Shown here: positions 1 through 64,000 of the stretch, piece by piece | Layout: the number at the start of each line of letters is the position of its first letter | Numbering within the stretch: position 1 is the stretch's first letter | NCBI RefSeq assembly: GCF_048551375.1 | Contig: NZ_JBLYZJ010000006.1 | Location: 80,051-144,050 of the forward strand | Length of the DNA: 64,000 nt | DNA from: Moraxella sp. TY6 | Lineage (GTDB): Bacteria; Pseudomonadota; Gammaproteobacteria; Pseudomonadales; Moraxellaceae | Direction: 5' to 3' | Translations under genes and position numbers: made by a program | The notes under the pieces: generated by a model | The model's database searches: none | What the model was told of the DNA's origin: nothing | What the model saw: the letters and a program-made list of their open reading frames with translations, nothing else

Positions 1-441
1 AATGCCAGTATTTCAGGGGCAGAGGTGGGTTGTCAAGGTGAGGTCGGTTCGGCTTGTGCGATGGCAGCGGCAGGTTTGACCCATGTACTTGGCGGAACAC
101 CACGACAATGTGCCAATGCGGCTGAAATTGGCATTGAGCATCATTTGGGTTTGACGTGTGACCCCATCGCAGGGTTGGTTCAAGTTCCTTGTATCGAACG
201 GAATGCCATGGCAGCAGTCAAGGCGATTAATGCATCAAGATTGGCACTCAAAGGCAATGGGCATCATGTGGTGTCATTAGATAAAGCCATCAAAACCATG
301 CAGGATACAGGCAGGGATATGATGTCAAAATATAAAGAAACCTCAATGGGCGGATTAGCCATCAATGTGATGACCGACAGCCAAGACCACGCTTCGCTTA
401 TCCCGATGATTGATGTTACTGTGAATTATAGTCAATGTTAA
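1..441 (+). CDS. sdaA: L-serine dehydratase, C-terminal fragment (5' end outside window)
   Basis: ORF open to window edge; translation [49 protein letters not shown] matches the conserved C-terminus of Fe-S L-serine dehydratases. Confidence 0.85.
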
Positions 442-456
442 TAAAAGGAATCTATT

Positions 457-1188
457 TTGAATATCACCACCTCTACCTCATCTTTATTGCAATCACCCAT
501 GAAAGAAAATTTTAGCGATGTTGAAAATCTTGCGGTGATTGACCTTGACCAAGGTAATTTGGTACACCAACCCAAAAGCGTGGATATTTCACCGATTATT
601 GCGTTTTTGGGCGTGCAAACTTCACAAAAATGGCTAGATGGTGCGTTGGCGGATTTGCCGACCATTATCCAAGACCATGCCAATTGTGAAAAAAAAGCAG
701 CAGGCACGGCAATGAATTTGATTTTTCGCTATATGTCGCACACTGAGCTACAGCTAAAACTCGCCCAATTGATTCGTGAGGAAATGCTTCATTATGAGCA
801 AGTAATGGGCTTGATGGCAGAGCGTGGACAAGCATGGCAACATATTCCAGCAGGTCGCTATGCAGGCGGTATGCTCAAGCATAAACGCACCTATGAACCA
901 CAGGCGATGATTGATACGTTAATTATTGGGGCGTATATCGAGGCTCGCTCATGTGAACGGTTTTTTGCGTTATCAGAAGTCATCAATGATGAGCGTTTGG
1001 CGAAGTATTATCGCTATTTATTAAAGTCAGAAAGCCGACATTTTGAGGATTATTTGGCACTCGCTCAGTCGATTAGTGATGAGGATATCAGTGAGCGTGT
1101 GTCATTTTTTAGGACGGTAGAAAATGAACTGATAAGCACGCCAGACCATGAGTTACGTTTTCATAGTGGCGTGCCTAGTTGGTTATAA
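457..1188 (+). CDS. miaE: MiaE-like tRNA-(ms2io6A37) hydroxylase (ferritin-fold di-iron); true start may be internal Met at ~499
   Basis: 243-aa ORF with paired ExxH-type di-iron motifs (..CEKKAAGTA.., ..SESRHFEDY..); begins 15 bp after the sdaA stop. Confidence 0.55.
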   Translation: MNITTSTSSLLQSPMKENFSDVENLAVIDLDQGNLVHQPKSVDISPIIAFLGVQTSQKWLDGALADLPTIIQDHANCEKKAAGTAMNLIFRYMSHTELQLKLAQLIREEMLHYEQVMGLMAERGQAWQHIPAGRYAGGMLKHKRTYEPQAMIDTLIIGAYIEARSCERFFALSEVINDERLAKYYRYLLKSESRHFEDYLALAQSISDEDISERVSFFRTVENELISTPDHELRFHSGVPSWL

Positions 1189-1229
1189 AAATAGTTGGTT
1201 ATAAAAACAGGTAATAAGCAAATAAAATC

Positions 1230-1553
1230 TTAACGTGGAATATCTACCGAACCATCTGTTAAAGTTTCCAACATAGGGGCAACATCATTATTCCCTTGAA
1301 TGGCTTCTTTTAGCGTGGCTGTGGTAGCTTCAGGTAGCACGACCACATCTTTATCGTCAATCAATGTATCATCACTGGTTTGGGTTTTGATAGCTGATTG
1401 CGGTGAGTTATCAAAAATATCTGGCGTTTCGATAGCGTCTGGACGTCTTGCGGTCATTCCCTCACCTGCTTGGTGGGTCACGCTATCTTCTACTAAAACT
1501 CGTTGGGTCGGCTGTGATTGATTATTCATTATCTTGTTCCTTTTATTCATCAT
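1230..1553 (-). CDS. hypothetical small protein
   Basis: 107-aa ORF in an otherwise gene-free gap followed by an AT-rich region; no recognisable motif. Confidence 0.3.
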   Translation of the reverse strand: MMNKRNKIMNNQSQPTQRVLVEDSVTHQAGEGMTARRPDAIETPDIFDNSPQSAIKTQTSDDTLIDDKDVVVLPEATTATLKEAIQGNNDVAPMLETLTDGSVDIPR

Positions 1554-1801
1554 TACAATATTTAACTATTGGGTTTGGTATTTTGAAATAACGCCCAATG
1601 ATGGTAACAAATTCCCACGTTAAGATAAGCTGATAATTGGTTAAACTATGTGATAATTGTCAAAAGGCTGTAAAGTATTGCTTAGTGTTTAAAAGTTTGC
1701 GATTTTTTACAGCAAAACCAATCCTCTGATATGTTGGGCGTATACAACACGCTCCTACAAAGCCTATCTAATGACTCATTTAAACAAGCCTATCATCACC
1801 C

Positions 1802-3052
1802 TTAACCAAACAATTTATCCGTTCTTTCTTGGCTAAGGATATTGGCATAGCTGACCACAAACAGCCCAAACGCCACTATCCACAAGCCCTGTGCCAAGCC
1901 AAGACTCATCAGATAATGCGAGGGTAATAACCATCCTAACACCACCCTTGTTAGCCACGCCAATAGCATTGCCATAAATATCACGCTCACGGTTTTTGGC
2001 GGTGTATGGACGCTTCGCCCTGTATGCCCTAGACTGACCCGTGCCATCATGGCAAGCGTCATCAGCCCAATCCCTGCAATCGCCACACCGTGCATGGCAA
2101 GGCTATGACTGACCCAACCGAAAGGCACAAGGGCAAATAAGCCAAATCCCAACACCATGCCAAAAAATGCCAACCACAATGACCATAATAGCGGACGTTG
2201 CCAAATACCACTCAAATGCCAGTTTTTAAGGCGTAAGGCATTACTCACCGCCACCAATATTGCCGAACCACTAATCAGCCATTTTGCCCATTCCAATTGA
2301 CCGAGTTGAGCAAGAAAAATATCACTGATAAAAAACCCAAAAAACGCCCCTAAGCTCAAGCGGTCTAGTAGCACGGAATTTTTGACGGTCTGCTCGACTT
2401 TGCCATTTTCGGCAATGCCTCGTTCAATAAACATCGGCATCACTCGCCGACCAATAGTCAGTACCACGCCAATAATCAGATAAAAACCGAACAACAAGCT
2501 CATTTGCTGACCCTGTAGGGCGTTTTGAAAAAGGGCGATATAAAACCAAATTTGCCCAATCAGCAATAACAGCAACTTAGCAACAATCCCAATTTGGCGT
2601 TTTTGACGCACGGTATAAATCGGCTTAATCACAAAAAATGCCGTGAGTAGCCAAAATGCTAAATCGGCAATCATCGCCAGCCATGTCCATTGGTTAAGAT
2701 TGATGCCATTGATTAGGAAAATCAGCCGAGCGATAGCCCACGGGGTGAAAATCGCCAATAGCTTATAGCCATACGGCATGGGTTGATTTGTCCATGTTTT
2801 GACAGCGGTAAGCAAAAACCCTGCAATCACCGCCAACGCATAGCCATAAATCATCTCATGTCCATGCCAATAAAACGGCATCATTTGGCTATTGGGGTCA
2901 AAACCAAAGTGAGTGGCGAAGGTGATATGTGACCATTTCAGCATGGTCAAGATGGCGAATACACTCGCCCCCAAGAAAAAAATCCGAAATCCAAGATTGA
3001 GTACAGGATGGGGCGAGGTAGGACGTTTGGTGGGTAATTTGATTTGTTGCAT
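1802..3052 (-). CDS. NnrS-family polytopic membrane protein
   Basis: 416 aa, about 12 hydrophobic segments, N-terminal HPVLNLGFRIFFLGASVFA resembles the NnrS signature. Confidence 0.55.
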   Translation of the reverse strand: MQQIKLPTKRPTSPHPVLNLGFRIFFLGASVFAILTMLKWSHITFATHFGFDPNSQMMPFYWHGHEMIYGYALAVIAGFLLTAVKTWTNQPMPYGYKLLAIFTPWAIARLIFLINGINLNQWTWLAMIADLAFWLLTAFFVIKPIYTVRQKRQIGIVAKLLLLLIGQIWFYIALFQNALQGQQMSLLFGFYLIIGVVLTIGRRVMPMFIERGIAENGKVEQTVKNSVLLDRLSLGAFFGFFISDIFLAQLGQLEWAKWLISGSAILVAVSNALRLKNWHLSGIWQRPLLWSLWLAFFGMVLGFGLFALVPFGWVSHSLAMHGVAIAGIGLMTLAMMARVSLGHTGRSVHTPPKTVSVIFMAMLLAWLTRVVLGWLLPSHYLMSLGLAQGLWIVAFGLFVVSYANILSQERTDKLFG

Positions 3053-3145
3053 GGGACAGACCTTGTTTTGTCAAGATGGACAATGCGAGCCGTTAATGTA
3101 ACACACTCGCTGTCTATGCACCATGCTACTAAAGGATAATGATTC

Positions 3146-5377
3146 TTAAGATTTATTAAACACAATCTTTTGCAACAAAAAGTCTTGGGCAGAAAATGCT
3201 TTTTCCCCATCTTTAGGCATGACAGCAGTCCAAGTACCTTTGGCATCTAGCTCCCACGCACTGAGGGTATCTTTAAGATAGTTTTGTAGGTCTTCCATGA
3301 TACGGTTAAACACGGTGTTATCCTCGATAGGGAATGCCACTTCCACACGATTCATCAAGTTGCGTTCCATCCAGTCGGCACTGGCACAGTAAAGGCGAGC
3401 CTTTCCTTTTTCTTGTTTATGGCTATTTTGCTCATAGCTACCGTTGGCAAAATAATACACACGGGTATGTTCCAAAAACCGAGAAACAATCGAACGTACA
3501 CGGATATTATCCGACACGCCTGCCAGTTGCGGACGTAAGCAACACATTGAGCGAGTGATAAGGTCGATTTTTACCCCTGCTTGTGAGGCTTGGTATAGCT
3601 TGTCAATGAGTTTTTGCTCAGTCAAGGCATTGACTTTAATGATAATGCGTCCCTCTCGCCCTGCTTTGACATGGGCGATTTCATCATCAATATAGTCAAG
3701 TAACTTGTCATGTAGGGTGAATGGTGCATGCAGTAATTTTTGCAATTTGGCAGGTTTACCCATACCTGTGAGTTCGTTAAAAATTTTATGCACGTCATCG
3801 GTCACGGCTTCATTGGCAGTGAATAGCCCATAGTCGGTGTAGGCTTTGGCATTGCCAGCGTGGTAGTTGCCCGTACCAAGATGCACATAACGGCGGATTT
3901 TATCTTCATCACGTTTGACAATCATCATCAATTTGGCGTGGGTTTTATAGCCGACAATGCCATATACCACCACTGCCCCTGCTTGTTGTAGAAAGTTCGC
4001 CACTTCGATATTGGATTTTTCATCAAATCTGGCACGTAGCTCAATGACGGCAGTGACTTCTTTGCCATTGCGAGCGGCTTCGGCTAGGGCTTTGACGATT
4101 TCTGAGTTTGTACCAGAGCGGTATAGGGTTTGTTTAATCGCTAACACGCTAGGGTCATTGGCGGCATGACGCAGTAAATTGACCACAGGGGCAAACGAAT
4201 GAAACGGATGATGAATCAATACGTCTTGCTTACGAATGGTGTGAAAGACGTTTTCGTTTTTATCCATCGACTCACGGCGAAACGCCTTAGGAATCATGTG
4301 AGTAAATGGCTGATAGCGTAGGTGTGGAATTTTAAAATCAAACAGCAATCGTGTCAGATTCACAGGCCCATTGACTCGGTATAATTGCTCATTACTCAGA
4401 CCAAATTCATTCAGCAAGTATTGCACCACGTTATCAGGGCATTTGGTAGTGACTTCGAGGCGGACTTTTGCCCCAAAACGGCGGTTTTCTAACTCACCCT
4501 CAAGGGCTTTTGCCAAGTCTTCCACATCATCAGACAAGTCCAAATCTGCATTACGAGTCAGGCGGAACTGGTTACAGCCCGTCACCGTCATCCCTGTAAA
4601 CAATTCACCAATATGCTCATGTATCACGGCAGTCAGCATAATGTGATGTTCTTTACCGCCTGTCAGCTCATTTGGCAAGCGAATAACACGAGGCAGACTG
4701 CGAGGGGCAGGCACGACCGCCAAATCAATCTCACGCCCAAAGCCATCTTTGCCCGTCAAACTCACCATAAAGTTAAGGCTTTTATTGACCAAGCGTGGGA
4801 ATGGGTGGGCAGGGTCAATACTAATAGGCGTCAGCACTGGGGCGACTTGCTCATCAAAATATCGCTTGACCCACTGAGCTTGTTCTTTGGTCAACTCATC
4901 ACGCTTGAGGTAGCGAATATCTTGCTCGGCAAGGGCTGGCAATACTTCTTCATTCAAAATGCGGTACTGCTCTGCCACCGCTTGATGGGCGATTTCAGAA
5001 ATATACGATAATACTTTACTTGGACGCATCCCATCAATACTGGTCGCCACATCGCCCATTTGCATTTTTTGCATCAAACCTGCCACACGAATCTCAAAAA
5101 ACTCATCGAGATTGGACGAAAAAATAATCAAGAAAAACAAGCGTTCTAGCAAAGGATGTTGCGGATTGCGAGCTTGAGCAAGGACACGCTGATGAAACTG
5201 AAGCAACGACAACTCACGGTTAAAGTACAAATCAGTGGGGTTATTGCTATATTCAAATACCTGAGGATAGTTAATACTGGTCATCGAGGCATTATGAACC
5301 ATAGTGTTGATATATTCATTATCTTTTTGGGTGGTGATATCGGCTTGTTCAGTTGGTGTCGGTTTGGCTGTGGTCAT
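3146..5377 (-). CDS. ppk: polyphosphate kinase 1
   Basis: 743 aa; N-terminal [17 protein letters not shown] motif and overall PPK1 architecture. Confidence 0.9.
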
Positions 5378-5416
5378 GGGATTTCCTTAATTTTTTGGTA
5401 TATGACTTATGCAAAC

Positions 5417-5495
5417 GACACTGGATTCCTGCATTCGCAGGAATGACGAAAAATTTTACGGAATCGTCACCCCTGCGTAGGCAGGGGTCTAGCGT
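5417..5495. repeat. MITE-like intergenic repeat, family 2 (two hairpins, 8-bp terminal inverted repeats GACACTGG/CCAGTGTC), inverted copy
   Basis: gacactggattcctgcattcgcaggaatgacg...cgtcacccctgcgtaggcaggggtct is the reverse complement of the elements at 36453-36533 and 60655-60741. Confidence 0.75.
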
Positions 5496-5606
5496 CTTTA
5501 TTTAGCAAGATAAATTTACAATTGGCGTAAGTCCTATGATAAATAACGGCTCAGTATAATGGGCTTTGTTGACCATTTGATTACAAGTGTGACAATTTAA
5601 TGACAG

Positions 5607-6398
5607 TTATTCAGTATCTGGTAAATCGGCAGCACCCATACGGCGTAAAATAATTTGGGTTTTATTGAGCAAGCGTCTGTCATTGCGATTTTTTTCATAA
5701 TACTTGGGATTGGGTAACATGGCAATCAATGAAGCGGATTGGCGTTTGGTCAAACGACTGGCGGATTTTTGATAATAATGCTGTGAAGCGGATTCAATGC
5801 CATAAATGCCTTTACCAAACTCAGCGACATTGAGATAGGCGGTCAAAATCCGTTCTTTTGTCCACATGTTTTCTATCATCAAGGTGATAATCGCCTCTTC
5901 ACCTTTACGCAGATAAGAGCGATTGGGGTATAAAAATAGATTTTTGGCAAGCTGTTGGCTAATGGTCGAGCCACCTGCCGAAATCGCCCCTGCTTTTTGG
6001 TTCTTTTTGATGGCGTTTTCGATACCTTGCACATCAAAACCTGCATGATTGCTAAAATTGGCATCTTCACTGGCAATCGCCGCACGTTTGACATTCACCG
6101 AGATTTGATTGTCTTCGACCCATGTTTGGCTTACCCCTTCAAAATGGGCCAAACGGTGCAAAATCATAAACATACTGTTATTAATCGGCTGGGTTTGCCA
6201 AATAAACAATAGCCCTGCCACCATCAGATGAAATACCACAAAAAACGTTACAATCGTCAATAGCAAACGTTTGACAAAGCGTTTAAATTTGCCTGTTTTG
6301 GGCGGTGGTGGGGGCAGACCGTGCGAGGCAGGTTTGCGAGGTTTGGCTTTGCGTGATGGGTGAGTTGAGTCGGACGTTTGGGGTAAGGCGTGGCTCAC
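5607..6398 (-). CDS. mtgA: monofunctional biosynthetic peptidoglycan transglycosylase (GT51)
   Basis: 263 aa; N-terminal TM plus GT51 motifs (EDANFSNHAGFD, GGSTISQQLAKN, RKGEEAI..LNVAEFG). Confidence 0.85.
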   Translation of the reverse strand: MSHALPQTSDSTHPSRKAKPRKPASHGLPPPPPKTGKFKRFVKRLLLTIVTFFVVFHLMVAGLLFIWQTQPINNSMFMILHRLAHFEGVSQTWVEDNQISVNVKRAAIASEDANFSNHAGFDVQGIENAIKKNQKAGAISAGGSTISQQLAKNLFLYPNRSYLRKGEEAIITLMIENMWTKERILTAYLNVAEFGKGIYGIESASQHYYQKSASRLTKRQSASLIAMLPNPKYYEKNRNDRRLLNKTQIILRRMGAADLPDTE

Positions 6399-6450
6399 AC
6401 GAATTTCCTTGACAAAAAACCTTTAGCAAACTTATACCAATAAATATCGT

Positions 6451-6525
6451 ATTGTAGGGGCTTATTGTATAAGCCCAATCTTTAAATTTTCAAACAGGGC
6501 GTAAGCATTACGCCCCTACGGCTTG
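6451..6525. repeat. REP/MITE-like composite hairpin repeat, family 1 (GTAGGGG..two palindromes..CCCCTAC)
   Basis: gtaggggcttattgtataagccc...gggcgtaagcattacgcccctac; related copies at 40434-40497, 60569-60591, 63034-63107. Confidence 0.7.
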
Positions 6526-6661
6526 AATTTTTGGATTTGGTATAACTAAAGAAAGGGAAAAATTAAAATTGGCTACGCTTGTGCCAATACAATTGTTAAA
6601 ATATACCCCATTCACGATTTTTTGGCTATCTTTTTGCGAAAATATCCCAAGGAAACTTGCC

Positions 6662-6931
6662 ATGCCCCACCCTATGCCCCCCAATCCATCCGTTAACTTG
6701 AATGACACATGGCAACTTTATGGTACGCTTGGCTGTCATCTGTGTGAAGATGCTGAAAATCTACTCAAACAAGCCCAAAGCGTGGCGGATATTAGCTTTG
6801 ATAAAGTCGATATTGCTGATTTGGACGAAGTAGACATGCTAAAACTGGCGGATAAAATCCCTGTGTTAGTCACGCAAAATCGTACACTGCATTATCCATT
6901 TTCGGTGATGGATATTTTGGCGTTGACTTAG
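6662..6931 (+). CDS. glutaredoxin-like thioredoxin-fold protein (CxxC)
   Basis: about 90 aa from ATG 6662 (ORF track starts earlier at 6569); YGTLGCHLCEDAE..KIPVL pattern typical of small glutaredoxin-like proteins. Confidence 0.45.
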   Translation: MPHPMPPNPSVNLNDTWQLYGTLGCHLCEDAENLLKQAQSVADISFDKVDIADLDEVDMLKLADKIPVLVTQNRTLHYPFSVMDILALT

Positions 6932-6937
6932 CATCAA

Positions 6938-6957
6938 AGGGCGTATTCAATACGCCC
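6938..6957. terminator. GC hairpin between convergent genes (possible bidirectional terminator)
   Basis: gggcgtattcaatacgcccc palindrome directly after the 6931 stop and before the 6996 stop of the converging gene. Confidence 0.45.
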
Positions 6958-6995
6958 CAAAATTCAATGTAATAAAACAATTTTCTTTGTAGTAA

Positions 6996-7355
6996 TCACA
7001 AACCTTTTGGCATTTTTAGCTCATTATCATTTTCTCGGTGAATAAAGTTTTGGGCTTCTTTCCACCCCTCTTCATCACCAAAATAAATCCGCCCATGCTG
7101 TGGGTCTTGATAAAACCGCATCATATTGCCTTTGCTATCTGCCATGCTAAAGGTCGCCAAAATATGCTCCCAACGCTTGCGGATATTGTCTTCATTTTGG
7201 TCACTCGCCAAAGTGGGCGTAAGGATATACGCCACTTCTTCGTATTGTTCTGGGGTCATGTGTTTTAGCACGTATTTGTTATCGACCAAGTTTTTGGCGA
7301 TACGTTTGATATCTACTAATGTGACATCGCCGTCATCAAGTTCAAGAAATATCAT
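6996..7355 (-). CDS. hypothetical protein
   Basis: 119-aa ORF, no recognisable motif. Confidence 0.4.
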   Translation of the reverse strand: MIFLELDDGDVTLVDIKRIAKNLVDNKYVLKHMTPEQYEEVAYILTPTLASDQNEDNIRKRWEHILATFSMADSKGNMMRFYQDPQHGRIYFGDEEGWKEAQNFIHRENDNELKMPKGL

Positions 7356-7429
7356 TTTTTGTACCTCATTATTGTGCTAATTATTATTTTTAAGTAAGTA
7401 GACAATTTTAAATGATAACTCCATTAACC

Positions 7430-7500
7430 CCCTCTAACTCCCCCTTAACAGGGGGAGAACCGCTCCCTCCCCTGCGAAGGGGAGGGTTGGGGTGGGGTCA
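7430..7500. repeat. C/G-tract hairpin repeat, family 4
   Basis: ccccctctaactccccc..cagggggag..ccctcccctgcgaaggggagggttggggtgggg; inverted near-identical copy at 11646-11720. Confidence 0.7.
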
Positions 7501-7537
7501 TTGATACTTGTATTTAATTTTGTCCTTTTACTTCCCC

Positions 7538-8152
7538 CTATGGTCGCAAGCGTACAAACAACTCGCTACCCTGTCGAGGGGTGATGGAATTATAGCACGG
7601 CTCAAGGGTGACTATCGTAAAGTATCGTGACAACAAGGACTGATATTCCGTCAAACTACCACCAAATGGCGGACTTTGTTCAAAGTCACGGTCAAATAAC
7701 ACGCCAAACAGCTCCCCTGTCGGCTTGAGCAGTCTTGCCATTTGCTCGGCATATTCGACTCGGCGGTCTGGGTCTATGGCACAAAAAAATGTCTGTTCAA
7801 TAATAAAATCAAATTGATAATCCGATGGTGACAAGGCAAAAAAATCTGCCTGTAGCAAATGCGAGGTCGGAAAGGTGGGATTGGCTTTGGCAAAATTGGC
7901 TAACGGCTGTTGAGCAAAATCCAATACGATGACGTTGGTAAAACCTTGCTCATGTAGGTATTGGGCTTCGTAGGCATTGCCTGCCCCTGCGATAAGCACT
8001 TGGCTGGTTTTATCCACGCCTTGTGCGATTAGGTGGTCGATATAGGCTTGTAAAGGCGGTGATATTTTACCAATATCCCAGCCTGTATAGCCGTGTTCAT
8101 AGCGGTCTTGCCAAAATTCGGCGGTGTTAACTTGGTGATTGGGTGTGTTCAT
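7538..8152 (-). CDS. class I SAM-dependent methyltransferase (TPMT-like)
   Basis: 204 aa; FWQDRYEHGYTGWD.. N-terminus and VLIAGAGNAYEAQYL..VIVLDFA SAM-binding pattern. Confidence 0.5.
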   Translation of the reverse strand: MNTPNHQVNTAEFWQDRYEHGYTGWDIGKISPPLQAYIDHLIAQGVDKTSQVLIAGAGNAYEAQYLHEQGFTNVIVLDFAQQPLANFAKANPTFPTSHLLQADFFALSPSDYQFDFIIEQTFFCAIDPDRRVEYAEQMARLLKPTGELFGVLFDRDFEQSPPFGGSLTEYQSLLSRYFTIVTLEPCYNSITPRQGSELFVRLRP

Positions 8153-8430
8153 AAGGTCAGCCTTTTAATATCCATTTATGCTCAGATTGTATGTTAAATA
8201 CGCTAATAATGCCATTACTGTTTTTTTGTACAAAAATTGGTTAAATCTTAAACAACCCTGTATTTGTTTGATAATAATTTTTAGACATTAAAAATTTGTT
8301 AATCACTTTTTGTTATATATGATTGATAATCACCCCAAAATGAGCCTACAATGAATTACTAAAAGTAATAAATCAGCAATAAAAATATTATAACTTATTG
8401 GTCAAAACCACAATTATTACGATAACCATT

Positions 8431-8470
8431 ACAACTAATTACAACTAATTACAACTAATTACAACTAATC
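8431..8470. repeat. 4x tandem decamer (ACAACTAATT) upstream of arcD
   Basis: acaactaatt acaactaatt acaactaatt acaactaatc, perfect except the last base; about 77 bp upstream of the arcD ATG. Confidence 0.9.
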
Positions 8471-8546
8471 TTTATCACCGTTCTTGCGACCAATAACTAT
8501 AATTCTAGATTTCTTTTATTTTTTGGGACTTATTAGGAGAATAACA

Positions 8547-9971
8547 ATGTCCGACAACAGCAAACTCAAACTCGGTGCTTTAACCGCCCTTGTCGTTGGC
8601 TCGATGATTGGCGGGGGCATTTTCTCATTACCTCAAAATATGGCTTCAGGTGCAGGTGCAGGTGCAACGCTCATTGGTTGGGCGATTACTGCGGTCGGTA
8701 TGCTGATGCTGGCTTTTGTGTTCCAAAATCTTGCTTTACACAAACCCGAACTGGACAATGGCGTGTATGCGTATGCCAAAGCAGGGTTTGGTAATTATCT
8801 TGGTTTTTCATCGGCATGGGGTTACTGGATTAGTGCGTGGATTGGTAACGTCAGTTATTTGGTGTTGCTATTTGGTACGCTCGGTTATTTCTTTCCTATA
8901 CTGGGTGAGGGCAATACGCCAATCGCCATTGTGTGTGCCTCCATTTTATTGTGGTTAGTGCATTTGTTGGTATTGCGAGGCATCAAAGAAGCCGCCTTTA
9001 TCAATTTGGTGACTACTATTGCCAAAATCGTGCCTTTATTGACCTTTATTGTGTTGGTCGGTTTGGCATTTAAAGCGGATGTGTTTAACACCGATTTTTG
9101 GGGCAATGCCGATGCCAATTTGGGCAGTGTCACTAACCAAGTCAAAAGCATGATGCTAGTCACCGTATGGGTGTTTATCGGTATTGAGGGTGCAAGTGTG
9201 TACTCTGCTCGTGCCGAGAAACGTAGCGATGTAGGTAAAGCCACTGTGATGGGATTTTTTGGGGTATTGGCATTGCTCGTGTTGGTCAACGTGCTATCAC
9301 TTGGTGTGATGAGCCGTCCTGAACTTGCCGAACTCAAAAACCCTTCAATGGCGTCTGTATTACAACATGTCGTTGGCTCTTGGGGTGCAGCGTTTATTTC
9401 GATTGGCTTGATTATTTCTTTGACAGGGGCGTTGTTATCTTGGGTGCTATTGTCAGGTGAGATTTTATTCTCGGCTGCCAAAGACCACACCATGCCAAAT
9501 TTCTTTGGCAAAGAAAATAAAAACGGTGTACCAGCCAATGCGTTATGGGTATCAAATGGGGCAATTCAGTTATTCTTAATCATCACTTTATTCTCTAGTA
9601 GCTCGTATTTGCAATTGCTGTATCTTGCTACTTCGATGATTTTGATGCCTTATTTCTTCTCAACAGCGTATGCGGTCAAACTTGCTTTGACAGGTGATGG
9701 CTACGAAACCGACAGTCGCCATAAAACTCGTGATTTGGTAATTGGTGTGGTAGCGATGGTATATAGTATGTGGTTATTGTATGCCGCAGGTGCGAAATAC
9801 CTACTATTATCTGCCTTGCTATATGCCCCCGGTGCGATTGTGTATTACATTGCTCGCCGTGAAAACAACAAACTGGTCTTTACCAATATCGAAAAAGTCT
9901 ATTTTGCCTTATCCGTCATCGGTGCGATTGTAGCGGCGATTGGATTATTTAACGGTTCGCTTGAGTTGTAA
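8547..9971 (+). CDS. arcD: arginine/ornithine antiporter
   Basis: ATG at 8547 preceded by AGGAGA; MSDNSKLKLGALTALVVGSMIGGGIFSLPQNMA start typical of ArcD/APC transporters; first gene of the arc cluster. Confidence 0.9.
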   Translation: MSDNSKLKLGALTALVVGSMIGGGIFSLPQNMASGAGAGATLIGWAITAVGMLMLAFVFQNLALHKPELDNGVYAYAKAGFGNYLGFSSAWGYWISAWIGNVSYLVLLFGTLGYFFPILGEGNTPIAIVCASILLWLVHLLVLRGIKEAAFINLVTTIAKIVPLLTFIVLVGLAFKADVFNTDFWGNADANLGSVTNQVKSMMLVTVWVFIGIEGASVYSARAEKRSDVGKATVMGFFGVLALLVLVNVLSLGVMSRPELAELKNPSMASVLQHVVGSWGAAFISIGLIISLTGALLSWVLLSGEILFSAAKDHTMPNFFGKENKNGVPANALWVSNGAIQLFLIITLFSSSSYLQLLYLATSMILMPYFFSTAYAVKLALTGDGYETDSRHKTRDLVIGVVAMVYSMWLLYAAGAKYLLLSALLYAPGAIVYYIARRENNKLVFTNIEKVYFALSVIGAIVAAIGLFNGSLEL

Positions 9972-10038
9972 AAAGCGATGAAATTAACGTTTATTCTAAG
10001 CAGTATTATTATTCACAACAATCAAAAGGAGTCTTAAC

Positions 10039-11301
10039 ATGACCACACAACAAAATCAAAATAAAAAATTAGGTGTCCACTCTGAAGTCGGTAAACTTCA
10101 CCGTGTGATGGTATGTACCCCCGGTTTGGCACACACTCGTTTAACCCCAGAAAATTGCGATAGCTTATTATTTGATGACGTATTATGGGTCAACCAAGCC
10201 AAACGTGACCACTTTGATTTCGCCACCAAAATGCGTGACCGCAATGTCGAAGTATTAGAAATGCACGACCTACTTGCCGAAACCGTCACCAATCCAGAGG
10301 CCCTAACATGGATTCTTGACCGCAAACTGACCCCAAACCGTGTAGAACTCACCACCCTTAATGAACTACGAAGCTGGTTTGAAGGCTTGACTGCTCGCCA
10401 ACAAGCAGAGTATTTGATTGGTGGCGTGAGTGTACATGATTTACCAAAAGAATTGGGCGGTAGTAGCCGTGATTTGGTCGAAATTTCTCACGGTCATGCA
10501 GGCTTTGCTTTGCCACCACTACCCAACACCATGTTCACTCGTGATACCACTGCATGGATTTATGGTGGCGTAACCCTAAACCCTATGTACTGGCCTGCTC
10601 GCCGTCAGGAAACCTTGCTAACTTCTGCAATTTATAAATTCCACCCCATGTTTGCCAATGAAGACTACAAAGTATGGTTTGGCAATCCTGATGAATACTT
10701 TGGTAATGCCACCCTTGAAGGCGGTGATATTTTCCCAATCGGTAAAGGCGTGGTCTTGGTCGGTATGGGCGAACGTTCATCCATTCAAGCAATTGAACAA
10801 CTTGCCTTGAGCCTATTTAAAAACAAAACTGCCGAACGTGTGATTGTCGCTGCTTTACCAAAATCACGCTCTGCCATGCACTTAGACACCGTATTTACCT
10901 TCTGTGACCGTGACTTGGTCAATATCTTCCCAGAAGTGGTAGACAATATTACCTCATTTAGCTTACGTCCAAGCGAAGATGGCAAAGGGCTAGATGTGCG
11001 TAAAGAAGACAAAAAATTCGTTGATGTTGTCGCCGAAGCATTGGGTCTAAAACAGCTTCGTGTGGTACAAACAGGCGGTGACGAATATGCCTCAGAACGT
11101 GAACAATGGGATGATGGTAATAACGTATTTGCCCTAGAACCCGGTGTGGTTGTCGGCTATGACCGCAACACTTATACCAATACCCTACTTCGTAAAGCAG
11201 GCGTGGAAGTCATCACCATCAGCTCATCTGAGCTAGGTCGTGGTCGTGGGGGCGGTCGTTGTATGACCTGTCCAATCATCCGTGATGCGGTGGATTATTA
11301 A
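10039..11301 (+). CDS. arcA: arginine deiminase
   Basis: 420 aa, ends ..[15 protein letters not shown] (catalytic Cys region); RBS AAAGGAG. Confidence 0.95.
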
Positions 11302-11354
11302 TTTGATGCTGATGTAAATATTGTAAATTATTAAGGCTTACGCAAAAATGCCAT

Positions 11355-11433
11355 TTGTAGGTTGGGTGGAAGAATGACACCCAACATAAACCATTGAAAT
11401 TGTTGGGTATCGCAAGCTCTACCCAACCTACGA
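11355..11433. repeat. hairpin repeat, family-1 variant (GTAGGTTGGGTG..CACCCAACCTAC)
   Basis: two palindromes bounded by gtaggttggg / cccaacctac in the arcA-arcB spacer. Confidence 0.55.
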
Positions 11434-11463
11434 TTTGGTTAAATGCGTAAGTCCTAATTATAA

Positions 11464-11585
11464 TCCCCCTCTTGCGGAATATATTCCTCACCTTTAAAAA
11501 AGGGGGACTTTGCCCTTGAATTAGATTGATATATAGGACAAAGCCCCCTCTTTCGTAAAGAGGGGGTTGGGGGAGATTCAAGGAA
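11464..11585. repeat. ~120-bp repeat, family 3
   Basis: cccctcttgcggaatatattcctcaccttt..agggggactt..ccccctctttcgtaaagagggggttgggggagatt; second copy at 56928-57050, half copy at 36599-36637. Confidence 0.8.
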
Positions 11586-11645
11586 AATGGTTAATAACAC
11601 TATTTTATACTAAGTAATGAAACAAAATTAAATACCAATACTTTT

Positions 11646-11720
11646 AACCCCTCCCCAGCCCTCCCCTTGTCAGGGGAGGGAGCAGTTCTCCCCCTGCTAA
11701 GGGGGAGTTAGAGGGGGTAA
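11646..11720. repeat. C/G-tract hairpin repeat, family 4, inverted copy
   Basis: reverse complement of 7430-7500 with a few mismatches. Confidence 0.7.
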
Positions 11721-11745
11721 AATTATAAAATTAAAGGAAAATATC

Positions 11746-12756
11746 ATGTCATTTAATCTACATAATCATAGCCTATTAAGCCTTGTTCATCATTCATCTC
11801 GTGATTTACGTTTTTTGCTTGATTTATCTCGTGACCTAAAACGTGCCAAATACAGCGGTACTGAGCAACAACGCCTAAAAGGCAAAAACATCGCCCTTAT
11901 TTTTGAAAAAACCTCAACTCGTACTCGTTGTGCTTTTGAAGTCGCTGCTTATGACCAAGGGGCAAACGTTACCTATATCGACCCAACCTCATCACAAATC
12001 GGTCACAAAGAATCCATGAAAGACACCGCTCGTGTATTGGGTCGTATGTATGATGCCATCGAATACCGTGGCTTTCGCCAAGAGTTGGTGCTTGACCTTG
12101 ACAAATATGCAGGCGTACCAATTTTTAACGGTTTGACCGATGAATTCCACCCAACCCAAATGTTGGCTGACGTACTTACCATGCTAGAAAATAGCGACAA
12201 ACCGCTACACGACATCAGCTATGTGTATGTGGGTGATGCTCGTAATAACATGGGTAACTCATTGCTATTGGTGGGGGCGAAACTGGGTATGGACGTGCGA
12301 ATTTGTGCCCCAAAAGCCCTACACCCTAGTGAAGATTTGGTCAAAATGTGCCAAGAATTTGCCGAACAAAGCGGTGCAAGAATCACCATCACTGATGACA
12401 TCAAACAAGCCGTGAATGGCGTGGACTTTATCCACACTGACGTTTGGGTATCCATGGGTGAGCCTATCGAATCATGGGGCGAGCGTATCGACATCTTGAT
12501 GCCTTATCAAGTCAACATGGACATGATGAAATTGGCAAACAATCCTCGTGTCAAATTCATGCACTGCTTGCCTGCATTCCACAACAGCGAAACCAAAGTC
12601 GGCAAACAAATCGCAGAACAATACCCAGCCCTTGCCAATGGTATCGAAGTGACCGAAGAAGTCTTTGAATCACCATACAACATCGCCTTTGAACAAGCTG
12701 AAAACCGTATGCACACCATCAAAGCTGTCATGGTATCAGCATTGGGTGGATTATAA
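11746..12756 (+). CDS. arcB: ornithine carbamoyltransferase (catabolic)
   Basis: 336 aa; STRTRCAFE and HCLPAFH motifs. Confidence 0.95.
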
Positions 12757-12765
12757 TCGTCAATT

Positions 12766-12817
12766 TTAGATAGACGTAGGGTGCGTTCAACGCACCTTTA
12801 TAAATCAATCGCTTAAC
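12766..12817. repeat. paired palindromic hairpins after arcB (REP-like; may act as attenuator or terminator)
   Basis: gtagggtgcgttcaacgcacc..gcttaacgcatcctac. Confidence 0.5.
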
Positions 12818-12871
12818 GCATCCTACGAATTCAAAAATATTGTGTGTATAAAAAATTAAAAGGAAATCACC

Positions 12872-13801
12872 ATGCGTATTGTTGTTGCTTTAGGTGGTAA
12901 TGCCCTACTACGGCGAGGTGAAGCACTCAGTGCCTCTAATCAACGTGAAAACGTGCGAATCGCCGCCAATCAAATCGCCAAAATTTATCCCAATAATCAA
13001 CTGGTTATCGCTCACGGTAATGGGCCTCAAGTTGGACTATTGGCACTGCAAGGGGCGGCTTACGAAAAAGTCGAAACCTACCCACTTGACGTGCTAGGGG
13101 CAGAAACCGAAGGTATGATTGGCTACATGATTGAGCAAGAAATGGGCAATCTACTACCTCAAGAAGTGCCACTTGCCACCATCTTGACCCAAGTCGAAGT
13201 CGATAGCCAAGACCCAGCGTTTCAGCGTCCGACCAAACCGATTGGACCTGTGTACGACAAAGACGAAGCCGAACGCCTTGCGACAGAAAAAAACTGGACG
13301 ATTGCCCCAGATGGCGATAAATTCCGCCGTGTGGTGGCTAGCCCACGCCCAAAACGTATCTTTGAAATCCGCCCTGTTAAATGGCTGTTGGACAATGGTA
13401 CAGTGGTGATTTGTGCAGGCGGTGGTGGTATTCCAACCTATTATGACCAAGCAGGTCATCTCACTGGTGTGGAGGCGGTCATTGACAAAGACCTGTGTTC
13501 TGCCCTACTCGCCCAAGAGCTAGAAGCGGATTTATTGGTCATTGCCACCGATGTCGATGCCACTTATATTGACTTCAAACAACCCACCCAAAAAGCCATC
13601 GCCCAAGCCAATCCAGCGGACTTAGAAGCCATGAATTTCCCAGATGGGTCGATGGGTCCAAAAATCCAAGCTGCTTGTGAATTTGCTCGTAACACAGGTA
13701 AAGTGGCGGTAATTGGCTCACTTGCCAATATTGAAGCGATTGTACAAGGCACATCAGGTACTCGTATCAGCACCGAATATCAAGGCGTACAGTATTGTTA
13801 A
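12872..13801 (+). CDS. arcC: carbamate kinase
   Basis: 309 aa; [13 protein letters not shown] start and GGGGIP motif. Confidence 0.95.
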
Positions 13802-13963
13802 CAAATATTCTGACGATGTTTTCGTTAAAGATTGCCTCAAATATTATCGACCAAAATATCGCTAATCCATAAAAGCGTATCAAAACTTTTATTATGTTAT
13901 TGTCAATTATCTTGATTGGCGATATTATCGTTAACTTTATTATGAATCTCTGAAGGCACTAAA

Positions 13964-14515
13964 ATGTCAAACGCCACTTTACCCCCACCCATTACTTCCC
14001 CACAAGGTCAAGACCCAGATTTTAAACCTAAGGTCGGCATCATCATGGGGTCACAGTCCGACTGGGATACCATGCAACACACCGCCCAACTGCTAGCCGA
14101 ATTTGGCGTGCCATTCGAGTGCGAAGTGGTATCGGCTCATCGCACGCCAGACCGCCTATTTGAGTATGCCAAAACCGCCAAAGCTCGTGGGCTAAATATC
14201 ATCATCGCAGGGGCAGGCGGGGCGGCTCATCTTCCGGGGATGTGTGCCAGTCAGACGGATTTGCCTGTGCTGGGTGTGCCTGTGAAATCGTCAATGTTAA
14301 GCGGTTGGGATAGCTTGCTGTCCATCGTGCAAATGCCAAAAGGTGTGGCAGTGGGAACGCTTGCCATCGGTACGGCAGGGGCGTTCAACGCAGGCTTGCT
14401 TGCGGTGCAGATGCTCGCAATTAGCGATGAAGCTTTGGCAAAACAAGTCAGCGATTTCCGTGCTAAACAAACCCAAAGTATTTTGGATAATCCAACGCCA
14501 GGTGTGATGAACTAG
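13964..14515 (+). CDS. purE: N5-carboxyaminoimidazole ribonucleotide mutase
   Basis: [29 protein letters not shown] typical of PurE. Confidence 0.9.
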
Positions 14516-14533
14516 CAGATTAAAGGGGATTTT

Positions 14534-15166
14534 ATGCAAAGCGTCTTGGATAATCTACTCAATCAGCTTGCTATACCACCGCATAAAATCTCTGACTGTT
14601 GGCACAATCTGACCCAACATTATGATGAACTTCACCGCCATTATCACAATCTCACCCATATCCAAGCCTTGCTCAGTCACTTTGAACGGATAAAACCGCA
14701 ACTGGCACAGCCGAGCGTTGTACTATTGGCGATTTTTTATCACGATGTGATTTATCAAACCCAAGGTAAAAATCCCAGTAGTAATGAACGCCAAAGTGCG
14801 GATTTTTTTATCCATGAATTAGGCGAATGTTTGCCAAACGATGTCGTTAATCGTGTGGTGGATTTTATCATGGCTACCGAAAAACACGAAATGGCGGATA
14901 AAACCGATAGCGATATGGCGTATTTTTTGGATATGGATTTGAGTATTTTGGGGCAAAGTGAGGCGATTTATCAAGCTTACGCCCAAGCGATTCGCCTTGA
15001 ATATCAACACGTTCCGAAGTTTTTGTATAATTTTAGCCGTAAAAAAGCGTTAAAGCATTTTTTGAATAGAGAACGGTTGTATTTTACGGATGATTTTGTT
15101 GAAAAATTTGAAGGGCAGGCGAGAGAAAATATTGCCAATGAAATCAATCAGCTAAAATTATGGTAA
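14534..15166 (+). CDS. HD-superfamily-like hypothetical protein (COG4339-like)
   Basis: 210 aa with HNLTHI...FYHDVIY (H..HD pattern). Confidence 0.4.
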   Translation: MQSVLDNLLNQLAIPPHKISDCWHNLTQHYDELHRHYHNLTHIQALLSHFERIKPQLAQPSVVLLAIFYHDVIYQTQGKNPSSNERQSADFFIHELGECLPNDVVNRVVDFIMATEKHEMADKTDSDMAYFLDMDLSILGQSEAIYQAYAQAIRLEYQHVPKFLYNFSRKKALKHFLNRERLYFTDDFVEKFEGQARENIANEINQLKLW

Positions 15167-15182
15167 TCACTTTTTCAATTCA

Positions 15183-15875
15183 TTATTGAAAAGTAGTAAT
15201 CAGCCAGTTTTTAAAATTTTGGTAAATGATGTTGTCTTGATTCACCAAGTTAAGGGCTTTTGAAATATCTTGCGTTGGTTTGCTTTGGGTTGCAAGCCAA
15301 GTATAAACCTTTGCTTTATCAAAGGCTTGCGGTTTAAAATGCTCTTTATCAAAACTTTCTATAAACTGCTCAATCTGTTGCCATTGGGTCAGTTGGTTTG
15401 GATTTAAGGTAAGTTTTAACCACGTTTCAAGATAGCCCTCATCTTGATTGTTTGGCATGAGCCATACGCCAATTGGGTTAAAATCAATATGTTCAAAGAC
15501 TAAGCCATGACTGGGTTCAACTGGCTGTCGTAAGCGAAAACCATATTGCTCACATACGTCACTCAACTGGTCGATATTTTGCTGTTGAATCGTGCGTTTT
15601 GGGGATTGGTGAAAATCCATGTCCATCAATGCCCCAATATGCGTATAGCGACCTTGAGGCAAGTCTTCAATCGCATAACCCAAAACATTCATAATGCCCT
15701 GTTTGCTGTTTTGGATTCTGACAGCCGTGTTAGGGGTCGTGAGTGCCAATTCCGCAGGCAAAACGACTTGAATATTCAGCGATAAGTTTAGCTGTTCAAA
15801 CTGCAAAAACTGCTCAATAAAGTGTTTATCACCATAGCCTTCTACCAATAAAAGCTTGTTGCTAGTGTTTTTCAT
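15183..15875 (-). CDS. TOPRIM-like (DUF4435/OLD-type) protein, AriB-like partner of the upstream ATPase
   Basis: 230 aa; N-terminal KLLLVEGYGDKHF resembles the OLD/DUF4435 TOPRIM motif; start ATG overlaps the upstream stop (TAATG). Confidence 0.45.
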   Translation of the reverse strand: MKNTSNKLLLVEGYGDKHFIEQFLQFEQLNLSLNIQVVLPAELALTTPNTAVRIQNSKQGIMNVLGYAIEDLPQGRYTHIGALMDMDFHQSPKRTIQQQNIDQLSDVCEQYGFRLRQPVEPSHGLVFEHIDFNPIGVWLMPNNQDEGYLETWLKLTLNPNQLTQWQQIEQFIESFDKEHFKPQAFDKAKVYTWLATQSKPTQDISKALNLVNQDNIIYQNFKNWLITTFQ

Positions 15876-16978
15876 TAGCGTACTTCCATTTGTATTTTGG
15901 TGAGGTGATACAGTTTTTCTTCATCAAATACAGTGGCGATAAGTTTGCCATTGTCTGATTTGCGGACGCTGTGACCCATACGAAATAGTACGCCGTCCAT
16001 GTCGGTGCGTTCTTTGGCGATTTGAGCGAAGCTTTCGATAGTGTCCCAACTGTGGGTGGTGGCGAATACTTGGATGTTAAAGCGGTGGGCGAGTTCAAAG
16101 ATTAGTCGCCATACTTCGGGTTGTACACTGTAATGTAAGCCGTTTTCAAATTCATCTATTAATAAAAAACCATTGCGAGAATTTATTACCTTAAAAATAA
16201 TTTGCAAAAGTCTAAATATTCCATCCCCCATACTATGTAAAGGAATTCTATTTTCTACTCCCTTTAAACGAACAAAAGGAACTCGAAAATTCGTATTAGT
16301 ATCAGTTAGAAATGCTATATTTTGAATATTTTCGTCAATTAATTGAAGCATTTTAACAACTAAATCTTCCTCATTTGTTAAGGCTATTTGCTCCCATTCG
16401 GTTGCTAAAGTTTCAATGTTAATAGAACCTGTATCAACAAATTGATATTTAGGAAATGGTGGGTAATCAATACCGCTAACACCTGTGACTAAACCACTAT
16501 TTATTAGCTTAAAGCTACTACGAATCATTAAGTCGTTACTAGGGAATTGATTTTTCAAGGTAAAGTAATTATCTGATTCATTAATGTATTTTGAAGAATC
16601 TAAAAAGCCAATATAACGATTTTGAGCATAACCTACTTGTAAATAAAAACTTTTACTACCAATATCAATAACATTTTGAGAAGAATCTTCACCTCTAGTC
16701 AGTAAATTTAGAAAAAGCTTTTCATCAAATTTTGGCTGAATTGTTTCAGTTTGCTCTGATTCTATTTTTAAAACACCATGTCTATTTACATTTCTGTTAT
16801 CAACCAGCTTTTGAACCGTTTTAAGGTCAAAACCACTCGCTAACAAAGCCAACGCCTCAAGGACGGTACTTTTTCCTGAATTATTTTTCCCCACAATCAA
16901 ATTCACATGACCCAATTTCTCAATCGTCACATCTTCCAAAATCCGAAAGTTTTTAATCGTCAAAGAATCTAAGTGCAT
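15875..16978 (-). CDS. ABC-type AAA_21/AAA_15 ATPase, AriA-like
   Basis: 367 aa; Walker A GKNNSGKST near the N-terminus, C-terminal LLIDEFENGLH / ATTHS; AT-rich central segment. Confidence 0.6.
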   Translation of the reverse strand: MHLDSLTIKNFRILEDVTIEKLGHVNLIVGKNNSGKSTVLEALALLASGFDLKTVQKLVDNRNVNRHGVLKIESEQTETIQPKFDEKLFLNLLTRGEDSSQNVIDIGSKSFYLQVGYAQNRYIGFLDSSKYINESDNYFTLKNQFPSNDLMIRSSFKLINSGLVTGVSGIDYPPFPKYQFVDTGSINIETLATEWEQIALTNEEDLVVKMLQLIDENIQNIAFLTDTNTNFRVPFVRLKGVENRIPLHSMGDGIFRLLQIIFKVINSRNGFLLIDEFENGLHYSVQPEVWRLIFELAHRFNIQVFATTHSWDTIESFAQIAKERTDMDGVLFRMGHSVRKSDNGKLIATVFDEEKLYHLTKIQMEVR

Positions 16979-17098
16979 AGCGATACCATTTATTTGAATT
17001 TATGGATAAAAAACCATTACCGTATCTTACCCATAAACTGAGCAACTTTCCACCCAGTTCAACGAACAATTACCTCAAAAAACTCATATAGCCATTCA

Positions 17099-18166
17099 CT
17101 AACCAAACTGCCCAAACTGCTTTGCCACTTGCTGTTGGTAGCCCTGCCAAACGTTGGACTGACTAGCCGTATCCACAAGCGACCCTTGCCAACGAGGAAT
17201 CACTGCCTGCATACGGTTAAGGCGGATTTGACTACTCGCCACCATCCGCTCATGCTGTAGCCGTTCAAACGCCACCAATGCCGATTCCCTATCGTTACAC
17301 ACCAGCCCCATATCACAGCCTGCCTTGAGTGCCGACATCAGTCTATCGCCTGCATCCCCTGCGACATGGGCGGCCTTCATCGACAAATCGTCCGAAAACA
17401 CCACCCCATCAAACCCCAACTGCTCACGAATGATGCCTTGCACCCATTTTGGCGAAAAACCTGCTGGTTTATCATCGATTTGGGTAAACACCACATGAGC
17501 AGGCATCAACGCATCCAATAACGACAAATTCCGCATAAAGGGTTGCATATCTTGTTGATAAATCTCATCAAAACTGCGGTCATCATGGGCATCAGCATGG
17601 TGCGAATCGGGTGCAACCGAGCCATGTCCGGGGAAATGCTTACCTGTGGTCGCCATGCCTGCGGATTTCATGCCACGCATAAACTCGGCTGACAAGGCAG
17701 TGATGGCAGTTGGGTGAGCATGAAACGCCCTGTCGCCAATTACCGCACTCACACCATTGACATCTAGCACAGGGGCAAAGCTAAAATCCACGCCCACGGC
17801 TAGCACTTCGGTTGCCATGACATAGCCACTGGCAAAGGCAAGCTCTAGGGCATTAATGGGGTTGGTGTCGAACAATTCACCCAGCTTTCCCATCGGTGGA
17901 ATGGGTGAAAAGCCTTGGCGAAAGCGAGCCACTCGTCCGCCCTCTTGGTCAACGGCAATCAAGATATTGGGATTGACGGCTCGAATGCTGTCGGTAAGCT
18001 CTCGGACTTGGGTCGGTGATTCGACATTGCGTCCGAATAGGATAACGCCACCGACATGAGGGTCGGCGAGGAGTTGTTGGTCTTCGGTGGTGAGGGTCGT
18101 GCCTGCTACATCTAGCATGAGTTGACCGATTTTTGGGGTTGAATGGGTTGTCATTGTGTTTTCCAA
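17099..18166 (-). CDS. nagZ: beta-N-acetylhexosaminidase (GH3)
   Basis: 355 aa; GH3 N-domain motifs (LIAVDQEGGRV, KHFPGHG). Confidence 0.85.
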   Translation of the reverse strand: MENTMTTHSTPKIGQLMLDVAGTTLTTEDQQLLADPHVGGVILFGRNVESPTQVRELTDSIRAVNPNILIAVDQEGGRVARFRQGFSPIPPMGKLGELFDTNPINALELAFASGYVMATEVLAVGVDFSFAPVLDVNGVSAVIGDRAFHAHPTAITALSAEFMRGMKSAGMATTGKHFPGHGSVAPDSHHADAHDDRSFDEIYQQDMQPFMRNLSLLDALMPAHVVFTQIDDKPAGFSPKWVQGIIREQLGFDGVVFSDDLSMKAAHVAGDAGDRLMSALKAGCDMGLVCNDRESALVAFERLQHERMVASSQIRLNRMQAVIPRWQGSLVDTASQSNVWQGYQQQVAKQFGQFG

Positions 18167-18211
18167 AGCTTACGATAAATTGGTTTATTTTACGCCAAAC
18201 GATGACCAAAA

Positions 18212-19081
18212 TCACTGCCGATTTAGTCGAGTCGGTTTCGGTAAAAGTGCCAAATCACTCACTCGACATGGATTGATGTCAATACCGCCTCGCCGTGTGT
18301 ACCACGCACGTACCATCAGATTTTTGGGCGAAAAGGCTTGTGTCAAATCACTAAAAATCTGCTCAACACACTGCTCGTGAAAGCCATTATGCTGACGGAA
18401 AGTCAAAATATACTCAAGCAAACTTGCCTTATCAATCGGCAAACTATCTATCACAATTTCCACCGTTCCCCAGTCTGGTTGATTGGTCACAGGACAGTTT
18501 GAACGCAGTAAATGCGAATGGAAAATTTGAGGTTGGCTCGCTGTTTCAGCAGTTTTGGCAAAGGCTAAACATGAATTATCAACGTCTTGGCTAATCGCAA
18601 TTTTTTTATTCCCATTAAATAAACAGTTGTCTAACGCATTGTCGATACATTCACCTTGCGGTTCGCTAATCGGTAGGCTTTGGGTGGTTTTAACGTCAAA
18701 AATATCAATCGTCACTTTGGCTTGTACGCAGGCTGATAGGTCGGTTTCAACGGTGTTTTTAACTGCTTGTTGATTGTCAAACTCGGTAAAATTTAGGCTG
18801 TTAAAGTAGAGTTTTAGCGATTTTGATTCGACAATATTGGGCGAAGTGGCAGGAATGGCAAGGCGAGCCATAGCGACTTGCGAAATGCCTTGTGGGTTGA
18901 GCCAAGACACTTCAAAGGCGTGCCACCAGTCCATACCAATACTTAAATTTTCGGCAGGTAGGGCGAGTTTGGCTCTGCCCAGTTCTCGTGGAATGGGGTA
19001 GAGAACTTGGGGGCTGTAGGTTTTTGGGTAATCGGTGCTTTGACCGAGTTTGGAATTTTCTGGGGTGTGATTAATATTCAT
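18212..19081 (-). CDS. queF: NADPH-dependent 7-cyano-7-deazaguanine reductase (single-chain type II)
   Basis: 289 aa; VESKSLKLYFNSL QueF motif. Confidence 0.8.
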   Translation of the reverse strand: MNINHTPENSKLGQSTDYPKTYSPQVLYPIPRELGRAKLALPAENLSIGMDWWHAFEVSWLNPQGISQVAMARLAIPATSPNIVESKSLKLYFNSLNFTEFDNQQAVKNTVETDLSACVQAKVTIDIFDVKTTQSLPISEPQGECIDNALDNCLFNGNKKIAISQDVDNSCLAFAKTAETASQPQIFHSHLLRSNCPVTNQPDWGTVEIVIDSLPIDKASLLEYILTFRQHNGFHEQCVEQIFSDLTQAFSPKNLMVRAWYTRRGGIDINPCRVSDLALLPKPTRLNRQ

Positions 19082-19096
19082 GTTTTGTCTTATTGG

Positions 19097-19429
19097 TTAA
19101 AAGTTATGTTCTTCCGAATTTAAGCTTAATTCAAATGTTTTACCGTTTTGTTCGGGTTGCCAGCCTTTTTCTAACGCAATTTCAATAGCTTGGGCGACTA
19201 ATTTTGGAGTAATGACTAAAGTTTCAAGATTATCAGCCCAAGAGCCAAAATGTCCAAAACCATCTAACATAACGTGTAATACGCAATTGCCATTTTCTTG
19301 TTTTTCAACAGCAAAGTTTAAACCGTCACCAGACATTAAATTCCAGTAGTCAGTTTTATGGCGAACTCGCCAACGATATTCAACATCATTAACAACAATT
19401 TTCCGAGAGCCTTTTTTTGGGATTGACAT
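19097..19429 (-). CDS. hypothetical protein
   Basis: 110-aa ORF, stop/start adjacent to neighbouring genes. Confidence 0.35.
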   Translation of the reverse strand: MSIPKKGSRKIVVNDVEYRWRVRHKTDYWNLMSGDGLNFAVEKQENGNCVLHVMLDGFGHFGSWADNLETLVITPKLVAQAIEIALEKGWQPEQNGKTFELSLNSEEHNF

Positions 19430-19430
19430 T

Positions 19431-20204
19431 TTATAGCCTTACTCTCGACCCATCTTTTAGCAAATAATACGCAATTGCATAAAAAATCCCTGTAAAAATC
19501 CCAATCGCCACCAACGACCCCCACACATTGACATCCGAATGCCCCAAAATCCCATAGCGAAACGCATTCACCATATACACAATCGGATTAATCAAGCTGA
19601 CATTTTGCCAAAACTCGGGCAAATCCTTGAGCGAATAAAACACCCCACCCAAATAGGTCAATGGGGTCAGCACAAAACTCGGCACAATCGAAATATCATC
19701 AAACGAGCGAGCAAACACCGCATTAATCATACCGCCAAGCGAAAATAGGGCAGAAGTCATCACCACGGTAAACACGGTGACAAACGCATGAACCAACGTC
19801 AGTTTGGTAAAAAATAACGCCAACAGCGTGACAATCAAACCAATCGCCAAACCACGAAATAGCCCACCTGCGATAAAACCCAATAAAATCGTGTGTTTAG
19901 AAATCGGACTGACGAGCATCTCTTCGATATTGCCATGAAACTTCGTCCCAAAAAAACTCGATACCACGTTGGAGTAGCTATTGGTAATCACCGCCATCAT
20001 AATCAACCCCGGTACGATAAACTGCATATACGGCACACCGCCCATGTCGCCCACTCGTGAGCCAATCATTTTACCAAAAATGATAAAATATAAGCTCATG
20101 GTAATGGCAGGGGGCAGTAGGGTTTGAGGCCAAATGCGTAAAATTCGGCGGATTTCTTTAATCGTCAGCGTGGTAAAGGCGACCCATTGTTTTTGAAAAT
20201 TCAT
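19431..20204 (-). CDS. ABC-2 family exporter permease
   Basis: 257 aa, 6 TM segments; 0-bp gap to the ATPase gene. Confidence 0.8.
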   Translation of the reverse strand: MNFQKQWVAFTTLTIKEIRRILRIWPQTLLPPAITMSLYFIIFGKMIGSRVGDMGGVPYMQFIVPGLIMMAVITNSYSNVVSSFFGTKFHGNIEEMLVSPISKHTILLGFIAGGLFRGLAIGLIVTLLALFFTKLTLVHAFVTVFTVVMTSALFSLGGMINAVFARSFDDISIVPSFVLTPLTYLGGVFYSLKDLPEFWQNVSLINPIVYMVNAFRYGILGHSDVNVWGSLVAIGIFTGIFYAIAYYLLKDGSRVRL

Positions 20205-21164
20205 TTAATTCCCCAGTTTTTCTGTCAGATTTTTATCCACCACACTCAAAAACAACTCTTCCAAGCGATTGGACTTATTCCGCATACTGGCAATTTGCAC
20301 ATTTTGGGCGGTAAGCTGGGCAAATACATTGTTCAAACTTTCCCCTTTATTCAGCGTCACCTCAAGGCTTGATGGGTCTGGCTGATAAGACTTGATAACC
20401 TTGTTAAGCACAATCGGCTCATGCACAGGTTGGCTCAAATCCAGCACAAAAGTTTCCACATCAAGGCTTGCCAACAGGCTTTTCATATCGGTGTTAATCC
20501 GAATCTCGCCCTTGTCCAAAATCGCAATGTGCTTACACAACTGCTCGGCTTCCTCAAGATAATGGGTCGTCAAAATGATGGTCGTACCTTCTTCCGTATT
20601 GATTTGTTGCATAAACTCCCACATCGAACGGCGAAGTTCAATATCCACCCCTGCGGTCGGTTCATCAAGAATCAATAATTTTGGCTTATGAATCAATGCT
20701 CTAGCAATCATCAAACGGCGTTTCATCCCACCTGATAGCATACGTGCTTTATTGGCACGTTTTTCCCATAGTCCCAATGCTTTCAGCAGTTTTTCCGCCC
20801 TTGGTCTGGCTTCCTTAGCAGGGATACCAAAATAGCCTGCTTGGGTAATCAGAATATCTTCGACATTTTCAAACTGCATAAAGTTAAATTCTTGGGGAAC
20901 AACGCCCAAAAACTCTTTGGCTTTGGCAGGATTTTTTAACAAATCAATGCCAAAAATCGACACCGAGCCACTAGACGGCTTGAACAATGAACTGATAATG
21001 CCGATGGTGGTGGATTTACCTGCTCCGTTTGCCCCCAGCAAGGCAAAAAATCCGCCTTGTGGCACGGTCAGGTCTATGCCTTTAAGGGCGGTAAAACCGT
21101 TGGTGTAGGTTTTGGTTAAGCCTTTGATTTGTAGGGCTGGCGTGTTTGCATTAAGTTCATTCAT
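20205..21164 (-). CDS. ABC transporter ATP-binding protein
   Basis: Walker A GANGAGKST, signature LSGGMKRR, Walker B LLILDE. Confidence 0.9.
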   Translation of the reverse strand: MNELNANTPALQIKGLTKTYTNGFTALKGIDLTVPQGGFFALLGANGAGKSTTIGIISSLFKPSSGSVSIFGIDLLKNPAKAKEFLGVVPQEFNFMQFENVEDILITQAGYFGIPAKEARPRAEKLLKALGLWEKRANKARMLSGGMKRRLMIARALIHKPKLLILDEPTAGVDIELRRSMWEFMQQINTEEGTTIILTTHYLEEAEQLCKHIAILDKGEIRINTDMKSLLASLDVETFVLDLSQPVHEPIVLNKVIKSYQPDPSSLEVTLNKGESLNNVFAQLTAQNVQIASMRNKSNRLEELFLSVVDKNLTEKLGN

Positions 21165-21299
21165 TTTTTAATCGTATCTAAATATAAACAGTAGGCTATT
21201 AATAGTGACTAAACATGAAAATTAAAGCCAAATTATACACCCAAAAACAAAAACAGCCCATAAAAATGGACTGTTTTATCAAACGCTAAATTGTCGGAA

Positions 21300-21911
21300 T
21301 TATTTGGCACTATTAACCATATAGTCAACGGCATTGGTAACTTCGACATCTAACAGGTCAGTTTTACCACCTTTGGCAGGCATGGCGTTAAAGCCTTGTA
21401 AAGCATGTTGGTGCAGTGTGGCTGTGCCTTTACCAATACGAGCTGACCAGTCGCCTTTGTTGCCATATTTTGGAGCACCTAACAAACCTGCACCATGACA
21501 AGTTTGGCAAACGCCCTCATAAATCATTTTGCCTTCACGAGGGTTATTTGGGTCGGCTGGGCCTAAAGTAGCGGCGATAGTGATATCACACTCTTGACCT
21601 TCAAAACATACCTTGCCTTGTGGGGCGATACGAGCAATCAGATTAGGGTACAATGCCACTAATTTTGCGGTTTGAGGTGGGTCTTGAGGGATTTTTGGCT
21701 CTTCTTTTTTTGGGGCAGAAGCAGGAGCAGATGCCACACTTGCCACAGGTGCAGAAGCAGTCGCACTGGCTGAACTGGCGGTCGTGGTTGTGACAGTGGT
21801 GGTCGTGGTTGTGGTGGTTGATGCAACCACGGTTTCATTAGCGGCTTGGCTGACAGCGATACCTGCTACACTAAGCAAGCTGACCGCTGATAACATAACT
21901 ACTTTTTTCAT
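21300..21911 (-). CDS. c-type cytochrome (c4/c5-like) with Thr/Ala/Ser-rich linker
   Basis: signal peptide, TTTTTTTTVTTTT..SASATASAP linker, single CQTCHG heme motif. Confidence 0.7.
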   Translation of the reverse strand: MKKVVMLSAVSLLSVAGIAVSQAANETVVASTTTTTTTTVTTTTASSASATASAPVASVASAPASAPKKEEPKIPQDPPQTAKLVALYPNLIARIAPQGKVCFEGQECDITIAATLGPADPNNPREGKMIYEGVCQTCHGAGLLGAPKYGNKGDWSARIGKGTATLHQHALQGFNAMPAKGGKTDLLDVEVTNAVDYMVNSAK

Positions 21912-22118
21912 TCGTCACGTTCTCTCAAAATAGGTGAAATAGGTTATCGATTCACTTTTAACAATAACGAGAATATCAATTATGCTGTATTGTATCAGTT
22001 TGTGCGATAAAAGTTACACAGATTCATTTTCCTTACTATTATAAGGGAAAATCACACAAAAAAGCTATGGTTATTTATCACCAGTCGCAGGCTTTGCCAA
22101 ATCCATTGATTTAACTTA

Positions 22119-30997: not shown

Positions 30998-33004
30998 TTA
31001 TTCTGCATTGTTTGCTGAGTTATTTGTTGCCGAATTTTGGTTATCTAAACCATTCACCGATTTAGCGACTTTATCAGCAATGACATGATTAATTAACCCA
31101 TTTAACACATTGGATTTACCTGCCAATCCATCAATCGCCTTACCAATCGACAAGGATTTGGCAAAGTTATCAAAGAAATGTTCCTCACCGCCCACAATGT
31201 CGATTTTGGCTTTTTGTAGGGCAGTGGCAAGCACTTCGGCATTTTCTTTGGCGATTTCTTTGCCTGCTTCAATGGATGCCAATGCCTCTTGTAGAGCGGT
31301 TTCCAGCCCCATACGGTATTCTTCATGCTCACGAGCAGATTGGCTCATGCTACCCATCGCATTGAATTTTTCCACCAAGCCATCGGCTTCGGCTTTGAAG
31401 TGCTGACGAGTGACTTCGGCTTTGGCAAGTCCCACTTCTCGCTCGGCTTTGGCGTTGGATTCGCCACGCACGGCAATGACCTCGGCATTTGCCAAGCCAA
31501 TTTCACGGTCGGCAACCGCTTGGGCTTGACCAGATTTAAGGCGAGCTTCGGCTTCGGCTTCGCCAGTGGCTTTGATGACATTGGCTTTGGCAAGTCCTTC
31601 TTTCTCAAGGGCAACGGCTTTGGCTTCTTGAATCACCGCTTCGGCTACGCCATGAGCAGATTCTTCGGCTTTGATACCTTCTGCCAGTTTAATTTTGGCA
31701 TCGGCTTCTTTTTGAGCAGAATCGAGTTTGGCTTGAGCAAGGGTGATGATTTCTTGGGCTTTATGGCGAGCGGATAGCTCTTGAGCCTCGGCTTCTTTGA
31801 CCTGACGGACTTTGATTTCTTCGGCTTCGGCTTCGGCAGCCAAGATTTTGGTTTGTTTGGCACGGTCGGCTTCAGAGATTTGGCGGACTTCTTTGATACG
31901 CTCTTCTTCCATTGCCACGGTTTTATCCACGGCGACACGCTCACGCACCACATTGGCGATTTCTTTTTTCTCTTGCTCAATGGCTCGTTCGGCTTCGATA
32001 CGTTGTAGCTCGACTTCACGCTCACGAGAGACGATTTCTAACGCACGGGCTTTGGTGACTTTTTCTTCTTCAATCGCCACCGCACGCAGACGGTTTTGGC
32101 TGGCGACTTCGATTTCACGTTGTTGGATTTCACGTTGCACCGCCAAATCTTGCTCGACCAAAATCACCGCACTTTCGGCTTTTTTGCGTTCTTCTTCTTG
32201 AATGCGTTTGGTTTCGGCTTCCTCACGAGCGATAGACGAGGCGACTTCACGGCGTTGTTTGGCGGTGGCATCGGCTTGTTGGCGTTCTAGCTCTAGCATG
32301 GCTTCGGCGGTTTCGACATTTTTCTTTTTGATTGCCAGTTCTTGATTTCGCTCAAGTTCATTGGTATGCACGTTCTGCACAGCAGTGATTTCGGTGATTT
32401 TGCGAATACCTTCCGCATCTAGGATATTGTTGGGGTCAAGCGAGATTTTGGGGGTTTGCTCAAGGTAATCAATCGCCACATCTTCGAGGACATAACCTCC
32501 CAAGTCATTACCAATTTCACGGATAATGCGTTCACGAAATTCATGGCGATTTTCAAAAAGTTTAATAAAATCAATTTGTTTTCCCACGGTTTTGAGGGCT
32601 TCGGCAAATTTGGCATTAAACAGCTCATTGACGGCATCTTTGTCGGACGCTCGCTCGACACCGACCGTTTTGGCGACTTTTAGCACGTCTTCGGCAGTTT
32701 CGTTGACACGCAGATAAAAGGCGACCGAGATATCCGCTCGGATATTGTCACGGCAAATCAAGCCCTCTTTGCCACGTTTATCGACCTCAAGGCGAATTAG
32801 GGCAATCCGCATAAGTTCTTTGCGGTTGATGACGGGCCAAACCAGACCACCGTCAAACCGCACAGAAATTTTGTTGATACCATTGATAATTAAGGCATTG
32901 CCTTGGTCAATTTTGTAATAAAAGGCTTTGAGCATGAGTAGCAGTGCCATCACAAATACAAATACGATGACCACGACCACGCCGACCATAATTAGAATAT
33001 CCAT
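30998..33004 (-). CDS. flotillin-like SPFH/band-7 protein (YqiK-like) with long Ala/Glu/Lys coiled-coil
   Basis: 668 aa; N-terminal TM, SPFH domain, extended AEAK repeat coiled-coil; RBS AAGAGGAAA. Confidence 0.85.
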   Translation of the reverse strand: MDILIMVGVVVVIVFVFVMALLLMLKAFYYKIDQGNALIINGINKISVRFDGGLVWPVINRKELMRIALIRLEVDKRGKEGLICRDNIRADISVAFYLRVNETAEDVLKVAKTVGVERASDKDAVNELFNAKFAEALKTVGKQIDFIKLFENRHEFRERIIREIGNDLGGYVLEDVAIDYLEQTPKISLDPNNILDAEGIRKITEITAVQNVHTNELERNQELAIKKKNVETAEAMLELERQQADATAKQRREVASSIAREEAETKRIQEEERKKAESAVILVEQDLAVQREIQQREIEVASQNRLRAVAIEEEKVTKARALEIVSREREVELQRIEAERAIEQEKKEIANVVRERVAVDKTVAMEEERIKEVRQISEADRAKQTKILAAEAEAEEIKVRQVKEAEAQELSARHKAQEIITLAQAKLDSAQKEADAKIKLAEGIKAEESAHGVAEAVIQEAKAVALEKEGLAKANVIKATGEAEAEARLKSGQAQAVADREIGLANAEVIAVRGESNAKAEREVGLAKAEVTRQHFKAEADGLVEKFNAMGSMSQSAREHEEYRMGLETALQEALASIEAGKEIAKENAEVLATALQKAKIDIVGGEEHFFDNFAKSLSIGKAIDGLAGKSNVLNGLINHVIADKVAKSVNGLDNQNSATNNSANNAE

Positions 33005-33110
33005 GTTTATTTCCTCTTTAAAATTTTTTTGGTTTAACTATTTTGTTTGAAAAATGGTTTCATAGCGTGGTTTTGCAATTTATTTAGCATAACCTTCGTT
33101 AATGAAAAAT

Positions 33111-33572
33111 TCAGTTAAAAAACTCGCTTACTTTATGTGGTTGGGGCAAAATTTGATTTAAAAAATCACTATAATTAAAGCTACCATCTTGATTTTTATA
33201 ATCATTTTTAACAAATATATCATCTATCCAGTGACTATGACCTATTAAAGTATTTAGTTGATTAATAGTTGCTACTTCGCTAATTTCATTAAAGTTTTTG
33301 TTAAACAGATTGGTTAAAAGTCTATGAATTTCTGCTCGTAGCCTGCCATGCTCACTATTAGGATATTCAGCGATTTTTTGAAAAAATTTAGCATAATCAA
33401 AACGATTATCTGTATTAAAAAAATCATTTGACCAAAATACCAAATCACTCCAGTAAGGGTCGGGTGATAGTTGCGAAATTTGCTCAAATAATTTGGCTTG
33501 ATGCTCTTCTGCCAAATCACCTTTCAATAATTGTTCGAGTAATAATTGAATTTTCTGCTCGTTTTCTGTCAT
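33111..33572 (-). CDS. hypothetical protein (AT-rich insert within the NfeD-flotillin operon)
   Basis: 153-aa ORF, about 30% GC, no motif. Confidence 0.4.
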   Translation of the reverse strand: MTENEQKIQLLLEQLLKGDLAEEHQAKLFEQISQLSPDPYWSDLVFWSNDFFNTDNRFDYAKFFQKIAEYPNSEHGRLRAEIHRLLTNLFNKNFNEISEVATINQLNTLIGHSHWIDDIFVKNDYKNQDGSFNYSDFLNQILPQPHKVSEFFN

Positions 33573-33622
33573 TTATTTATCTCAAAAGTTTTATAATGTT
33601 GATTTCTAATTCAAAAAACCAG

Positions 33623-34366
33623 TCAATTCAATCCTTTAACACGGTAGGCATTACTATCGCCCAAATACTCCACCAAAACCACCGTATCGCCCTGCACAAA
33701 ATTTTTATCAAACGCTCGCACCTTTAAAATCAACCCTGCACCGCCATCATTGATGACCGCTTCGCCATGTGTATCATCGACCGTCATCGTCCGCACCACA
33801 GCCACTTGACCGACCAACGTATGATGACTGGTCACAGGTGAACTGGCAAAACGCTTGCGAATCGGTGCGACAATCAGCCCACTAATGGCTAAACTAACAA
33901 TGCTAATGGCAAGCAAAGTAAAAGTCGCAATGACAAAATAGCCAATCCCACTTGCCAAACTGGGCGGTAAAATCGCCTCAAGTAACACACCATTGAGATA
34001 ACTTAACACCCAACCTACCAAGCCAAACAACGTCAAAATGATAAAAATTGGCACGCCTTGCAAACCAAACTTTAGCAAAATACTGGCAATTAGCCCCATA
34101 TCACCGTCATGGTGGTGGGCGTGGGTATGGTGAGCGTGGTGGGTATTTGCGTCTGCGTGCAAATCAGCATGTGGGGCATGGTGAAAACCGTTTGTATCTC
34201 CAGACATATCAGCGTGAAAATCGGTATCCACATCGACCAAACCGAACACCGATACTAGCCAATATAAGGTGACAAATAGCACCAAGGCGGTAAAAATCAC
34301 CGTGGGGTAATGGCTGATATTTACCAAAAATGTTTGCATGGCAGGGCTAGTGAAAAACTCGGACAT
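33623..34366 (-). CDS. NfeD-like membrane protein (YqiJ-like) with His-rich loop and C-terminal OB-fold
   Basis: start taken at ATG 34366 (MSEFF..); TM segments, HHAPHADLHADANTHHAHHTHAHHH tract, C-terminal NfeD beta-barrel region; upstream of flotillin as in yqiJK. Confidence 0.7.
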   Translation of the reverse strand: MSEFFTSPAMQTFLVNISHYPTVIFTALVLFVTLYWLVSVFGLVDVDTDFHADMSGDTNGFHHAPHADLHADANTHHAHHTHAHHHDGDMGLIASILLKFGLQGVPIFIILTLFGLVGWVLSYLNGVLLEAILPPSLASGIGYFVIATFTLLAISIVSLAISGLIVAPIRKRFASSPVTSHHTLVGQVAVVRTMTVDDTHGEAVINDGGAGLILKVRAFDKNFVQGDTVVLVEYLGDSNAYRVKGLN

Positions 34367-34515
34367 CGGTATTCTCAATGGTGAAAAAGGGAATATAGGA
34401 AATAATGTTGAGTTAATATAGCATAAAATCATGGATGTGTAATGATATTCACCTTTTAGCAGGGCTTTATGCTAAAATTTTTGGCACTTAACAGACAGCA
34501 ATAAAAAGGACTTTT

Positions 34516-35328
34516 ATGACAACCTTTTACACCCTTATCAATCGAGTAACCACCGACAACATCACCACCGCCCACTATACCGCCAACTACCCCTCACAAG
34601 GGGCATGGAACGAACATGAACAACACATGGCAGCCTCGACAGGGGTACTCAGCTATGAACTTGAGAAGTTTTTCCCTCGTGCCGATATGCGAATTGGTCG
34701 GATTAGCCTTGATATTTTTGGCTTGATTCATTTTGGTGATTTTAGCATTACCACCCAAGTCATTCGTGGTGGACGCACCATCGAGCTGATAGAAGCCAAG
34801 ATGGAAGCCAATGGTAAAACCTGTATCGTGGCTCGTGCATGGCGAATGCAGACCAGTGACACCTCAGCAGTGGCAGGGCTAGAAGATGACCATATCGGAC
34901 ATCCCGAAAATTACTCTGATTGGGATGGCATGAAGCATTGGGGTGGGGGATTTATCAATAGTATCTACCTCAAAGCCGACCCCAATAACCGTCAAGGTGA
35001 GGGCATCGTGTGGGTGAATACCGATGTCGAGATGGTCACCGAAAACGGCAAAGCCATGCCAACCTCTGACTTCGTGCATCTGATGGGGATGGTCGATAGT
35101 GCCAATGGCATCGTGCCACGTATTCATCAGCCAAATGGTATTGAATGGTTATTTCCCAATTTGGATTTACAAATTCATTTGCATCGCTTACCGCAAGGGC
35201 GATGGCTAGGGCTAGAAACGGTTCAGCAAATCGGTAAAGATGGCGTGGGATTGACCAGTAGCGTGTTGCATGATGTACATGGGGCGTTTGGGCGGAGTGA
35301 ACAGATTTTGACGGTGAGGGAGATGTAA
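34516..35328 (+). CDS. thioesterase-fold protein (acyl-CoA thioesterase-like)
   Basis: 270 aa; double hot-dog-like pattern, weak. Confidence 0.45.
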   Translation: MTTFYTLINRVTTDNITTAHYTANYPSQGAWNEHEQHMAASTGVLSYELEKFFPRADMRIGRISLDIFGLIHFGDFSITTQVIRGGRTIELIEAKMEANGKTCIVARAWRMQTSDTSAVAGLEDDHIGHPENYSDWDGMKHWGGGFINSIYLKADPNNRQGEGIVWVNTDVEMVTENGKAMPTSDFVHLMGMVDSANGIVPRIHQPNGIEWLFPNLDLQIHLHRLPQGRWLGLETVQQIGKDGVGLTSSVLHDVHGAFGRSEQILTVREM

Positions 35329-35475
35329 TTGGTTTATATTTTATACAGCTAAGATAGTCGTATAAAATTATCTAGCTCTACTTTATCCAAAAACCCTAAT
35401 GCAAAAAATGAAATGATATAACTGATTAAATAATAAGTAATATAGGGGATTAACGATTTTGTAGAAAGATTCATT

Positions 35476-36390
35476 TTACAGTACCACATAATCTGGCAAT
35501 GGCTCACGATTATCCTTTTCAAACGTCTGCCCGCTTAGACTCGCCAACTGCGTTTCAATGGTATCGCACATCATACACAACGGCAAATCATTGTCATTCA
35601 CCCCAAACGGCTCGCTAATCTCATCGACAATCTCATTGAGTGCCATAAAAGTATAACCAATAAACGCCACCAAAAACGGTGTCACCCAGCCAATCGTATT
35701 ACCCAGCCCAAACGGCAACATAAAACAATACAAATACACCGTACGATGCAACAGCACAAAATACGCAAACGGAATCGGCGTGTTATTAATCCGCTCACAA
35801 CCTGCCTGTACATGGGCGATTTCCCCCACGCTTTTATCAAGGCTTTGCCATTGCAAACTATCAATCCGCCCATCAGCGTGCCAATCTGCCAATGTCTGCC
35901 CCATCATTTGAGTGAGAAGTAGAGCGGTAAAAGGTTGATTTAGCAACGGATTACGTTGTTCGGCAGTCAAAATCCGCTCAAGGGTCAGCTGATTATCCAC
36001 CCCTCGCAGTTGCAACCGCAGGCAATGTACAAAGGCAATTTGTAAACGGATAAAGGCTTGTTTGTCGCTTATCGTCACATTTGATAAGGTCAAAACTTGG
36101 CGAGCAATATTGCGAGAAAGCCAAACCAACGTCCCCCACAGCTTACGCCCTTCCCAAAAACGGTCATACGCTGAGGCATTACAAAAACCATGAAAAATCG
36201 CAAGCGAAATCCCAAGCAAGGCAAACACGGACGGATTTAGCGGTACAGGGGTTTTGGTGATATGAGTTTGGTAATAATAGATAAAGGCGGAAAAGACAAA
36301 CAGCACCGTCTGTGGCACAATCAGTTGCCGAAAATACGACCCCTGCATGACAAACAGCATTTTGAATGGTTGGATGGCACGTTTTATCAT
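35476..36390 (-). CDS. bestrophin-family (UPF0187/YneE) anion channel
   Basis: 304 aa; SAYDRFWEGRKLWG bestrophin signature. Confidence 0.75.
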   Translation of the reverse strand: MIKRAIQPFKMLFVMQGSYFRQLIVPQTVLFVFSAFIYYYQTHITKTPVPLNPSVFALLGISLAIFHGFCNASAYDRFWEGRKLWGTLVWLSRNIARQVLTLSNVTISDKQAFIRLQIAFVHCLRLQLRGVDNQLTLERILTAEQRNPLLNQPFTALLLTQMMGQTLADWHADGRIDSLQWQSLDKSVGEIAHVQAGCERINNTPIPFAYFVLLHRTVYLYCFMLPFGLGNTIGWVTPFLVAFIGYTFMALNEIVDEISEPFGVNDNDLPLCMMCDTIETQLASLSGQTFEKDNREPLPDYVVL

Positions 36391-36452
36391 AGACGGTACT
36401 TTTTAGAATAACATCGAACTTACGCAAATTATAACTTCATCTTTGAATAAAG

Positions 36453-36533
36453 ACACTAGACCCCTGTATTCACAGGGGTGACGAGTAATTAAAATATTTT
36501 CGTCATTCCTGCGAATGCAGGAATCCAGTGTCT
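36453..36533. repeat. MITE-like intergenic repeat, family 2
   Basis: gacactagacccctgtattcacaggggtgacgagtaattaaaat..tcgtcattcctgcgaatgcaggaatccagtgtc. Confidence 0.75.
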
Positions 36534-36598
36534 TTTACGTAAATCCTATAACAAAAGAGTTGAATCCCAAAAATCCCTCTTGGCTCAAAAGCGGACTA

Positions 36599-36637
36599 CT
36601 CCCCTCCTTTGTCAAAGGAGGGGCTTGGGGAGGATTT
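36599..36637. repeat. half copy of family-3 repeat
   Basis: ctcccctcctttgtcaaaggaggggcttggggaggattt. Confidence 0.5.
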
Positions 36638-37586
36638 AATAAATATACTGCACAAAATTATCCGCTGACAAGCTCGGATTATCGGTATCAAATTGATAAG
36701 CGGTCAAATATCCGCCTTTCACCGCTGAATAATCGACACATACCACTTGCTCAGACAACGGCTGTGGCACGCCAGTCAACCAATAATGCCCCACAAATAC
36801 GAACTTATCAGTGGTCAAGCGAAAATCAATTTCATCGGCTAAGGTTTCGACAGGAATATGCAACAAATCCGACTGCCCTGCCCTTGCGACATGGTGAATC
36901 GGCAAGCGTGCATTCGGCTGTTTTAATTCAGGAAGCCACCATTGTACACGCACTTTTTTGCGTTTTGTGCCTTCTTTATCCAAATAAAAATGCCCGTCTG
37001 GTAGGCGAGTTTCTACGCCTTTTAAGACACGTTCTAACGCTTCAAACTCTGTTGTACCTTGATACGAAGTCAGTTGTAACGCTTCATCGGTCAAGCGATT
37101 ATCCGCCGTCAATAACGGCTGTAACACCGCCATCGCCTCGCCATCCCAACAGGCATGTACAAAACACACATTATCCAACTCAAGCCATAATGGCAACTCA
37201 AAAAACCGTTTGAGCCAAAAATGGTGCAATTCACTGTCAAAACCGACTTCATCAAGAAACGCTTGGTGTTGGGTGACATTACTTGGCTTATTATGGGAGC
37301 GTAAATACTCGCTTGAATTGCGTTTATCAGACGTGGCAAATGCCAACGCATTGTACTCGTGATTACCCATCACCGCCAATGCCGAGCCATTATCCAGCAT
37401 GGCAAACACGATTTCGAGGGTTTTGAGTTCTTGGCGACCACGGTCAATTAAATCGCCAATAAACACCGCTTGATGATTAGGCGGTGGGGCGAAAAATTTG
37501 CCATTATCCACATAGCCCAACTGCGTTAACAAGCCGATGAGTTTATCCGCTTGACCATGAATATCGCCGATGACATCGTAAATCAT
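36636..37586 (-). CDS. PPP-family metallophosphoesterase (Ser/Thr phosphatase / ApaH-like)
   Basis: GDIHG..GDLIDRG..GNHE motifs; start placed at the second Met. Confidence 0.7.
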   Translation of the reverse strand: MIYDVIGDIHGQADKLIGLLTQLGYVDNGKFFAPPPNHQAVFIGDLIDRGRQELKTLEIVFAMLDNGSALAVMGNHEYNALAFATSDKRNSSEYLRSHNKPSNVTQHQAFLDEVGFDSELHHFWLKRFFELPLWLELDNVCFVHACWDGEAMAVLQPLLTADNRLTDEALQLTSYQGTTEFEALERVLKGVETRLPDGHFYLDKEGTKRKKVRVQWWLPELKQPNARLPIHHVARAGQSDLLHIPVETLADEIDFRLTTDKFVFVGHYWLTGVPQPLSEQVVCVDYSAVKGGYLTAYQFDTDNPSLSADNFVQYIY

Positions 37587-37605
37587 AGCTACCTCTTTGG
37601 TAATT

Positions 37606-38235
37606 TTAACCACCCATCCCTAAAAACCGTGGGTGCATCAAGGCATTAAAAAAGTGTTGCACAATCGCAGGTTCAACGGCAATGGTAGCGAGCATCCCAA
37701 AAACCCCACCAACCAAATGAGCAGAATGGTTGATATTACCACGCCCTTGACCGTCCGCCCACACGCTATAGCCCACATATAGCCCTGCAAACACAATCGC
37801 TGGTACAGGGATAAAGAACACCAATAGTGTACTCCACGGATTCATCAATACATAGCTAAACACCACTGCCGACACTGCCCCAGACGCACCAAGACTGCTA
37901 TAGCGAGGGTTGTTTTTATGCTTCATATAGGTCGGAATAATCGCCACCACAATCGCTGTCAAATAAAACAGTACATAGGCAATCGTGCCTGCACTGTCCA
38001 TAAAAAACCGCTGTACCACATTACCAAATGAAAACAAGGTAAACATATTAAAAAACAAGTGCATACCATCGGCATGAATAAAGCCATGCGTCACAAAACG
38101 GTCAACTTGCCCACGCTGTACCGCAGGCGGATAAAAAATCAGCCGTTGCATCAGTTGGGGCGACTGCCATGCAAGCAAGCTCACCACCACGGTGATAATG
38201 ACGATAAATAAATTATGATTGTAAATCAGTGACAT
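37606..38235 (-). CDS. rhomboid-family intramembrane serine protease
   Basis: 209 aa, 6 TM; GASGAV (catalytic Ser) and AHLVGGVFG (catalytic His) motifs. Confidence 0.8.
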   Translation of the reverse strand: MSLIYNHNLFIVIITVVVSLLAWQSPQLMQRLIFYPPAVQRGQVDRFVTHGFIHADGMHLFFNMFTLFSFGNVVQRFFMDSAGTIAYVLFYLTAIVVAIIPTYMKHKNNPRYSSLGASGAVSAVVFSYVLMNPWSTLLVFFIPVPAIVFAGLYVGYSVWADGQGRGNINHSAHLVGGVFGMLATIAVEPAIVQHFFNALMHPRFLGMGG

Positions 38236-38704
38236 AGTTTGTCCAAAGCAAATAAGATAATAATGAAAATCGGAATAAAGTAGTAATTTAGCACACTACT
38301 TGTGCAAAACCAATTTGTTCACAACAGCCGATTACATAAACTACAAAAGCCTTACTTATCACTACTCACCCATTTCACCAATAATTGACCCCATTCTTGC
38401 TCCCAAATATTTTTACAAAACTTAACATAAACTGAATTTTGCTACTTAATTTTCACAAAAGCCCTCGTGGTAACGCAAAGGTTGCTCAAATAAAAACAAA
38501 ACTTACCTAATTGTTACTTTAAAATAACTGAACGCAGGAAAATTTTCTATTATCTTAGGCTCAATTGTTAAAGGTTAGCAAAATTGATATAAAAACGGCT
38601 GTGATTAATAATCAAAATTTTATATTTATCGCTAACTTGCAACTAATTTATCATGTTATTAGACATGCGTTGGTAAATTAGTTGATAATCACATCGCTTA
38701 TCGT

Positions 38705-38770
38705 GGTAGTTATGTTTACGTGATAGTTATGTTTAATGGTTACATTTGATAGTTATGTTACTGTTATGTC
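38705..38770. promoter_or_regulatory. three direct repeats of (T/G)GRTAGTTATGTTWM upstream of the 38821 gene
   Basis: tggtagttatgtttac / gtgatagttatgtttaa / ttgatagttatgttac within a 530-bp AT-rich leader. Confidence 0.5.
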
Positions 38771-38820
38771 ATCCGTGACCCATCCGATAAGTCACTGAAC
38801 TTATTTTAGAGGAAATTGTT

Positions 38821-40359
38821 ATGAATATCATCGAGCATCTAGCCCGTACCGTTACACCAGTATTATTAGGCAATGCTGTTTCTGCCAATGACGGTCGCAC
38901 CTCATTGTTAGAAAAAGTCTATGCCATTATCGTTGCACGTCTAGCTGACAAAGACGTATATACCAAATTTGACAATATCAATGTGGATAATGAAGACCAC
39001 GGTTTCTTCGACCGTTTGCTTCCAGAAGCTAACTACCGTAGCACCATGGTACAAGAACTTGCCAAACACTACAGCGTGCCAGAGCAAGAAACTCAAAGCC
39101 TTATTCAACGTGCCGCACCATTGGTATTGAATGAATTACGTGGCTTATCAGGCACAACCTCACTACCCTCATTTTTGACCAATAATCTATCTTCATTGGT
39201 TAGCGTATTGCCAGCTTGGGCGTATGGCTTTATCCCAGCAGGTATCTTGGGTCTATTGAACATCAACCCAGTTCATGCTTCAACCACTCACGTACAACCA
39301 CAAACCGTGACCACCACTCGCACTGAAGAACATCTAGTTGCCACGCCAAAAGAAGAAGAGGGTGGCTTGATGAAAATCTTGTTGCCAATCATTGGTTTGC
39401 TAATCCTAGCTGCTTTGGCATGGGCATTGTTAAAATCATGTGGCAAAAAAGAAGAAGTCACCGCTGTACCTGTTGCTTCTACCACCCCAGCGAGCGTAGT
39501 GGTTGCCTCTGGCCCATCAGCCAGCTTACTTGCCCCAACCTTGGCTCTAGCCACTGGTGCTGATGGCAAACTAAGCCTAGGTGGCTTAGGTACGGTTGGT
39601 AACGAAGACCTAAAAACCAAAATTATGAGTGCCTTAACTGGTGTGTTTGGTGCGGATGCAGGTAATGCCGTAAACGTCAACGTTGACCCAGCTTATGATG
39701 TGAATATGCCTGTTGCTGATAAACTAGGCGATATCTTGAACCTTGTTAAAGCTGTACCAAACGCTGGTCTAAAAGTTGATGGCAACCATATCATGGTATC
39801 TGCTCCAGACGCAGCCGCCGCTGATAAATTGGTTAAAGACATCCAAGCCTTATCACCAGACTTTATGGTTATGCTTGATTCAGCAATGCCAGCCACAGCT
39901 TCAACCACCACATCAACGGCTAGTGTAACCACGACCACAACTACTATCTCATCAACTGAGCCATCAGTAGTATTTGACCATGGTCGTCTATCATTCTACT
40001 TCGCTACTGGTAAAGCTGATGTAGCAGGCAATGCAGTAGAAAAAGCACAAGAAATCCTTGATGCAGCTAAACAAGGTAAAGTATTGGGTGTAACTGGTTA
40101 CACTGATAGCACTGGTAATGCTGCTGCCAATGCTAAACTATCTAAAGAACGTGCCCAAGCCGTTAAAGCTTTCTTAGTTGCGAATGGTGTACCTGATGCA
40201 CAGCTAAAACTTATCAAACCAACTGACAGCGTTGGTGCTGAAGGTAAAGACCAAGAAGGTCGCCGTGTGGATGTATATATTGCTGATGACAATGCCGTTC
40301 CTGCAACTGCCTCTGTAACAACTACGCAAGTTACTACCGTTGCTAGCCCAGCAAAATAA
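38821..40359 (+). CDS. OmpA-family protein (N-terminal domain of unknown function, one TM helix, Thr-rich linker, C-terminal OmpA/MotB-like peptidoglycan-binding domain)
   Basis: 512 aa; TM at LMKILLPIIGLLILAALAWALL; C-terminal GYTDSTGNAAANAKLSKERAQAV OmpA motif. Confidence 0.6.
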   Translation: MNIIEHLARTVTPVLLGNAVSANDGRTSLLEKVYAIIVARLADKDVYTKFDNINVDNEDHGFFDRLLPEANYRSTMVQELAKHYSVPEQETQSLIQRAAPLVLNELRGLSGTTSLPSFLTNNLSSLVSVLPAWAYGFIPAGILGLLNINPVHASTTHVQPQTVTTTRTEEHLVATPKEEEGGLMKILLPIIGLLILAALAWALLKSCGKKEEVTAVPVASTTPASVVVASGPSASLLAPTLALATGADGKLSLGGLGTVGNEDLKTKIMSALTGVFGADAGNAVNVNVDPAYDVNMPVADKLGDILNLVKAVPNAGLKVDGNHIMVSAPDAAAADKLVKDIQALSPDFMVMLDSAMPATASTTTSTASVTTTTTTISSTEPSVVFDHGRLSFYFATGKADVAGNAVEKAQEILDAAKQGKVLGVTGYTDSTGNAAANAKLSKERAQAVKAFLVANGVPDAQLKLIKPTDSVGAEGKDQEGRRVDVYIADDNAVPATASVTTTQVTTVASPAK

Positions 40360-40372
40360 TCTTAGATTATTA

Positions 40373-40410
40373 GCAATAAAAAATCCTGCCATCGTGCAGG
40401 ATTTTTTATT
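40373..40410 (+). terminator. rho-independent terminator
   Basis: aaaaatcctgccatcgtgcaggattttttatt. Confidence 0.7.
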
Positions 40411-40433
40411 GGGAAATTTTTGAAATTTTAACA

Positions 40434-40497
40434 ATGGCGTAAGCTTGACACCCTGTTTAGAATCTTAAATATTGGGCGTATGCAATACGCCCCTACT
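40434..40497. repeat. REP-like hairpin repeat, family 1
   Basis: ggcgtaagcttgacaccc...gggcgtatgcaatacgcccctac. Confidence 0.65.
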
Positions 40498-40504
40498 TGA
40501 GAAA

Positions 40505-41761
40505 TCAAACACCACTGGCTTTTTGGGTAAAAAACTTCATCAAAGGTTTAAACTTACTCACCGCACTCACGCCTTCACTACGCAGGTGCTGAATGGGGCG
40601 AAATTGATTCCCAAAAATCCAATTTATCCCAGAAAAACTGTGCATCATCATGGCATTATGGGCATAGCGTACTCGCTCATAGCGTTGTAGCGTGGCAAAT
40701 TCCGCCCAGTTTTTACCACCACTTCGCTCAAAGTCGTTTTGCAAGATTTTGACCAAATCAATAACATCCAGCATTCCCAAGTTTAGACCTTGCCCTGCCA
40801 ATGGATGTACGCCATGCCCTGCATCGCCAATCAACGCAAGGTTGGGTTTGACATAGCCTTTGGCATGTTGGGCATTGAGTGGAAAACTGGCAATCGACTC
40901 GATATCAGTAATATCACCCAACGCATAGCCACTGGCAAAGGCAAGTTCTTTTGCCAAATCTTGCGGTGATAAGGTCAGCAAATCGAGTGCTGTATTAGTC
41001 GGTAATGACCACACCACCGACTGCCAATGTTGTGGGTCGGCTTTATCGCTGTCAGTGACATCGGCAAGCGGTAATAATGCCAAAATACTGTCGCTCAAAA
41101 ACACTTGGCGAGCGGTGGCGTTATGCGGTTGTTCGGTCTTTATCGCACAGCAAATGGCGGTCTGATGATATGCCAAGGTATCTAGCCCAATGCCTGCGGT
41201 TTGGCGTACCATCGAGCCTCGCCCATCCGCCCCAATCAATAGCTTGGCGGTGTGGCTATCACCATTATCTAAGGTGACACGGTAGCCATCGCCTAGCCAG
41301 TCAAGGCTAGTGACTTTATGCCCTGCAATATGGGTCAGATATGGCGTTACGTCTTCATCATCAAACCCATCATACAGAGATTTTTCGATGATAAACGGCT
41401 CGACCATACTGCCGAGTAGTTGTGGGTTTTGTTGAGGATTGTCCTGCTCATTGTCTAGGTCGCCAAATTTGAGTTCGCCAACGCCATTGGTTTGCCATAC
41501 TTGCATTTGGGTGTAGTCGGCTTTGCGTTGGGATTCGGCGATACGTTGCCATGCACCGACTTGTTTGAGCAGTCCGATACTGGCAAGGCTAAGGGCATAC
41601 ACACGAGCGTCACGGCGGGTGAGTTTGTCCGCCCAGTCGTTTGGGGATAGCTTGGGGCGTGCGTCAATGAGGGTAACAGGGTGTTTGTTTTGGGCGAGGC
41701 TTAAGGCAAGTGTCGCTCCGACAATGCCACCGCCGATGATGAGAGTTGAGTTTTTTTTCAT
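40505..41761 (-). CDS. FAD-dependent UbiH/UbiF/UbiI-family hydroxylase
   Basis: 418 aa; GGGIVGATLALSL FAD-binding fold and UbiH-family length; A8 run immediately after the ATG. Confidence 0.85.
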   Translation of the reverse strand: MKKNSTLIIGGGIVGATLALSLAQNKHPVTLIDARPKLSPNDWADKLTRRDARVYALSLASIGLLKQVGAWQRIAESQRKADYTQMQVWQTNGVGELKFGDLDNEQDNPQQNPQLLGSMVEPFIIEKSLYDGFDDEDVTPYLTHIAGHKVTSLDWLGDGYRVTLDNGDSHTAKLLIGADGRGSMVRQTAGIGLDTLAYHQTAICCAIKTEQPHNATARQVFLSDSILALLPLADVTDSDKADPQHWQSVVWSLPTNTALDLLTLSPQDLAKELAFASGYALGDITDIESIASFPLNAQHAKGYVKPNLALIGDAGHGVHPLAGQGLNLGMLDVIDLVKILQNDFERSGGKNWAEFATLQRYERVRYAHNAMMMHSFSGINWIFGNQFRPIQHLRSEGVSAVSKFKPLMKFFTQKASGV

Positions 41762-41972
41762 TGGTAATCTGATTTAAAAGAATGATTTTAAGACTGGGTA
41801 ATAGCATACCACAATAGCCTGTCATTAGATGATTGGATTATGGCAAAAACTTAAATCGCCCTCAATAGTTAAACTTTGTTAAGGATTTTTATACCATAAA
41901 GCGACAATTCATTTGACTAGGTTATCACGCTGTTTGATTATAATGGGTAATAAATTTCTTGAGGTAATATCA

Positions 41973-42275
41973 ATGATTGATTTAATGAGTTCGTTGTCGA
42001 TTTTTATGGTTTATCCGTTTATTGCGTTTATCATTGCAGTTGTATTTTGGGGCTTGGGAATTGGGCTAAAAAGCAAGGTGTTAAAGGTCGCAAGCCTAGC
42101 ATGGGTGGGCTATGGCATTTGGGAATATTTGATGTATTTTAAGGTGCTTTGTAGTGGCGACTGCAATATTCGTATTGATTTATTGGTGATTTTTCCAATT
42201 TTACTGCTGTTTAGTGTTGGGGCGGTTGGTTATGTGATTTATCGAAAAACTAGAGGTAATCAAAAAATTCGTTAA
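41973..42275 (+). CDS. small hypothetical membrane protein (3 TM)
   Basis: AT-rich ORF, hydrophobic segments; 130 bp upstream of the 1042-aa gene on the same strand. Confidence 0.3.
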   Translation: MIDLMSSLSIFMVYPFIAFIIAVVFWGLGIGLKSKVLKVASLAWVGYGIWEYLMYFKVLCSGDCNIRIDLLVIFPILLLFSVGAVGYVIYRKTRGNQKIR

Positions 42276-42406
42276 ACCAAGAAATAGTCAAAGGGAATTT
42301 TGGACATTATTCGTGTGGTAGTCTATAAATTTCAGTTATTTGGTAGTATGATTACAAAATAGTTTTCATAATTACTCTAACAGATTAACGACACAAGGAA
42401 TAACCC

Positions 42407-45400
42407 ATGAGTGCAGGATTAATCAGACATCTAAAAGCCAAAACCGAACAAGATAGCAATACGGCTATTTTGCTTGCTCAATGGGAATTTGACCAAAAAC
42501 TGGTTGGCAAGGCTTTGGAAAATATTGCTAGCTATTATCCACACTTTAGCAGTCATAATGCTTCACATTCACACCAAATTCTTGTCAATATTGAGCGTTT
42601 ATTAGATAAAAATATAATTGAATTATCGGCTACAGATACTTGGCTGTTACTCGAATCTGCCTATTGGCATGATGTGGGTATGTTATTTAATAGCCAACAG
42701 GTTCAGGACATTATCAAAGATAGTAAGTTTAAAGAATATGTCGAAACCCTTGCCAATGATAATAGCCAAGATTTACACGAATTTGCGAAAAAATGGCATG
42801 ATACTGACTGGAAACAAGCCTTGGCAATGTATGACCATCCACAAAAAGGCGTGGAAAAATACCGCCAAATGGTGGCTGAATGGTATCGCCGTGACCATGC
42901 TAAAAACTCTCAACGTGTGGTCGCTGACCCTTTTGAAATTCTTGGTATTAACTCACCCCGCACCGAACTATTACCAAAACGCATTTATCGTTATTTAGGG
43001 CAAATTTGTCTTGCACATGGCACAAGTTTTGAGAGTGTCATGTCACAACTGCCCTATCGCCAAACAGGTATGGGAACAGAAAACTGCCATCCTCGATTTG
43101 TGGCGTGTATGCTACGCTTGGGCGATTTGTTTGATATTGATGATAACCGATTTTGCCCTGTTATGATGAAACAAACAACCATGCCAAAATTGAGTGAGGC
43201 TCATCATCATAAGCATTTGGCGATTCGTGAGTTTCAGCTTGATAACAAGACGGTCAGTATCACCGCAGAATGTGAAGATGAAGATGCGTATATCCAAACG
43301 CAGATGTGGTTTGGCTGGATTAAAGAAGAGATGCAAAATCAAATGTCACAATGGAAAAACATTGTGCCGAACCGTTCCTTTGGTCTGCTACCTACGATTC
43401 AAAAGCTTGATGTGGTGATGACAAGTTCTAAGATTTTGCTCAATAACAAGCCAATGAAGTTTGGGCTGGATGAGAAAAGTGCGATTGAGCTGTTGCAAGG
43501 TAGAAATCTGTACGATGATGAGACCAATATCTACCGTGAGCTGATTCAAAATGCGGTGGATGCGACCTATCTGCGAGTATGGATTGAGCATGGTATGCGT
43601 AAGCGTGAGATTACCGATGACTTCCATCCGTTTCATCCAAAGTTTCAAGAGATTTTGGAGAATTATCCGATTACCATTGATTTTGTAAAATTGGAAGATG
43701 AGCCGAATTCTGATTATAGTATTTGGCAGTTTAGTTTGACGGACAATGGGACTGGCATTAGCCTGAAAGATTTGGAGTATATGCAGAAGATTGCAGGGTC
43801 TAGTCGCAATGTTGAGAAAAAACGTTTAATGGCTGATATGCCTGTGTGGATGCGTCCGTCTGGTGCGTTTGGGATTGGGTTACATAGTGCGTTTTTGTTG
43901 CTAGATAAAGGCAGAGAGGAAGATAACAAGATTGTTCTTGAGACAAAGAGTATTGCGGATAATGCGTCTTATCGGATTGAGATGACTTCGCCAATTTCGG
44001 GGAATCAGGGGTACTGTTTTATTGAAAAATTAAGTGATGAAGAAAATTTAAAAAGGGATTATGGTACTAAGCTCAACATTAATATAAGGGTAGAAAGAAA
44101 AGGTAGAAGATATTTTTATCTATCTGATGAGTTTAAAGAAAACATATTAATAAATAAATACCAAAAAGAATTTGACACGTTAAAAACGCCAATTTTTGAT
44201 TTTTCTAAAATATTATTCATTACAAGAAAAATTCGTGAAAAAATCATTACAAATATCTCTGTACCAATAGAATTTAAGCATCTTGAAAGCATTAATAATA
44301 CAAATGGGAATGCTATCACGAATCCAATTAATAGCTTCACTCCCAATCATATACTTCGCATTTGGTATGGTAAAGAAAACTTATATGTATCTTTAATCAA
44401 TCTAAGCCAAGTTGACAGTCTTACATTTTTTGAGAGTAGCTTTAGATGTATGACTTATTTTAAAGGACAAGAAATAGACAGATTATCCGTCAATATTATT
44501 CCTTCGGACATGGATTTTTTCGGCTTTAATGCTAAAGAATCTCTTCAAATAGATAGAAATAAATGGAGCAAAAACTTCTTGGAAACTCTTGAAGAAAAAA
44601 ATTATTTCTTTGAATTGAATAAAAATATTATTATTGATAATTACTCTGATATTAAAGAGCATCTCTCAAATAGTAAAGTTATGAGTGCCTTACTTTACTA
44701 TTACAAGATAGAATACCTAGACAACAGTATTAAAGACTTATGGAAAGAGATGAAATTAACTACAAGTCATAATGTTAAATATAGTGCAAATCTTGATATT
44801 AGTTACAAAGGTTTAATAAGCTTAGACCAATTTACAATAGAAGAAGACACTACAGTAAATGGAAATTATATTAACAATATTAAAATCGAAGATTTACCGA
44901 ACAATACTATTGTAGTATCAAACTTGAACAATCATAACTATTTTTATGAAAATTTTGTAAATGAATGGTATAAATCAGGTGGAGATATTATTGAAACTAA
45001 AAGTGAAGAAATTAGAACCTTTAAGTTAAGAAAAATTAATCAAACTAATAATTTACTTTTTGAACATCTGAAAAATCAATTAAAGAGTAATGTTACAAGA
45101 ATAATATTAGATTCAGATGAGATAAGAGATTATAGTTTGAATTACTTGGAGGATATTATTTGTTTCAGTGAAGCTCATGAGAACTTTCTAGGAAATAATA
45201 CAAACCGTGAAAAGGTCTTCTTATCACCTTTTGCTTTCTTTAGAGATGATGAAAAAGCCATAATAGCTGTAGCAAATTTTGAATTTTTGTGTCAATCTGT
45301 GTTCGATGAGCTAAAGAAGAATGGAAAATATATCAGATTAGATTCAATCAAAGAAAAATATGAAAAATTCATTTCTCAAGCTGATGAATTAATGAAAAAT

Positions 45401-45535
45401 ATTCCAGAATGGGTTGAAGCAAGAGAGATGGGGAGAGACTTCATACCAAAAGATATTCGAGAGCTTGAAGATATGTTTAAACCATCAGATGAAGTTTTAA
45501 AGGCTTACGAATCTGAAAAAGAAAAAAGAAAATAA
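42407..45535 (+). CDS. 1042-aa HD-domain + GHKL (Hsp90/MORC-like) ATPase protein with AT-rich C-terminal extension; candidate defence or stress protein
   Basis: HD motif HSHQILVNIERLL..YWHDVGM (~42.56-42.68 kb); Bergerat-fold boxes RELIQNAVDA (43.53 kb), DNGTGIS (43.74 kb), GAFGIGLHSAF (43.86 kb); GC falls from about 42% to about 28% after ~43.95 kb. Confidence 0.8.
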   Translation: MSAGLIRHLKAKTEQDSNTAILLAQWEFDQKLVGKALENIASYYPHFSSHNASHSHQILVNIERLLDKNIIELSATDTWLLLESAYWHDVGMLFNSQQVQDIIKDSKFKEYVETLANDNSQDLHEFAKKWHDTDWKQALAMYDHPQKGVEKYRQMVAEWYRRDHAKNSQRVVADPFEILGINSPRTELLPKRIYRYLGQICLAHGTSFESVMSQLPYRQTGMGTENCHPRFVACMLRLGDLFDIDDNRFCPVMMKQTTMPKLSEAHHHKHLAIREFQLDNKTVSITAECEDEDAYIQTQMWFGWIKEEMQNQMSQWKNIVPNRSFGLLPTIQKLDVVMTSSKILLNNKPMKFGLDEKSAIELLQGRNLYDDETNIYRELIQNAVDATYLRVWIEHGMRKREITDDFHPFHPKFQEILENYPITIDFVKLEDEPNSDYSIWQFSLTDNGTGISLKDLEYMQKIAGSSRNVEKKRLMADMPVWMRPSGAFGIGLHSAFLLLDKGREEDNKIVLETKSIADNASYRIEMTSPISGNQGYCFIEKLSDEENLKRDYGTKLNINIRVERKGRRYFYLSDEFKENILINKYQKEFDTLKTPIFDFSKILFITRKIREKIITNISVPIEFKHLESINNTNGNAITNPINSFTPNHILRIWYGKENLYVSLINLSQVDSLTFFESSFRCMTYFKGQEIDRLSVNIIPSDMDFFGFNAKESLQIDRNKWSKNFLETLEEKNYFFELNKNIIIDNYSDIKEHLSNSKVMSALLYYYKIEYLDNSIKDLWKEMKLTTSHNVKYSANLDISYKGLISLDQFTIEEDTTVNGNYINNIKIEDLPNNTIVVSNLNNHNYFYENFVNEWYKSGGDIIETKSEEIRTFKLRKINQTNNLLFEHLKNQLKSNVTRIILDSDEIRDYSLNYLEDIICFSEAHENFLGNNTNREKVFLSPFAFFRDDEKAIIAVANFEFLCQSVFDELKKNGKYIRLDSIKEKYEKFISQADELMKNIPEWVEAREMGRDFIPKDIRELEDMFKPSDEVLKAYESEKEKRK

Positions 45536-45539
45536 TATG

Positions 45540-45575
45540 AAACGCCACAGTGAAATGTGGCGTTTTTATTGATAG
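45540..45575. terminator. rho-independent terminator (shared by convergent genes)
   Basis: aaacgccacagtgaaatgtggcgtttttatt. Confidence 0.7.
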
Positions 45576-45577
45576 AT

Positions 45578-46828
45578 TTAACTTTTCAAACCCATTGCAA
45601 AAGTAGCGACCATCGGCTTCACAAACGGCACTTTATCAAAGGCAACCAGACCAACATTACGGGCAAACTTCAACACTGGATTGTTAATAGTAAAGCCATA
45701 CACCACCGTATCGCAGAACAACTCAACCCTCTTTTGGTCGGCTTTACGACGTTTCTCATAACCTTGTAACATCTCTGCTTTGGCGATATCTTCCCCACGC
45801 ATGGCTTGCTGAGCGATTAATCGGGCAAGCGTATCAGCATCTCGCATACACAGATTAAAGCCCTGCCCTGCCACAGGGTGCAAGGTATGCGCTGCATTGC
45901 CCATGATGACACAGCGACCCACCACTTGACGCTCAGCAAGCACCTTGACCAACGGGTACGCCCCACGCTTGCCAGCCTTGACGAATTTGCCTGCTCGCTT
46001 GCCAAACGCCTGCTGAATGCTGTGTAAAAAATACGCCTCGTCTGTGAGATATCGGCTCTCTTCGCCTTTTTTACAGACCCAAACCACAGAGCGACGATAT
46101 CCCTTTTGGGCTTGACGACCATCACCTTCAAAATCAGTCAATGGTAATACAGCGACCAAGCCTTGCTCGGTAAAGCGTTCTATCGCCACATGGTAATGCG
46201 GGGTATCCGTCATCACCACACCCACGATACCAACTTGATTATAGTCATGGAAACTTGAGCCAACGCTCAGTAGCTTGCGACATGGCGAATTTTGTCCATC
46301 ACAAGCCACAAGCATATCTGCAGTGAGTTGTTGGGTATCTTGAACGTCATTCTTTTTATAATCAACCTTGACCTGTCTATCCGTTTGCTTAATAGCCGTC
46401 ACACTTGCTCCTGTAATCAGGGTAATCAGCGGACTATCCTGCACAGCCATGAGTAGCTTTCGCCCTAGCCAAGCGTTTTCCATGACTTGACCAAAGCTTT
46501 CGACTTTTTCTTCATGCTTATTTAGGGTGGCTTTGCCAAAGCTGTCTTGTTCGCTGATTTGCACTTGATCGATACGACAGGCATGGCTTTGTAAGTCATC
46601 CCAAAGCCCGATACTGTCATAAATCTGTACAGTACGGCGGGACAGTGCGATATTACGGCTGTCAAATTGCTGGCGGTCAAGGTCGTCATCGGGCGAAATG
46701 GTGGGGTATTTGATTTTTTCGATTAGCGTGCTTTTGATGCCTTTATTCGCCAATAATAAGGCAAACGATAAGCCGACATTGCCACCGCCAATGATGGCAA
46801 CGGTTTGGGAGGTGATGGGATTATTCAT
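45578..46828 (-). CDS. FAD-dependent UbiH/UbiF/UbiI-family hydroxylase (paralog)
   Basis: 416 aa; IIGGGNVGLSFALLL and overall UbiH-family similarity. Confidence 0.85.
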   Translation of the reverse strand: MNNPITSQTVAIIGGGNVGLSFALLLANKGIKSTLIEKIKYPTISPDDDLDRQQFDSRNIALSRRTVQIYDSIGLWDDLQSHACRIDQVQISEQDSFGKATLNKHEEKVESFGQVMENAWLGRKLLMAVQDSPLITLITGASVTAIKQTDRQVKVDYKKNDVQDTQQLTADMLVACDGQNSPCRKLLSVGSSFHDYNQVGIVGVVMTDTPHYHVAIERFTEQGLVAVLPLTDFEGDGRQAQKGYRRSVVWVCKKGEESRYLTDEAYFLHSIQQAFGKRAGKFVKAGKRGAYPLVKVLAERQVVGRCVIMGNAAHTLHPVAGQGFNLCMRDADTLARLIAQQAMRGEDIAKAEMLQGYEKRRKADQKRVELFCDTVVYGFTINNPVLKFARNVGLVAFDKVPFVKPMVATFAMGLKS

Positions 46829-47211
46829 AGCATTTCTCTAATTTTAATTGGCTTGTTTTAGGTCGTTTATTTTTAGGTAGCTGTTGGATGGATTTATTTT
46901 AACATAACTACAGTGGTTTTTTGGCGTTGGTTGCTTTCACAATAACTTTTGGTTATTCCATCAATTTCGCCCTAGCCTTTTTGTGTGCGTTCTGTTAAAA
47001 TACGCAAAATCTATATCCAAGCGAGTAGGCATGACAAAGTTAATGGCACACACTGGTAAGTATCATCAAGACCAGTTAGCTATTTTCTTTTAAATCAATG
47101 CTTCCTCGCTTTTTTGTGGGCGAAATTTGGTCTTTTTAAGACAAAAAAATTTTGCCTGTAAAAAGGTATGGTACAAAATTTGACATTTGGCAGACACAGG
47201 GCGAAGCAACG

Positions 47212-48402
47212 ATGAAAACACAAATTCCCGCAATTTTGGCATTAACCGATGGCACAGTTTTTAAGGGCATTAGCATCGGTGCAAGCGGACACACCGTTGG
47301 CGAAGTGGTGTTTAACACCGCCATGACAGGCTATCAAGAAATCCTGACCGACCCTAGCTATGCCGAGCAAATCGTCACCCTCACCTACCCACACATCGGC
47401 AATACAGGCACGAATGCCGAAGACACCGAATCTGGGCGTATCAAAAAGGTATGGGCAAACGGCTTGATTATCCGTGATTTGACCATGGTAACTAGCAACT
47501 TCCGCTCAACCGAATCTTTGACCGATTATTTGTTCAATAACAACACGGTCGCCATTGCCGATATCGACACTCGCAAGCTCACTCGCCTACTCCGTACCAA
47601 AGGGGCAATGAACGGCTGTATCATGACCGCAGACGCTGACGGCAATCTTGATGAGGCGAAAGCGGTGGCACTTGCTCAAAGTTTTGCAGGCATTAAAGGC
47701 ATGGACTTGGCAAAAGTCTGCTGTGATAAAGACGGCTTTGAGTGGACGCAAGGCTCTTGGGAATTGGTTAGCCCTGAAGTGAGTAGCACTTGTGGACGTT
47801 TTAAAGAACTTGGCACGGATATCGAAAAACGCTTTAACATCGTGGCGTATGATTTTGGCATTAAAACCAATATCTTGCGTATGCTTGTGGATAGAGGCTG
47901 TCATGTCACCGTTGTCCCTGCCCAGACCCCAGTTGCGGATGTTTTAAAACACAATCCAGATGGTATTTTCTTGTCAAACGGTCCTGGCGACCCTGCACCT
48001 TGTACTTATGCGATTGAGGCGATTAAGCACGTCATCACCGAAACGGATATTCCGCTATTTGGGATTTGTTTGGGTCATCAGTTGCTGGCGTTGGCAAGTG
48101 GGGCGAATACGCTTAAGATGAAGTTCGGTCATCATGGGGCGAACCACCCTGTGCAAGATATTGAGAATGGTACGGTGATGATTACGTCACAGAATCATGG
48201 TTTTGCGGTGGATGAAGACAGCTTGCCAAGTAATGTAAAAGTAACGCATCGTTCGTTGTTTGATGGGTCGAATCAAGGCATTGAATTGACGAATAAGCCT
48301 GCGTTTAGTTTCCAAGGTCACCCAGAGGCAAGCCCCGGCCCGCATGACTGCTCGCCGTTGTTTGATAAATTCGCTGAGTTGATGGTGAAAGCGAAAGGTT
48401 AA
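47212..48402 (+). CDS. carA: carbamoyl-phosphate synthase small (glutaminase) subunit
   Basis: start at ATG 47212 ([19 protein letters not shown]..); GATase catalytic region ICLGHQLL. Confidence 0.95.
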
Positions 48403-48404
48403 TA

Positions 48405-48974
48405 ATGGCAATTAAATTAGACGGTTCTTGGTCGGTCGGTTATGCCTATGACAAACATATCGAACATAGCACATTTTTGGGCTATGATGACCAAGGTCGC
48501 CCTTTATTTGACACCACTCGCACCTATTATATGGGTGAGTTGATTTACCAACTCAAATATCAGCAAAAACTTGATAACATTGATAAAATCATCGATTTAT
48601 TACTCGCTCAATTTTCTAATTTTGAAAAATTTAACATGGTTGTGCCAGCACCGTTTTCCACCCCCCGATTGCACCAACCTGTTTATTTAATCGCCGAGCA
48701 GTTAGCCAAACGACTGAATATCAGTTATCAGCCGATATTGCACAAAATACAGGCAAAAATTCCACTCAAAAACTTAGCAACATTTGATGAAAAGATAGAA
48801 AATTTGTCACACAATATTGAGCTAGATAAACAAAGCAATGTTGCCAATCAAACTATTTTGCTACTAGATGATTTATTTGACAGTGGAGCAACGCTCGATT
48901 CTGCCACACAACTACTGATGCAAGCAGGGGCAAAAGAAGTAAATGTCTTGGTACTTACCAAAACTCGAGGATAA
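48405..48974 (+). CDS. phosphoribosyltransferase (PRTase)-domain protein, ShosT-like
   Basis: 189 aa; PRPP-binding loop ILLLDDLFDSGATL; ATG 2 nt after the carA stop. Confidence 0.6.
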   Translation: MAIKLDGSWSVGYAYDKHIEHSTFLGYDDQGRPLFDTTRTYYMGELIYQLKYQQKLDNIDKIIDLLLAQFSNFEKFNMVVPAPFSTPRLHQPVYLIAEQLAKRLNISYQPILHKIQAKIPLKNLATFDEKIENLSHNIELDKQSNVANQTILLLDDLFDSGATLDSATQLLMQAGAKEVNVLVLTKTRG

Positions 48975-48977
48975 ACC

Positions 48978-49541
48978 ATGCAACCGATATTTTTTTCAGG
49001 TTCTCGAAGTTTAGTCAGCTTACCAGCTATGGTACAGCAACGTATTTTTGACAATATTTTGCAAAAAAACTTCCCTATTGTCATTGGGGATGCTGATGGT
49101 GCAGATAGCACATTACAAGCGTTTTTTGCGACCCAATACTATGATTTGGTGAAAGTTTTTTGTGCAGGTGGCAAATGCCGTAATAATATAGGTAATTGGC
49201 AAATTCAGACCATTGCAAGCTCTGCCAAAGGTCGAGCCTTTTATACCGCTAAAGATGTAGCAATGGCAAATGTCGCTAATTATGGGTTTGTGCTTTGGGA
49301 TGGTCAAAGCATTGGTTCGCTTAATAATATTGCTGAGTTATTAAAGCAAAACAAACCATCATTGGTCTATTTTGAGCCTAATCAACAGTTTATAAAAGTT
49401 GTATCAGAACAGGACTTGAATGATTTATTACAAATCGCTGATAAAGGTTTGGCAAATACCATTATCCAAAAGGGTTCAACATATTTAAAGCAACTATCAA
49501 AGAATGGTAATTTTTATCAACAGAATAGTTTGTGGAATTAA
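48978..49541 (+). CDS. DprA/Smf-like SLOG Rossmann-domain protein, ShosA-like
   Basis: 187 aa; FFSGSRSL..PIVIGDADGADS..CAGG pattern typical of DprA/LOG-type SLOG domains; RBS GAGGA. Confidence 0.55.
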   Translation: MQPIFFSGSRSLVSLPAMVQQRIFDNILQKNFPIVIGDADGADSTLQAFFATQYYDLVKVFCAGGKCRNNIGNWQIQTIASSAKGRAFYTAKDVAMANVANYGFVLWDGQSIGSLNNIAELLKQNKPSLVYFEPNQQFIKVVSEQDLNDLLQIADKGLANTIIQKGSTYLKQLSKNGNFYQQNSLWN

Positions 49542-49784
49542 AGGAAAATACTGTTTCCACCTTCGTAAATGTAGTTGCCAAAACGTATTTTTATAGTTAA
49601 CACTGAATTATAGTGAACAAGGTCGTTCGTGGTGAGCTTGTCGAACCATAACGACCGCCACCCTTCGACAGGCTCAGGGCGAGCGGTGTTCATTATGATT
49701 TCGGATTCACTATAACAAAGTGGCTAATTGAATTTGAGTATGATGAATTTTATTTGGATTAATAATTGGGTAAATGAATAAGCA

Positions 49785-50900
49785 ATGACCGAAATTAAAA
49801 TCAAAGACTTGCGTGGTGTCGGTGACGTTGAGCTACAACTTGACGATAGCAAACGTGTCTTTGTTTTTTTTGGGTCAAATGGTGTTGGGAAAACGAAAAC
49901 GTTAGAAAGCTTGTTCCTTTTTCTTTTTTATAAAACTACTGGTTTTAAATTTGAATTAGAAAAAGATAATATCTTTAATTTTTTTAAAAACATAACATAT
50001 TCTAATAAAAAACTGAAATTCGTTGATTATTTTTTCAGAGATAGTAATGCTCTTTTTTTTGATTATCACTATTTAAAAGATTTAGTACCCTATTTTGGCT
50101 ATCAAGCTATTGCCTATTTAGGTGCAAATGAGAGAAGTAAAATCTTAAAAAGTTCTGATAGTCATAGTTTAAACAATGGATTATCGGATAGAAAAAATAA
50201 TTATATATTATCTATACACAACGCAATTAATGACCAAACATTAACTAATTTTGCGATGAATCAAAATATTCATCTTTGGTTTACCGAGCGAGCCAAATCC
50301 GTCAATCCCTACCAAAAAGAAGAAGACAATCGCAAAGTTGATATTGATACGGTTTTAAATGCATTAAACATTTTAGACAGTCGCATTGAAAAAACGCTAA
50401 AAATTGATGGTGACGGCAATGTGTTTTTAACCATTGAAGGACAAGAACGAGAGTTAAGCGAATTAAGCTCTGGTTTTATCTCGGTGGTAAAAATCATTCA
50501 ATCCATAATTTCAGCTTATTCCGCCTTTACCAATGCCACCGATTTATTAAACGTCAAAGGCGTGGTATTGATTGACGAAATTGAAAGCCATTTACACATC
50601 GAATGGCAAACCAAAATCGTACCGACTTTAAAAAATTTGTTTCCCAATACCACATTCTATATCGCTACCCATTCGCCATTAGTATTATCACAGTTAGACG
50701 AAGGCGAAGCTTATTTATTAAAGCGTGATGATGACAATGTTGTAAGAAGTTCGGTAATCAACTCGCCTAACACTCGATTACTTGAAAATGTTTTGCAAGA
50801 TGCTTTTGATGTCGATTTGAACCAATTAAAACGTGACAATATGGAACATATCGACCAAAGTAAAGCTAAACAAAAATTACTAGCACTATTAAACAGATAA
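49785..50900 (+). CDS. ABC-type AAA_21 ATPase (AT-rich)
   Basis: 371 aa; Walker A GSNGVGKT, VVLIDEIESHLH Walker B/D-loop, ATHSP H-loop; about 30% GC. Confidence 0.7.
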   Translation: MTEIKIKDLRGVGDVELQLDDSKRVFVFFGSNGVGKTKTLESLFLFLFYKTTGFKFELEKDNIFNFFKNITYSNKKLKFVDYFFRDSNALFFDYHYLKDLVPYFGYQAIAYLGANERSKILKSSDSHSLNNGLSDRKNNYILSIHNAINDQTLTNFAMNQNIHLWFTERAKSVNPYQKEEDNRKVDIDTVLNALNILDSRIEKTLKIDGDGNVFLTIEGQERELSELSSGFISVVKIIQSIISAYSAFTNATDLLNVKGVVLIDEIESHLHIEWQTKIVPTLKNLFPNTTFYIATHSPLVLSQLDEGEAYLLKRDDDNVVRSSVINSPNTRLLENVLQDAFDVDLNQLKRDNMEHIDQSKAKQKLLALLNR

Positions 50901-50911
50901 CAGGTGAAGCG

Positions 50912-51364
50912 ATGACTCAAAAATCTGTTTTAGTGGATGCTAATATTTTAATTGCCATGATTGATGGTGATAATACAAACCCAAATCACGTTGAAGCAAA
51001 ACAAAAATTTAATGATTTGATAGAGCAAAATGTTGCCATTGCCATTACGCCTTTGATTCGTTATGAAGTGTTGCGTGGTATAAAAAGCATTTCGATTGAT
51101 GAAGCCCAAGCGATTTTAGACGATTTTGTTGAGTTTAACATCACGGATAAAGAAGCCAATCCATCCGCTAAAATTTTCCATTTCAGCCGAAGTGATGATT
51201 TTTTGGCAAAAAATACAGGGATTAAATTAGACAAACAAAACTTTGACGTATTTCATTACGTTGTTGCCAAGATTCGTCATTTAGAACTGGTCAATGTGAA
51301 TCAAAAAGACTTTAACAAAATTGAAAATGTGATTGATTTAATGCCAAATTCCCCATTTGAGTAA
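50912..51364 (+). CDS. PIN-domain (VapC-like) nuclease
   Basis: 150 aa; [11 protein letters not shown]-terminal acidic motif, later conserved E, and [10 protein letters not shown]-terminal PIN motif. Confidence 0.6.
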
Positions 51365-51384
51365 TTGAGAGTGAGAGAGTAACC

Positions 51385-54300
51385 ATGCCAAAACGTACAG
51401 ATATCAAATCCATCTTAATCATCGGTGCAGGTCCAATCGTCATCGGACAAGCCTGTGAATTCGACTACTCAGGTGCTCAAGCCTGTAAAGCCTTGCGTGA
51501 AGAAGGCTACCGAGTCATTCTCGTCAACTCAAACCCAGCCACCATCATGACCGACCCTGTCATGGCGGATGCCACCTACATCGAGCCGATTACATGGCAA
51601 ACCGTTGAGCGTATCATCGAAAAAGAACGCCCAGATGCCATCTTGCCAACCATGGGCGGACAGACCGCACTTAACTGTGCGTTAGACCTTGATAAACATG
51701 GCGTATTGGCAAAATACGGCTGTGAGCTAATCGGTGCGACCAAAGATGCCATCGAAAAAGCCGAAGACCGTGACCTATTCGACAAAGCCATGAAAAAAAT
51801 CGGCTTAGAATGTCCTCGTGCCGAAGTCGCAGGCAATATGCAAGAAGCCTTTGAAATCCAAGCCAAAGTCGGCTTCCCTTGTATCATTCGTCCATCATTC
51901 ACCATGGGCGGTTCGGGCGGTGGTATCGCTTACAACCGTGACGAATTTGTCGAGATTTGCGAACGTGGTTTTGACCTGTCGCCGACCAAACAGCTATTGA
52001 TTGACGAAAGCTTAATCGGCTGGAAAGAATACGAAATGGAAGTCGTGCGTGACAAAAACGACAACTGTATCATCATCTGTTCAATTGAAAACTTCGACCC
52101 AATGGGCGTACACACAGGCGACTCGATTACCGTTGCCCCTGCTCAGACTTTGACCGACAAAGAATACCAAATCATGCGAAATGCCTCGATTGCGGTATTG
52201 CGTGAGATTGGCGTGGAAACAGGCGGTTCAAACGTCCAGTTTGGCATCGACCCAAAAACAGGGCGTATGGTTGTCATCGAGATGAACCCTCGTGTTAGCC
52301 GTTCTTCTGCGTTAGCGTCTAAGGCGACTGGCTTTCCGATTGCCAAAATCGCTGCCAAACTCGCCGTTGGTTACACGCTTGATGAACTCAAAAACGACAT
52401 CACAGGCGGTAAAACCCCAGCCAGTTTTGAGCCATCAATTGACTATGTGGTGACCAAAGTACCTCGTTTTAACTTTGAAAAATTCCCACAAGCCGATAAC
52501 ACGCTATCAACGCAAATGAAGTCAGTCGGTGAAGTCATGGCGATTGGGCGTAATTTCCAAGAGTCGATGCAAAAAGCCTTGCGTGGGCTTGAGATTGGCG
52601 TGAATGGTTTTGATGAGTATTTGGATTTAAACCAAGATACTGACAGCATTCGTAGTACACTGAAAGTTAAACTAAAAACCCCGACCCCAGAGCGTATTTT
52701 CTACGTTGCCGATGCGTTCCGCTTTGGCATGAGTGTGGATGAGGTGTTTAACTTTACCAACATTGACCCTTGGTTCTTGGTACAAATCGAAGACATCGTT
52801 AAAACCGAAAAACAAGTCAAAGAAACGGGCTTTGGTGGTTTGACAGCCGATGTGTTACGTGCGTTTAAACGTAAAGGTTTATCAGATTTACGCCTTGCTA
52901 CCTTACTTGGTATTTCACAAAAACAACTGCGTAAAAAGCGTTGGGATTTGGGCGTTTATCCTGTTTATAAACGTGTCGATACTTGTGCCGCCGAGTTTGA
53001 AACTTCAACCGCTTATATGTACTCAAGCTATGACGATGAGTGCGAAGCACAGCCGACCAATAACAAAAAAATCATGGTCATCGGTGGTGGCCCAAACCGT
53101 ATCGGACAAGGCATTGAGTTTGATTATTGCTGTGTGCATGCGGCATTGGCAATGCGTGAAGACGGTTATGAAACCATCATGGTGAACTGTAACCCAGAAA
53201 CCGTTTCGACCGATTATGATACCTCTGACCGTCTATATTTTGAGCCGATTACCCTTGAAGATGTACTAGAAATCGTACGTATCGAAAAACCTGAAGGCGT
53301 GATTGTGCAGTATGGTGGTCAAACGCCATTGAAACTTGCTCGTGCCTTAGAAGCCGCAGGTGTGCATATCATCGGTACTAGCCCAGATGCCATCGACCGT
53401 GCCGAAGACCGTGAACGCTTCCAACACATGATTAACCAGTTAGGCTTTACTCAGCCACCCAATGCGTTGGCGACCAGTACCGAAGACGGTATTGTCAAAG
53501 CCGAAAAAGTCGGCTATCCGCTGGTGGTGCGTCCTTCGTATGTGTTGGGCGGTCGTGCCATGGAAATCGTGTATAACGAAAGCGAACTCCGCCGTTACTT
53601 GCGTGAGGCGGTACAAGCCTCGAATGAAGCCCCTGTGCTACTTGACCGCTTCCTTGATGATGCGATTGAGGTCGATGTGGATTGTATCTCGGACGGCACA
53701 AACGTGGTGATTGGCGGTATCATGCAACATATCGAACAGGCAGGCGTGCATTCTGGCGACTCGGCTTGCTCGATTCCGCCTTATTCGCTCGGTCAAGAGA
53801 TTTGTGATGTCATGCGTGAGCAAACGGTGGCAATGGCAAAAGAGCTTGGCGTGGTCGGCTTGATGAACGTGCAATATGCGGTCAAAGACGGCGTGGTGTA
53901 TATCCTTGAGGTCAATCCTCGTGCCTCTCGTACCGTGCCTTTTGTGTCAAAATGTATCGGCACATCGCTTGCCCAAGTCGCCGCTCGCTGTATGGCAGGC
54001 AAAACCTTGGCAGAGCAAGGCTTTACCCAAGAGGTGATTCCAAGTTTCTTTGCGGTCAAAGAGGCAGTATTCCCATTTGCCAAGTTTCCGGGGGTTGACC
54101 CAATCCTTAGCCCAGAGATGAAATCAACGGGTGAAGTCATGGGCGTGGGTCAGACCTTTGGCGAAGCGTATTATAAAGCTATCATCGGTAGTAATGACCG
54201 CTTACCTGGTTTGCCAGTTGATGGTGAAGTGAAAAAAGTCTTCCTATCGGTGCGTGATAGTGATAAAGCCAACTTAATTCCGATTGCCAAACAATTCATC

Positions 54301-54627
54301 GAATATGGCTTTGGATTGGTTGCCACAGGCGGTACGCATCAAGTATTAAGCGATGCTGGATTGGCATGTGAAAAAGTCAACAAAGTCAATGAAGGTCGCC
54401 CACATATTGTTGATGCCATCAAAAATGGTGAAATTGCCATTGTGGTAAACACTACTGAAGGCAAACAAGCCCACGAAGATTCGTTCTCAATTCGCCGTAG
54501 TGCCTTGCAACACAAAGTGTTTAATGTGACAACGCTCAATGCGGCGGCGGCGGTGGCGGAAGCCTATAAAGTACAATTGCCGTTTGAAGTATATAAATTG
54601 CAAGAATTGCACGCTCAAGCGAAATAA
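51385..54627 (+). CDS. carB: carbamoyl-phosphate synthase large subunit
   Basis: 1080 aa; duplicated ATP-grasp halves, unmistakable CarB sequence. Confidence 0.97.
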
Positions 54628-54650
54628 GCGTTCATTGTACTTTTCTAAAT

Positions 54651-54684
54651 AAAAAGCCAATGATTGATATTATTGGCTTTTTCG
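54651..54684 (+). terminator. rho-independent terminator after carB
   Basis: aaaagccaatgattgatattattggcttttt. Confidence 0.65.
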
Positions 54685-54905
54685 ATGGATTGAAACAATA
54701 ATCAGTTGCATTTTATCCAAAAATTGCTACAATAGCCCCATTAAACGGTTTGACCGTTCACAGCGAAATTTAACGACCCTGCTAGGTGGTAATACTGCCT
54801 AGCATGGTTTTTTTTATACGTAAGAAAACTATGCAGAAAAGCCACGCAACATTTTTTGCCACCTTGCGTATATTTTGACCTGTATATTTTTGACAAGGAA
54901 ATCTT

Positions 54906-55382
54906 ATGCAACGTTATCCCATGACCCCACAAGGTCACGCTTCGCTCGAAGAAGAGCTAAAACAGCTCAAAACCGTTGACCGCCCACGCATTACCGCCGC
55001 CATTGCCGAAGCTCGTGAACATGGCGACCTAAAAGAAAACGCCGAATACCACGCCGCCCGTGAACAGCAAGGCTTTTGCGAGGCTCGTATCCGTGATATC
55101 GAAGCTAAACTAGGCGGTGCTGAAGTCATCGACCCACTCAAAATCCCTCAAGATGGGCGTGTGGTGTTTGGCGTGACCGTGGTCATCGAAAACCTTGACA
55201 CCGAAGAGCAAAAAACCTATAAAATCGTAGGCGATGATGAGGCGGATTTTAAAGCCAATAAAATCTCAATCAACTCACCCATTGCTCGTGGTTTGATTGG
55301 CAAATCCGAAGGCGATGAAGCCAAAATCGAAACCCCAAGTGGCACAGTAGAATACGAAATCGTTAAGATTTTATACCAATAA
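54906..55382 (+). CDS. greA: transcription elongation factor GreA
   Basis: 158 aa; [16 protein letters not shown] motif. Confidence 0.95.
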
Positions 55383-55396
55383 GACACTGCCAAATA

Positions 55397-55432
55397 AAAA
55401 ATCCAGTTACGATTAACTGGATTTTTTATTTA
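55397..55432 (+). terminator. rho-independent terminator after greA
   Basis: aaaaaatccagttacgattaactggattttttattt. Confidence 0.7.
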
Positions 55433-55529
55433 ATGGTTTATTATCAAATTGGCTCAAAAAGCCCCAGCAAAAATGTTACAATACCCCACGCTTTAGTGAC
55501 ATATTTACCTTATTTTTATTGTTAGATAA

Positions 55530-56885
<1,356 letters not shown>

Positions 56886-56927
56886 GATTGCTTACACCCT
56901 TTTAGGATTATAACTGCTTTAAGTTTT

Positions 56928-57050
56928 AATCCCCCCTTGCGGAATATATTCCTCACCTTTTTTAAAGGGGGACTTCACCTCCGTTTTAGTCTAATTTATG
57001 GCGGTGTAGCCCCCTCTTTCATAAAGAAGGGGTTGGGGGAGATTAAAGGG
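56928..57050. repeat. ~120-bp repeat, family 3
   Basis: near-identical to 11464-11585. Confidence 0.8.
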
Positions 57051-57066
57051 AATTACCCTTTTTTAT

Positions 57067-57609
57067 TTAATCATTGGTATGGAATAACAAAAACAATTCC
57101 ACGACATTTTTCTCAATGGCTTCTGCCATTTGGCTCATGGTATCTGGGTCTTTCATCAACTCAACCATATCAGGCTCTTCGGCATCAATCCCACTAAACA
57201 ACACCATCGGCAAGGTCAACATCGCCACATCTTCTTGGGTGTCTTCATCGCTAAACCAATCCGCCTCTTCATCTTCGCTGGCATACATCGCATCAACAAA
57301 ACCCACTGACCATTCACCCACATCCGACTCAATGACATCATCATAATCAATGTCTTCGATATCAAATGGTAATTCAATCTCACGCTCATCTTGTAGCGTG
57401 GCTTTTAGCTCATCTCGCCATGCTGTCAATGCGTCAAGTACCGCAGGTTTGACCTGTTTTTGATGCCCTTCAAATAAAAAATCTTGCCAATCTTTGAGTG
57501 GCTTGCCCACGATAGAGGCAGTCAAAAAACCATGCGTAGCGATACTTGGCATACCAAATTCGTTGTCATCGCTATCCAAAAAATCCATTAAATCATCAAA
57601 GTTCATCAT
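57067..57609 (-). CDS. UPF0149/YgfB-like acidic protein
   Basis: 180 aa, weak family resemblance. Confidence 0.45.
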   Translation of the reverse strand: MMNFDDLMDFLDSDDNEFGMPSIATHGFLTASIVGKPLKDWQDFLFEGHQKQVKPAVLDALTAWRDELKATLQDEREIELPFDIEDIDYDDVIESDVGEWSVGFVDAMYASEDEEADWFSDEDTQEDVAMLTLPMVLFSGIDAEEPDMVELMKDPDTMSQMAEAIEKNVVELFLLFHTND

Positions 57610-57655
57610 TGTTATTTACCTTTGGTTATGTCAGTTGGTGATGACTAAGTTCGCA

Positions 57656-57907
57656 TTAGTCATCAAAATCATCATCGTCCCAGTCATCGTCATCATCTAG
57701 GTCGTCTAAGTCTTTATCAAAATCGTCAAAACCGTCTTTGAGTGAGCGTTCAAGACGTTTTTCTTCTAATAAATTGTCAATCAATCGTCTTTTTTCAAGA
57801 CTGCTCGCACGCCCTCGACCTGATGCGTCATCATCTGCCAGTCGTGCGTCATCATCATCATCAAAGCTTTCGTCTTCAAATCCGTCTTCTAAATCCGTGT
57901 CTGCCAT
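57656..57907 (-). CDS. small highly acidic protein (Asp/Glu-rich)
   Basis: 83 aa, more than 45% D/E including a DDLDDDDDWDDDDFDD tail. Confidence 0.4.
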   Translation of the reverse strand: MADTDLEDGFEDESFDDDDDARLADDDASGRGRASSLEKRRLIDNLLEEKRLERSLKDGFDDFDKDLDDLDDDDDWDDDDFDD

Positions 57908-58011
57908 AAGTGTGCCTCCGTCATGTCGTGTGCAAAAGTTTTAGCAAAGTTTTGATTTATACAGCCTTATAATGGCTTTAATCTGATAAGTCAAGTATTT
58001 TTTGGATTGGG

Positions 58012-59433
58012 TTATGATGATTTGTCCATATTGTCCGTGTCACTACTGGTCAAAATCGTATCTCGTTTCTCAATCATTTCTTTCATCAAAATAGCAGATA
58101 AGCCTTGATACAGCAGAGCTTCACGTTCGATGACACTGGTAGGATGTTTGATATTTTTGAGCTGTACTTGCCCATCGAGGGTTTTTAGCAAGGGTTGTGG
58201 GTACAATAACAGTAAACCATCTTCTTTGCCATGATTTGCCATCAATTGATGGATGGCATCATATTGTTGGTTGAGGCTCGCACCGACATGAATGGGCAAG
58301 GCAAAACGTGACAGTTCACGGTGTTTTTCGTACACCACTTGATTGACCATAATCACCAATTTGGCAAGCAATACCGATGCCAAAGGAAGCTGTTCGGCTT
58401 TACCGCTTAAATGCACCACTGCCCCTTGGGTGCTAAAGTGCGAAACTTGGGTAAGTTTGACATCTTTGATATAGCGATTGATGAGGGCGTGGCTATGCTC
58501 AAACAGGCTTTCTGCGGTACGAGCAAATAGTTGGTCACAAAGGCGTAGATACGGATTGGCAAGCTCTGGTGCGACACGATCCAGCAAATGAAATTCATCA
58601 AAAAAGCAAATTTGCATTTGAATTTGGGCATATTGATTATAAGCTGGCACGATGACATTGGGCGAAACGCTAGGTTGGGCAGTGGTTTGGTAGATATTGG
58701 GTGCGTCATTCTCCGCTGTGTGCAGTTCACTGGCGAAGGATTGCGTGTCATCAAGTGTGCTATCGCTGTCGGTTTGGTTTTTATTGGGGTATAAAAAGTC
58801 GGTAATCGAACGGCTATCTTGCTCAACTGACAGTGCTTCTTCACTCGATGGCTGTGGGTCTGCCACACCTGTTGTCGCCATGTTTTCATTGTTGATTCGA
58901 GCCAAAGCAAGGCGTTGTTGGACTTTTTCACCCAATTGCTCAAGCTGTTGACGGGTGGGGCGTGCCAAATACCCATAAATCAACCACAAAAACCCATGTA
59001 AAATCGCCGAACCCAACAAAAATAACCATTGCCCACTGATGATTTCACCTTTAGAAACGGCTTTCATGGTGACACTGGCATAGCCTAAAAGTTGATTATT
59101 TTGGATAATATTATCTTCAATCACTTGACCTGTTTCGGTTTGTGATTGTCCGATTTGTACCAATGTTTGTTTATTTTGGTCGCTGATGACCAGTTTGGCG
59201 ATATCATTATCGACTTGATAGCGATTGGCTAATACGCTTAGGCTAATTCGGTCTTGATTGGCAATTGCCGTCATGGATTCTTTGCCCAATTGCTCGACAA
59301 TTTTTTCACCTTTATCGGTGCGGTATTCATATTGTTGTTTTTCAGTGCTAAATACTAACATGATGATATTTAGGCAAAAACTAATCAATAATATAATGGC
59401 AAAAATGCCTTGGCGTGGGGCAAGATAATTCAT
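58012..59433 (-). CDS. membrane-anchored hypothetical protein (possibly AhpA/YtjB-like N-terminus), divergent from serB
   Basis: start placed at ATG 59433 (MNYLAPRQGIFAIILL..), since the longer ORF would overlap serB; one TM near the N-terminus. Confidence 0.45.
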   Translation of the reverse strand: MNYLAPRQGIFAIILLISFCLNIIMLVFSTEKQQYEYRTDKGEKIVEQLGKESMTAIANQDRISLSVLANRYQVDNDIAKLVISDQNKQTLVQIGQSQTETGQVIEDNIIQNNQLLGYASVTMKAVSKGEIISGQWLFLLGSAILHGFLWLIYGYLARPTRQQLEQLGEKVQQRLALARINNENMATTGVADPQPSSEEALSVEQDSRSITDFLYPNKNQTDSDSTLDDTQSFASELHTAENDAPNIYQTTAQPSVSPNVIVPAYNQYAQIQMQICFFDEFHLLDRVAPELANPYLRLCDQLFARTAESLFEHSHALINRYIKDVKLTQVSHFSTQGAVVHLSGKAEQLPLASVLLAKLVIMVNQVVYEKHRELSRFALPIHVGASLNQQYDAIHQLMANHGKEDGLLLLYPQPLLKTLDGQVQLKNIKHPTSVIEREALLYQGLSAILMKEMIEKRDTILTSSDTDNMDKSS

Positions 59434-59514
59434 GGGTATAATAAACTTTCTTTGGCGATAATTAAATGCTACATTATCATGTTTATTTTTTTGACGCACA
59501 AGGGGCAAATACAC

Positions 59515-60507
59515 ATGACGGCAAATTTTTTGCATAAAATTGAGGCTCAATCACCCAATAGTTGGGTTTTGACACTGACCACTGCCAAACTTGAACTGGG
59601 AACACTGGCGAAAGTCAGTCATTTATTAGCCACGCATTATCCCAGTTTACGTATTGTTGAGCAGACCACCTTGGTGAGCGAGCAAGATTGGCATGCCAAT
59701 GCAAGGTTGGCACAAGCCGAGCAAGTCAGCCCTGTGACCTGTGTACGCTGGGTATTGACAGGCGATGTCAGCCATGCCGACCAAGTTTGTCAAACCATCA
59801 AACAGGTGTTTCATCAAGCCAATTTGGGGCATATTGACGTTAATATCATGCCGTTGGCGACCTATCTAAGTCCGCATAAATTGGCGTTATTTGACATGGA
59901 TTCGACCTTGATTGAGCAAGAGGTGATTGTTGAGCTTGCCAAAAAAGCAGGCATTGGCGAACAGGTCAATATCATCACTGAATCTGCGATGCGTGGTGAG
60001 ATTGATTTTAATGAAAGCTTTACTCGCCGTGTCGCCTTGCTTAAAGGCTTGGATAGTGCGGTATTAGAGGATATCATTGCCAATCATATTAGCTTTAGCC
60101 TTGGGGCAAAACGCCTAATCACTGCCCTTAAAGCCAACGGTTATTATGTGGTATTGGTGTCAGGTGGGTTTAATTATTTTGCTGAATATGTCAAAACCGA
60201 ACTTGGCATTGATGAAATTTATGCCAATGATTTAGATATTGTCGATGGGAAAGTCACAGGCGAAATCACCTCGCCAATTGTCGATGGTAACCGCAAAGCC
60301 GAAATCTTACAAACCGTGGCAAAACGTTTAAATATTGAGTTATCCCAAACCGTGGCGGTAGGCGATGGGGCGAATGATTTACCGATGCTAGGTCTTGCTG
60401 ATATCGGCATCGCCTATCGTGCCAAACCTGTGGTACGTGAACAAGCGGACTATGCAGTGACCGTGGCAGGACTGGATGGGGTGATGGCGATTTTGGGGTT
60501 AAAATAA
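59515..60507 (+). CDS. serB: phosphoserine phosphatase
   Basis: HAD motif LALFDMDSTLI, 330 aa from ATG 59515. Confidence 0.88.
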   Translation: MTANFLHKIEAQSPNSWVLTLTTAKLELGTLAKVSHLLATHYPSLRIVEQTTLVSEQDWHANARLAQAEQVSPVTCVRWVLTGDVSHADQVCQTIKQVFHQANLGHIDVNIMPLATYLSPHKLALFDMDSTLIEQEVIVELAKKAGIGEQVNIITESAMRGEIDFNESFTRRVALLKGLDSAVLEDIIANHISFSLGAKRLITALKANGYYVVLVSGGFNYFAEYVKTELGIDEIYANDLDIVDGKVTGEITSPIVDGNRKAEILQTVAKRLNIELSQTVAVGDGANDLPMLGLADIGIAYRAKPVVREQADYAVTVAGLDGVMAILGLK

Positions 60508-60510
60508 ATA

Positions 60511-60543
60511 AAAAAGCCAGATTATAAGAATCTGGCTTTTTAC
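60511..60543 (+). terminator. rho-independent terminator after serB
   Basis: aaaaaagccagattataagaatctggcttttt. Confidence 0.7.
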
Positions 60544-60654
60544 AAATTTAACAACGTTTTACAATCTTGGGCGTATGCAATACGCCCCTACAGAACGGAT
60601 GTTATTTCTAATTAATAGGACTTACGCAATTTTGGATAACTTTGCAAATAAAAA

Positions 60655-60741
60655 AGACGCTAGTTCCCTGCCTTCGCAGGGGTGACGAGTAATTAAAATC
60701 TTTGTCGTCATTCCTGCGTATGCAGGAATCCAGTGTCTTTT
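60655..60741. repeat. MITE-like intergenic repeat, family 2
   Basis: gacgctagttccctgccttcgcaggggtgacgagtaattaaaat..tcgtcattcctgcgtatgcaggaatccagtgtc. Confidence 0.75.
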
Positions 60742-60773
60742 GCGTAAGTCCTAATTAAAAATAATGCCACCCA

Positions 60774-61499
60774 TTAATTCATCGGTACGCCAATACGTTG
60801 GGCAACTTCTTCATAGCCTTCAATCACATCACCAAGGCTTTGACGGAAACGGTCTTTGTCGAGTTTTTTCTTGGTTTCTTTATCCCAAACACGGCATCCA
60901 TCTGGCGAAAATTCATCACCCAATACGATACGGTCTTTGAATAGACCAAACTCAAGTTTGAAATCTACCAACATCAATCCGCCTGCATCAAACAGTTGTG
61001 ATAGCACGTCATTGACTTTATAGGTTAAGGCTTTCATTTCGGCAAGTTGAGCTTCGGTCGCCCAGCCCAATGCAATGGCTTGCGATTCGTTGACCATTGG
61101 GTCGCCTAACGCATCATCTTTAAAAAACAATTCAAAAGTTGGTGGGGTCAGTGCTTTACCCTCTTCTAGACCTAAACGGCGTACCAATGAACCTGCGGCA
61201 TAGTTACGCACCACACATTCAACAGGAATCATTTTTAGGCGTTTGACCAATACTTCGCTGTCGCTGAGTTGCTTTTCAAAGTGGGTTTCGATACCTGCCT
61301 CGGCAAGCTTTTGCATGATATAGGCATTAAAGCGGTTATTGACTTGACCTTTACGAGCCAATTGTTCGATACGTTCGCCATTGAATGCCGAAGTATCGTC
61401 ACGAAACTCCAATACAAGGTAGTCTGGGTCTTGGGTTTCAAATACCGATTTGGCTTTACCTTTATAAAGCAGTTGTTGTTTTTGCATGGGTTTTTCCAC
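60774..61499 (-). CDS. purC: SAICAR synthetase
   Basis: 241 aa; [11 protein letters not shown].. PurC N-terminus. Confidence 0.95.
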
Positions 61500-61541
61500 C
61501 AGAGTTTGTATAAAAAATGGGTTATTTGGAAAAGGAATTAA

Positions 61542-61829
61542 TTATTTAACGGTACTAATGGGTTTTGGCAATACAAAACGCTTGCCTTGTTCGCCTGTCA
61601 ATTTTAGGGTGTTTTCACCAGATTCAGGCACTTGGTACATTGGCACAAAAGGATAGGTTTGGCTATCCGCAGGCAGTTGCACAGGGGCAAGTTTTTGGGT
61701 TTTGGTATAGTCCAAAGAGTTATCGCCCACTTTGTGTTTAAAGGTCGAGCAACCTGTGGTCGCCAATACGAGGCTGACCAAGCCGATACCCATGAAGTTG
61801 TTTGTCATAGCGTTCATAACCTGTTTCAT
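61542..61829 (-). CDS. small lipoprotein (signal peptide + lipobox LATTGC)
   Basis: 95 aa; occupies the bamC position between dapA and purC. Confidence 0.55.
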   Translation of the reverse strand: MKQVMNAMTNNFMGIGLVSLVLATTGCSTFKHKVGDNSLDYTKTQKLAPVQLPADSQTYPFVPMYQVPESGENTLKLTGEQGKRFVLPKPISTVK

Positions 61830-62719
61830 AATAGCCCTGCCTGTGCTAAGTCGGCATCAATGGTGGCGTGATATTGCTCAGACAGCCATGTCAACGGCAA
61901 GCGGATGCCTGATTCGATACGCCCCATTTTATGTAAGGCATATTTGACAGGAATTGGGCTAGACTCGATAAATAAATCTTTGTGTAAATGTGCCAAGGTT
62001 TTGTCCAATGCTTCGGCTTTATCAAACTCACCTTTTAGGGCTAAGTCATACACTTGCCCCATGATTTGTGGTGCGATGTTGGCAGTGACCGAAATATTAC
62101 CTTTTGCCCCATGTTTCATCAGTTGCAAGGCGGTGGCATCATCCCCTGATAGTACGGTCATCCGCCCTTTGATGGCTTCGATGAGTTTCGCCCCACGAGC
62201 GACATCGCCTGTGGCATCTTTAATCGAAACGATATTTTCGATATCTGCCAAACGCTCCACGGTGGCTTGCTGAACATCAACAATGGTACGCCCCGGTACA
62301 TTATACAACACTTGTGGAATATCCACCGCTTCAGCAATGGCTTTATAATGTTGATAAATACCTTCTTGGGTCGGTTTGTTGTAGTAAGGTGCAACCAATA
62401 ATACGGCATCCGCCCCTGCTTGTTTGGCGTGCTGGGTCAATTCGATGGCTTCTAGGGTATTATTCGCCCCTGTACCAGCCATGACAGGCACTCGTCCATT
62501 CACTTGCTTGATATAAAATTCGATGACATCCGCATGCTCTTGCATGGAAAGGGTGGCAGATTCGCCTGTCGTGCCGACAGCCACTAGCACCTTTGTGCCT
62601 TGTTCAATTTGCCAATCGATAAGGGTGGCTAATGATTGCCAATCTACGTCCCCATTGCTGTGCATGGGCGTAATTAAAGCAACCATCGAACCTTGCAATC
62701 TTTCTTGAATGGTTGTCAT
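61826..62719 (-). CDS. dapA: 4-hydroxy-tetrahydrodipicolinate synthase
   Basis: 297 aa; GSMVALITPM, VAVGTTGES motifs. Confidence 0.95.
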   Translation of the reverse strand: MTTIQERLQGSMVALITPMHSNGDVDWQSLATLIDWQIEQGTKVLVAVGTTGESATLSMQEHADVIEFYIKQVNGRVPVMAGTGANNTLEAIELTQHAKQAGADAVLLVAPYYNKPTQEGIYQHYKAIAEAVDIPQVLYNVPGRTIVDVQQATVERLADIENIVSIKDATGDVARGAKLIEAIKGRMTVLSGDDATALQLMKHGAKGNISVTANIAPQIMGQVYDLALKGEFDKAEALDKTLAHLHKDLFIESSPIPVKYALHKMGRIESGIRLPLTWLSEQYHATIDADLAQAGLL

Positions 62720-63033
62720 AGCTGAATACCTTTTATACTATAGGGCTTTATTTTTCCAATAACATCATTATTACACCAAATTATGGCGAGTAGTTTACCA
62801 CAAAATATCGCCATAGTTTAAGCGTTATTGTGCAAGCATGTGGATAATTGCCAACGCCCCTCCCAAATCGCCAAAAAATGGTAGCATACCGTCACCTTTA
62901 TCTGAAACTATTGCTCAAAAAATGGTATCATCAGACGACACTATCAATCATTTATGTTGGGTCTGATACTTTGACCCAAATCTACAAATAACACTTTTGT
63001 GTAAAACCTAATATCGAATCCAAAATTTAAAGT

Positions 63034-63107
63034 CGTAGGGGCGTAATGCTTACGCCCTATTTTAAGATTTCAAATATTGGGCTTATGCAATAAGCCCCTA
63101 CAATACG
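63034..63107. repeat. REP/MITE-like composite hairpin repeat, family 1
   Basis: gtaggggcgtaatgcttacgccc...gggcttatgcaataagcccctac; mirror arrangement of 6451-6525. Confidence 0.7.
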
Positions 63108-63182
63108 ATATTTATTGGATTTGTGATAATTTAGAAATTATGCAAAAATGCCATCATACCGCATATTTTAGGGACAGCTAAT

Positions 63183-64000: not shown

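What the first reader, a model, noticed from the sequence alone, without database searches (positions are those of the whole stretch)
15183..16978. PARIS-like two-gene module: ABC ATPase (AriA-like) translationally coupled to a TOPRIM-like DUF4435/OLD-type protein (AriB-like)
The 367-aa ORF has an N-terminal Walker A (GKNNSGKST) and C-terminal LLIDEFENGLH/ATTHS, i.e. the AAA_21/AAA_15 ABC-ATPase fold. Its central ~650 nt are strongly AT-rich. The downstream 230-aa ORF starts with LLLVEGYGDKHF, the acidic TOPRIM-like signature of OLD/DUF4435 proteins. Its ATG overlaps the ATPase stop (TAATG). The pair sits alone between purE/HD-like genes and nagZ, typical of an inserted defence cassette. This architecture matches the PARIS system (AriA + AriB), though a Gabija/OLD-like split nuclease cannot be excluded by eye.
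Basis: partly seen in the sequence, partly recalled or inferred. Interest (0 to 1): 0.6.

Follow-up and report, generated by a model that had tools for sequence, protein, structure and literature searches.

The report
Two-gene ATPase–nuclease defence candidate
A Moraxella chromosome carries a tightly coupled gene pair, an ATP-driven sensor-like protein and an OLD-type nuclease, that belongs to a catalogued but untested phage-defence candidate family (PADLOC PDC-M38); it resembles PARIS in layout but is not PARIS, and its ATPase has a swappable, hypervariable middle.

Summary
Two minus-strand ORFs, A (15875-16978, 367 aa) and B (15183-15875, 230 aa), overlap in TAATG. All quoted motifs are present, and the middle of A is strongly AT-rich.

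The A-B pairing is essentially obligate (71 of 72 genomic loci in many phyla). It also occurs on small Acinetobacter and Citrobacter plasmids.

In Moraxella osloensis-like strains the pair is present/absent polymorphic beside purE. With B 100% identical, the middle ~700 nt of A is replaced by unrelated AT-rich alleles.

Best reading: an untested OLD/PARIS-like abortive-infection module, with a variable ATPase insert as sensor and a Toprim nuclease as effector. It is a new member of a known kind and of moderate interest.

The parts
15875..16978 (-). Gene A: 367-aa SMC/Rad50-type ABC ATPase (PADLOC PDC-M38A; Pfam AAA_15/AAA_21)
16865..16891 (-). Walker A / P-loop GKNNSGKST (residues 30-38)
   Evidence: Translation. 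G30, G35 and K36 are invariant in 120 homologues.
16169..16864 (-). AT-rich hypervariable cassette of A (gene nt 115-810, about residues 39-270). The most variable part is residues 53-187.
   Evidence: GC 0.31 and GC3 0.19, against a background of 0.45+/-0.09. Mean pairwise identity of residues 53-187 is 18-23%, against 69-86% for the ATPase core. The equivalent segment is swapped between M. osloensis-like strains whose flanks are 97-99% identical. The window's own middle has no relative above 24% identity among the 60 closest homologues. Low pLDDT over about residues 63-185.
16220..16234 (-). ABC signature-like motif SMGDG (residues 249-253)
   Evidence: Translation. G251 and G253 are invariant and D252 is conserved in at least 90% of 120 homologues.
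16133..16165 (-). Walker B and D-loop LLIDEFENGLH (residues 272-282; D275, E276)
   Evidence: Translation. D275, E276, N279, G280, L281 and H282 are invariant.
16049..16063 (-). H-loop ATTHS (residues 306-310; H309)
   Evidence: Translation. T307, T308, H309 and S310 are invariant.
15873..15877 (-). TAATG stop/start overlap between A and B (translational coupling)
   Evidence: The same 1-nt overlap occurs in the M. osloensis-like loci. Plasmid copies have 4-nt overlaps. The gap is 0-30 nt in most of 71 loci.
15183..15875 (-). Gene B: 230-aa stand-alone OLD-type Toprim nuclease-like protein (Pfam DUF3226; PADLOC PDC-M38B)
15819..15854 (-). Toprim glutamate motif LLLVEGYGDKHF (E12, D16)
   Evidence: E12 is invariant and D16 is conserved in at least 90% of 142 representatives at <=50% identity. 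The motif aligns with the AriB segment KKRLLVEGRHDR, which holds E26 and D30. It corresponds by order to E400/E404 of Bp OLD.
15615..15623 (-). Toprim DxD motif (D85-M-D87)
   Evidence: D85 is invariant and D87 is conserved in at least 90%. Corresponds to D455/D457 of Bp OLD and D88/E90 of AriB.
15426..15440 (-). EGYLE motif at the start of the helical part (E146, E150), the likely second-metal ligand
   Evidence: E150 is invariant in 142 representatives. Helix 149-155 in the model. It matches E508 of Bp OLD by order. This equivalence is inferred, not superposed.
15315..15317 (-). K187, candidate catalytic lysine
   Evidence: Conserved in at least 90%. Lies in helix 182-195. Matches K562 of Bp OLD by order. 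Inferred.
16979..17098 (-). 120-nt spacer between nagZ and A. The promoter was not identified, and read-through from nagZ is possible.
   Evidence: No sigma-70-like or terminator-like site in this spacer. Sequence.

Best explanation
The pair is a chromosomal copy of the two-gene module that PADLOC lists as phage-defence candidate PDC-M38.

Gene A encodes an SMC/Rad50-type ABC ATPase. Its conserved head (Walker A, signature, Walker B, H-loop) is interrupted by a hypervariable insert. Gene B, translationally coupled to A, encodes a stand-alone OLD-type Toprim nuclease that keeps the full set of two-metal active-site residues.

The most likely mechanism, by analogy with PARIS, P2 Old and Gabija, is as follows. 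A oligomerises and holds B inactive. The variable insert of A recognises a phage-derived trigger. ATP-dependent rearrangement then releases or activates B. B cuts nucleic acid (tRNA or DNA) and arrests the infected cell, which is abortive infection.

Shown here:
- the family memberships
- the folds
- the conserved catalytic residues
- the obligate pairing of A with B
- the accessory and mobile distribution
- allelic replacement of the insert in A

Inferred only:
- that the module defends against phage
- that A sequesters B
- the substrate of B
- that the insert is the sensor
For: Family:
- A = PDC-M38A at 7.6e-120 and B = PDC-M38B at 4.4e-57, both full length.
- B = DUF3226.

Folds:
- B matches OLD nucleases, GajA, the retron Eco2 Toprim and AriB.
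- A matches SMC/Rad50 heads, PtuA, retron ATPases, AriA and GajA.

Active site of B:
- E12, D85 and E150 are invariant, and D16, D87 and K187 are conserved in at least 90% of 142 diverse representatives.
- Their order matches Bp OLD E400/E404, D455/D457, E508 and K562 (PMC6755086).
- It also matches AriB E26/D30/D88/E90 (PMC11464382).

A's ATPase motifs are invariant in 120 homologues.

Functional linkage:
- An A-family ORF lies directly upstream of B in 71 of 72 loci, from Moraxellaceae, cyanobacteria, Bacteroidota, Acidobacteriota, Chloroflexota and others.
- The stop/start overlap is conserved.

Accessory nature:
- In M. osloensis-like contigs with 94-96% identical flanks, either the pair (1821 nt) or an HD-like gene (717 nt) sits between purE and valS.
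- The pair is cargo on 6-14 kb Acinetobacter and Citrobacter plasmids.
- The taxonomic distribution is patchy.

Defence association:
- PDC systems were defined by being embedded in BREX, DISARM or type I RM loci (bioRxiv 10.1101/2024.01.29.577857).
- Of 125 immediate neighbours in 69 loci, 17 are Uma2/PDC-S03. Others hit HNH, MzaA, IetA, MADS or type IIG RM models.
- The neighbouring polA-valS slot in M. osloensis-like strains carries varying defence-like cargo.

Sensor inference:
- With B 100% identical, the middle of A is only 11-12% identical between alleles. There are 3 alleles in one clade.
- There are 27 middle classes among the 60 closest homologues.
- PARIS authors likewise see poorly conserved trigger-binding parts in AriA.
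Against: - No member of PDC-M38 has been tested. The PDC set is explicitly '145 untested' candidates.
- A different ATPase + separate Toprim candidate (HEC-01) showed no defence in that study's assays.
- In the window the pair lies among housekeeping genes (arc operon, purE, nagZ, queF), not in a defence island. Most Moraxellaceae contexts are housekeeping too.
- tblastn of B found no copy in 50,697 phage records.
- Carriage on small plasmids fits an addiction module equally well.
- The A insert is modelled with low confidence, so nothing can be said about how it would bind a trigger.
- A-B contact was not modelled.
- No promoter was found upstream of A.
Confidence: 0.6

Rival explanations
1. 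It is a genuine PARIS system (AriA + AriB), triggered by anti-restriction proteins such as Ocr and cleaving tRNA-Lys.
For: - The two-gene layout is the same.
- PADLOC AriA models hit A at 8.4e-30 and 1.8e-23.
Against: - B has no DUF4435 or AriB HMM hit at E<=1. Profile-to-sequence E is 0.39.
- B is structurally nearer to PH0156 and OLD than to AriB.
- A scores about 90 orders of magnitude better to PDC-M38A, and also better to AbiLi.
- A has 367 aa, whereas AriA is 55 kDa with helical coiled-coil inserts. The insert here is predicted partly beta and of low confidence.
Confidence: 0.04
2. It is a divergent AbiL system (AbiLi ATPase + AbiLii Toprim), the lactococcal abortive-infection pair.
For: - A matches the PADLOC AbiLi model over its full length at 3.4e-56.
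- AbiLii is also predicted to be an OLD-type Toprim protein (PMC13064643).
Against: - B hits no PADLOC model other than PDC-M38B at E<=1, so it gives no AbiLii hit.
- The PDC-M38A model fits A far better than AbiLi does.
- PADLOC curators kept PDC-M38 apart from known systems.
Confidence: 0.1
3. It is mainly a toxin-antitoxin-like addiction or stabilisation module of mobile DNA, with B as toxin and A as antitoxin and no dedicated phage-sensing role.
For: - The pair is the main cargo of small plasmids, including a 6.4 kb ColE-type and a 9.7 kb tet(39) plasmid.
- Translational coupling is tight.
- PARIS itself behaves as a type II TA pair.
Against: - An addiction module gives no reason for a hypervariable, allelically swapped ATPase insert beside a constant nuclease.
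- The pair is stably chromosomal near purE/valS across Moraxellaceae.
- Some neighbours are defence genes.
- The two roles are not mutually exclusive.
Confidence: 0.15
4. It is a housekeeping DNA repair or recombination pair, analogous to RecF/RecR (ABC ATPase + Toprim) or SbcCD.
For: - A shows weak hits to RecF, RecN, Rad50 and SbcC N-termini.
- A's fold resembles Rad50/SMC heads.
- The neighbours in the window are housekeeping genes.
Against: - All those hits fall far below the family cut-offs and cover only the P-loop region.
- The pair is present/absent between strains of one species.
- It is borne on plasmids.
- It is patchy across phyla.
- The middle of A is hypervariable.
- The OLD-type nuclease residues of B are conserved.
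Confidence: 0.04

Closest known systems
PADLOC phage-defence candidate PDC-M38 (PDC-M38A + PDC-M38B)
   Same: Both proteins match the family models over their full length (7.6e-120 and 4.4e-57). The genes are adjacent, co-directional and overlapping.
   Different: Nothing structural differs. The family has never been tested experimentally. This copy has a unique insert in A, with at most 24% identity to any of the 60 closest homologues.
PARIS (AriA ABC ATPase + AriB DUF4435 Toprim nuclease)
   Same: Two separate, coupled genes: an AAA_15/21 ABC ATPase plus a stand-alone Toprim nuclease. B carries an E-x3-D ... D-x-D/E acidic site. Poorly conserved presumed trigger-binding parts sit in the ATPase.
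   Different: B is DUF3226, not DUF4435. A is about 110 residues shorter than AriA and lacks its helical coiled-coil inserts. A scores much better to other families. The trigger and the substrate are unknown.
AbiL (AbiLi + AbiLii) of Lactococcus
   Same: A is AbiLi-like over its full length (3.4e-56). AbiLii is also predicted to be an OLD-type Toprim protein.
   Different: B does not hit any AbiLii model. The host phylum differs, and the mechanism of AbiL is itself unknown.
OLD family nucleases (P2 Old, class 1 Ts OLD, class 2 Bp OLD) and Gabija GajA
   Different: In OLD and GajA the ATPase and the Toprim domain are one polypeptide, whereas here they are split. No GajB-like helicase gene adjoins the pair in the window.
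PH0156 of Pyrococcus horikoshii (PDB 2p62), an uncharacterised archaeal protein
   Different: Only 14% identity. Its function is unknown, and its partner gene was not examined here.

Membership tests
PADLOC PDC-M38 | Gene A matches a PDC-M38A model | tested here: met
   PDLC04611 7.6e-120, residues 1-367 against model positions 1-383 of 383
PADLOC PDC-M38 | Gene B matches a PDC-M38B model | tested here: met
   PDLC04623 4.4e-57, residues 6-230 against model positions 3-219 of 219
PADLOC PDC-M38 | The two genes are adjacent on one strand | tested here: met
   TAATG overlap. Same arrangement in 71 of 72 loci.
PADLOC PDC-M38 | Anti-phage activity | not testable with these tools
   The PDC set is explicitly untested.
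Pfam DUF3226 (PF11536) | Score above the gathering threshold over the whole domain | tested here: met
   124.1 bits against a cut-off of 27, model positions 2-208 of 208. NCBI names the identical protein 'DUF3226 domain-containing'.
PARIS (AriA/AriB) | Effector is an AriB-family DUF4435 (PF14491) Toprim protein | tested here: not met
PARIS (AriA/AriB) | ATPase is of the AriA family | tested here: inconclusive
PARIS (AriA/AriB) | AriA of 55 kDa with helical inserts IS1/IS2 forming a coiled-coil bundle and a trigger-binding pore | tested here: not met
   A has 367 aa. Its insert (residues about 53-187) is predicted as short helices plus beta strands at low pLDDT. The AriA description comes from PMC11464382.
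PARIS (AriA/AriB) | Activation by Ocr-like anti-restriction proteins, and tRNA-Lys cleavage | not testable with these tools
   Needs experiments.
AbiL | AbiLi-type ATPase | tested here: met
   PDLC02336 3.4e-56, residues 5-367 against model positions 4-340 of 340. This is the second-best family.
AbiL | AbiLii-type second protein | tested here: not met
   Only PDC-M38B models hit B at E<=1.
OLD-type Toprim nuclease catalytic core | Toprim fold with an invariant Glu and a DxD motif | tested here: met
OLD-type Toprim nuclease catalytic core | Second-metal ligands (E404/E508 equivalents) and a catalytic Lys (K562 equivalent) from a helical domain | tested here: inconclusive
   D16, E150 and K187 are conserved and in the right order.
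Class 1/2 OLD and Gabija | ATPase and Toprim fused in one polypeptide; for Gabija also a GajB UvrD-type helicase next door | tested here: not met
   The proteins are separate. The top 150 B-family representatives are all stand-alone, 150-251 aa. The neighbours are purE, an HD-like gene and nagZ.
Retron-associated (class 3) OLD-like systems | Adjacent reverse transcriptase and msr/msd ncRNA | tested here: not met
   No RT ORF nearby. No Rfam match in 12000-20000 at E<=0.1.

The most novel reading that the evidence does not exclude
The middle ~700 nt of the ATPase gene may be a swappable specificity cassette.

Unrelated, AT-rich insert alleles would be exchanged within and between Moraxellaceae species by homologous recombination. 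The anchors would be the highly conserved 5' and 3' ATPase-core sequences. These are 92% and 83% identical at the DNA level between the window and M. osloensis-like strains, against 72% for purE and 54% for B.

A population would then hold a repertoire of phage-trigger sensors, all wired to one constant Toprim nuclease. This would be a modular way of diversifying innate immune recognition, comparable in logic to hsdS target-recognition-domain swapping.
Probability: 0.4. Interest if true: 0.6.

Novelty: new member of a known kind. Interest (0 to 1): 0.35.

Why it matters
ABC ATPase plus Toprim nuclease pairs (OLD, Gabija, PARIS, AbiL, retron effectors) are a major theme in bacterial immunity. 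The DUF3226 branch (PDC-M38) has about 2,300 cluster representatives at 50% identity and no experimental data.

This locus offers a compact 1.8 kb test case with clear mutational targets:
- A: K36, E276
- B: E12, D85/D87, E150, K187

The natural alleles differ only in the ATPase insert, while the nuclease and flanks stay identical. Allele swapping would therefore be a direct experiment on which part of such ATPases senses infection.

If the pair proves inactive or acts purely as an addiction module, that would also help prune defence-prediction catalogues.

Tried and rejected
- Sequence search of B against PDB chains found nothing meaningful (E 0.43 to an unrelated protein). The B profile gave only a marginal AriB hit.
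- Literature searches for 'DUF3226' and 'PDC-M38' returned no papers.
- hhalign of the B family against the RloB protein next to valS in L002 gave probability 7%, so no relationship was demonstrated.
- I first took L090 vs L091 (same B; A called as 371 vs 347 aa) as a second case of insert swapping. Alignment showed 99.6% identity, and only the start call differs, so I rejected it.
- There are no extra or silent copies of A or B segments in the window, so pilS-like cassette donation within this window is excluded.
- Promoter and terminator scans found nothing in the nagZ-A spacer or after B.
- There is no Rfam hit and no tRNA, so there is no retron ncRNA and no tRNA-linked integration site.
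- Short direct and inverted repeats around the pair look like chance in AT-rich DNA. This includes a 22-nt, 77% inverted repeat near both cassette borders.
- tblastn of B against phage genomes found no match.
- NCBIfam gave only sub-threshold P-loop hits.
- The HD-like neighbour and three other nearby ORFs have no PADLOC hit.
- One paper id (PMC11479591) was not held.
Full report
**1. Observation.**
The finding is accurate to the base.
- Two ORFs lie on the minus strand: A (15875-16978, 367 aa) and B (15183-15875, 230 aa).
- The stop of A and the start of B share one base (TAATG at 15873-15877).
- Every quoted motif translates at the expected place: GKNNSGKST, SMGDG, LLIDEFENGLH and ATTHS in A, and LLLVEGYGDKHF in B.
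- The AT-rich centre is real and unusual. Gene nt 115-810 of A (window 16169-16864) has GC 0.31 and GC3 0.19. In 122 background windows of 230 codons from other genes, GC3 has mean 0.45, sd 0.09 and minimum 0.21.
- Amino-acid composition is similar in the middle and the ends of A, so the bias lies in codon choice.
- The window comes from an unclassified Moraxella (assembly GCA_048551455.1). Both proteins exist there as identical NCBI entries, named 'AAA family ATPase' and 'DUF3226 domain-containing protein'.

**2. What the proteins are.**

*Protein A.*
- It hits Pfam AAA_15 (4.6e-31) and AAA_21 (3.4e-19).
- In PADLOC its best match is PDC-M38A (7.6e-120, end to end). AbiLi follows at 3.4e-56, and AriA is far behind at 8.4e-30.
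- Walker A, Walker B and H-loop residues (G30, K36, D275, E276, H309) and G251/G253 of the signature motif are invariant in 120 homologues; D252 is conserved in at least 90%.

*Protein B.*
- It is Pfam DUF3226 (8.5e-36, full length) and PADLOC PDC-M38B (4.4e-57). No DUF4435, AriB or AbiLii model hits at E<=1.
- Its AF2 model is confident (pLDDT 88, pTM 0.87).

*Active site of B.*
- A profile search of 1.84 billion representatives finds 2,333 relatives at E<=1e-3. All of the best 150 are stand-alone proteins, 150-251 aa long.
- In an alignment of 142 of them, E12, D85 and E150 are invariant. D16, D87 and K187 are conserved in at least 90%.
- The order E-x3-D, D-x-D, E, K mirrors the two-metal site of Bp OLD: E400/E404, D455/D457, E508 and K562 (PMC6755086).
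- It also mirrors the acidic cluster of AriB: E26, D30, D88, E90, E122 (PMC11464382).
- I could not superpose coordinates. The equivalence of E150 and K187 is therefore inferred from order and secondary structure only.

**3. Is it a functional unit?**
- A genome scan with the B profile returned 73 loci. They come from Moraxellaceae, Nostocales and other cyanobacteria, Saprospiraceae, Vicinamibacterales, Chloroflexota, Planctomycetota, Omnitrophota and others.
- My HMM scan of their ORFs found an A-family ATPase directly upstream on the same strand in 71 of the 72 loci with a B hit. The gap is usually 0-30 nt. The single exception is cut by the contig end.
- The same pair, with 4-nt overlaps, is cargo on small plasmids. 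Examples are a 9.7 kb tet(39) plasmid of Acinetobacter cumulans and a 6.4 kb ColE-type mobilizable plasmid of Citrobacter freundii.
- tblastn of B found no match in 50,697 phage records.
- The pair is therefore an autonomous, horizontally mobile two-gene module.

**4. Is it an insertion?**
- In M. osloensis-like metagenomic contigs the B homologue (47-48% identical) also abuts purE, but the other flank is valS.
- Other strains of the same clade carry purE - HD-like gene - valS with no A/B.
- blastn shows flanks 94-96% identical. Homology breaks exactly at the purE stop and resumes about 67 nt before valS. Between those points lies either 717 nt (HD-like gene) or 1821 nt (B+A).
- The window has both the HD-like gene and the pair.
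- This clean alternative-cargo polymorphism supports the 'cassette' idea.
- However, the recurrent purE/valS neighbourhood in several Moraxellaceae suggests long residence at this locus with gains and losses, rather than a recent arrival.
- No tRNA gene was found, and no repeats beyond short, probably chance matches flank the pair (neighbouring ORFs).

**5. The AT-rich middle is a hypervariable, swappable segment.** This is the most interesting result.
- Across 120 homologues, residues 53-187 of A average 18% pairwise identity, with length 98-169 aa. The N-terminal 52 residues average 73% and the C-terminal 127 residues 69%.
- Two M. osloensis-like contigs (L002, L003) have B, purE, valS and spacers 97-100% identical. 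They differ only in gene nt 115-806/905 of A, which is unalignable (46%) and AT-rich in both (GC 0.27 and 0.30).
- At the protein level, with B 100% identical, the middle of A is 11-12% identical. A third allele occurs in L012.
- Among the 60 closest homologues there are 27 middle classes. The window's own middle is a singleton, with a best match of 24%.
- Between the window and L002, the first 115 nt of A are 92% identical and the last 294 nt are 83%. purE is 72%, the HD-like gene 69% and B 54%.
- The conserved ATPase-core ends could therefore serve as recombination anchors. This is an inference.
- The idea that inserts of defence ABC ATPases diversify as sensors has already been proposed for PARIS and for HEC systems. 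The principle is therefore not new. The within-species allelic replacement beside a constant nuclease is a neat natural example of it.

**6. Defence association.**
- PDC-M38 is one of 145 'phage defence candidates' that PADLOC authors derived from genes embedded in BREX, DISARM or type I RM loci. None of them has been tested.
- Of 125 immediate neighbours of the pair in 69 loci, 17 are Uma2/PDC-S03 (all cyanobacterial, and itself only a candidate). A handful hit HNH, MzaA, IetA, MADS or type IIG RM models. Most are housekeeping genes.
- In M. osloensis-like strains the adjacent polA-valS slot carries varying defence-like cargo: AAA_15/21+RloB, an MC6-containing set, or GmrSD_N+PIN.
- In the window itself the neighbours are housekeeping genes.
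- The association is suggestive, not strong.

**7. Mechanism.**
The best-supported model follows PARIS (AriA hexamer sequesters AriB; trigger binding releases AriB, which cleaves tRNA-Lys) and OLD/Gabija.
- A is an ATP-dependent scaffold or sensor.
- Its variable insert recognises a phage cue.
- B is the metal-dependent nuclease effector that arrests the cell.

The folds, the intact catalytic motifs in both proteins, the obligate coupling and the variability pattern are shown here. Complex formation, the trigger, the substrate and the defence phenotype are inferred.

I put 0.9 on the module being PDC-M38 (ABC ATPase + OLD-type Toprim), about 0.6-0.65 on a phage-defence role, and about 0.35 on PARIS-like sequestration and release specifically.

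**8. Comparison and verdict.**
- It is not PARIS. The defining AriB/DUF4435 effector was tested and not met.
- It is not AbiL, because no AbiLii model hits B.
- It is not a fused OLD or Gabija, and it is not retron-linked (no RT ORF, no Rfam hit).
- It is a member of the catalogued but uncharacterised PDC-M38 / DUF3226 branch of the OLD-like ATPase+Toprim class.
- Novelty: new member of a known kind.
- Interest is moderate (0.35). Most of it comes from the natural insert-swap alleles, which make the 'which part senses?' question directly testable.

Noticed in passing
window 22119-29390 (- strand): A 2005-aa protein with DUF3686 ('ATPase involved in DNA repair'), DUF7902 and an AAA domain (22119-28136). 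Immediately upstream of it on the same (minus) strand lies a 415-aa DUF4062 protein (28143-29390) with very low GC (0.29, GC3 0.23). Neither has a PADLOC hit. This could be another conflict or accessory system.
   Followed up: partly
window 14534-15166 (+); L083 6001-6633; L087 6001-6633: The HD-like 210-aa ORF next to B has no Pfam or PADLOC hit. UniRef names it an HD domain protein. In M. osloensis-like strains it is the alternative occupant of the purE-valS slot that otherwise holds the A-B pair. The window carries both.
   Followed up: partly
L002 1701-3753; L003 931-3643; L009 1-3781; L087 9783-12260: The slot between polA and valS in M. osloensis-like contigs carries different defence-like cargo in different strains: an AAA_15/AAA_21 ATPase + RloB, an MC6-containing gene set, AAA_5 genes, or GmrSD_N + PIN. 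It looks like a variable defence hot spot next to the A-B locus.
   Followed up: no
window 16175-16196 and 16819-16840: A 22-nt inverted repeat (77% complementary) lies just inside both borders of the AT-rich variable cassette of A. It is probably chance in AT-rich DNA.
   Followed up: no
L093 336-980; L094 209-853: In some Moraxellaceae-like contigs an intact B (P0071) follows an A gene called at only 214 aa, the C-terminal half alone. This may be a decayed or mis-called ATPase.
   Followed up: no
L017-L057 (cyanobacterial loci), immediate neighbours of the pair: 17 of 125 neighbouring ORFs are Uma2-family putative endonucleases (PADLOC PDC-S03). These are genes adjacent to the A-B pair in the cyanobacterial loci.
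   Followed up: no
window 42407-45535 (+): A 1042-aa ORF with low GC (0.34, GC3 0.31) relative to the window (0.43). It may be another horizontally acquired gene and was not examined.
   Followed up: no
window 10039-13801 (+): A complete arginine deiminase pathway cluster (arcA, ornithine carbamoyltransferase, carbamate kinase) lies upstream of purE.
   Followed up: no

What the first reader, a model, noticed from the sequence alone, without database searches (positions are those of the whole stretch)
42407..45535. 1042-aa HD-phosphohydrolase + GHKL ATPase fusion with compositionally foreign C-terminal half
The N-terminal about 330 aa carry an HD metal-dependent phosphohydrolase signature (H..H...HD). 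They are followed by a complete Bergerat-fold ATPase (N-box RELIQNAVDA, G1 DNGTGIS, G2 GAFGIGLHSAF) of the Hsp90/MORC/MutL type, not the histidine-kinase type. The remaining ~540 aa are encoded by about 28% GC DNA, rich in Asn/Lys/Ile codons, with no recognisable domain. HD+GHKL fusions are not part of any standard housekeeping pathway. GHKL modules recur in bacterial conflict systems (paraMORC-like). The abrupt GC drop mid-gene suggests domain shuffling or recent acquisition.
Basis: partly seen in the sequence, partly recalled or inferred. Interest (0 to 1): 0.8.

Follow-up and report, generated by a model that had tools for sequence, protein, structure and literature searches.

The report
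HD effector fused to Hsp90-like ATPase
This single 1042-residue gene joins a metal-dependent "conflict-effector" HD hydrolase to an Hsp90-type ATPase whose rear half is swapped like a cassette between strains; this layout was predicted in 2023 to be a bacterial immune protein and, as far as I could find, has not been tested experimentally.

The parts
42407..45535 (+). Complete ORF, 1042 aa: HD-CE + Hsp90-like N domain + Hsp90-like middle domain + family-specific C-terminal region
42395..42399 (+). Shine-Dalgarno AAGGA, 7 nt upstream of the ATG
   Evidence: sequence read
42539..43336 (+). HD-CE phosphohydrolase domain (residues 45-310). H46, H50, H54, H88-D89, H164, H204, H228, D240, D243, D245, H266 and H270 are invariant across three phyla.
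43454..44101 (+). Hsp90-type Bergerat ATP-binding domain (residues ~350-565). Motif I E378/N382/D385, G1 D446xGxG450, G2 G486xxGxG491.
44129..44686 (+). Hsp90-type middle domain (residues ~575-760). Variable in sequence, but W653, Q688, L713 and R717 are kept. R717 (codon 44555-44557) aligns with the HtpG catalytic-loop Arg in LNVSRE.
44687..45532 (+). C-terminal ~280 residues: a confidently folded alpha/beta region with no match among solved structures. Hypervariable, and the proposed sensor or specificity region.
44040..44120 (+). Breakpoint (residues ~545-570) where GC and identity to the nearest homologues both fall (88% to 25-35% aa)
45347..45532 (+). Re-conserved C-terminal tail (residues 981-1042; 54-63% aa and 67-73% nt identity to the nearest homologues). 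A possible 3' anchor for cassette recombination.
   Evidence: consensus P.W.EA...G..F.P.D
45540..45565 (.). G+C-rich hairpin, a terminator-like site usable on both strands, shared with the convergent ubiH-like gene
41913..42275 (+). Small low-GC ORF (100-120 aa, hydrophobic) inside the same insert. It is not found next to any homologue, so it is probably passenger DNA and not a partner.
41762..45577 (.). Low-GC insert between two FAD-monooxygenase (UbiH/UbiI-like) genes on the minus strand. No flanking repeats were detected.

Best explanation
A stand-alone, single-polypeptide immune (anti-phage or anti-mobile-element) protein of the HD-CE/HSP90-like class.

Shown here:
- An intact HD-CE metal-dependent phosphohydrolase is fused to an Hsp90-type ATPase with an N domain and a middle domain, followed by a family-specific C-terminal region.
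- Both catalytic centres are invariant across phyla.
- From residue ~550 onward the protein is hypervariable, and in Moraxellaceae it is exchanged as a cassette.

Inferred:
- The variable middle and C-terminal region corresponds to the client-binding part of Hsp90. It acts as the sensor that binds an invader-derived molecule, most likely a protein.
- Binding drives the ATP-dependent clamp cycle of the Hsp90-like module: N-domain closure, completed by R717.
- That conformational change releases or assembles the N-terminal HD-CE domain.
- The HD-CE domain then hydrolyses free nucleotides (NTPs, dNTPs or a nucleotide signal). This stops replication of the invader and possibly growth of the host.
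For: - Architecture.
- Catalytic residues of both enzymes and R717 are invariant in Gammaproteobacteria, Bacteroidota and Bacillota.
- The HD domain is nearest to GppA/PPX and cyclic-nucleotide phosphodiesterases. No HD nuclease appears in the top 60.
- 'CE' stands for conflict effector. Related predictions from the same 2023 survey have since been validated as nucleotide-depleting defences: PUA-Cal-HAD and Clover.
- Hypervariability: pairs that are 90-95% identical over residues 1-545 are a median 22% identical over 571-980. The break is sharp, at residues 545-570. The rear half has almost no relatives in 1.84 billion sequences.
- Accessory-gene behaviour: different loci in different lineages, IS and transposon neighbours, plasmids, and an integrative element with AbiTii and nSTAND3. 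Truncated or split copies occur in 4 of about 30 loci.
- No conserved partner gene.
Against: - There is no experimental evidence for defence, for ATPase or HD activity, or for any substrate.
- PADLOC v2 has no model that hits it.
- Many copies lie among housekeeping genes, not in defence islands.
- The C-terminal region does not resemble the Hsp90 C-terminal dimerisation domain, so an Hsp90-like dimeric clamp is assumed and not shown.
- The nearest structural relative of the HD domain, the PPX/GppA C-terminal domain, is not the catalytic domain of those enzymes.
- The defining paper could not be read here.
- In Bacteroidota the rear half diverges gradually, so cassette-type diversification is not a universal property of the family.
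Confidence: 0.55

Rival explanations
1. A nucleic-acid-targeting restriction-like enzyme. The GHKL module would clamp DNA or RNA as MORC, MutL or Topo VI-B do, the variable rear half would read a sequence or modification, and the HD domain would act as a nuclease. This parallels paraMORC proteins and the GHKL-Shedu protein VcSduA.
For: - GHKL-nuclease fusions are validated defences (VcSduA).
- HATPase_c_3, the MORC/MutL-type Pfam model, gives a weak hit.
- HD domains can be nucleases, as in Cas3 and Cas10 (established knowledge).
- One close homologue lies beside a 1522-aa AAA_11/AAA_12 helicase with a nuclease-like domain.
Against: - The middle-domain catalytic residue is an Hsp90-style Arg, not the Lys of MutL, GyrB or MORC.
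- The HATPase_c_3 score is below the Pfam cut-off (20.8 against 25).
- The helicase neighbour is not conserved.
Confidence: 0.2
2. A selfish or inter-element competition module, such as an addiction, exclusion or anti-plasmid function carried by mobile elements, and not a host anti-phage system. The same biochemistry would be aimed at rival elements.
For: - The nearest relatives of this copy sit next to an IS3 transposase, or within a resolvase, PIN, NYN and transposase cluster.
- Distant members are on plasmids next to recombinases and replication or partition genes.
- One weak hit is on an unverified phage-like scaffold.
Against: - Most Psychrobacter and Acinetobacter copies are chromosomal, at stable genus-specific positions with no mobility genes nearby.
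- There is no antitoxin-like partner.
Confidence: 0.12
3. A housekeeping or stress protein: a specialised Hsp90 paralogue with an HD domain that adjusts a nucleotide signal such as (p)ppGpp or cyclic nucleotides. Its rear half would simply be drifting under weak constraint in AT-rich DNA.
For: - Fixed positions beside purL or fadBA within genera.
- The HD domain resembles GppA, SpoT/Rel and phosphodiesterase folds.
- The Bacteroidota clade evolves gradually.
Against: - Only 25 loci were found in the genome scan, all in Moraxellaceae, though that scan used two stringent patterns.
- There are truncated copies.
- Proteins with nearly identical N-terminal halves have rear halves that are only 15-22% identical, which drift cannot produce.
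- The rear half is confidently folded and keeps invariant residues.
- Copies occur on plasmids and integrative elements.
Confidence: 0.05

Closest known systems
HD-CE effector family (Pfam PF24391) and the HSP90-coupled systems predicted by Nicastro, Burroughs, Iyer and Aravind, Nucleic Acids Res 2023;51:11479
   Same: The HD domain is a full-length, high-scoring member (E=4e-54). It is fused to an Hsp90-like ATPase. As I recall from that paper's abstract, HSP90-related modules act as analogues of STAND NTPases coupled to nucleotide-targeting effectors.
   Different: I could not read the paper, so I cannot say whether this Moraxellaceae clade, its cassette-type rear half or its fixed loci were described. 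I found no experimental test of any HD-CE/HSP90 protein in the searched literature.
Hsp90 chaperones (HtpG, TRAP1, GRP94)
   Same: Bergerat N domain with motifs I-III; a middle domain with the catalytic-loop Arg; best hits by both sequence profile and structure.
   Different: It has an extra N-terminal HD enzyme. The C-terminal 280 residues do not match the Hsp90 dimerisation domain or any solved fold. It is an accessory, hypervariable gene and not a conserved core gene.
paraMORC and GHKL-Shedu (VcSduA) defence proteins
   Same: A GHKL ATPase fused in one chain to a hydrolytic effector. ATPase and effector are both needed in VcSduA (PMC12137116).
   Different: There the GHKL is MORC/MutL-like and the effector is a PD-(D/E)xK DNA nuclease at the C-terminus. 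Here the GHKL is Hsp90-like and the effector is an N-terminal HD-CE domain.
STAND/Avs and bacterial NLR-like sensors
   Same: The same logic: a nucleotide-driven switch, a rapidly diversifying sensor region and a fused effector in a single large protein.
   Different: A different ATPase superfamily (GHKL, not P-loop STAND). No repeat-type (TPR, LRR or WD40) sensor is present.
Nucleotide-depleting defences: dGTPase and Clover (CloA HD dNTPase), PUA-Calcineurin-CE-HAD, SAMHD1
   Same: The predicted output is hydrolysis of free nucleotides by a metal-dependent phosphohydrolase. Clover and PUA-Cal-HAD stem from the same 2023 survey and have been validated.

Membership tests
HD-CE (Pfam PF24391) | Full-length match to the family profile above the curated cut-off | tested here: met
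   E=4e-54, 184.5 bits against a cut-off of 27; profile positions 2-262 of 263
HD-CE (Pfam PF24391) | Intact HD-superfamily metal-binding residues (H...HD...D plus extra His) | tested here: met
   H50, H88-D89, H164, H204, H228, D240, D243 and D245 are invariant in 94 homologues and across three phyla
HD-CE (Pfam PF24391) | Occurs as the effector of a conflict system, in variable and mobile contexts | tested here: inconclusive
   Plasmids, IS elements, an integrative element, and Abi or nSTAND neighbours in some loci. Housekeeping flanks at fixed loci in most Moraxellaceae.
HD-CE (Pfam PF24391) | Nucleotide-degrading activity | not testable with these tools
   Needs enzymology
Hsp90 family | Bergerat ATP-binding fold with motif I (E..N..D), G1 (DxGxG) and G2 (GxxGxG) | tested here: met
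Hsp90 family | Middle domain supplying a catalytic-loop arginine | tested here: met
Hsp90 family | C-terminal dimerisation domain | tested here: not met
Hsp90 family | Match to a curated Hsp90 equivalog model | tested here: not met
   NCBIfam PRK14083: 34.2 bits against a cut-off of 455. It is Hsp90-like but not an orthologue.
MORC / paraMORC / MutL-type GHKL | HATPase_c_3 match above cut-off, and an S5-fold transducer with a catalytic Lys | tested here: not met
Sensor histidine kinase | HisKA/DHp phospho-acceptor domain plus a kinase-type HATPase_c domain | tested here: not met
   No such Pfam hit at E<=0.1. The 'histidine kinase' names on some homologues come from automatic annotation.
Catalogued anti-phage systems (PADLOC-DB v2.0.0) | Match to any model of a known or candidate system | tested here: not met
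   0 families at E<=0.1

The most novel reading that the evidence does not exclude
An Hsp90-type chaperone machine has been converted into an innate immune receptor. Its client-binding rear half, which ends in a ~280-residue fold with no solved relative, would be the pathogen-recognition surface. In Moraxellaceae this rear half exists as an allelic series of interchangeable cassettes at fixed chromosomal loci (ampD-purL in Psychrobacter, beside fadBA in Acinetobacter). Cassettes would be exchanged by recombination between the conserved N-terminal 550 residues and a conserved 60-residue tail. Recognition of a phage protein as a 'client' would switch on the HD nucleotide hydrolase.
Probability: 0.3. 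Interest if true: 0.75.

Novelty: new member of a known kind. Interest (0 to 1): 0.5.

Why it matters
If the prediction holds, this would be a one-gene immune system in which a chaperone-type ATPase, not a STAND NTPase, couples recognition of an invader to destruction of nucleotides.

The Moraxellaceae clade provides a natural experiment. Dozens of proteins share nearly identical enzymatic halves but have unrelated rear halves. These could be used to map what each cassette recognises and to test directly whether the Hsp90 client-binding region has become a pathogen sensor.

It would also add a defence gene in Acinetobacter, which includes clinical species where phage therapy is being explored, that PADLOC v2 does not detect.

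Tried and rejected

2. Sensor kinase: rejected, because there is no HisKA domain.

3. A conserved partner gene: rejected. Clustering neighbours in 30 loci found none. The upstream 120-aa ORF is unique to this strain.

4. Flanking repeats or att sites around the insert: none found.

5. Recent acquisition of the low-GC half at this locus: rejected as stated, because the GC gradient is present in all 22 Moraxellaceae loci examined.

6. A search with the GHKL segment alone, to find the same module on other effectors, returned only 6 fragments and was uninformative.

7. The HD segment against PDB sequences gave no hit at E<=10.

8. Literature searches for HD-CE, Hsp90-like defence and GHKL+HD found no paper on this architecture. 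The defining paper (PMC10681802) is not held.

9. The genome-contig scan used two very stringent peptide patterns. Its restriction to Moraxellaceae therefore reflects the method. tblastn on plasmids and a profile search then showed large clades in Bacteroidota and members in Enterobacterales and Bacillota.

Full report
OBSERVATION. The ORF at 42407..45535 (+) is real: 1042 codons with an ATG start. An AAGGA ribosome-binding site lies 7 nt upstream. A G+C-rich hairpin at 45540-45565, followed by a T run, is shared with the convergent downstream gene. The DNA for residues 561-1042 is 27.1% GC against a window mean of 42.8% (sd 4.0). It is the lowest-GC 1.45-kb stretch in the whole 64 kb. Asn+Lys+Ile make up 30% of these residues against 20% in the front part. 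At that composition, an open frame of 482 codons would arise by chance with probability about 3e-19 (my calculation), so this part is coding.

DOMAINS. Pfam places residues 45-310 in HD-CE (PF24391, E=4e-54, 184.5 bits against a cut-off of 27). It gives a sub-threshold HATPase_c_3 hit for residues 378-499. NCBIfam gives only weak hits, the best being an 'HSP90 family protein' model, and PADLOC v2 gives nothing. A profile of 94 full-length homologues searched against all PDB sequences finds only Hsp90 proteins, with HtpG best at E=2e-4. That alignment runs on into the middle domain and places the family's invariant L713...R717 on HtpG's LNVSRE catalytic loop.

CONSERVATION. In 94 Moraxellaceae homologues the HD metal ligands, the GHKL motifs and W653, Q688, R717 and P941 are invariant. 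The same HD and GHKL residues (apart from G486) and R717 remain invariant when homologues from Hymenobacter, Pantoea and Lachnospira/Eubacterium are added. Both enzymes therefore look active.

THE REAR HALF IS A CASSETTE. Compared with the three nearest homologues, identity is 91-92% in the HD part and 86-88% in the ATPase N domain, but only 30-38% after residue 570. A sliding comparison shows the fall is abrupt, at residues 545-570. That is where the GC drops. Identity recovers to 54-63% in the last 60 residues.

Across all pairs in the alignment, proteins that are 90-95% identical over residues 1-545 are a median 22% identical over 571-980. Even pairs at 95% or more include cases of 15%. A phmmer search of residues 571-1042 against 1.84 billion representative proteins finds six hits, all from the same family or fragments of it. 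This pattern indicates replacement by recombination and not gradual divergence.

The GC gradient (HD above ATPase above rear half, the last at 0.24-0.30) is present in all 22 Moraxellaceae loci examined, whatever the GC of the host genome. It is therefore a property of the family and not a recent event here.

A large Bacteroidota clade behaves differently (more than 100 proteins of about 960-980 aa). Its rear half evolves faster than the front, but in step with it. For front-half identity above 90%, rear-half identity has a median of 77%.

CONTEXT. In this window the gene lies in a low-GC insert (41762-45577) between two UbiH/UbiI-like monooxygenase genes. A small hydrophobic ORF in the insert occurs next to no other family member. 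No flanking repeats were found. The source record is GCA_048551455.1.

Clustering the neighbours in 30 loci shows no conserved partner gene.
- Eleven Psychrobacter loci lie between ampD (Amidase_2) and purL, sometimes with kbl-tdh between.
- Twelve Acinetobacter loci lie convergent with fadBA.
- The closest relatives of the window's protein lie elsewhere. One is next to an IS3 transposase. Another is beside a 1522-aa helicase in a cluster with resolvase, PIN, NYN and transposase genes.
- Four loci carry truncated or split copies.

Distant members are found:
- on a Hymenobacter plasmid between recombinases, near an AbiEii toxin;
- on a Pantoea plasmid next to AAA-ATPase and UvrD-helicase genes;
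- on the Lachnospira eligens megaplasmid, 4 kb from an Abi gene;
- on a Bacillus mycoides plasmid near IS3 and sce7726-family genes;
- in Flavobacterium, inside an integrase-bearing element next to AbiTii and an nSTAND3 NTPase.

Other Bacteroidota copies sit among ordinary genes. The picture is of a solitary accessory gene. Its association with defence or mobile DNA is real but not uniform.

LITERATURE. 'CE' means conflict effector. Calcineurin-CE, and by Pfam naming HD-CE, trace to Nicastro, Burroughs, Iyer and Aravind 2023. That paper is not in the library. From memory, its abstract states that HSP90- and HSP70-related modules act as analogues of STAND and GTPase domains coupled to these nucleotide-targeting effectors. 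Two other predictions from that survey have since been validated as nucleotide-depleting defences: PUA-Calcineurin-CE-HAD and Clover. A GHKL-nuclease fusion, VcSduA, is a validated defence of a different GHKL type. I found no experimental work on an HD-CE/Hsp90-like protein.

INTERPRETATION. The architecture, the conserved active sites, the cassette behaviour and the solitary accessory status are shown. The rest is inferred:
- The variable middle and C-terminal region senses an invader-derived molecule.
- Sensing drives the Hsp90-like ATP cycle.
- This activates the HD-CE domain to hydrolyse free nucleotides, stopping the invader.

I put about 0.55 on this overall: about 0.95 on the architecture, about 0.7 on an immune role, and about 0.4 on the specific mechanism. 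The main rival is a DNA- or RNA-directed MORC-like clamp with an HD nuclease (0.2). It is disfavoured by the Hsp90-over-MORC ranking, the Arg-type catalytic loop and the phosphodiesterase-like HD fold. The remaining rivals are an element-versus-element competition module (0.12) and a housekeeping role (0.05).

VERDICT. This is a conflict-type protein with real domain shuffling, but it is Hsp90-like and not paraMORC-like. The architecture was already predicted computationally. It is a new member of a known, experimentally untested kind. What seems most worth following up is the cassette-like rear half at fixed loci in Moraxellaceae and its C-terminal fold with no solved relative.

Noticed in passing
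window 48405..51364: A second small defence islet is inserted between carA (47152..48402) and carB (51385..54627). It holds a phosphoribosyltransferase hitting the PADLOC PsyrT (2.6e-22) and ShosT (2.6e-12) models, followed by a 187-aa protein with no Pfam hit. Next come a PtuA-like AAA_15/AAA_21 ATPase (PADLOC PtuA 1e-35) and a PIN-domain protein where Septu normally has an HNH PtuB.
   Followed up: partly
window 29996..30969 (-): Two adjacent, slightly overlapping ORFs (30385..30969 and 29996..30397) match the N-terminal (positions 2-191 of 327, E=6e-64) and C-terminal (206-324 of 327, E=9e-42) parts of the PADLOC candidate defence protein PDC-S23. This is a frameshifted or split copy.
   Followed up: partly
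window 22119..33004 (-): A gene for a 2005-aa protein with DUF3686 ('ATPase involved in DNA repair'), DUF7902 and an AAA domain is followed by a DUF4062 protein (28143..29390). A 668-aa protein with no Pfam hit (30998..33004) lies beyond the split PDC-S23. None hits PADLOC, so this may be another uncharacterised conflict locus.
   Followed up: partly
L006, L008, L013, L014, L029 and others (Psychrobacter); L009-L027 (Acinetobacter): The family occupies genus-specific fixed sites: ampD-purL in Psychrobacter, and convergent with fadBA in Acinetobacter. It carries highly divergent rear halves at the same site, an allelic-series pattern and not island mobility.
   Followed up: partly
L007, L008, L023, L028: Truncated or split copies of the gene (746, 158+835, 818 and 707 aa) in Moraxella equi, Psychrobacter frigidicola, Acinetobacter seifertii and Psychrobacter piscatorii suggest recurrent inactivation.
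   Followed up: no
L002 1716..6284: The close homologue P0002 lies immediately downstream of a 1522-aa AAA_11/AAA_12 helicase with an MTES_1575 domain and a faint nSTAND3 signal. The mobile cluster also carries resolvase, PIN_3, NYN/OST-HTH and transposases. It is unclear whether the two large genes work together.
   Followed up: no
window 41913..42275 (+): A hydrophobic 100-120-aa ORF of 35% GC lies inside the same insert, with no Pfam, PADLOC or NCBIfam hit, and is not seen beside any homologue. Whether it is expressed or functional is unknown.
   Followed up: partly
homologue annotations: Several family members are named 'histidine kinase' or 'HSP90 family protein' in NCBI and UniRef. The kinase name is unsupported, because there is no HisKA domain.
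   Followed up: yes

Follow-up and report, generated by a model that had tools for sequence, protein, structure and literature searches.

Two putative conflict modules between carA and carB in Moraxella sp. TY6

In the stretch of Moraxella sp. TY6 DNA that we analyzed (64,000 nucleotides of contig NZ_JBLYZJ010000006.1; hereafter the window), carA and carB, the subunit genes of the essential enzyme carbamoyl-phosphate synthase, lie 2,982 bp apart, and the gap contains four ORFs, all on the + strand like carA and carB (Table 1). We consider it fairly probable that the gap holds two autonomous conflict modules, of the anti-phage or toxin–antitoxin type, riding inside the carAB transcription unit: a phosphoribosyltransferase (PRTase) with a DprA/ShosA-fold protein (ORF1–ORF2), and a PtuA-family ATPase with a PIN nuclease (ORF3–ORF4). 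Homology and genomic context suggest a defense function for both pairs. Both module types are known in kind; their location is unusual and recurrent. Most descriptions of defense islands place them beside mobile elements or at sites between core genes. In this case, defense-like cargo splits the two subunit genes of one enzyme inside a single operon, and the same holds in three bacterial families.

Table 1 Features of the carAB region (positions in the window)
Feature	Position	Strand	Description
carA	47212–48402	+	Carbamoyl-phosphate synthase small subunit, first operon gene; TAA stop at 48400–48402
ORF1	48405–48974	+	189-aa ShosT/PsyrT-type phosphoribosyltransferase, putative toxin
ORF2	48978–49541	+	187-aa DprA/ShosA-fold SLOG Rossmann protein, putative antitoxin
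Palindromic repeat	49591–49712		122 nt, Moraxella-specific; in the ORF2–ATPase spacer
ORF3	49785–50900	+	371-aa PtuA-family (Septu-type) ABC ATPase, putative sensor/regulator
Hypervariable cassette of the ATPase	49920–50264	+	About aa 46–160; putative trigger-recognition insert
ORF4	50912–51364	+	150-aa VapC-like PIN nuclease, putative effector
carB	51385–54627	+	Carbamoyl-phosphate synthase large subunit; ATG at 51385
Intrinsic terminator closing the operon	54775–54815 (about)	+	11-bp stem and U8, −20.6 kcal/mol, z = −5.4

The carA–carB interval and its transcription

The carA product (396 aa; Pfam CPSase_sm_chain and GATase domains) is 100% identical to a protein of an "unclassified Moraxella" and 89–90% identical to that of M. 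osloensis, and the carB product (1080 aa; CPSase_L domains) is 94% identical to its M. osloensis counterpart. An earlier note on this DNA had stated that carA and carB are normally contiguous, and our survey agrees: in 74 of 77 other loci among the matches listed (gamma- and betaproteobacteria with both genes on the contig), the gap is −5 to 260 bp. The 2,982-bp gap is therefore far beyond the norm, and the canonical carAB spacing of tens of bp is not seen in the window. The three wider gaps among the 77 loci listed, which include no Moraxella, belong to two Psychrobacter (692 and 1,012 bp) and a Sulfuricellaceae MAG (544 bp).

The ORFs are tightly packed. The junctions measure 2–20 nt, from the 2 nt between the carA stop and ORF1 (a spacing also given in the earlier note) to the 20 nt between the ORF4 stop and the carB start; the exception is the 243-bp spacer between ORF2 and ORF3. 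In Psychrobacter, starts and stops overlap or abut. The low GC ascribed earlier to the four ORFs is also confirmed, at 32–38% vs ~48%: 37.7% in ORF1, 35.6% in ORF2, 32.2% in ORF3, and 32.9% in ORF4, compared with 48.1% in carA and 47.8% in carB. A search for direct or inverted repeats flanking the island as insertion ends gave only short, chance-level matches. The exact insertion junction is not reconstructable because the 50-bp carA–ATPase spacer of M. osloensis shows no homology, upon alignment, to the window sequence 5′ of the ATPase gene. Rfam models gave nothing credible across the whole window at the gathering threshold, and an HD-CE gene upstream has no PADLOC match.

A terminator scan of 48403–51384 found no canonical intrinsic terminator on the + strand, in keeping with the earlier remark that the gap lacks a terminator hairpin; only weak candidates appeared, none of them convincing, and their total over the scanned region was within shuffle expectation. 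After carB, a strong intrinsic terminator closes the operon (Table 1). The junction between the PIN gene and carB is unstructured upon folding, and matches in a promoter scan were not commoner than in shuffled sequence. Given the lack of an internal terminator, carB probably depends on read-through through the gap. Transcription from the carA promoter probably reads through into both modules, and carB expression would then depend on transcription through both. In M. osloensis, a weak hairpin followed by U6 lies after carA. The transcript might be split by this hairpin or by the 122-nt palindrome.

The phosphoribosyltransferase–DprA-fold pair

The PRPP-loop motif of ORF1, as read from the sequence, is LLLDDLFDSGAT, and its aspartate pair is intact. 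ORF1 matches the PADLOC PsyrT profile (2.6e-22) only in the C-terminal PRTase part (profile positions 539–685 of 689) and the PADLOC ShosT profile (2.6e-12) at positions 90–211 of 237; it also matches NCBIfam ComF (2.4e-13) and Pfam Pribosyltran (2.2e-8). HMM searches found no N-terminal pyrophosphatase or helicase domain in its 189 residues.

ORF2 has a conserved GDA(D/N)GxD motif. The window protein alone matches nothing in Pfam or PADLOC, including the ShosA HMM, but among 15 members of its family nine match Pfam DprA and eight match PADLOC ShosA. The AF2 model (pLDDT 91.9) finds E. coli ShosA (8zva) as its best Foldseek match in the PDB, with a modest E of 2.8e-4 and a TM of ~0.53, followed by H. 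pylori DprA. Based on the family-member HMM matches and the predicted fold, we take ORF2 to be a putative DprA/ShosA-fold protein. In the model, the Rossmann fold begins at residue 4, leaving no room for a 94-aa SAM domain, and there are C-terminal helices.

ShosTA is an anti-phage toxin–antitoxin system (PMC11961720, PMC12961424), and the ShosT residues D331/D332, equivalent to the aspartate pair in the PRPP loop of ORF1, are essential for toxicity (PMC11961720). Like ShosTA and PsyrTA, the pair in the window consists of a PRTase with an intact PRPP loop followed, in the same gene order, by a DprA/SLOG-fold protein, and its distant relatives are carried on prophage contigs. Homology and context thus point to a minimal ShosTA/PsyrTA-like pair, in which ORF1 would be the toxin and ORF2 the antitoxin: the PRTase may consume PRPP and disturb nucleotide metabolism, and the DprA-fold protein may counteract it. 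There are clear differences, however. ShosT is a 424-aa protein with an N-terminal pyrophosphatase/hydrolase domain (residues 1–164) that the 189-aa ORF1 lacks; PsyrT is a RecQ-like helicase fused to a PRTase, whereas ORF1 has no helicase; and ShosA has an N-terminal SAM domain and an unstable C-terminal tail, whereas ORF2 has no SAM domain. Because ORF1 lacks the pyrophosphatase domain and ORF2 the SAM domain, the ShosTA mechanism may not transfer.

The gene order is widely kept: of 80 metagenome loci, ~66 have the PRTase gene directly 5′ of the SLOG gene, as do 21 of 22 loci on viral contigs. A Pasteurellaceae strain (Bisgaard taxon 10/6) and one metagenome contig have the pair outside carAB, 3′ of hrpA; other copies away from carAB lie on 22 viral contigs and in ~10 long metagenome loci.

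The ATPase–PIN pair

Four ABC ATPase motifs can be read from ORF3 and its alignment: GSNGVGKT (Walker A), LSSGF (signature), VVLIDEIE (Walker B), and ATHS (H-loop). It matches PADLOC PtuA (1.2e-35) and Pfam AAA_21/AAA_15, its family profile aligns with Septu PtuA (8ee4) over residues 1–350 (4.7e-27), and its best 50 Foldseek matches are all PtuA. Thus the HMMs, the profile search against PDB sequences, and the fold agree on a PtuA-family ABC ATPase. [quoted passage not shown] Septu as compared here includes PtuAB from type I-A retrons (Ec78/Eco7, Ec83), where they act as effectors. Septu and retron PtuAB cleave tRNA-Tyr (PMC13096335, PMC12673091). The pair nevertheless departs from Septu in that ORF3 is 371 aa as opposed to 465–550 aa, has a hypervariable insert swapped between strains, is located within the carAB operon, and is partnered by a VapC-like PIN protein instead of the HNH nuclease PtuB. 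ORF4 has no HNH match in Pfam, PADLOC, or NCBIfam searches and so does not qualify as a PtuB.

The insert of the ATPase is a cassette of 22.9% GC with low AF2 confidence. Its protein identity between strains is 17–32%, compared with 91–98% in the N-terminal and 76–97% in the C-terminal flank; at the DNA level, both within M. osloensis and within Psychrobacter, the flanks are 98–100% identical and the center 25–50%. Repeated replacement of the cassette, alongside conserved flanks and a conserved PIN gene, argues for ongoing selection on recognition specificity.

ORF4 matches Pfam PIN (3.4e-8) and NCBIfam VapC (3.3e-7), and its acidic tetrad (D9, E52, D112, and D133) is invariant in 24 homologues. 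These four acidic residues relate ORF4 to VapBC, but VapBC has a small DNA-binding VapB antitoxin, and the upstream partner of ORF4 is a 371-aa ABC ATPase. PADLOC gave at most weak matches to the PIN alone, and no PADLOC system model fits the pair, for which only weak PDC-M11A and PDC-M07B matches were returned. A search of viral contigs for the PIN found none, and a plasmid search gave one weak match, in a mislabelled N. gonorrhoeae chromosome.

The PIN gene always lies directly 3′ of the ATPase gene, and in Moraxella, Psychrobacter, and Hafnia the two genes are neighbors or overlap. All eight informative loci of the M. osloensis clade have the pair between carA and carB, as do another Moraxella sp. 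and Psychrobacter spp.; within the genus Moraxella the comparison used exact-protein look-ups and left out M. catarrhalis, M. bovis, and similar species. In Hafnia, the pair is in an unrelated context outside carAB. The PIN is 86–87% identical to that of M. osloensis vs 89% for carA, and the GC of the pair is 31–36% in every host examined.

We propose a Septu-like logic for the pair, in which the PIN takes the role that the HNH nuclease PtuB has in Septu. An ATPase oligomer would keep the PIN, as an RNase, in an inactive state until the hypervariable insert (aa ~46–160) senses a phage cue, upon which the PIN would be released or activated, cut tRNA or rRNA, and arrest the infected cell. The pair would thus be a candidate Septu-like variant combining a PtuA-family ATPase with a PIN nuclease, and its naturally swapped sensor cassettes could serve as ready-made material on how ABC-ATPase defense systems recognize phages.

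HEC-03 (Hma-embedded candidate 03; Payne et al.), an ABC ATPase with a PIN, defends E. coli, and both of its genes are required (bioRxiv 10.1101/2024.01.29.577857). It is likewise a two-gene unit in which a VapC-like PIN follows an ABC ATPase, and both pairs are embedded inside another gene cluster; for HEC-03 this is an Hma defense system, whereas the pair in the window is in a biosynthetic operon. HEC-03A is a 461-aa DUF3696 ATPase, unlike the 371-aa PtuA-family ORF3. We rejected membership in HEC-03 on sequence: the PIN has no detectable homology to HEC-03B (BLASTP E 0.59; hhalign probability 0.4%), and the ATPase profile aligns with HEC-03A over only 47 columns around the Walker B/H-loop (probability 23%).

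Origin, function, and recurrence of the cargo

The earlier note had pictured a single wedged-in island, and this picture does not hold. On comparative sequence grounds, the ATPase–PIN pair is an older layer, a lineage-wide resident of the carA–carB gap that is shared with M. osloensis (8/8 clade loci) and Psychrobacter. By comparison, we have seen ORF1, ORF2, and the palindromic repeat only in the window's lineage, where they form a newer layer. The note had counted genus-wide presence of the four genes at native composition as evidence against an island; half of this is found, since two of the four gap genes are common in the clade, but their GC of 31–36% is not native. Its suggestion that such cargo would be hard to lose fits the long retention of the ATPase–PIN pair but not the 162-bp gaps of some Psychrobacter and the 13–15-bp gaps in four of four Acinetobacter surveyed, which indicate that absence or loss of the cargo is possible. 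Could the four genes still be one four-component system acquired together? They share strand, tight packing, and low GC. However, the ATPase–PIN pair occurs without PRTase–SLOG in M. osloensis, Psychrobacter, and Hafnia, PRTase–SLOG occurs without ATPase–PIN in Neisseria and Cricetibacter, another Moraxella sp. has an uncharacterized gene and Fic at the ORF1/ORF2 position, and a repeat native to Moraxella lies between the two pairs. A single system is hardly credible in the face of these contexts, and we rejected it.

The earlier description of the cargo as defense- or toxin-like has fared better, in view of the ShosT/PsyrT PRTase HMM, the ShosA/DprA fold, the PtuA ATPase, and the VapC-like PIN with its intact catalytic residues. 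We see the signatures of conflict systems in the hypervariable cassette between near-identical flanks, in the low GC in every host examined, and in other gaps that hold Mrr, an uncharacterized gene with Fic, or DUF559. The cargo might instead serve carAB or nucleotide metabolism, with the PRTase as a PRPP-dependent enzyme or PyrR-like pyrimidine regulator and the ATPase–PIN pair processing or regulating carAB mRNA. It is true that the closest PRTase–SLOG clade resides within the gap in three families, that ATPase–PIN is kept there, with translationally coupled junctions, in Moraxella and Psychrobacter alike, and that ORF1 has a weak match to Pfam UPRTase (0.0043). The long-lived, tight coupling of ATPase–PIN with carAB in Moraxellaceae could reflect a carAB-tied role. 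Nonetheless, we regard a metabolic function as very unlikely, because the modules also exist outside carAB (ATPase–PIN in Hafnia; PRTase–SLOG at hrpA, in metagenome loci, and on viral contigs) and are missing from Acinetobacter and some Psychrobacter, the ATPase cassette is hypervariable, the GC is low in all hosts, defense proteins are the best HMM and fold matches, and the slot also houses unrelated defense genes such as Mrr.

It also seems unlikely that the modules are purely selfish addiction elements or decaying remnants without a present defense role, retained only for the harm that an imprecise deletion would do to carA, carB, or carB expression, which is the earlier note's hard-to-lose suggestion taken by itself. 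Such persistence would suit their location within a conserved biosynthetic operon, the tight junctions, and the long residence of ATPase–PIN, and the Neisseria gap bears signs of some decay in its glyoxalase fragments and repeats and in a SLOG gene that is C-terminally shortened in N. meningitidis (152 aa vs 182 aa in N. gonorrhoeae). Against this reading, all four ORFs in the window are intact with conserved catalytic motifs, the cassette has been swapped repeatedly between conserved neighbors, and the short gaps of related genomes make absence or loss feasible.

The gap has a parallel in other bacteria. In N. gonorrhoeae, N. meningitidis, N. dentiae, and Cricetibacter, too, the carA–carB gap carries close relatives of the PRTase/DprA-fold pair. 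The 3.29-kb gap of N. gonorrhoeae 2022NG-0032 has the pair (48%/52% identical) adjoining carB; the Neisseria gap also contains DUF559, a glyoxalase fragment, and tandem repeats, without ATPase–PIN. Other cargo in Psychrobacter gaps is an Mrr type IV restriction enzyme or an ORF without assigned kind, and in the Moraxella sp. with Fic the two genes take the ORF1/ORF2 position. Similar cargo in the Psychrobacter, Neisseria, and Pasteurellaceae gaps thus makes the gap a recurring parking place for such genes, probably one used by naturally transformable mucosal and environmental lineages (Moraxellaceae, Neisseriaceae, Pasteurellaceae). Lawson, Billowes and Dillon reportedly described a large, variable carA–carB intergenic sequence in N. 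gonorrhoeae (Microbiology 1995), where, as in the window, kilobases of variable DNA split carA from carB; the sequence is said to have been presented as intergenic and repeat-rich, not as a slot for defense or toxin–antitoxin cargo. Our results suggest that it can be reinterpreted as carrying a ShosTA-like pair and other conflict genes.

As a joint proposal, possible rather than probable, we suggest a conserved operon-embedded immune slot common to the naturally transformable members of these three families. Recombination anchored in the conserved carA and carB ends would transfer cargo among distant hosts, and the nucleotide- and arginine-regulated carAB promoter would express and stabilize it. 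Abortive-infection toxins acting on PRPP or RNA would thereby be coupled to nucleotide status, and the PtuA-like ATPase/PIN would diversify by swaps of recognition cassettes, with allele classes common to several genera. A testable question follows, namely whether nucleotide metabolism and the expression of immune genes are coupled.

The palindromic repeat, which we add to the earlier description of the gap, folds at −52.7 kcal/mol (z = −7.2) and has no U-tract; it may act as an RNA hairpin, a pause site, or a processing site. Its spacer matches no credible Rfam family at E ≤ 1. The repeat is present as a single copy within the window, and copies with 83–90% identity lie in unannotated regions of 21 Moraxella plasmids.

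Layout and layering of the carA–carB gap

The locus is an operon-embedded cargo slot that recurs in three families and that holds a cassette-swapping ATPase; we judge the locus itself to be more interesting than its modules. ORF1 begins 2 nt past the carA stop, and 20 nt separate ORF4 from the carB ATG. The GC content is 32–38% in ORF1–ORF4, dropping to 22.9% in the centre of ORF3, compared with 48% in carA, carB, and greA. Coordinates and composition thus confirm the split by four low-GC ORFs with tight junctions that the earlier note had described. Its premise that carA and carB are normally contiguous also holds: of the 77 other proteobacterial loci with both genes, only two in Psychrobacter (692 and 1,012 bp) and one in a Sulfuricellaceae MAG (544 bp) have a gap outside the range −5 to 260 bp. 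Hence, the gap in the window is real and far from typical.

Features of the carA–carB region (window positions)
Feature	Position	Strand	Length	Remark
ubiH-like FAD monooxygenase gene	40505–41761	−		flanks 41973–45535 insert
ubiH-like FAD monooxygenase gene	45578–46828	−		flanks 41973–45535 insert
carA	47212–48402			
ORF1 (PRTase)	48405–48974	+	189 aa	
ORF2 (SLOG)	48978–49541	+	187 aa	
Palindrome	49591–49712		122 nt	perfect stem, −52.7 kcal/mol; inside 243-bp ORF2–ORF3 spacer
ORF3 (ATPase)	49785–50900	+	371 aa	
ORF4 (PIN)	50912–51364	+	150 aa	
carB	51385–54627			

The four genes are not the single wedged-in island they had first been taken for, as half of the cargo, the ATPase–PIN pair, is a long-standing resident of the locus in this lineage. 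Among the M. osloensis sequences compared, namely several assembled contigs and the complete genomes CP068109 and AP031595, the gap holds an ATPase (364–379 aa) and a PIN protein (150 aa) in 8/8 informative loci, with 50 bp between carA and the ATPase and 20 bp between PIN and carB. The window carA is 89–90% identical to that of M. osloensis, and PIN, at 86–87%, is on par with carA (89%). What sets the window apart in this comparison of related strains is that ORF1, ORF2, and a 243-bp spacer take the place of the 50-bp spacer. ATPase–PIN also lies in the gap of Psychrobacter submarinus and relatives, where starts and stops overlap or abut, and in a Moraxella sp. MAG with the order carA, an unknown 207-aa gene, Fic, ATPase, PIN, carB. 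The pair occurs in an unrelated context in Hafnia alvei, which indicates that it is an autonomous module.

The palindrome in the 243-bp spacer matched no family in an Rfam search. Copies with 83–90% identity are found on 21 Moraxella plasmids, in regions that lack annotation, and the palindrome is therefore a native dispersed repeat, apparently a MITE- or REP-like element specific to the genus.

The ATPase–PIN pair and its hypervariable cassette

ORF3 is a PtuA-family ABC ATPase (PADLOC PtuA, 1.2e-35). Its family profile matches the Septu PtuA 8ee4 at 4.7e-27, and the best 50 Foldseek matches are without exception PtuA proteins, belonging either to Septu or to the retrons Ec78, Eco7, and Ec83. 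ORF4 is a VapC-like PIN protein in which D9, E52, D112, and D133 are unchanged in 24 homologues. Although ORF3 shares the PtuA family with Septu, the pair is not Septu because the HNH protein PtuB is absent. The nearest described architecture is HEC-03, likewise an ABC ATPase and PIN pair, which protects E. coli and requires both genes (bioRxiv 10.1101/2024.01.29.577857); we found no sequence homology between ORF3/ORF4 and HEC-03A/HEC-03B except for common ATPase motifs. The pair is a new variant pairing of a PtuA-type ATPase with a putative PIN effector.

In an alignment of nine ATPases, both the N-terminus with Walker A and the C-terminal two-thirds are conserved, but residues about 46–160 share just 17–32% identity, also between M. 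osloensis strains. In DNA comparisons within M. osloensis, and likewise within Psychrobacter, the centre of the gene is at random level while its flanks are 98–100% identical. In the cassette, one M. osloensis allele resembles one from Psychrobacter (45%) more closely than any of its own species. The mosaic pattern suggests that a recognition module has been replaced repeatedly. By our reading, the cassette falls after Walker A and before the signature motif, in the insert-element region. In the retron PtuA, helix-grip-fold loops and a helix-loop-helix insertion touch the regulating msDNA, and the nuclease is bound by a C-terminal extension (PMC12819146). ORF3 has conserved C-terminal helices.

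The PRTase–SLOG pair and the occupants of the gap in other families

ORF1 is a phosphoribosyltransferase with an intact PRPP-loop motif, LLLDDLFDSGAT; it best matches two defence toxins in their PRTase parts, PsyrT (2.6e-22) and ShosT (2.6e-12), and is also similar to ComF. HMM searches with ORF2 itself gave no direct match. Its family is small, with 15 clusters in the protein database, of which 9 match Pfam DprA and 8 PADLOC ShosA. The AF2 model of ORF2 is confident (pLDDT 91.9), and its closest PDB structure is E. coli ShosA (8zva); H. pylori DprA, ThsA-SLOG, and YpsA rank next. The published ShosT (424 aa) combines a pyrophosphatase with the PRTase, and ShosA (at least 313 aa) joins SAM to a DprA Rossmann domain and ends in a disordered tail (PMC11961720), whereas ORF1 and ORF2 have only 189 and 187 aa. 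Given these larger sizes and extra domains, ORF1–ORF2 is a stripped-down relative of the ShosTA/PsyrTA class and not a canonical member, that is, a new, minimal version of such a putative toxin–antitoxin pair. The earlier description of the cargo as defence-like is backed by homology, fold, and context, from which we infer the function of both pairs.

The closest relatives of ORF1–ORF2 share the carA–carB gap (PRTase 48–52%, SLOG 51–55% identity). PRTase–SLOG occupies this gap in N. meningitidis and N. dentiae, in Cricetibacter osteomyelitidis (Pasteurellaceae), and in another lineage of Neisseriaceae, which was encountered in 66 collection blocks. The 3.29-kb gap of N. gonorrhoeae has the order carA, glyoxalase fragment, DUF559, tandem repeats, PRTase, SLOG, carB. 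In Neisseria, the gap is reportedly a large, variable intergenic sequence. PRTase–SLOG is found 3′ of hrpA in the Pasteurellaceae strain Bisgaard taxon 10/6 and on one unassigned metagenome contig. More distant relatives (34–48%), whose contexts are different and which also occur on 22 viral contigs, nearly always keep the order PRTase then SLOG. Other occupants of the gap in Psychrobacter are an Mrr type IV restriction enzyme 2 nt past the carA stop (PADLOC 6.7e-67) or, alternatively, an unknown 183-aa ORF that overlaps with the stop codon of carA. Every host has AT-rich cargo, with 30–32% vs 56–57% GC in N. meningitidis as an example. The first 300 nt of carB are 76–81% identical across the three families, with exact runs of ~20 nt, so flank-anchored transfer is conceivable but would be inefficient.

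Several details of these loci were seen in passing. The repeats of N. gonorrhoeae NZ_CP119142.1 are two tandem ~260-bp copies (4500–4757 and 4781–5038 of locus L216), as are those of NZ_CP119140.1; both entries are PLSDB 'plasmids' of 2.17 Mb, evidently chromosomes, and nearly unannotated. Past PRTase–SLOG, the Cricetibacter gap (L098, 6553–7940) contains a PhzF-family gene (46% GC, native-like) together with the gene for an 8xMP membrane protein (28% GC). A HigB/HigA-like (Gp49 and HTH) toxin–antitoxin pair directly adjoins the hrpA-downstream PRTase–SLOG of a Pasteurellaceae strain (L188, 6851–7464).

Expression and neighbouring variability

A terminator scan of the carA–carB interval found no convincing intrinsic terminator, in agreement with the earlier sequence reading, and there is a strong terminator 3′ of carB. 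All junctions are short except the ORF2–ORF3 spacer, and Shine–Dalgarno-like motifs can be read 5′ of ORF1, ORF2, ORF4, and carB. In a promoter scan, promoter-like matches did not exceed chance frequency. In the simplest model, the cargo and carB would be co-transcribed by read-through from the carA promoter. In the M. osloensis locus L083, the 50-bp carA–ATPase spacer (9192–9247) carries a small hairpin with U6 behind it (−8.5 kcal/mol), which might weakly attenuate transcription from carA into ATPase–PIN–carB. This hairpin and the palindrome of the window could modulate read-through.

A second low-GC insert (41973–45535, about 23–31% GC) splits two ubiH-like FAD monooxygenase genes. It contains a 100-aa ORF and a gene for a 1042-aa protein bearing the Pfam domain HD-CE; neither protein was matched by PADLOC. 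M. osloensis has either no gene or only an Adhesin_E gene between the two monooxygenase genes. The carAB–greA neighbourhood is variable as a whole. In M. osloensis, carB and greA are separated by the gene for a PAP2 phosphatase (14162–14821 in L083, L087, and L089), a gene that is absent from the corresponding interval of the window (54628–54905) and lies upstream of carA in Psychrobacter. In the Moraxella sp. MAG locus L183, two other genes stand in place of PAP2 between carB and greA.

What the first reader, a model, noticed from the sequence alone, without database searches (positions are those of the whole stretch)
48405..49541. PRTase + DprA/SLOG-like gene pair resembling the ShosTA toxin-antitoxin/defence system
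A 189-aa protein with a canonical PRPP-binding loop (ILLLDDLFDSGATL) is followed 3 bp later by a 187-aa Rossmann protein with DprA/LOG-type SLOG motifs (GSRSL.., IVIGDADGADS). ShosT (PRTase) and ShosA (DprA-like) form a described toxin-antitoxin pair with anti-phage activity. Both proteins here are much shorter than typical ComFC/DprA, so this may be a minimal variant.
Basis: partly seen in the sequence, partly recalled or inferred. Interest (0 to 1): 0.6.

Follow-up and report, generated by a model that had tools for sequence, protein, structure and literature searches.

The report
Compact PRTase–SLOG toxin–antitoxin-like gene pair
Two small overlapping-signal genes wedged between carA and carB encode a stand-alone phosphoribosyltransferase and a small DprA-like "SLOG" protein. 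Together they form a stripped-down, so far unannotated relative of the PsyrTA/ShosTA toxin–antitoxin phage-defence systems, and the same pair is found in thousands of bacterial lineages and on plasmids.

Summary
A 189-aa PRTase (48405..48974) is followed 3 bp later by a 187-aa protein (48978..49541).

- **PRTase.** It is the stand-alone form of the C-terminal module of PsyrT (PADLOC E 2.6e-22; ShosT 2.6e-12). It keeps the catalytic DD and is not a salvage enzyme.
- **Conservation.** The pair is a tightly coupled two-gene module with no third partner. It occurs in many phyla, on 101 plasmids and in defence islands; the SLOG family has about 2,550 clusters at 50% identity.
- **Roles.** Intact PRTases never lack a SLOG-fold partner (0–1 of 68 loci). 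In four loci that partner is a canonical PsyrA/ShosA-type protein. SLOG genes often outlive a decayed or lost PRTase (24 of 78). This is the asymmetry expected of a toxin and its antitoxin.
- **Membership.** It fails the tests for ShosTA (no PPase-like or SAM domains) and PsyrTA (no helicase).

Verdict: a compact new variant of the PsyrTA/ShosTA class. Toxicity and defence are inferred, not shown. In Moraxella, Cricetibacter and three Neisseria species it sits in the carA–carB spacer.

The parts
48405..48974 (+). Compact stand-alone PRTase gene (189 aa), the predicted toxin or effector. It has no cysteines, so no ComF zinc finger. The family-specific N-terminal ~50 aa carries conserved G7, W9, G12, H18, S22, G26, R39 and L50-K51-Y52. 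Invariant residues are R88, K122, D155 and D156.
   Evidence: ORF. Pfam PF00156 E 2.2e-8. PADLOC PsyrT 2.6e-22 (model positions 539-685 of 689) and ShosT 2.6e-12. All 60 family members hit PsyrT and 58 hit ShosT. Residue statistics. AF2 pLDDT 76.9 with a type I PRTase fold: PurF, ComF 7p0h, APRT, ShosT 8zvd.
48855..48896 (+). PRPP-binding loop ILLLDDLFDSGATL (residues 151-164). D155/D156 are equivalent to ShosT D331/D332.
   Evidence: Sequence read. D155 and D156 are invariant in 60 of 60 members, and S/T160-G161-x-T/S163 is conserved. ShosT D331A/D332A abolishes toxicity (PMC11961720; PMC12961424).
48967..48971 (+). GAGGA Shine-Dalgarno sequence for the SLOG gene, inside the last two PRTase codons. 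It suggests translational coupling.
   Evidence: Sequence read. Across the family the junctions are mostly -4, -1 or +1 to +6 bp.
48978..49541 (+). Mini-SLOG gene (187 aa, pI 8.8), the predicted antitoxin or sensor. It has a Rossmannoid SLOG core (residues 1-141) plus a four-helix C-terminal extension (144-184).
48999..49010 (+). GSRS motif after strand 1 (residues 8-11). It aligns with the DprA/PsyrA 'GSR' motif.
   Evidence: Alignment to S. pneumoniae DprA 3uqz and to PsyrA/ShosA-type partners. R10 is Arg in 47 of 78 (A2) but only 14 of 119 (A4) members.
49083..49106 (+). IGDADGAD motif after strand 2 (residues 36-43). This is the SLOG 'GxD' signature, equivalent to DprA SG.A.G.D.
   Evidence: G37, D38, A39, G41 and D43 are invariant in 78 of 78 and 119 of 119 members. 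Aligned to SGLAKGID of DprA and SGYANGVD of PsyrA-type partners.
49296..49328 (+). WDGQSIGSLNN motif (residues 107-117). It is positionally equivalent to the LOG PGGxGTxxE motif and the DprA EAGE.GGS phosphate-binding loop.
   Evidence: W107, S111 and G113 are invariant and N117 nearly so. Register from hhalign.
48403..51384 (.). Low-GC islet (27-38% GC) between carA and carB. It holds this pair plus a second, independent two-gene module.
   Evidence: Composition profile: carA and carB 45-50% GC. Gene content.
47212..48402 (+). carA (context). Its stop codon lies 2 bp before the PRTase ATG, and no terminator is predicted between them.
   Evidence: Pfam CPSase_sm_chain and GATase on the called gene. 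Promoter and terminator scan.
51385..54627 (+). carB (context), the downstream boundary of the islet.
   Evidence: ORF. Pfam CPSase_L domains.

Best explanation
The two genes form a self-contained, translationally coupled, horizontally mobile two-gene module of the PsyrTA/ShosTA class. It is best read as a toxin-antitoxin, abortive-infection or addiction module.

Inferred mechanism, by analogy with ShosT and PsyrT:
1. The 189-aa PRTase binds PRPP through its intact DD/PRPP loop and transfers phosphoribose to a still unknown acceptor.
2. This disturbs nucleotide pools or DNA integrity and arrests or kills the cell when unchecked.
3. The basic 187-aa SLOG protein keeps this in check, most likely without stoichiometric sequestration (type IV-like). 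It may do so by binding ssDNA or a nucleotide-like ligand.
4. Loss of the SLOG protein, or a phage cue, releases the toxin.

What is shown: the gene pair, its conservation and coupling, the folds, homology of the PRTase to the PsyrT and ShosT modules, interchangeability of the mini-SLOG with canonical PsyrA/ShosA-type partners, asymmetric decay, and mobile, defence-island and plasmid contexts.

What is inferred: toxicity, neutralisation, the trigger and anti-phage activity.
For: 1. Strict reciprocal pairing with stop/start coupling. SLOG-first: 65-66 of 80 loci. PRTase-first: 73 of 77.
2. No third conserved gene. 135 flanking genes give 157 Pfam families, none found more than twice.
3. PRTase homology. 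All 60 members hit PADLOC PsyrT and 58 hit ShosT. The catalytic DD, R88 and K122 are invariant, and the equivalent ShosT DD is essential for toxicity.
4. SLOG fold is high confidence, with ShosA as the best Foldseek PDB hit and DprA next. The family is basic, median pI about 9.
5. Direct evolutionary bridge. In L113, L115 and L175 the same compact PRTase is followed by a 311-317-aa protein hitting PsyrA (7e-51) and ShosA (1.5e-42). In L158 the PRTase module, with the family's N-terminal motif, is the C-terminus of a canonical PsyrT next to PsyrA.
6. Decay asymmetry as expected for toxin and antitoxin. An intact SLOG lacks an intact PRTase in 24 of 78 loci. An intact PRTase lacks any SLOG-fold partner in 0-1 of 68 (Fisher p about 1e-7).
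7. Antitoxin-like fusions of the SLOG domain to XRE-type HTH domains.
8. Context. Neighbours include Hachiman, MADS, PARIS, pAgo, SIR2 and R-M genes, plus TraG/TraD and IS elements. The pair is on 101 plasmids, 55 of them conjugative, including an E. coli IncFII plasmid where it sits between R-M systems. It is on 25 IMG/VR contigs. In the window it lies in a low-GC islet.
Against: - No experiment exists for this family.
- The window's own SLOG protein hits no ShosA, PsyrA or DprA model at E <= 1, and only 8 of 78 relatives reach ShosA.
- Profile-profile similarity to PsyrA/ShosA-type proteins is weak (E 0.003-0.04, probability 1-11%).
- The DprA/ShosA ssDNA-binding 'GSR' arginine is Met or Ile in many members, so the ShosA neutralisation mechanism may not transfer.
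- The SAM domain, which stabilises ShosA, and the ShosT PPase-like domain are absent.
- The PRTase model is only moderately confident (pLDDT 77), and its fold matches housekeeping PRTases as well as ShosT.
- One representative (P0286) is a PRTase-SLOG fusion, which is odd for a classical TA pair.
- No hit in 50,697 isolated phage genomes.
- In the window the pair has no evident promoter of its own and sits inside the carAB operon.
- The asymmetry test compares two different collections and the 80 best-scoring loci of each.
Confidence: 0.6

Rival explanations
1. Writer-eraser or metabolite-based pair. The PRTase makes a phosphoribosylated product (a nucleotide analogue, or a modified base in DNA or RNA). 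The mini-SLOG is an enzyme or high-affinity binder, such as a LOG-type phosphoribohydrolase, that removes or sequesters this product. That would resemble DarT/DarG rather than a DprA-like ssDNA/RecA-linked antitoxin.
For: - The chemistry is the formal reverse of a PRTase product.
- The family keeps a constellation of invariant polar residues: D38, D43, Q47, R68, N69, N70, W74, K92, D93, W107, S111, N117 and K126. The DprA ssDNA-binding Arg10 is not conserved.
- One PRTase-SLOG fusion exists.
- ShosT and ShosA do not bind each other, and the ShosT acceptor is unknown.
Against: - N117 sits where LOG has its catalytic Glu of PGGxGTxxE, so the LOG catalytic motif is not reproduced (inference).
- Sequence affinity is to DprA and PsyrA rather than to LOG or YpsA.
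- The protein is basic like DNA binders.
- The mini-SLOG is interchangeable with canonical DprA-type antitoxins, whose antitoxin activity depends on ssDNA binding.
Confidence: 0.17
2. Accessory DNA-processing or competence pair. On this reading the genes are miniature paralogs of ComFC (PRT domain) and DprA that handle or modulate incoming ssDNA during natural transformation in these naturally competent hosts.
For: - NCBI names the PRTase a 'ComF family protein', and TIGR00201 comF is the best NCBIfam hit (E 2.4e-13).
- ComFC binds ssDNA and interacts with DprA (PMC9005727).
- The carA-carB copies are in Moraxella, Neisseria and Pasteurellaceae, which are naturally transformable (own knowledge).
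Against: - The comF score is 50 bits against a cut-off of 233.6.
- There are no cysteines, so no 4-Cys zinc finger, which ComFC needs for DNA import.
- The family is spread over many phyla, on conjugative plasmids and in defence islands with variable context.
- The decay asymmetry fits a toxin-antitoxin pair, not two cooperating factors.
Confidence: 0.08
3. Metabolic accessory of carbamoyl-phosphate and pyrimidine metabolism. On this reading a PRPP-using enzyme and a nucleotide-binding or hydrolysing partner are co-expressed with carAB.
For: - The pair lies between carA and carB in five species of three families.
- It starts 2 bp after the carA stop in the window and ends 6 bp before carB in Neisseria.
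- No separate promoter or terminator is evident.
Against: - 77 of 80 genome loci and all plasmid copies are unrelated to carAB.
- The islet has foreign GC content and carries different co-cargo in each species.
- Scores against all salvage and biosynthetic PRTase equivalogs are far below cut-off.
- The pair is more diverged (48-52% identity) than carA and carB (62-70%) between Moraxella and Neisseria.
Confidence: 0.04

Closest known systems
PsyrTA (RqlHI) toxin-antitoxin / anti-phage system
   Same: - A PRTase toxin module followed by a SLOG-fold (DprA-like) antitoxin gene on the same strand.
- The window's PRTase is homologous over its whole PRT part, plus the preceding family motif, to the C-terminal module of PsyrT (PADLOC E 2.6e-22; all 60 members).
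- A canonical PsyrTA locus (L158) carries that same module.
   Different: - No RecQ-like SF2 helicase: 189 aa here against about 690 to 1,150 aa.
- The partner is 187 aa against about 330-400 aa, lacks the N-terminal helical region, and does not hit the PsyrA model (2 of 78 members).
- Similarity to PsyrA is only remote (hhalign E 0.04).
ShosTA toxin-antitoxin / anti-phage system (E. coli; PDB 8zvd, 8zva)
   Same: - A PRTase toxin with an essential DD PRPP loop, plus a DprA-like SLOG antitoxin.
- 58 of 60 PRTases hit the ShosT model.
   Different: - ShosT is 424 aa, with an N-terminal PPase-like hydrolase domain and extended PPi and flexible loops.
- ShosA is 328 aa, with a SAM domain, a 9-stranded DprA Rossmann fold, helix alpha14 and a C-terminal degron. 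None of these extras is present here.
- The window's SLOG does not hit either ShosA model.
- The ShosA ssDNA-binding R139 equivalent is not conserved in the family.
Compact PRTase + full-length PsyrA/ShosA-type antitoxin (loci L113, L115, L175; unnamed)
   Same: The same compact 193-194-aa PRTase family, in the same gene order with tight spacing.
   Different: The partner is a 311-317-aa SAM-like + DprA protein that hits PsyrA (about 1e-51) and ShosA (about 1e-42), not the 186-aa mini-SLOG.
YpsA-family SLOG proteins, including the 'YpsA + PRTase gene pair' branch noted by Brzozowski et al. 2019 / Burroughs et al. 2015
   Same: - The literature reports a YpsA-family branch strongly coupled to a PRTase gene (PMC6459960). 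This may be the same or a sister family.
   Different: - Sequence evidence does not place the family in YpsA proper. PF06908 is hit by 3 of 78 members (best E 0.022), against DprA PF02481 in 36 of 78.
- hhalign against YpsA gives E 0.47 over 29 columns, against 0.003 over 127 columns for a PsyrA-type protein.
- I could not read Burroughs 2015 to check identity with that branch.
ComFC + DprA of natural transformation
   Same: - A PRT-domain protein and a SLOG protein that act on the same pathway and interact.
- ComF (7p0h) is among the best structural matches of the PRTase.
- The conserved Arg after strand 2 (R88) is shared with ComFC-like PRTases (PMC5512222).
   Different: - No zinc finger.
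- The comF model score is far below its cut-off.
- The genes are adjacent, mobile, and found on plasmids and in defence islands.

Membership tests
ShosTA | ShosT is a two-domain toxin: an N-terminal PPase-like Rossmann hydrolase (residues 1-164) plus a C-terminal PRTase (165-424). | tested here: not met
   The window protein is 189 aa with a single PRT domain, and the family median is 193 aa. ShosT architecture is from PMC11961720 and PMC12961424.
ShosTA | A PRTase with an intact PRPP loop, including the DD required for toxicity. | tested here: met
   ILLLDDLFDSGATL is present. D155 and D156 are invariant in 60 of 60 members.
ShosTA | The toxin matches the ShosT profile (PADLOC PDLC03962). | tested here: inconclusive
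   E 2.6e-12, but over only positions 90-211 of the 237-position model. It is weaker than the PsyrT match.
ShosTA | ShosA is a SAM domain plus a DprA Rossmann domain of about 328 aa that matches the ShosA profile. | tested here: not met
   187 aa, with no SAM domain in the model. No hit to PDLC03961 or PDLC02997 at E <= 1, and only 8 of 78 relatives hit. The fold is nonetheless closest to 8zva by Foldseek.
ShosTA | The toxin kills, the antitoxin rescues, and the pair protects against phage (for example T7). | not testable with these tools
   This needs expression and plaque assays.
PsyrTA (RqlHI) | PsyrT is a RecQ-like SF2 helicase fused to a C-terminal PRTase. | tested here: not met
   There is no helicase. 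The match covers only positions 539-685 of the 689-position PsyrT model. Compare L158, which has the full architecture.
PsyrTA (RqlHI) | The PRTase module is homologous to that of PsyrT. | tested here: met
   E 2.6e-22, and 60 of 60 family members hit. The N-terminal motif is shared with the L158 PsyrT.
PsyrTA (RqlHI) | The PsyrA DprA-like antitoxin matches the PsyrA profile. | tested here: not met
   No hit for the window protein, and 2 of 78 relatives hit. hhalign against a true PsyrA gives E 0.038.
SLOG superfamily | A Rossmannoid SLOG fold with a Gly-rich loop after strand 1, a GxD signature after strand 2, and a G-[ST] phosphate loop after strand 5. | tested here: met
   [not shown]
DprA/Smf family (Pfam PF02481) | A match to DNA_processg_A at significance, and conserved ssDNA-binding arginines. 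| tested here: inconclusive
   The window protein has no hit. 36 of 78 relatives hit at E <= 1, best 2.4e-7. The GSR arginine is present here but variable across the family. The other two arginines could not be mapped without coordinates.
YpsA family (Pfam PF06908) | A match to the YpsA profile and the YpsA-specific conserved residues. | tested here: inconclusive
   [not shown]
ComF/ComFC (TIGR00201) | An N-terminal 4-Cys zinc finger plus a PRT domain, with a score above the family cut-off. | tested here: not met
   The protein has no cysteine. The score is 50.4 bits against a cut-off of 233.55.
Purine/pyrimidine salvage and biosynthetic PRTases (apt, hpt, upp, pyrE, prs, purF) | A score above the equivalog cut-offs over the full length. 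| tested here: not met
   The best score is apt at 32 bits against a cut-off of 170, and the matches are limited to the PRPP-loop region.
Toxin-antitoxin module (generic) | Two small co-directional coupled genes, mobile with variable context, in which the antitoxin can persist without the toxin but not the reverse. | tested here: met
   Junctions. Variable flanks. Plasmid carriage. Decay asymmetry of 24 of 78 against 0-1 of 68. Toxicity itself was not testable.

The most novel reading that the evidence does not exclude
The mini-SLOG may not be a DprA-style ssDNA/RecA-linked antitoxin at all. It may instead be an 'eraser' or product-sequestering partner, such as a phosphoribohydrolase or ligand sink, for the phosphoribosylated product of the PRTase. 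That would make this a minimal writer-eraser immunity module analogous to DarTG. Because both proteins are single-domain, the pair could be the tool that finally reveals the unknown acceptor substrate of the defence PRTases (ShosT, PsyrT and the retron PRTases). A further untested twist is specific to Moraxella, Neisseria and Cricetibacter: placement inside the carAB operon may tie expression of a PRPP-consuming toxin to pyrimidine and arginine supply.
Probability: 0.17. Interest if true: 0.8.

Novelty: new variant of a known kind. Interest (0 to 1): 0.5.

Why it matters
- **Unannotated family.** The SLOG side has about 2,550 clusters at 50% identity, essentially all labelled 'hypothetical protein'. 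The PRTase is mislabelled 'ComF family' or 'amidophosphoribosyltransferase'. The PADLOC v2 ShosA and PsyrA models miss about 90% of the SLOG partners, so defence and TA censuses undercount this class.
- **Clinical and agricultural reach.** The pair is on conjugative plasmids of Klebsiella, Enterobacter, E. coli and rhizobia, and in the chromosomes of N. gonorrhoeae and N. meningitidis.
- **Experimental value.** It is the smallest known version of the PRTase/SLOG toxin-antitoxin theme: two single-domain proteins of about 190 aa. The acceptor substrate of ShosT-type PRTases, and how a non-binding DprA-like antitoxin neutralises them, are both still open. This pair is a tractable system for those questions.
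- **Evolution.** Loci where the same PRTase pairs with a canonical PsyrA/ShosA-type protein, or is fused to the PsyrT helicase, give a ready-made evolutionary series.

Tried and rejected
- **Direct HMM assignment of the 187-aa protein.** Pfam, PADLOC and NCBIfam gave nothing at E <= 1, and PHROGs gave only a weak hit to phrog_289. PDB sequence searches with the single protein and with three profiles gave only noise or a marginal DprA hit at E 1.8. I moved to family-wide scans and structure.
- **Salvage-enzyme reading of the PRTase.** Rejected on NCBIfam scores far below cut-offs.
- **Four-gene system (PRTase, SLOG, ATPase, PIN).** Rejected, because no ATPase or PIN homolog occurs in any of the 80 related loci.
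- **A conserved third partner.** Rejected.
- **A simple truncation of ShosA or PsyrA.** Rejected. The lengths are tightly distributed, and profile similarity to the full-length antitoxins is only remote.
- **Phage-borne origin.** No hit in 50,697 isolated phage genomes. The IMG/VR hits are probably prophage-adjacent.
- **RNA element or RNA antitoxin in the islet.** No Rfam hit at E <= 1.
- **GC-rich REP-like segment at 49600-49700.** It has no second copy in the window.
- **Tool limits.** The 60-sequence PRTase alignment was too diverse for a collection scan and was replaced by A7.
- **Papers.** Burroughs et al. 2015 could not be read. The supplement of Brzozowski 2019 held no accession list. 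Nothing on the Neisseria carA-carB spacer genes was found in the held library.
Full report
**Observation.** One is a 189-aa protein at 48405..48974 and the other a 187-aa protein at 48978..49541, separated by 3 bp. The first ATG lies 2 bp after the carA stop codon. A GAGGA Shine-Dalgarno sequence for the second gene sits inside the last two codons of the first. The quoted motifs are all present: ILLLDDLFDSGATL, GSRS and IGDADGAD. The exact proteins are on record from Moraxella sp. GCA_048551455.1, labelled 'ComF family protein' and 'hypothetical protein'.

**The PRTase.**
- Pfam gives PF00156 at E 2.2e-8.
- Among defence models, the best match is the C-terminal PRTase part of PsyrT (E 2.6e-22, model positions 539-685 of 689). 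ShosT follows at 2.6e-12.
- NCBIfam's comF subfamily scores 50 bits against a cut-off of 233.6. All salvage and biosynthetic equivalogs score 17-32 bits against cut-offs of 113-536. It is therefore neither a bona fide ComF nor a salvage enzyme.
- The protein has no cysteine, so it lacks the ComFC zinc finger.
- In a 60-member family alignment, R88, K122, D155 and D156 are invariant and the S/T-G-x-T/S phosphate loop is kept. In ShosT the equivalent D331/D332 are essential for toxicity.
- The AF2 model is shallow (6 sequences, pLDDT 77). It has a generic type I PRTase fold that matches PurF, ComF 7p0h, APRT, HPRT and ShosT 8zvd about equally.

**The 187-aa partner.**
- On its own it matches nothing in Pfam, PADLOC or NCBIfam.
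- Its relatives do give weak hits. Of 78 family members, 36 reach DprA PF02481 (best E 2.4e-7), 15 reach YAcAr and 3 reach YpsA. Only 8 reach PADLOC ShosA and 2 reach PsyrA.
- A deep alignment of 119 sequences gave a high-confidence AF2 model (pLDDT 93.6, pTM 0.89).
- By Foldseek, the best PDB match is ShosA (8zva, E 4e-4, TM 0.52). H. pylori and R. palustris DprA follow, then the ThsA, TRPM and PpnN SLOG domains.
- At equal power, the family profile aligns over the whole core to PsyrA/ShosA-type proteins (E 0.003 over 127 columns, E 0.04 over 114 columns). It aligns to YpsA over a single motif only (E 0.47, 29 columns).
- SLOG superfamily membership is therefore firm. Within it, the family is a separate compact clade. 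It is nearer DprA and PsyrA by sequence, and YpsA-like in size.
- The family is basic (median pI about 9). It has an invariant constellation: G37, D38, A39, G41, D43, Q47, R68, N69, N70, W74, K92, D93, W107, S111, G113, N117 and K126.
- The DprA/ShosA 'GSR' arginine is present in the window's copy but is Met or Ile in many relatives.

**Conservation of the pair.**
- A scan of one genome per species found at least 161 SLOG relatives in many phyla.
- In 65-66 of the 80 loci kept, a 190-200-aa PRTase homolog lies directly upstream on the same strand, with junctions mostly of -4 to +6 bp.
- Lengths are tightly distributed, with medians of 193 and 186 aa, so the compact form is the norm.
- Starting instead from the PRTase in metagenomes (at least 521 relatives), 73 of 77 informative loci have the mini-SLOG directly downstream.
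- 24 of 25 IMG/VR contigs carry the pair.
- The 135 immediately flanking genes fall into 157 Pfam families, none seen more than twice. There is no third partner.
- No homolog of the window's neighbouring ATPase or PIN gene occurs in any related locus. Those two genes are a separate module.
- Family size: at least 1,647 clusters at 90% identity. In the 50%-identity library there are 2,554 clusters at E <= 1e-3 and 1,561 at E <= 1e-10.

**Links to the known systems.** The four PRTase-first loci without a mini-SLOG are the most informative.
- In L113, L115 and L175 the same compact PRTase is followed by a 311-317-aa SAM-like + DprA protein. That protein hits PsyrA (about 1e-51) and ShosA (about 1e-42).
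- In L158 the PRTase module, including the family's N-terminal motif, is the C-terminus of a 1,154-aa RecQ-like protein (PsyrT, 1.3e-153). A PsyrA (3.5e-102) follows it. This is a textbook PsyrTA locus.
- The mini-SLOG is therefore functionally interchangeable with canonical antitoxins, and the compact PRTase is the free-standing version of the PsyrT toxin module.
- Published work shows ShosT is a 424-aa PPase-like + PRTase toxin whose PRPP binding is needed for killing. ShosA is a 328-aa SAM + DprA antitoxin that binds ssDNA and RecA and does not bind ShosT.
- PsyrTA shares the DprA-like antitoxin and PRTase toxin logic.

**Evidence for toxin and antitoxin roles.**
- Partner integrity is asymmetric. 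Among 78 informative SLOG-first loci, the PRTase is intact in 54, fragmented in 10 and absent in 14.
- Among 68 informative PRTase-first loci, the mini-SLOG is intact in 63 and borderline in 1. In the other 4 it is replaced by a canonical PsyrA/ShosA-type protein, so no intact PRTase is orphaned (Fisher p between 7e-8 and 9e-7).
- Solo SLOG genes sit in defence-like contexts. In L016 one lies inside a type I R-M operon, and in L045 one follows an AAA ATPase pair.
- A subset of SLOG proteins carries a C-terminal XRE-type HTH domain, which is typical of autoregulating antitoxins.
- Caveats: the two sets come from different collections, only the 80 best-scoring loci of each were used, and nothing here measures toxicity.

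**Context.**
- Neighbours include Hachiman HamB, MADS, PARIS AriA, pAgo, SIR2, type I and IIG R-M, and SoFic, together with TraG/TraD and IS91/IS66.
- The pair is on 101 plasmids, 55 of them conjugative, in Klebsiella, Enterobacter, E. coli, rhizobia, Listeria and cyanobacteria.
- On E. coli IncFII plasmid NZ_CP021538.1 it is annotated as 'amidophosphoribosyltransferase' plus 'hypothetical protein' and lies between R-M genes and recombinases.
- It is absent from 50,697 isolated phage genomes.
- In the window, the pair and a PtuA-like ATPase + PIN module form a 3-kb islet of 27-38% GC between carA and carB, which have 45-50% GC.
- The closest relatives of the pair also lie in the carA-carB spacer, each with different co-cargo. 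These are Cricetibacter osteomyelitidis, Neisseria polysaccharea, N. meningitidis and N. gonorrhoeae.
- Between Moraxella and N. gonorrhoeae the pair is more diverged (48-52% identity) than carA and carB (62-70%).
- I read this as a recombination-accessible hotspot shared by naturally transformable mucosal bacteria (host competence is from my own knowledge), not as a metabolic link. The other 77 genome loci and all plasmid copies are unrelated to carAB.

**Comparison with what is known, and novelty.**
- The pair works like PsyrTA and ShosTA but fails membership of both. It has no helicase, no PPase-like domain and no SAM domain, and its antitoxin is not recognised by their models.
- Comparative-genomics papers mention a YpsA-family branch coupled to a PRTase gene (PMC6459960). 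That branch may be this family or a sister family. I could not read the founding paper, and sequence tests do not place the family in YpsA proper.
- I found no experimental work on it.
- I therefore rate it a new variant of a known kind.

**Confidence.**
- That the pair is a real conserved operon with these folds: very likely.
- That it is a PRTase-toxin/SLOG-antitoxin module of the PsyrTA/ShosTA class: about 0.6.
- Anti-phage activity and the neutralisation mechanism: open.
- Most interesting alternative (about 0.17): the mini-SLOG acts on or sequesters the PRTase product instead of acting through ssDNA and RecA.

Noticed in passing
window 49785-51364 (+): A second two-gene module shares the carA-carB islet. 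It is a 371-aa AAA_15/AAA_21 ATPase (PADLOC PtuA models E 1e-35; NCBIfam PtuA 100 bits against a cut-off of 500), followed 11 bp later by a 150-aa PIN/VapC-like protein. Septu pairs PtuA with an HNH protein (PtuB), so an ATPase + PIN pairing may be a distinct variant. No homolog of either gene occurs in the 80 related loci.
   Followed up: partly
window 42407-45535 (+): A 1,042-aa protein has an N-terminal HD-CE domain (PF24391, E 4e-54) and a weak GHKL/HSP90-like ATPase match. It lies in a second low-GC stretch (25-42% GC) upstream of a ubiH-like FAD monooxygenase gene. No PADLOC model matches. It looks like another horizontally acquired conflict-type gene.
   Followed up: partly
L001 7425-8546; L002 7435-8549; L187 4435-5459; L190 4435-5549: The carA-carB spacer is a shared insertion site for this pair in Cricetibacter, N. 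polysaccharea, N. meningitidis (SLOG C-terminally truncated to 152 aa) and N. gonorrhoeae (both genes intact, ending 6 bp before carB). The co-cargo differs in each: a PhzF-like gene and a membrane protein, a DUF559/Vsr-like gene, or about 2 kb of repeat-like spacer. From memory, a large variable carA-carB intergenic region in Neisseria was reported in the 1990s (Lawson et al. 1995). I could not check this in the held library.
   Followed up: partly
protein P0286 (404 aa): One 50%-identity representative is a single polypeptide with the PRTase (residues 2-201) fused to the mini-SLOG (209-387). It could be a genuine fusion, or an indel at an overlapping stop/start junction. If genuine, it argues against a simple labile-antitoxin mechanism.
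   Followed up: partly
proteins P0052, P0059, P0060, P0089, P0123 and others; L059, L071, L076; plasmid hits H1-H5, H8: A recurrent variant of the mini-SLOG, about 285-310 aa long, carries a C-terminal XRE-type HTH domain (PF13744/PF01381). Public records annotate it only as 'XRE family transcriptional regulator'.
   Followed up: partly
L016 7950-8504: A solo mini-SLOG gene with no PRTase sits inside what looks like a type I restriction-modification operon. It lies between a 501-aa gene and a 507-aa gene, downstream of a 929-aa HsdR-like gene.
   Followed up: no
window 49542-49784, especially 49600-49700: The 243-bp spacer between the two modules contains a GC-rich segment. Its reverse-strand ORF (…ARPEPVEGWRSLWFDKLTTN…) resembles the spurious ORFs typical of REP/MITE-like repeats. 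It has no second copy in the window and no Rfam match.
   Followed up: partly
PLSDB records NZ_CP119142.1 and NZ_CP119140.1: Two N. gonorrhoeae records of 2.17 Mb are filed as plasmids. They carry carA and carB and are evidently chromosomes. Their gene tables list only 17 features, so the PRTase and SLOG genes appear unannotated there.
   Followed up: no
L189 4405-5552 (E. coli IncFII plasmid NZ_CP021538.1): RefSeq names the compact PRTase 'amidophosphoribosyltransferase', which is the PurF name, although it has no glutaminase domain. This looks like a systematic misannotation of the family.
   Followed up: no

Follow-up and report, generated by a model that had tools for sequence, protein, structure and literature searches.

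A PtuA-like ABC ATPase coupled to a VapC-like PIN nuclease between carA and carB of Moraxella, a putative Septu-like defence or toxin module

In Moraxella sp. TY6, the gene of a PtuA-like ABC ATPase and that of a VapC-like PIN-domain nuclease are located together between carA and carB. This pairing is a conserved module, well beyond what chance would produce: of 86 related loci from Beta- and Gammaproteobacteria, 84 have an ATPase homologue directly before the gene of the PIN homologue. The pair is probably a two-gene, Septu-like defence or toxin module, in which an ATPase of the PtuA clade acts as regulator or sensor and an intact VapC-like PIN domain takes the effector role that the HNH nuclease PtuB has in Septu. 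Most likely, it represents an as yet unnamed variant of the anti-phage systems already known to combine an ABC ATPase with a nuclease.

Both genes were examined within a window of 64,000 nucleotides, the whole stretch of DNA analysed. They start with ATG on the + strand, at 49785..50900 (371 aa) and 50912..51364 (150 aa), and are 11 bp apart, with an AGGTGA ribosome-binding site held within the spacer. The NCBI gene calls in the Moraxella genome GCA_048551455.1 give the same two proteins, and the layout described in the initial annotation (a 371-aa ATPase, 11 bp, and a 150-aa PIN protein) was reproduced exactly. Every motif quoted there was also found, in the ATPase (GSNGVGKT, VVLIDEIESHLH, and ATHSP) as well as in the PIN protein (including LVNVNQKDF). 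The low GC content reported for both genes, of about 30%, was measured as 32.2% for the ATPase and 32.9% for the PIN gene, versus 47.9% for carA, 47.8% for carB, and 42.9% for the whole window.

The ATPase (49785..50900, +) is matched by the Pfam families AAA_15/AAA_21 at 2e-12, over the gathering score, and by the PADLOC PtuA models with E values of 1e-35 to 1e-21, in agreement with its first description as an AAA_21-type ABC ATPase of the kind found in defence systems. It also matches the NCBIfam PtuA model (1e-28), yet with 100 bits versus an equivalog cutoff of 500; because this score is far under the cutoff, the protein is considered a relative within the PtuA clade and not an equivalog. 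The 25 best PADLOC matches comprise PtuA models and one retron-type model (ATPase_I-A), with no NsnB among them, and the PDB sequence matches are retron/Septu PtuA proteins (1e-16 to 1e-13). An AlphaFold model of the protein (pLDDT 77.6) gave the same picture when compared with the PDB by Foldseek, where the best 50 matches were all PtuA.

The elements expected of an ABC ATPase could be read from the sequence or placed by alignment, all of them on the + strand, and their key positions are invariant among 27 homologues. These include the Walker A motif or P-loop GSNGVGKT (residues 30-37, 49872..49895; G30, N32, G33, G35, K36, and T37), the ABC signature-like motif LSSGF (residues 227-231, 50463..50477; L227, S228, G230, and F231), the Walker B motif with the D-loop, VVLIDEIESHLH (residues 260-271, 50562..50597; D264, E265, H269, L270, and H271), and the H-loop THSP (residues 295-298, 50667..50678; T295, H296, and S297), ATHSP spanning residues 294-298. 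The Walker B/D-loop stretch is the best-aligned segment between this protein and the PtuA structures.

One part of the ATPase departs from this conservation. The identity profile delimits a hypervariable insert at residues 46-160 (49920..50264, +), a candidate sensor or specificity region, where mean pairwise identity is 0.06-0.31 versus 0.5-0.83 in the rest of the protein. Close homologues whose flanks are 91-96% identical share only 18-24% identity across this insert, and the structural model has low confidence for residues 59-61 and 81-103. Variation of this kind, set within a protein that is highly conserved elsewhere, suggests that the ATPase is engaged in an arms race with some external partner, and does not simply neutralise a toxin.

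The downstream gene (50912..51364, +) encodes the putative effector. Its assignment as a PIN-domain protein, also made in the initial annotation, holds under HMM search, with Pfam PF01850 as the sole Pfam match (3.4e-8, 34.5 bits versus a cutoff of 23.6), and is corroborated by its fold, although the NCBIfam VapC model scores 30 bits, under its cutoff of 80. The AlphaFold model (pLDDT 91.9) retrieves VapC toxins as the best 30 Foldseek matches in the PDB (TM 0.55-0.75), including VapC15/11/20, Shigella VapC, and Klebsiella VapC. The four acidic residues of the D-E-D-D site, Asp9 (50936..50938, +), Glu52 (51065..51067, +), Asp112 (51245..51247, +), and Asp133 (51308..51310, +), are invariant in 25 family members; Asp112 aligns with a conserved Asp of Klebsiella VapC 7by2, and Asp133 belongs to NQKDF, aligned with NTKDF in the same toxin. 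With this site intact, the protein looks catalytically active, as far as can be judged from its sequence. The PIN proteins of this family form a discrete clade of 220 out of 1.84 billion representatives at E<=1e-3, a search in which general VapCs were not pulled in.

The search for conserved ATPase-PIN pairs in other genomes, proposed in the initial annotation, returned the 84 of 86 loci mentioned above, where the ATPase homologues beside PIN homologues have E values of 1e-61 to 1e-157. The two reading frames typically overlap by 1-4 nt, mostly by 1 or 4 nt, in these 84 loci. The pairing is strict and ancient, and the two proteins co-evolve, their distances being correlated with a Spearman coefficient of 0.69. 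In X. axonopodis, both genes are fused in frame in a single draft genome; compared to X. bromi, the fused gene has a single additional nucleotide where the two frames overlap (ATGA), and since this one-nucleotide difference could be a sequencing error, it provides weak evidence for an interaction between the proteins. At least 77 species-level genomes of Beta- and Gammaproteobacteria carry the family, among them those of Neisseria gonorrhoeae, Moraxella bovis, Glaesserella parasuis, and several Xanthomonas species.

The genomic position of the pair is equally distinctive. In Moraxella, it sits in the same orientation between carA (47212..48402, +; 396 aa, with CPSase_sm_chain and GATase domains), which encodes the small subunit of carbamoyl-phosphate synthase, and the large-subunit gene carB (51385..54627, +; seen as an ORF and as a gene call), which starts 20 nt past the PIN stop codon. 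The order carA, ATPase, PIN, carB recurs in about 30 other loci, and about half of the ATPase-PIN loci occupy this same slot of a housekeeping operon. The slot between carA and carB-greA is used in Moraxellaceae, Xanthomonadaceae, Halomonadaceae, Burkholderiales, and Rhodocyclales, often with zero intergenic bases. This recurrence could be explained by a housekeeping or regulatory role tied to the host operon, for instance as a nuclease for RNA processing, chaperoned by the ATPase, that tunes the stoichiometry of the carAB mRNA or answers to nucleotide pools, and the GC content of the pair, which tracks that of its hosts from 30% to 61%, would fit such a role. However, homologous pairs are found in unrelated operons, at nuoL/nuoM in Neisseria and elsewhere at ureC/ureF, rmlB/rmlD, and ibpB-yidE, as well as in hsd and jet operons, and they therefore share no common metabolic theme. 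Furthermore, a scan of 185,579 species genomes returned no locus in Acinetobacter, and 5,426 E. coli genomes lack the pair at the DNA level, even though carAB is present in Acinetobacter and E. coli alike. The GC content of the pair is 5-17 points under that of its flanks in nearly every lineage, the hypervariable insert is hard to reconcile with such a role, and every one of the closest characterised relatives is an immune ATPase, so that a housekeeping function appears improbable.

Some of the other locations are themselves defence loci. The pair is embedded in a type I restriction-modification operon in Thiothrix, between hsdS and hsdR, and has hsdR as an adjacent gene in four more loci; in Cocleimonas, it is located within a Wadjet operon, upstream of jetD and following jetC and other genes. 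Together with a Shosta-like neighbour in Moraxella and the hypervariable insert, this embedding gives contextual support to a defence role of the Septu-like module.

The carAB location and the adjoining Shosta-like pair had been overlooked in the initial annotation. Additional cargo in the carA-carB gap comprises a phosphoribosyltransferase gene of the ShosT/PsyrT type (48405..48974, +; Pfam Pribosyltran), which matches the PADLOC models PsyrT (2.6e-22) and ShosT (2.6e-12), and its partner, a 187-aa DprA/SLOG-like, ShosA-like protein (48978..49541, +). The latter has no direct family match in Pfam, PADLOC, or NCBIfam, and was recognised through homologues of 51-53% identity, which contain PF02481 and are annotated as Smf/DprA SLOG domain proteins. 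The phosphoribosyltransferase gene is absent from a close relative, and in another Moraxella this gap is home to a Fic protein, a further element of the defence context. A GC-rich imperfect palindrome (49606..49700, +) separates the Shosta-like pair from the ATPase; its predicted RNA fold has -44.3 kcal/mol (z = -5.8), and it is present as a single copy in the window, with no Rfam match and no T-run after it. Rfam searches found no regulatory RNA or riboswitch in the carA-carB insert, and promoter and terminator scans of it gave only background levels. With no evident promoter of its own and a co-oriented position inside host operons, the ATPase-PIN pair is probably expressed by read-through.

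Local ATPase-PIN trees largely match the CarB trees, and the phylogeny is mostly vertical within families. A recent horizontal arrival from one AT-rich donor, to which the GC content of about 30% had pointed, was rejected, because the GC content follows the host while staying under that of the flanks, and the local trees match those of CarB. Searches of 72,556 plasmid records (where the lone match is a mislabelled N. gonorrhoeae chromosome), 50,697 phage genomes, and 2.9 million viral contigs did not find the pair, so that carriage by plasmids, phages or prophages was not found. No integrase or transposase was detected near the pair.

The absence of such enzymes, and the fact that insertion is always intergenic, between strongly conserved co-oriented genes of several different operons, would be compatible with a homing-type mobile nuclease cassette, modelled on the free-standing homing endonucleases of phages, which would spread either by cleavage of empty alleles or simply through transformation, with recombination in the conserved flanks. 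Many of the host genera (Moraxella, Psychrobacter, Neisseria, and Pasteurellaceae) are naturally competent, and X. arboricola holds a divergent allele of the pair despite a CarB near-identical to that of other Xanthomonas. Nevertheless, VapC-type PIN domains are RNases, and no DNA-cleaving homing PIN is known; nor are homing endonucleases known to have an ATPase partner. Given, in addition, the mostly vertical phylogeny and the fact that no target-site duplications or repeats were seen at the pair, this explanation is very improbable.

Among the characterised systems, the Septu-like reading is best sustained by Septu itself and by the PtuAB proteins of type I-A retrons (Ec78/Eco7, Ec83), whose ATPase belongs to the same PtuA clade by HMM, sequence, and fold. 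Both Septu and the Moraxella pair are two-gene operons with the ATPase gene first and the nuclease gene second, and they probably share, by analogy, the logic of an ATPase oligomer that restrains a nuclease. The differences, however, are clear. The partner in Septu is the HNH nuclease PtuB, whereas in Moraxella it is a PIN-domain nuclease, and the + strand ORFs of at least 50 aa between carA and carB include no HNH candidate, the other two being the phosphoribosyltransferase and the SLOG-like protein. With its 371 aa, the Moraxella ATPase falls short of the PtuA proteins of known structure (465-550 aa) by ~100-180 aa. Moreover, unlike retron PtuAB, the pair has neither reverse transcriptase nor msDNA, and unlike Septu and retron PtuAB it sits in housekeeping operons.

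The initial annotation had not recognised the combination of an ATPase with a PIN protein as a named system. As regards the architecture, this did not stand, since it is known from HEC-03 (Hma-embedded candidate 03), a system where, as in Moraxella, a VapC-like PIN protein comes after an ABC ATPase, and that was discovered embedded in another defence operon and validated for phage defence in E. coli, with both genes needed for defence and toxicity upon over-expression (Payne, Hughes, Fineran & Jackson, bioRxiv 10.1101/2024.01.29.577857). As regards the family, it stands, for PADLOC v2.0.0 has no system model that matches it. Membership in HEC-03 was rejected: compared with the HEC-03 sequences from Table S2 of the preprint, BLASTP revealed no significant similarity (E 0.31 for the ATPases and 0.59 for the PIN proteins), and the PADLOC HEC-03 models match HEC-03 itself, but neither the PIN protein of the window nor 25 family members. 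The HEC-03 ATPase is a 461-aa protein of the DUF3696/NsnB type, which in PADLOC, apart from its own model, is best matched by NsnB and AriA. The lack of homology beyond the fold points to an independent recruitment of a PIN domain by a different clade of ABC ATPases.

Other systems are related in principle rather than in composition. In Menshen (NsnB/NsnC; PMC12065111) and ptuXYZ, ABC ATPases are coupled to PIN-like domains that dock on the ATPase. These are three-gene systems with a DUF262-type nuclease, where the PIN-like domain, its catalytic residues lost, works as an adaptor and is fused to a BECR RNase, whereas the Moraxella module lacks a third gene and its PIN protein stands alone and keeps the four acidic residues; the NsnB DUF3696 ATPase, NsnA, and the inactive-PIN NsnC are all unmatched by the pair. 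PARIS (AriA-AriB), Gabija, OLD, and AbiL likewise combine an ABC ATPase with a nuclease effector, but their effectors are TOPRIM nucleases (DUF4435/TOPRIM in AriB) instead of a PIN protein, and the match of the Moraxella ATPase to AriA is marginal (E 0.004). Membership in the PADLOC candidates PDC-M07 and PDC-M11 was unsupported, with marginal matches (E 0.01 and 6e-4, respectively). Literature searches found no mention of PDC-M07 and no link of carA/carB to an ATPase-PIN pair.

The effector side of the pair resembles VapBC, with the VapC fold, the full D-E-D-D site, and the second place in a translationally coupled gene pair. VapBC systems, however, hold a small DNA-binding VapB (of the AbrB, RHH, PhD, or MerR type) immediately upstream, and here a 371-aa PtuA-like ABC ATPase takes that place, as the initial annotation had recognised. 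There is no small + strand ORF between the ATPase and PIN genes, VapB is replaced by the ATPase in 84 of the 86 loci, and a classical VapBC system was therefore rejected. A broader version of this idea is that the pair is a chromosomal, toxin-antitoxin-like addiction module with no dedicated immune role, where the ATPase would be a large antitoxin for the PIN toxin and the module a selfish passenger, kept inside essential operons because losing or silencing it is selected against. The intact active site, the tight translational coupling, the long residence in carAB with a host-congruent local phylogeny, and the failure of the mobile-element searches to find the pair are all in line with it, as are the toxicity of over-expressed HEC-03 and the placement of AAA/ABC ATPases by NetFlax as antitoxin-like partners of nuclease toxins. 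On the other hand, it accounts poorly for the hypervariable insert, which suggests an external partner, and for the repeated embedding in restriction-modification and Wadjet operons, and we consider it rather unlikely. It overlaps with the defence reading, because toxin-antitoxin and abortive-infection roles are not mutually exclusive.

If the pair acts as a Septu-like module, both proteins would be made together through translational coupling and would assemble into a complex, the PIN protein being kept inactive by dimers or oligomers of the ATPase. An infection cue sensed by the insert (residues 46-160), by the nucleotide state of the ATPase, or by both, may then release or activate the PIN protein, which would cleave RNA, most plausibly a tRNA or an rRNA loop as VapC toxins do, and the resulting stop of translation would abort the infection. 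In Septu and PARIS, the ATPase regulates the bound nuclease, and expression of PtuAB from retron-Eco7 leads to the degradation of tRNA-Tyr, the kind of substrate that is cut by VapC PIN proteins.

Several observations count against a defence module. PADLOC v2 makes no system call at the locus, and absence from plasmids, phages, and viral contigs is atypical for defence systems. The host-congruent local phylogeny in a housekeeping slot looks more like long-term vertical residence than like the patchy turnover of immune genes, and the ATPase is shorter than characterised PtuA and scores far under the NCBIfam equivalog cutoff. A more speculative proposal, which we hold to be unlikely, is that of a family of promoterless immune or toxin cassettes specialised in the interior of operons (carAB, nuo, ure, and rml, as well as restriction-modification and Wadjet), with their synthesis slaved to host transcription. 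Embedding would then belong to the mechanism: once a phage shuts off transcription or translation of the host, a lack of fresh ATPase or a fall in cellular ATP would free the PIN RNase, the cassette would thereby sense the shut-off of the host operon, and the insert would serve as a second, phage-specific trigger or as an inhibitor-resistant surface.

If the Septu-like module is functional, the PtuA ATPase scaffold can swap effectors, from HNH in Septu and retrons to PIN here, and the combination of an ABC ATPase with a PIN protein would have arisen at least twice independently, with an NsnB-type ATPase in HEC-03 and a PtuA-type ATPase in this family. The absence of the family from the PADLOC v2.0.0 system models, despite its presence in at least 77 species-level genomes that include the species named above, represents a gap in detection. 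With its sharp boundaries, the hypervariable insert offers a convenient region in which to map what is sensed by the ATPase. A toxin-like module co-oriented between carA and carB or between nuoL and nuoM is an unusual and directly testable arrangement; such embedding in operons bears on the expression and retention of immune or selfish genes, and the pair may help to explain the variability of the carA-carB junction in the bacteria that carry it.

The ABC ATPase gene (49785–50900, plus strand, 371 aa) and the VapC-like PIN gene (50912–51364, plus strand, 150 aa) were recovered with the coordinates, lengths and 11-bp separation described in the initial annotation, and all of the motifs cited there were found in the sequence. 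An AGGTGA ribosome-binding site lies within the 11 bp. Both genes are AT-rich, as had been claimed, with GC contents of 32.2% (ATPase) and 32.9% (PIN), against 47.9% in carA, 47.8% in carB and 42.9% in the window. Identical copies of the two proteins are present in the NCBI annotation of GCA_048551455.1, an unclassified Moraxella.

The ATPase matches Pfam AAA_15/AAA_21 (2e-12), and far more strongly many of the PADLOC PtuA models (best 1e-35, over nearly its full length). NCBIfam PtuA is also matched at 1e-28, yet with 100 bits against an equivalog cutoff of 500 bits. Its nearest solved structures by sequence are PtuA from retron I-A and Septu (1e-16 to 1e-13), while AriA from PARIS is a marginal match in the structure–sequence search (0.004). 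An AlphaFold model built from an alignment of 27 homologues (pLDDT 77.6) retrieved PtuA chains as all 50 of its best 50 Foldseek matches in the PDB. Since Walker A (G30–T37), the LSSGF signature, the Walker B/D-loop (D264, E265, H269–H271) and the H-loop (T295–S297) are invariant in the alignment, the protein is predicted to be catalytically competent. Residues 46–160, an insert that separates the P-loop helix from the remaining ABC head and the region of lowest model confidence, exhibit a mean pairwise identity of 0.06–0.31 among 27 ATPases, against 0.5–0.83 for the remainder of the protein; homologues 91–96% identical to the window ATPase at either end share just 18–24% within the insert. 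This sharp-edged variability fits a recognition surface under diversifying selection, of which such a pattern would be expected.

The assignment of the second protein to the PIN family held in both HMM search (34.5 bits, with a Pfam PIN threshold of 23.6) and fold comparison. The best 30 structural matches of its confident model (pLDDT 91.9) are all VapC toxins (TM 0.55–0.75), including VapC15/11/20 from M. tuberculosis and those from Shigella, Klebsiella and Salmonella. The acidic residues defining the PIN active site (D9, E52, D112, and D133) are invariant across 25 aligned family members. A family profile retrieved so few representatives (220 among 1.84 billion, 47 of them at E<=1e-30) that these proteins constitute a compact, distinct PIN clade rather than generic VapC.

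A scan of one genome for each bacterial species yielded 77 loci with PIN relatives, from Moraxella, Psychrobacter, Xanthomonas, Lysobacter, Kushneria, Comamonadaceae, Thiothrix, Enterobacterales, Neisseria, and Pasteurellaceae, among others. In 84 of the 86 loci examined, an ATPase homologue (E 1e-61 to 1e-157) is located directly upstream of PIN on the same strand, usually overlapping its start by 1 or 4 nt. The divergence of both proteins is correlated (Spearman 0.69), and in Xanthomonas axonopodis DSM 3585 (L024, locus coordinates 2625–4238) they form a single in-frame ORF of 537 aa, because the ATGA in which stop and start codons usually overlap carries an additional nucleotide; in this one draft genome, the fusion is either natural or a sequencing error. 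The conserved pairing and the correlated divergence, to which the fusion adds weak evidence, mark the pair as an ancient, co-evolving and translationally coupled module. The carA–ATPase–PIN–carB...greA synteny typical of Proteobacteria also occurs in a MAG labelled Cytophagales bacterium (L088, GCA_030054145.1; ATPase 47% identical to that of the window), a label that may be explained by mis-binning. Its PIN gene is seemingly disrupted, being split into 112-aa and 60-aa calls; a nearly identical Logan contig has the gene whole.

The pair sits within the carAB operon, not in an ordinary intergenic island, in the order carA–PRTase–SLOG-like–spacer–ATPase–PIN–carB–greA, all on one strand. Upstream, carA (plus strand) ends at 48402 and is followed by a PRTase gene starting at 48405 and the gene of a 187-aa SLOG-like protein starting at 48978 (both plus strand, together 48405–49541); carB (plus strand) starts at 51385. 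The PRTase matches PADLOC PsyrT (2.6e-22) and ShosT (2.6e-12), and the 187-aa protein has no family match of its own, its homologues carrying a DprA/Smf SLOG domain (PF02481). Together they form a Shosta/PsyrTA-like architecture, with a partner protein missed by current PADLOC models. A close relative (L094, PIN 87% identical) holds carA–ATPase–PIN–carB without these two genes, which makes the ATPase–PIN pair the older resident and the PRTase/SLOG genes a later, recent insertion. The 243-nt spacer contains a strong hairpin, a GC-rich imperfect palindrome (49606–49700; −44.3 kcal/mol, z = −5.8) that is single-copy in the window, and has no Rfam match and no T-run behind it. Either a REP/MITE-like scar left by the insertion or a barrier to transcription may explain it.

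Other cargo is found in the carA–carB gap of Moraxella sp. JAUMUJ010000018.1 (L009, locus coordinates 2565–3879), where genes for a 207-aa and a Fic-domain protein precede the pair, and two further loci (L021 and L074) hold 1.3–1.6 kb of extra sequence. In Moraxella the junction thus acts as a small hotspot of variation. Approximately 4 kb upstream of carA, a gene of 34% GC (42407–45535, with a 26% stretch at 44–45 kb) encodes a 1042-aa protein that has an HD-CE domain (PF24391, 4e-54) at its N-terminus and also contains a GHKL/Hsp90-like ATPase domain (HATPase_c_3). The gene has no PADLOC match and may likewise serve in conflict or defence.

The carA|pair|carB(-greA) arrangement extends to Psychrobacter, there with zero intergenic bases, and to M. 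bovis, Enhydrobacter, five Xanthomonas species, Lysobacteraceae, Kushneria, several Burkholderiales, Azoarcus, and others. The pair also lies inside other host operons, again in their orientation: nuoL|pair|nuoM of complex I in seven Neisseria loci (L066, L050, L059, L073, L075, L078, and L080, around 4780–6450 in locus coordinates), ureC|pair|...ureF in Thiothrix/Thiolinea, rmlB|pair|rmlD in an uncultured Moraxella, and ibpB|pair|yidE-like in Enterobacterales. In Thiothrix fructosivorans (L057), it lies between hsdS and hsdR, the latter adjoining the pair in four further loci, and in Cocleimonas MAGs (L041, 19–4543, and L039) the pair and a 120-aa CcbP-like gene separate a JetC-like gene (SbcC Walker B) from jetD in a Wadjet operon; these last are defence genes nested in other defence operons. 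A housekeeping role linked to carAB is improbable: the host operons are many and unrelated, the genome scan returned no Acinetobacter locus, and 5,426 E. coli genomes searched at the DNA level lack the pair.

The GC content of the pair ranges from 30% to 61%, tracking the host and lying 5–17 points under carA/carB in nearly all lineages, and both trees match that of CarB within families. The pair has therefore probably resided there for long and was not imported recently. N. gonorrhoeae also carries the pair (tblastn match in NZ_CP119142.1, 1709767–1710186), on a 2.17-Mb chromosome wrongly labelled as a plasmid in PLSDB. This was the sole match among 72,556 plasmid records, and no family member was found in 50,697 phage genomes and 2.9 million viral contigs.

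The initial annotation had called ATPase plus PIN an unusual pairing and recognised no named system in it. The observation stands, since the two genes do form a pair, one that is uncommon for VapC; the interpretation does so only in part, as this architecture had already been validated in HEC-03. HEC-03 shares the architecture but no homology (BLASTP E 0.31 and 0.59): its ATPase is of the DUF3696/NsnB type, and the family is not recognised by PADLOC's models of HEC-03. Septu resembles it in having a PtuA-clade ATPase with a nuclease partner, and probably works similarly, but that partner is HNH instead of PIN. VapBC is ruled out by the lack of VapB, Menshen by its three genes and inactive PIN adaptor, and PARIS by its TOPRIM nuclease. 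The family is therefore placed in the PtuA clade of defence-type ABC ATPases, here carrying a PIN effector.

The folds, catalytic motifs, pairing, variability and contexts observed here are compatible with a mechanism whose complex, trigger, substrate and phenotype we infer from the closest relatives that have been characterised. The ATPase would oligomerise and restrain the PIN nuclease until a signal frees or activates it, a signal that the hypervariable insert could sense or that the ATPase could register in its nucleotide state; PIN would then cleave RNA, leading to translation arrest. In Septu and PARIS, an ABC ATPase controls a bound nuclease (PMC12065111), tRNA-Tyr is degraded when PtuA and PtuB, the effectors of retron-Eco7, are expressed (PMC11555353), and HEC-03 guards E. 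coli against phage, both genes being necessary and their induction toxic (bioRxiv 10.1101/2024.01.29.577857). We consider this explanation as a whole reasonably likely. A purely selfish, toxin–antitoxin-like passenger, which overlaps with it, is rather unlikely, and a homing-like mobile nuclease is very improbable. While ATPase plus PIN was already known as a validated architecture, the PtuA–PIN family is new, as are its wide distribution, the hypervariable insert and, most of all, the residence inside operons.
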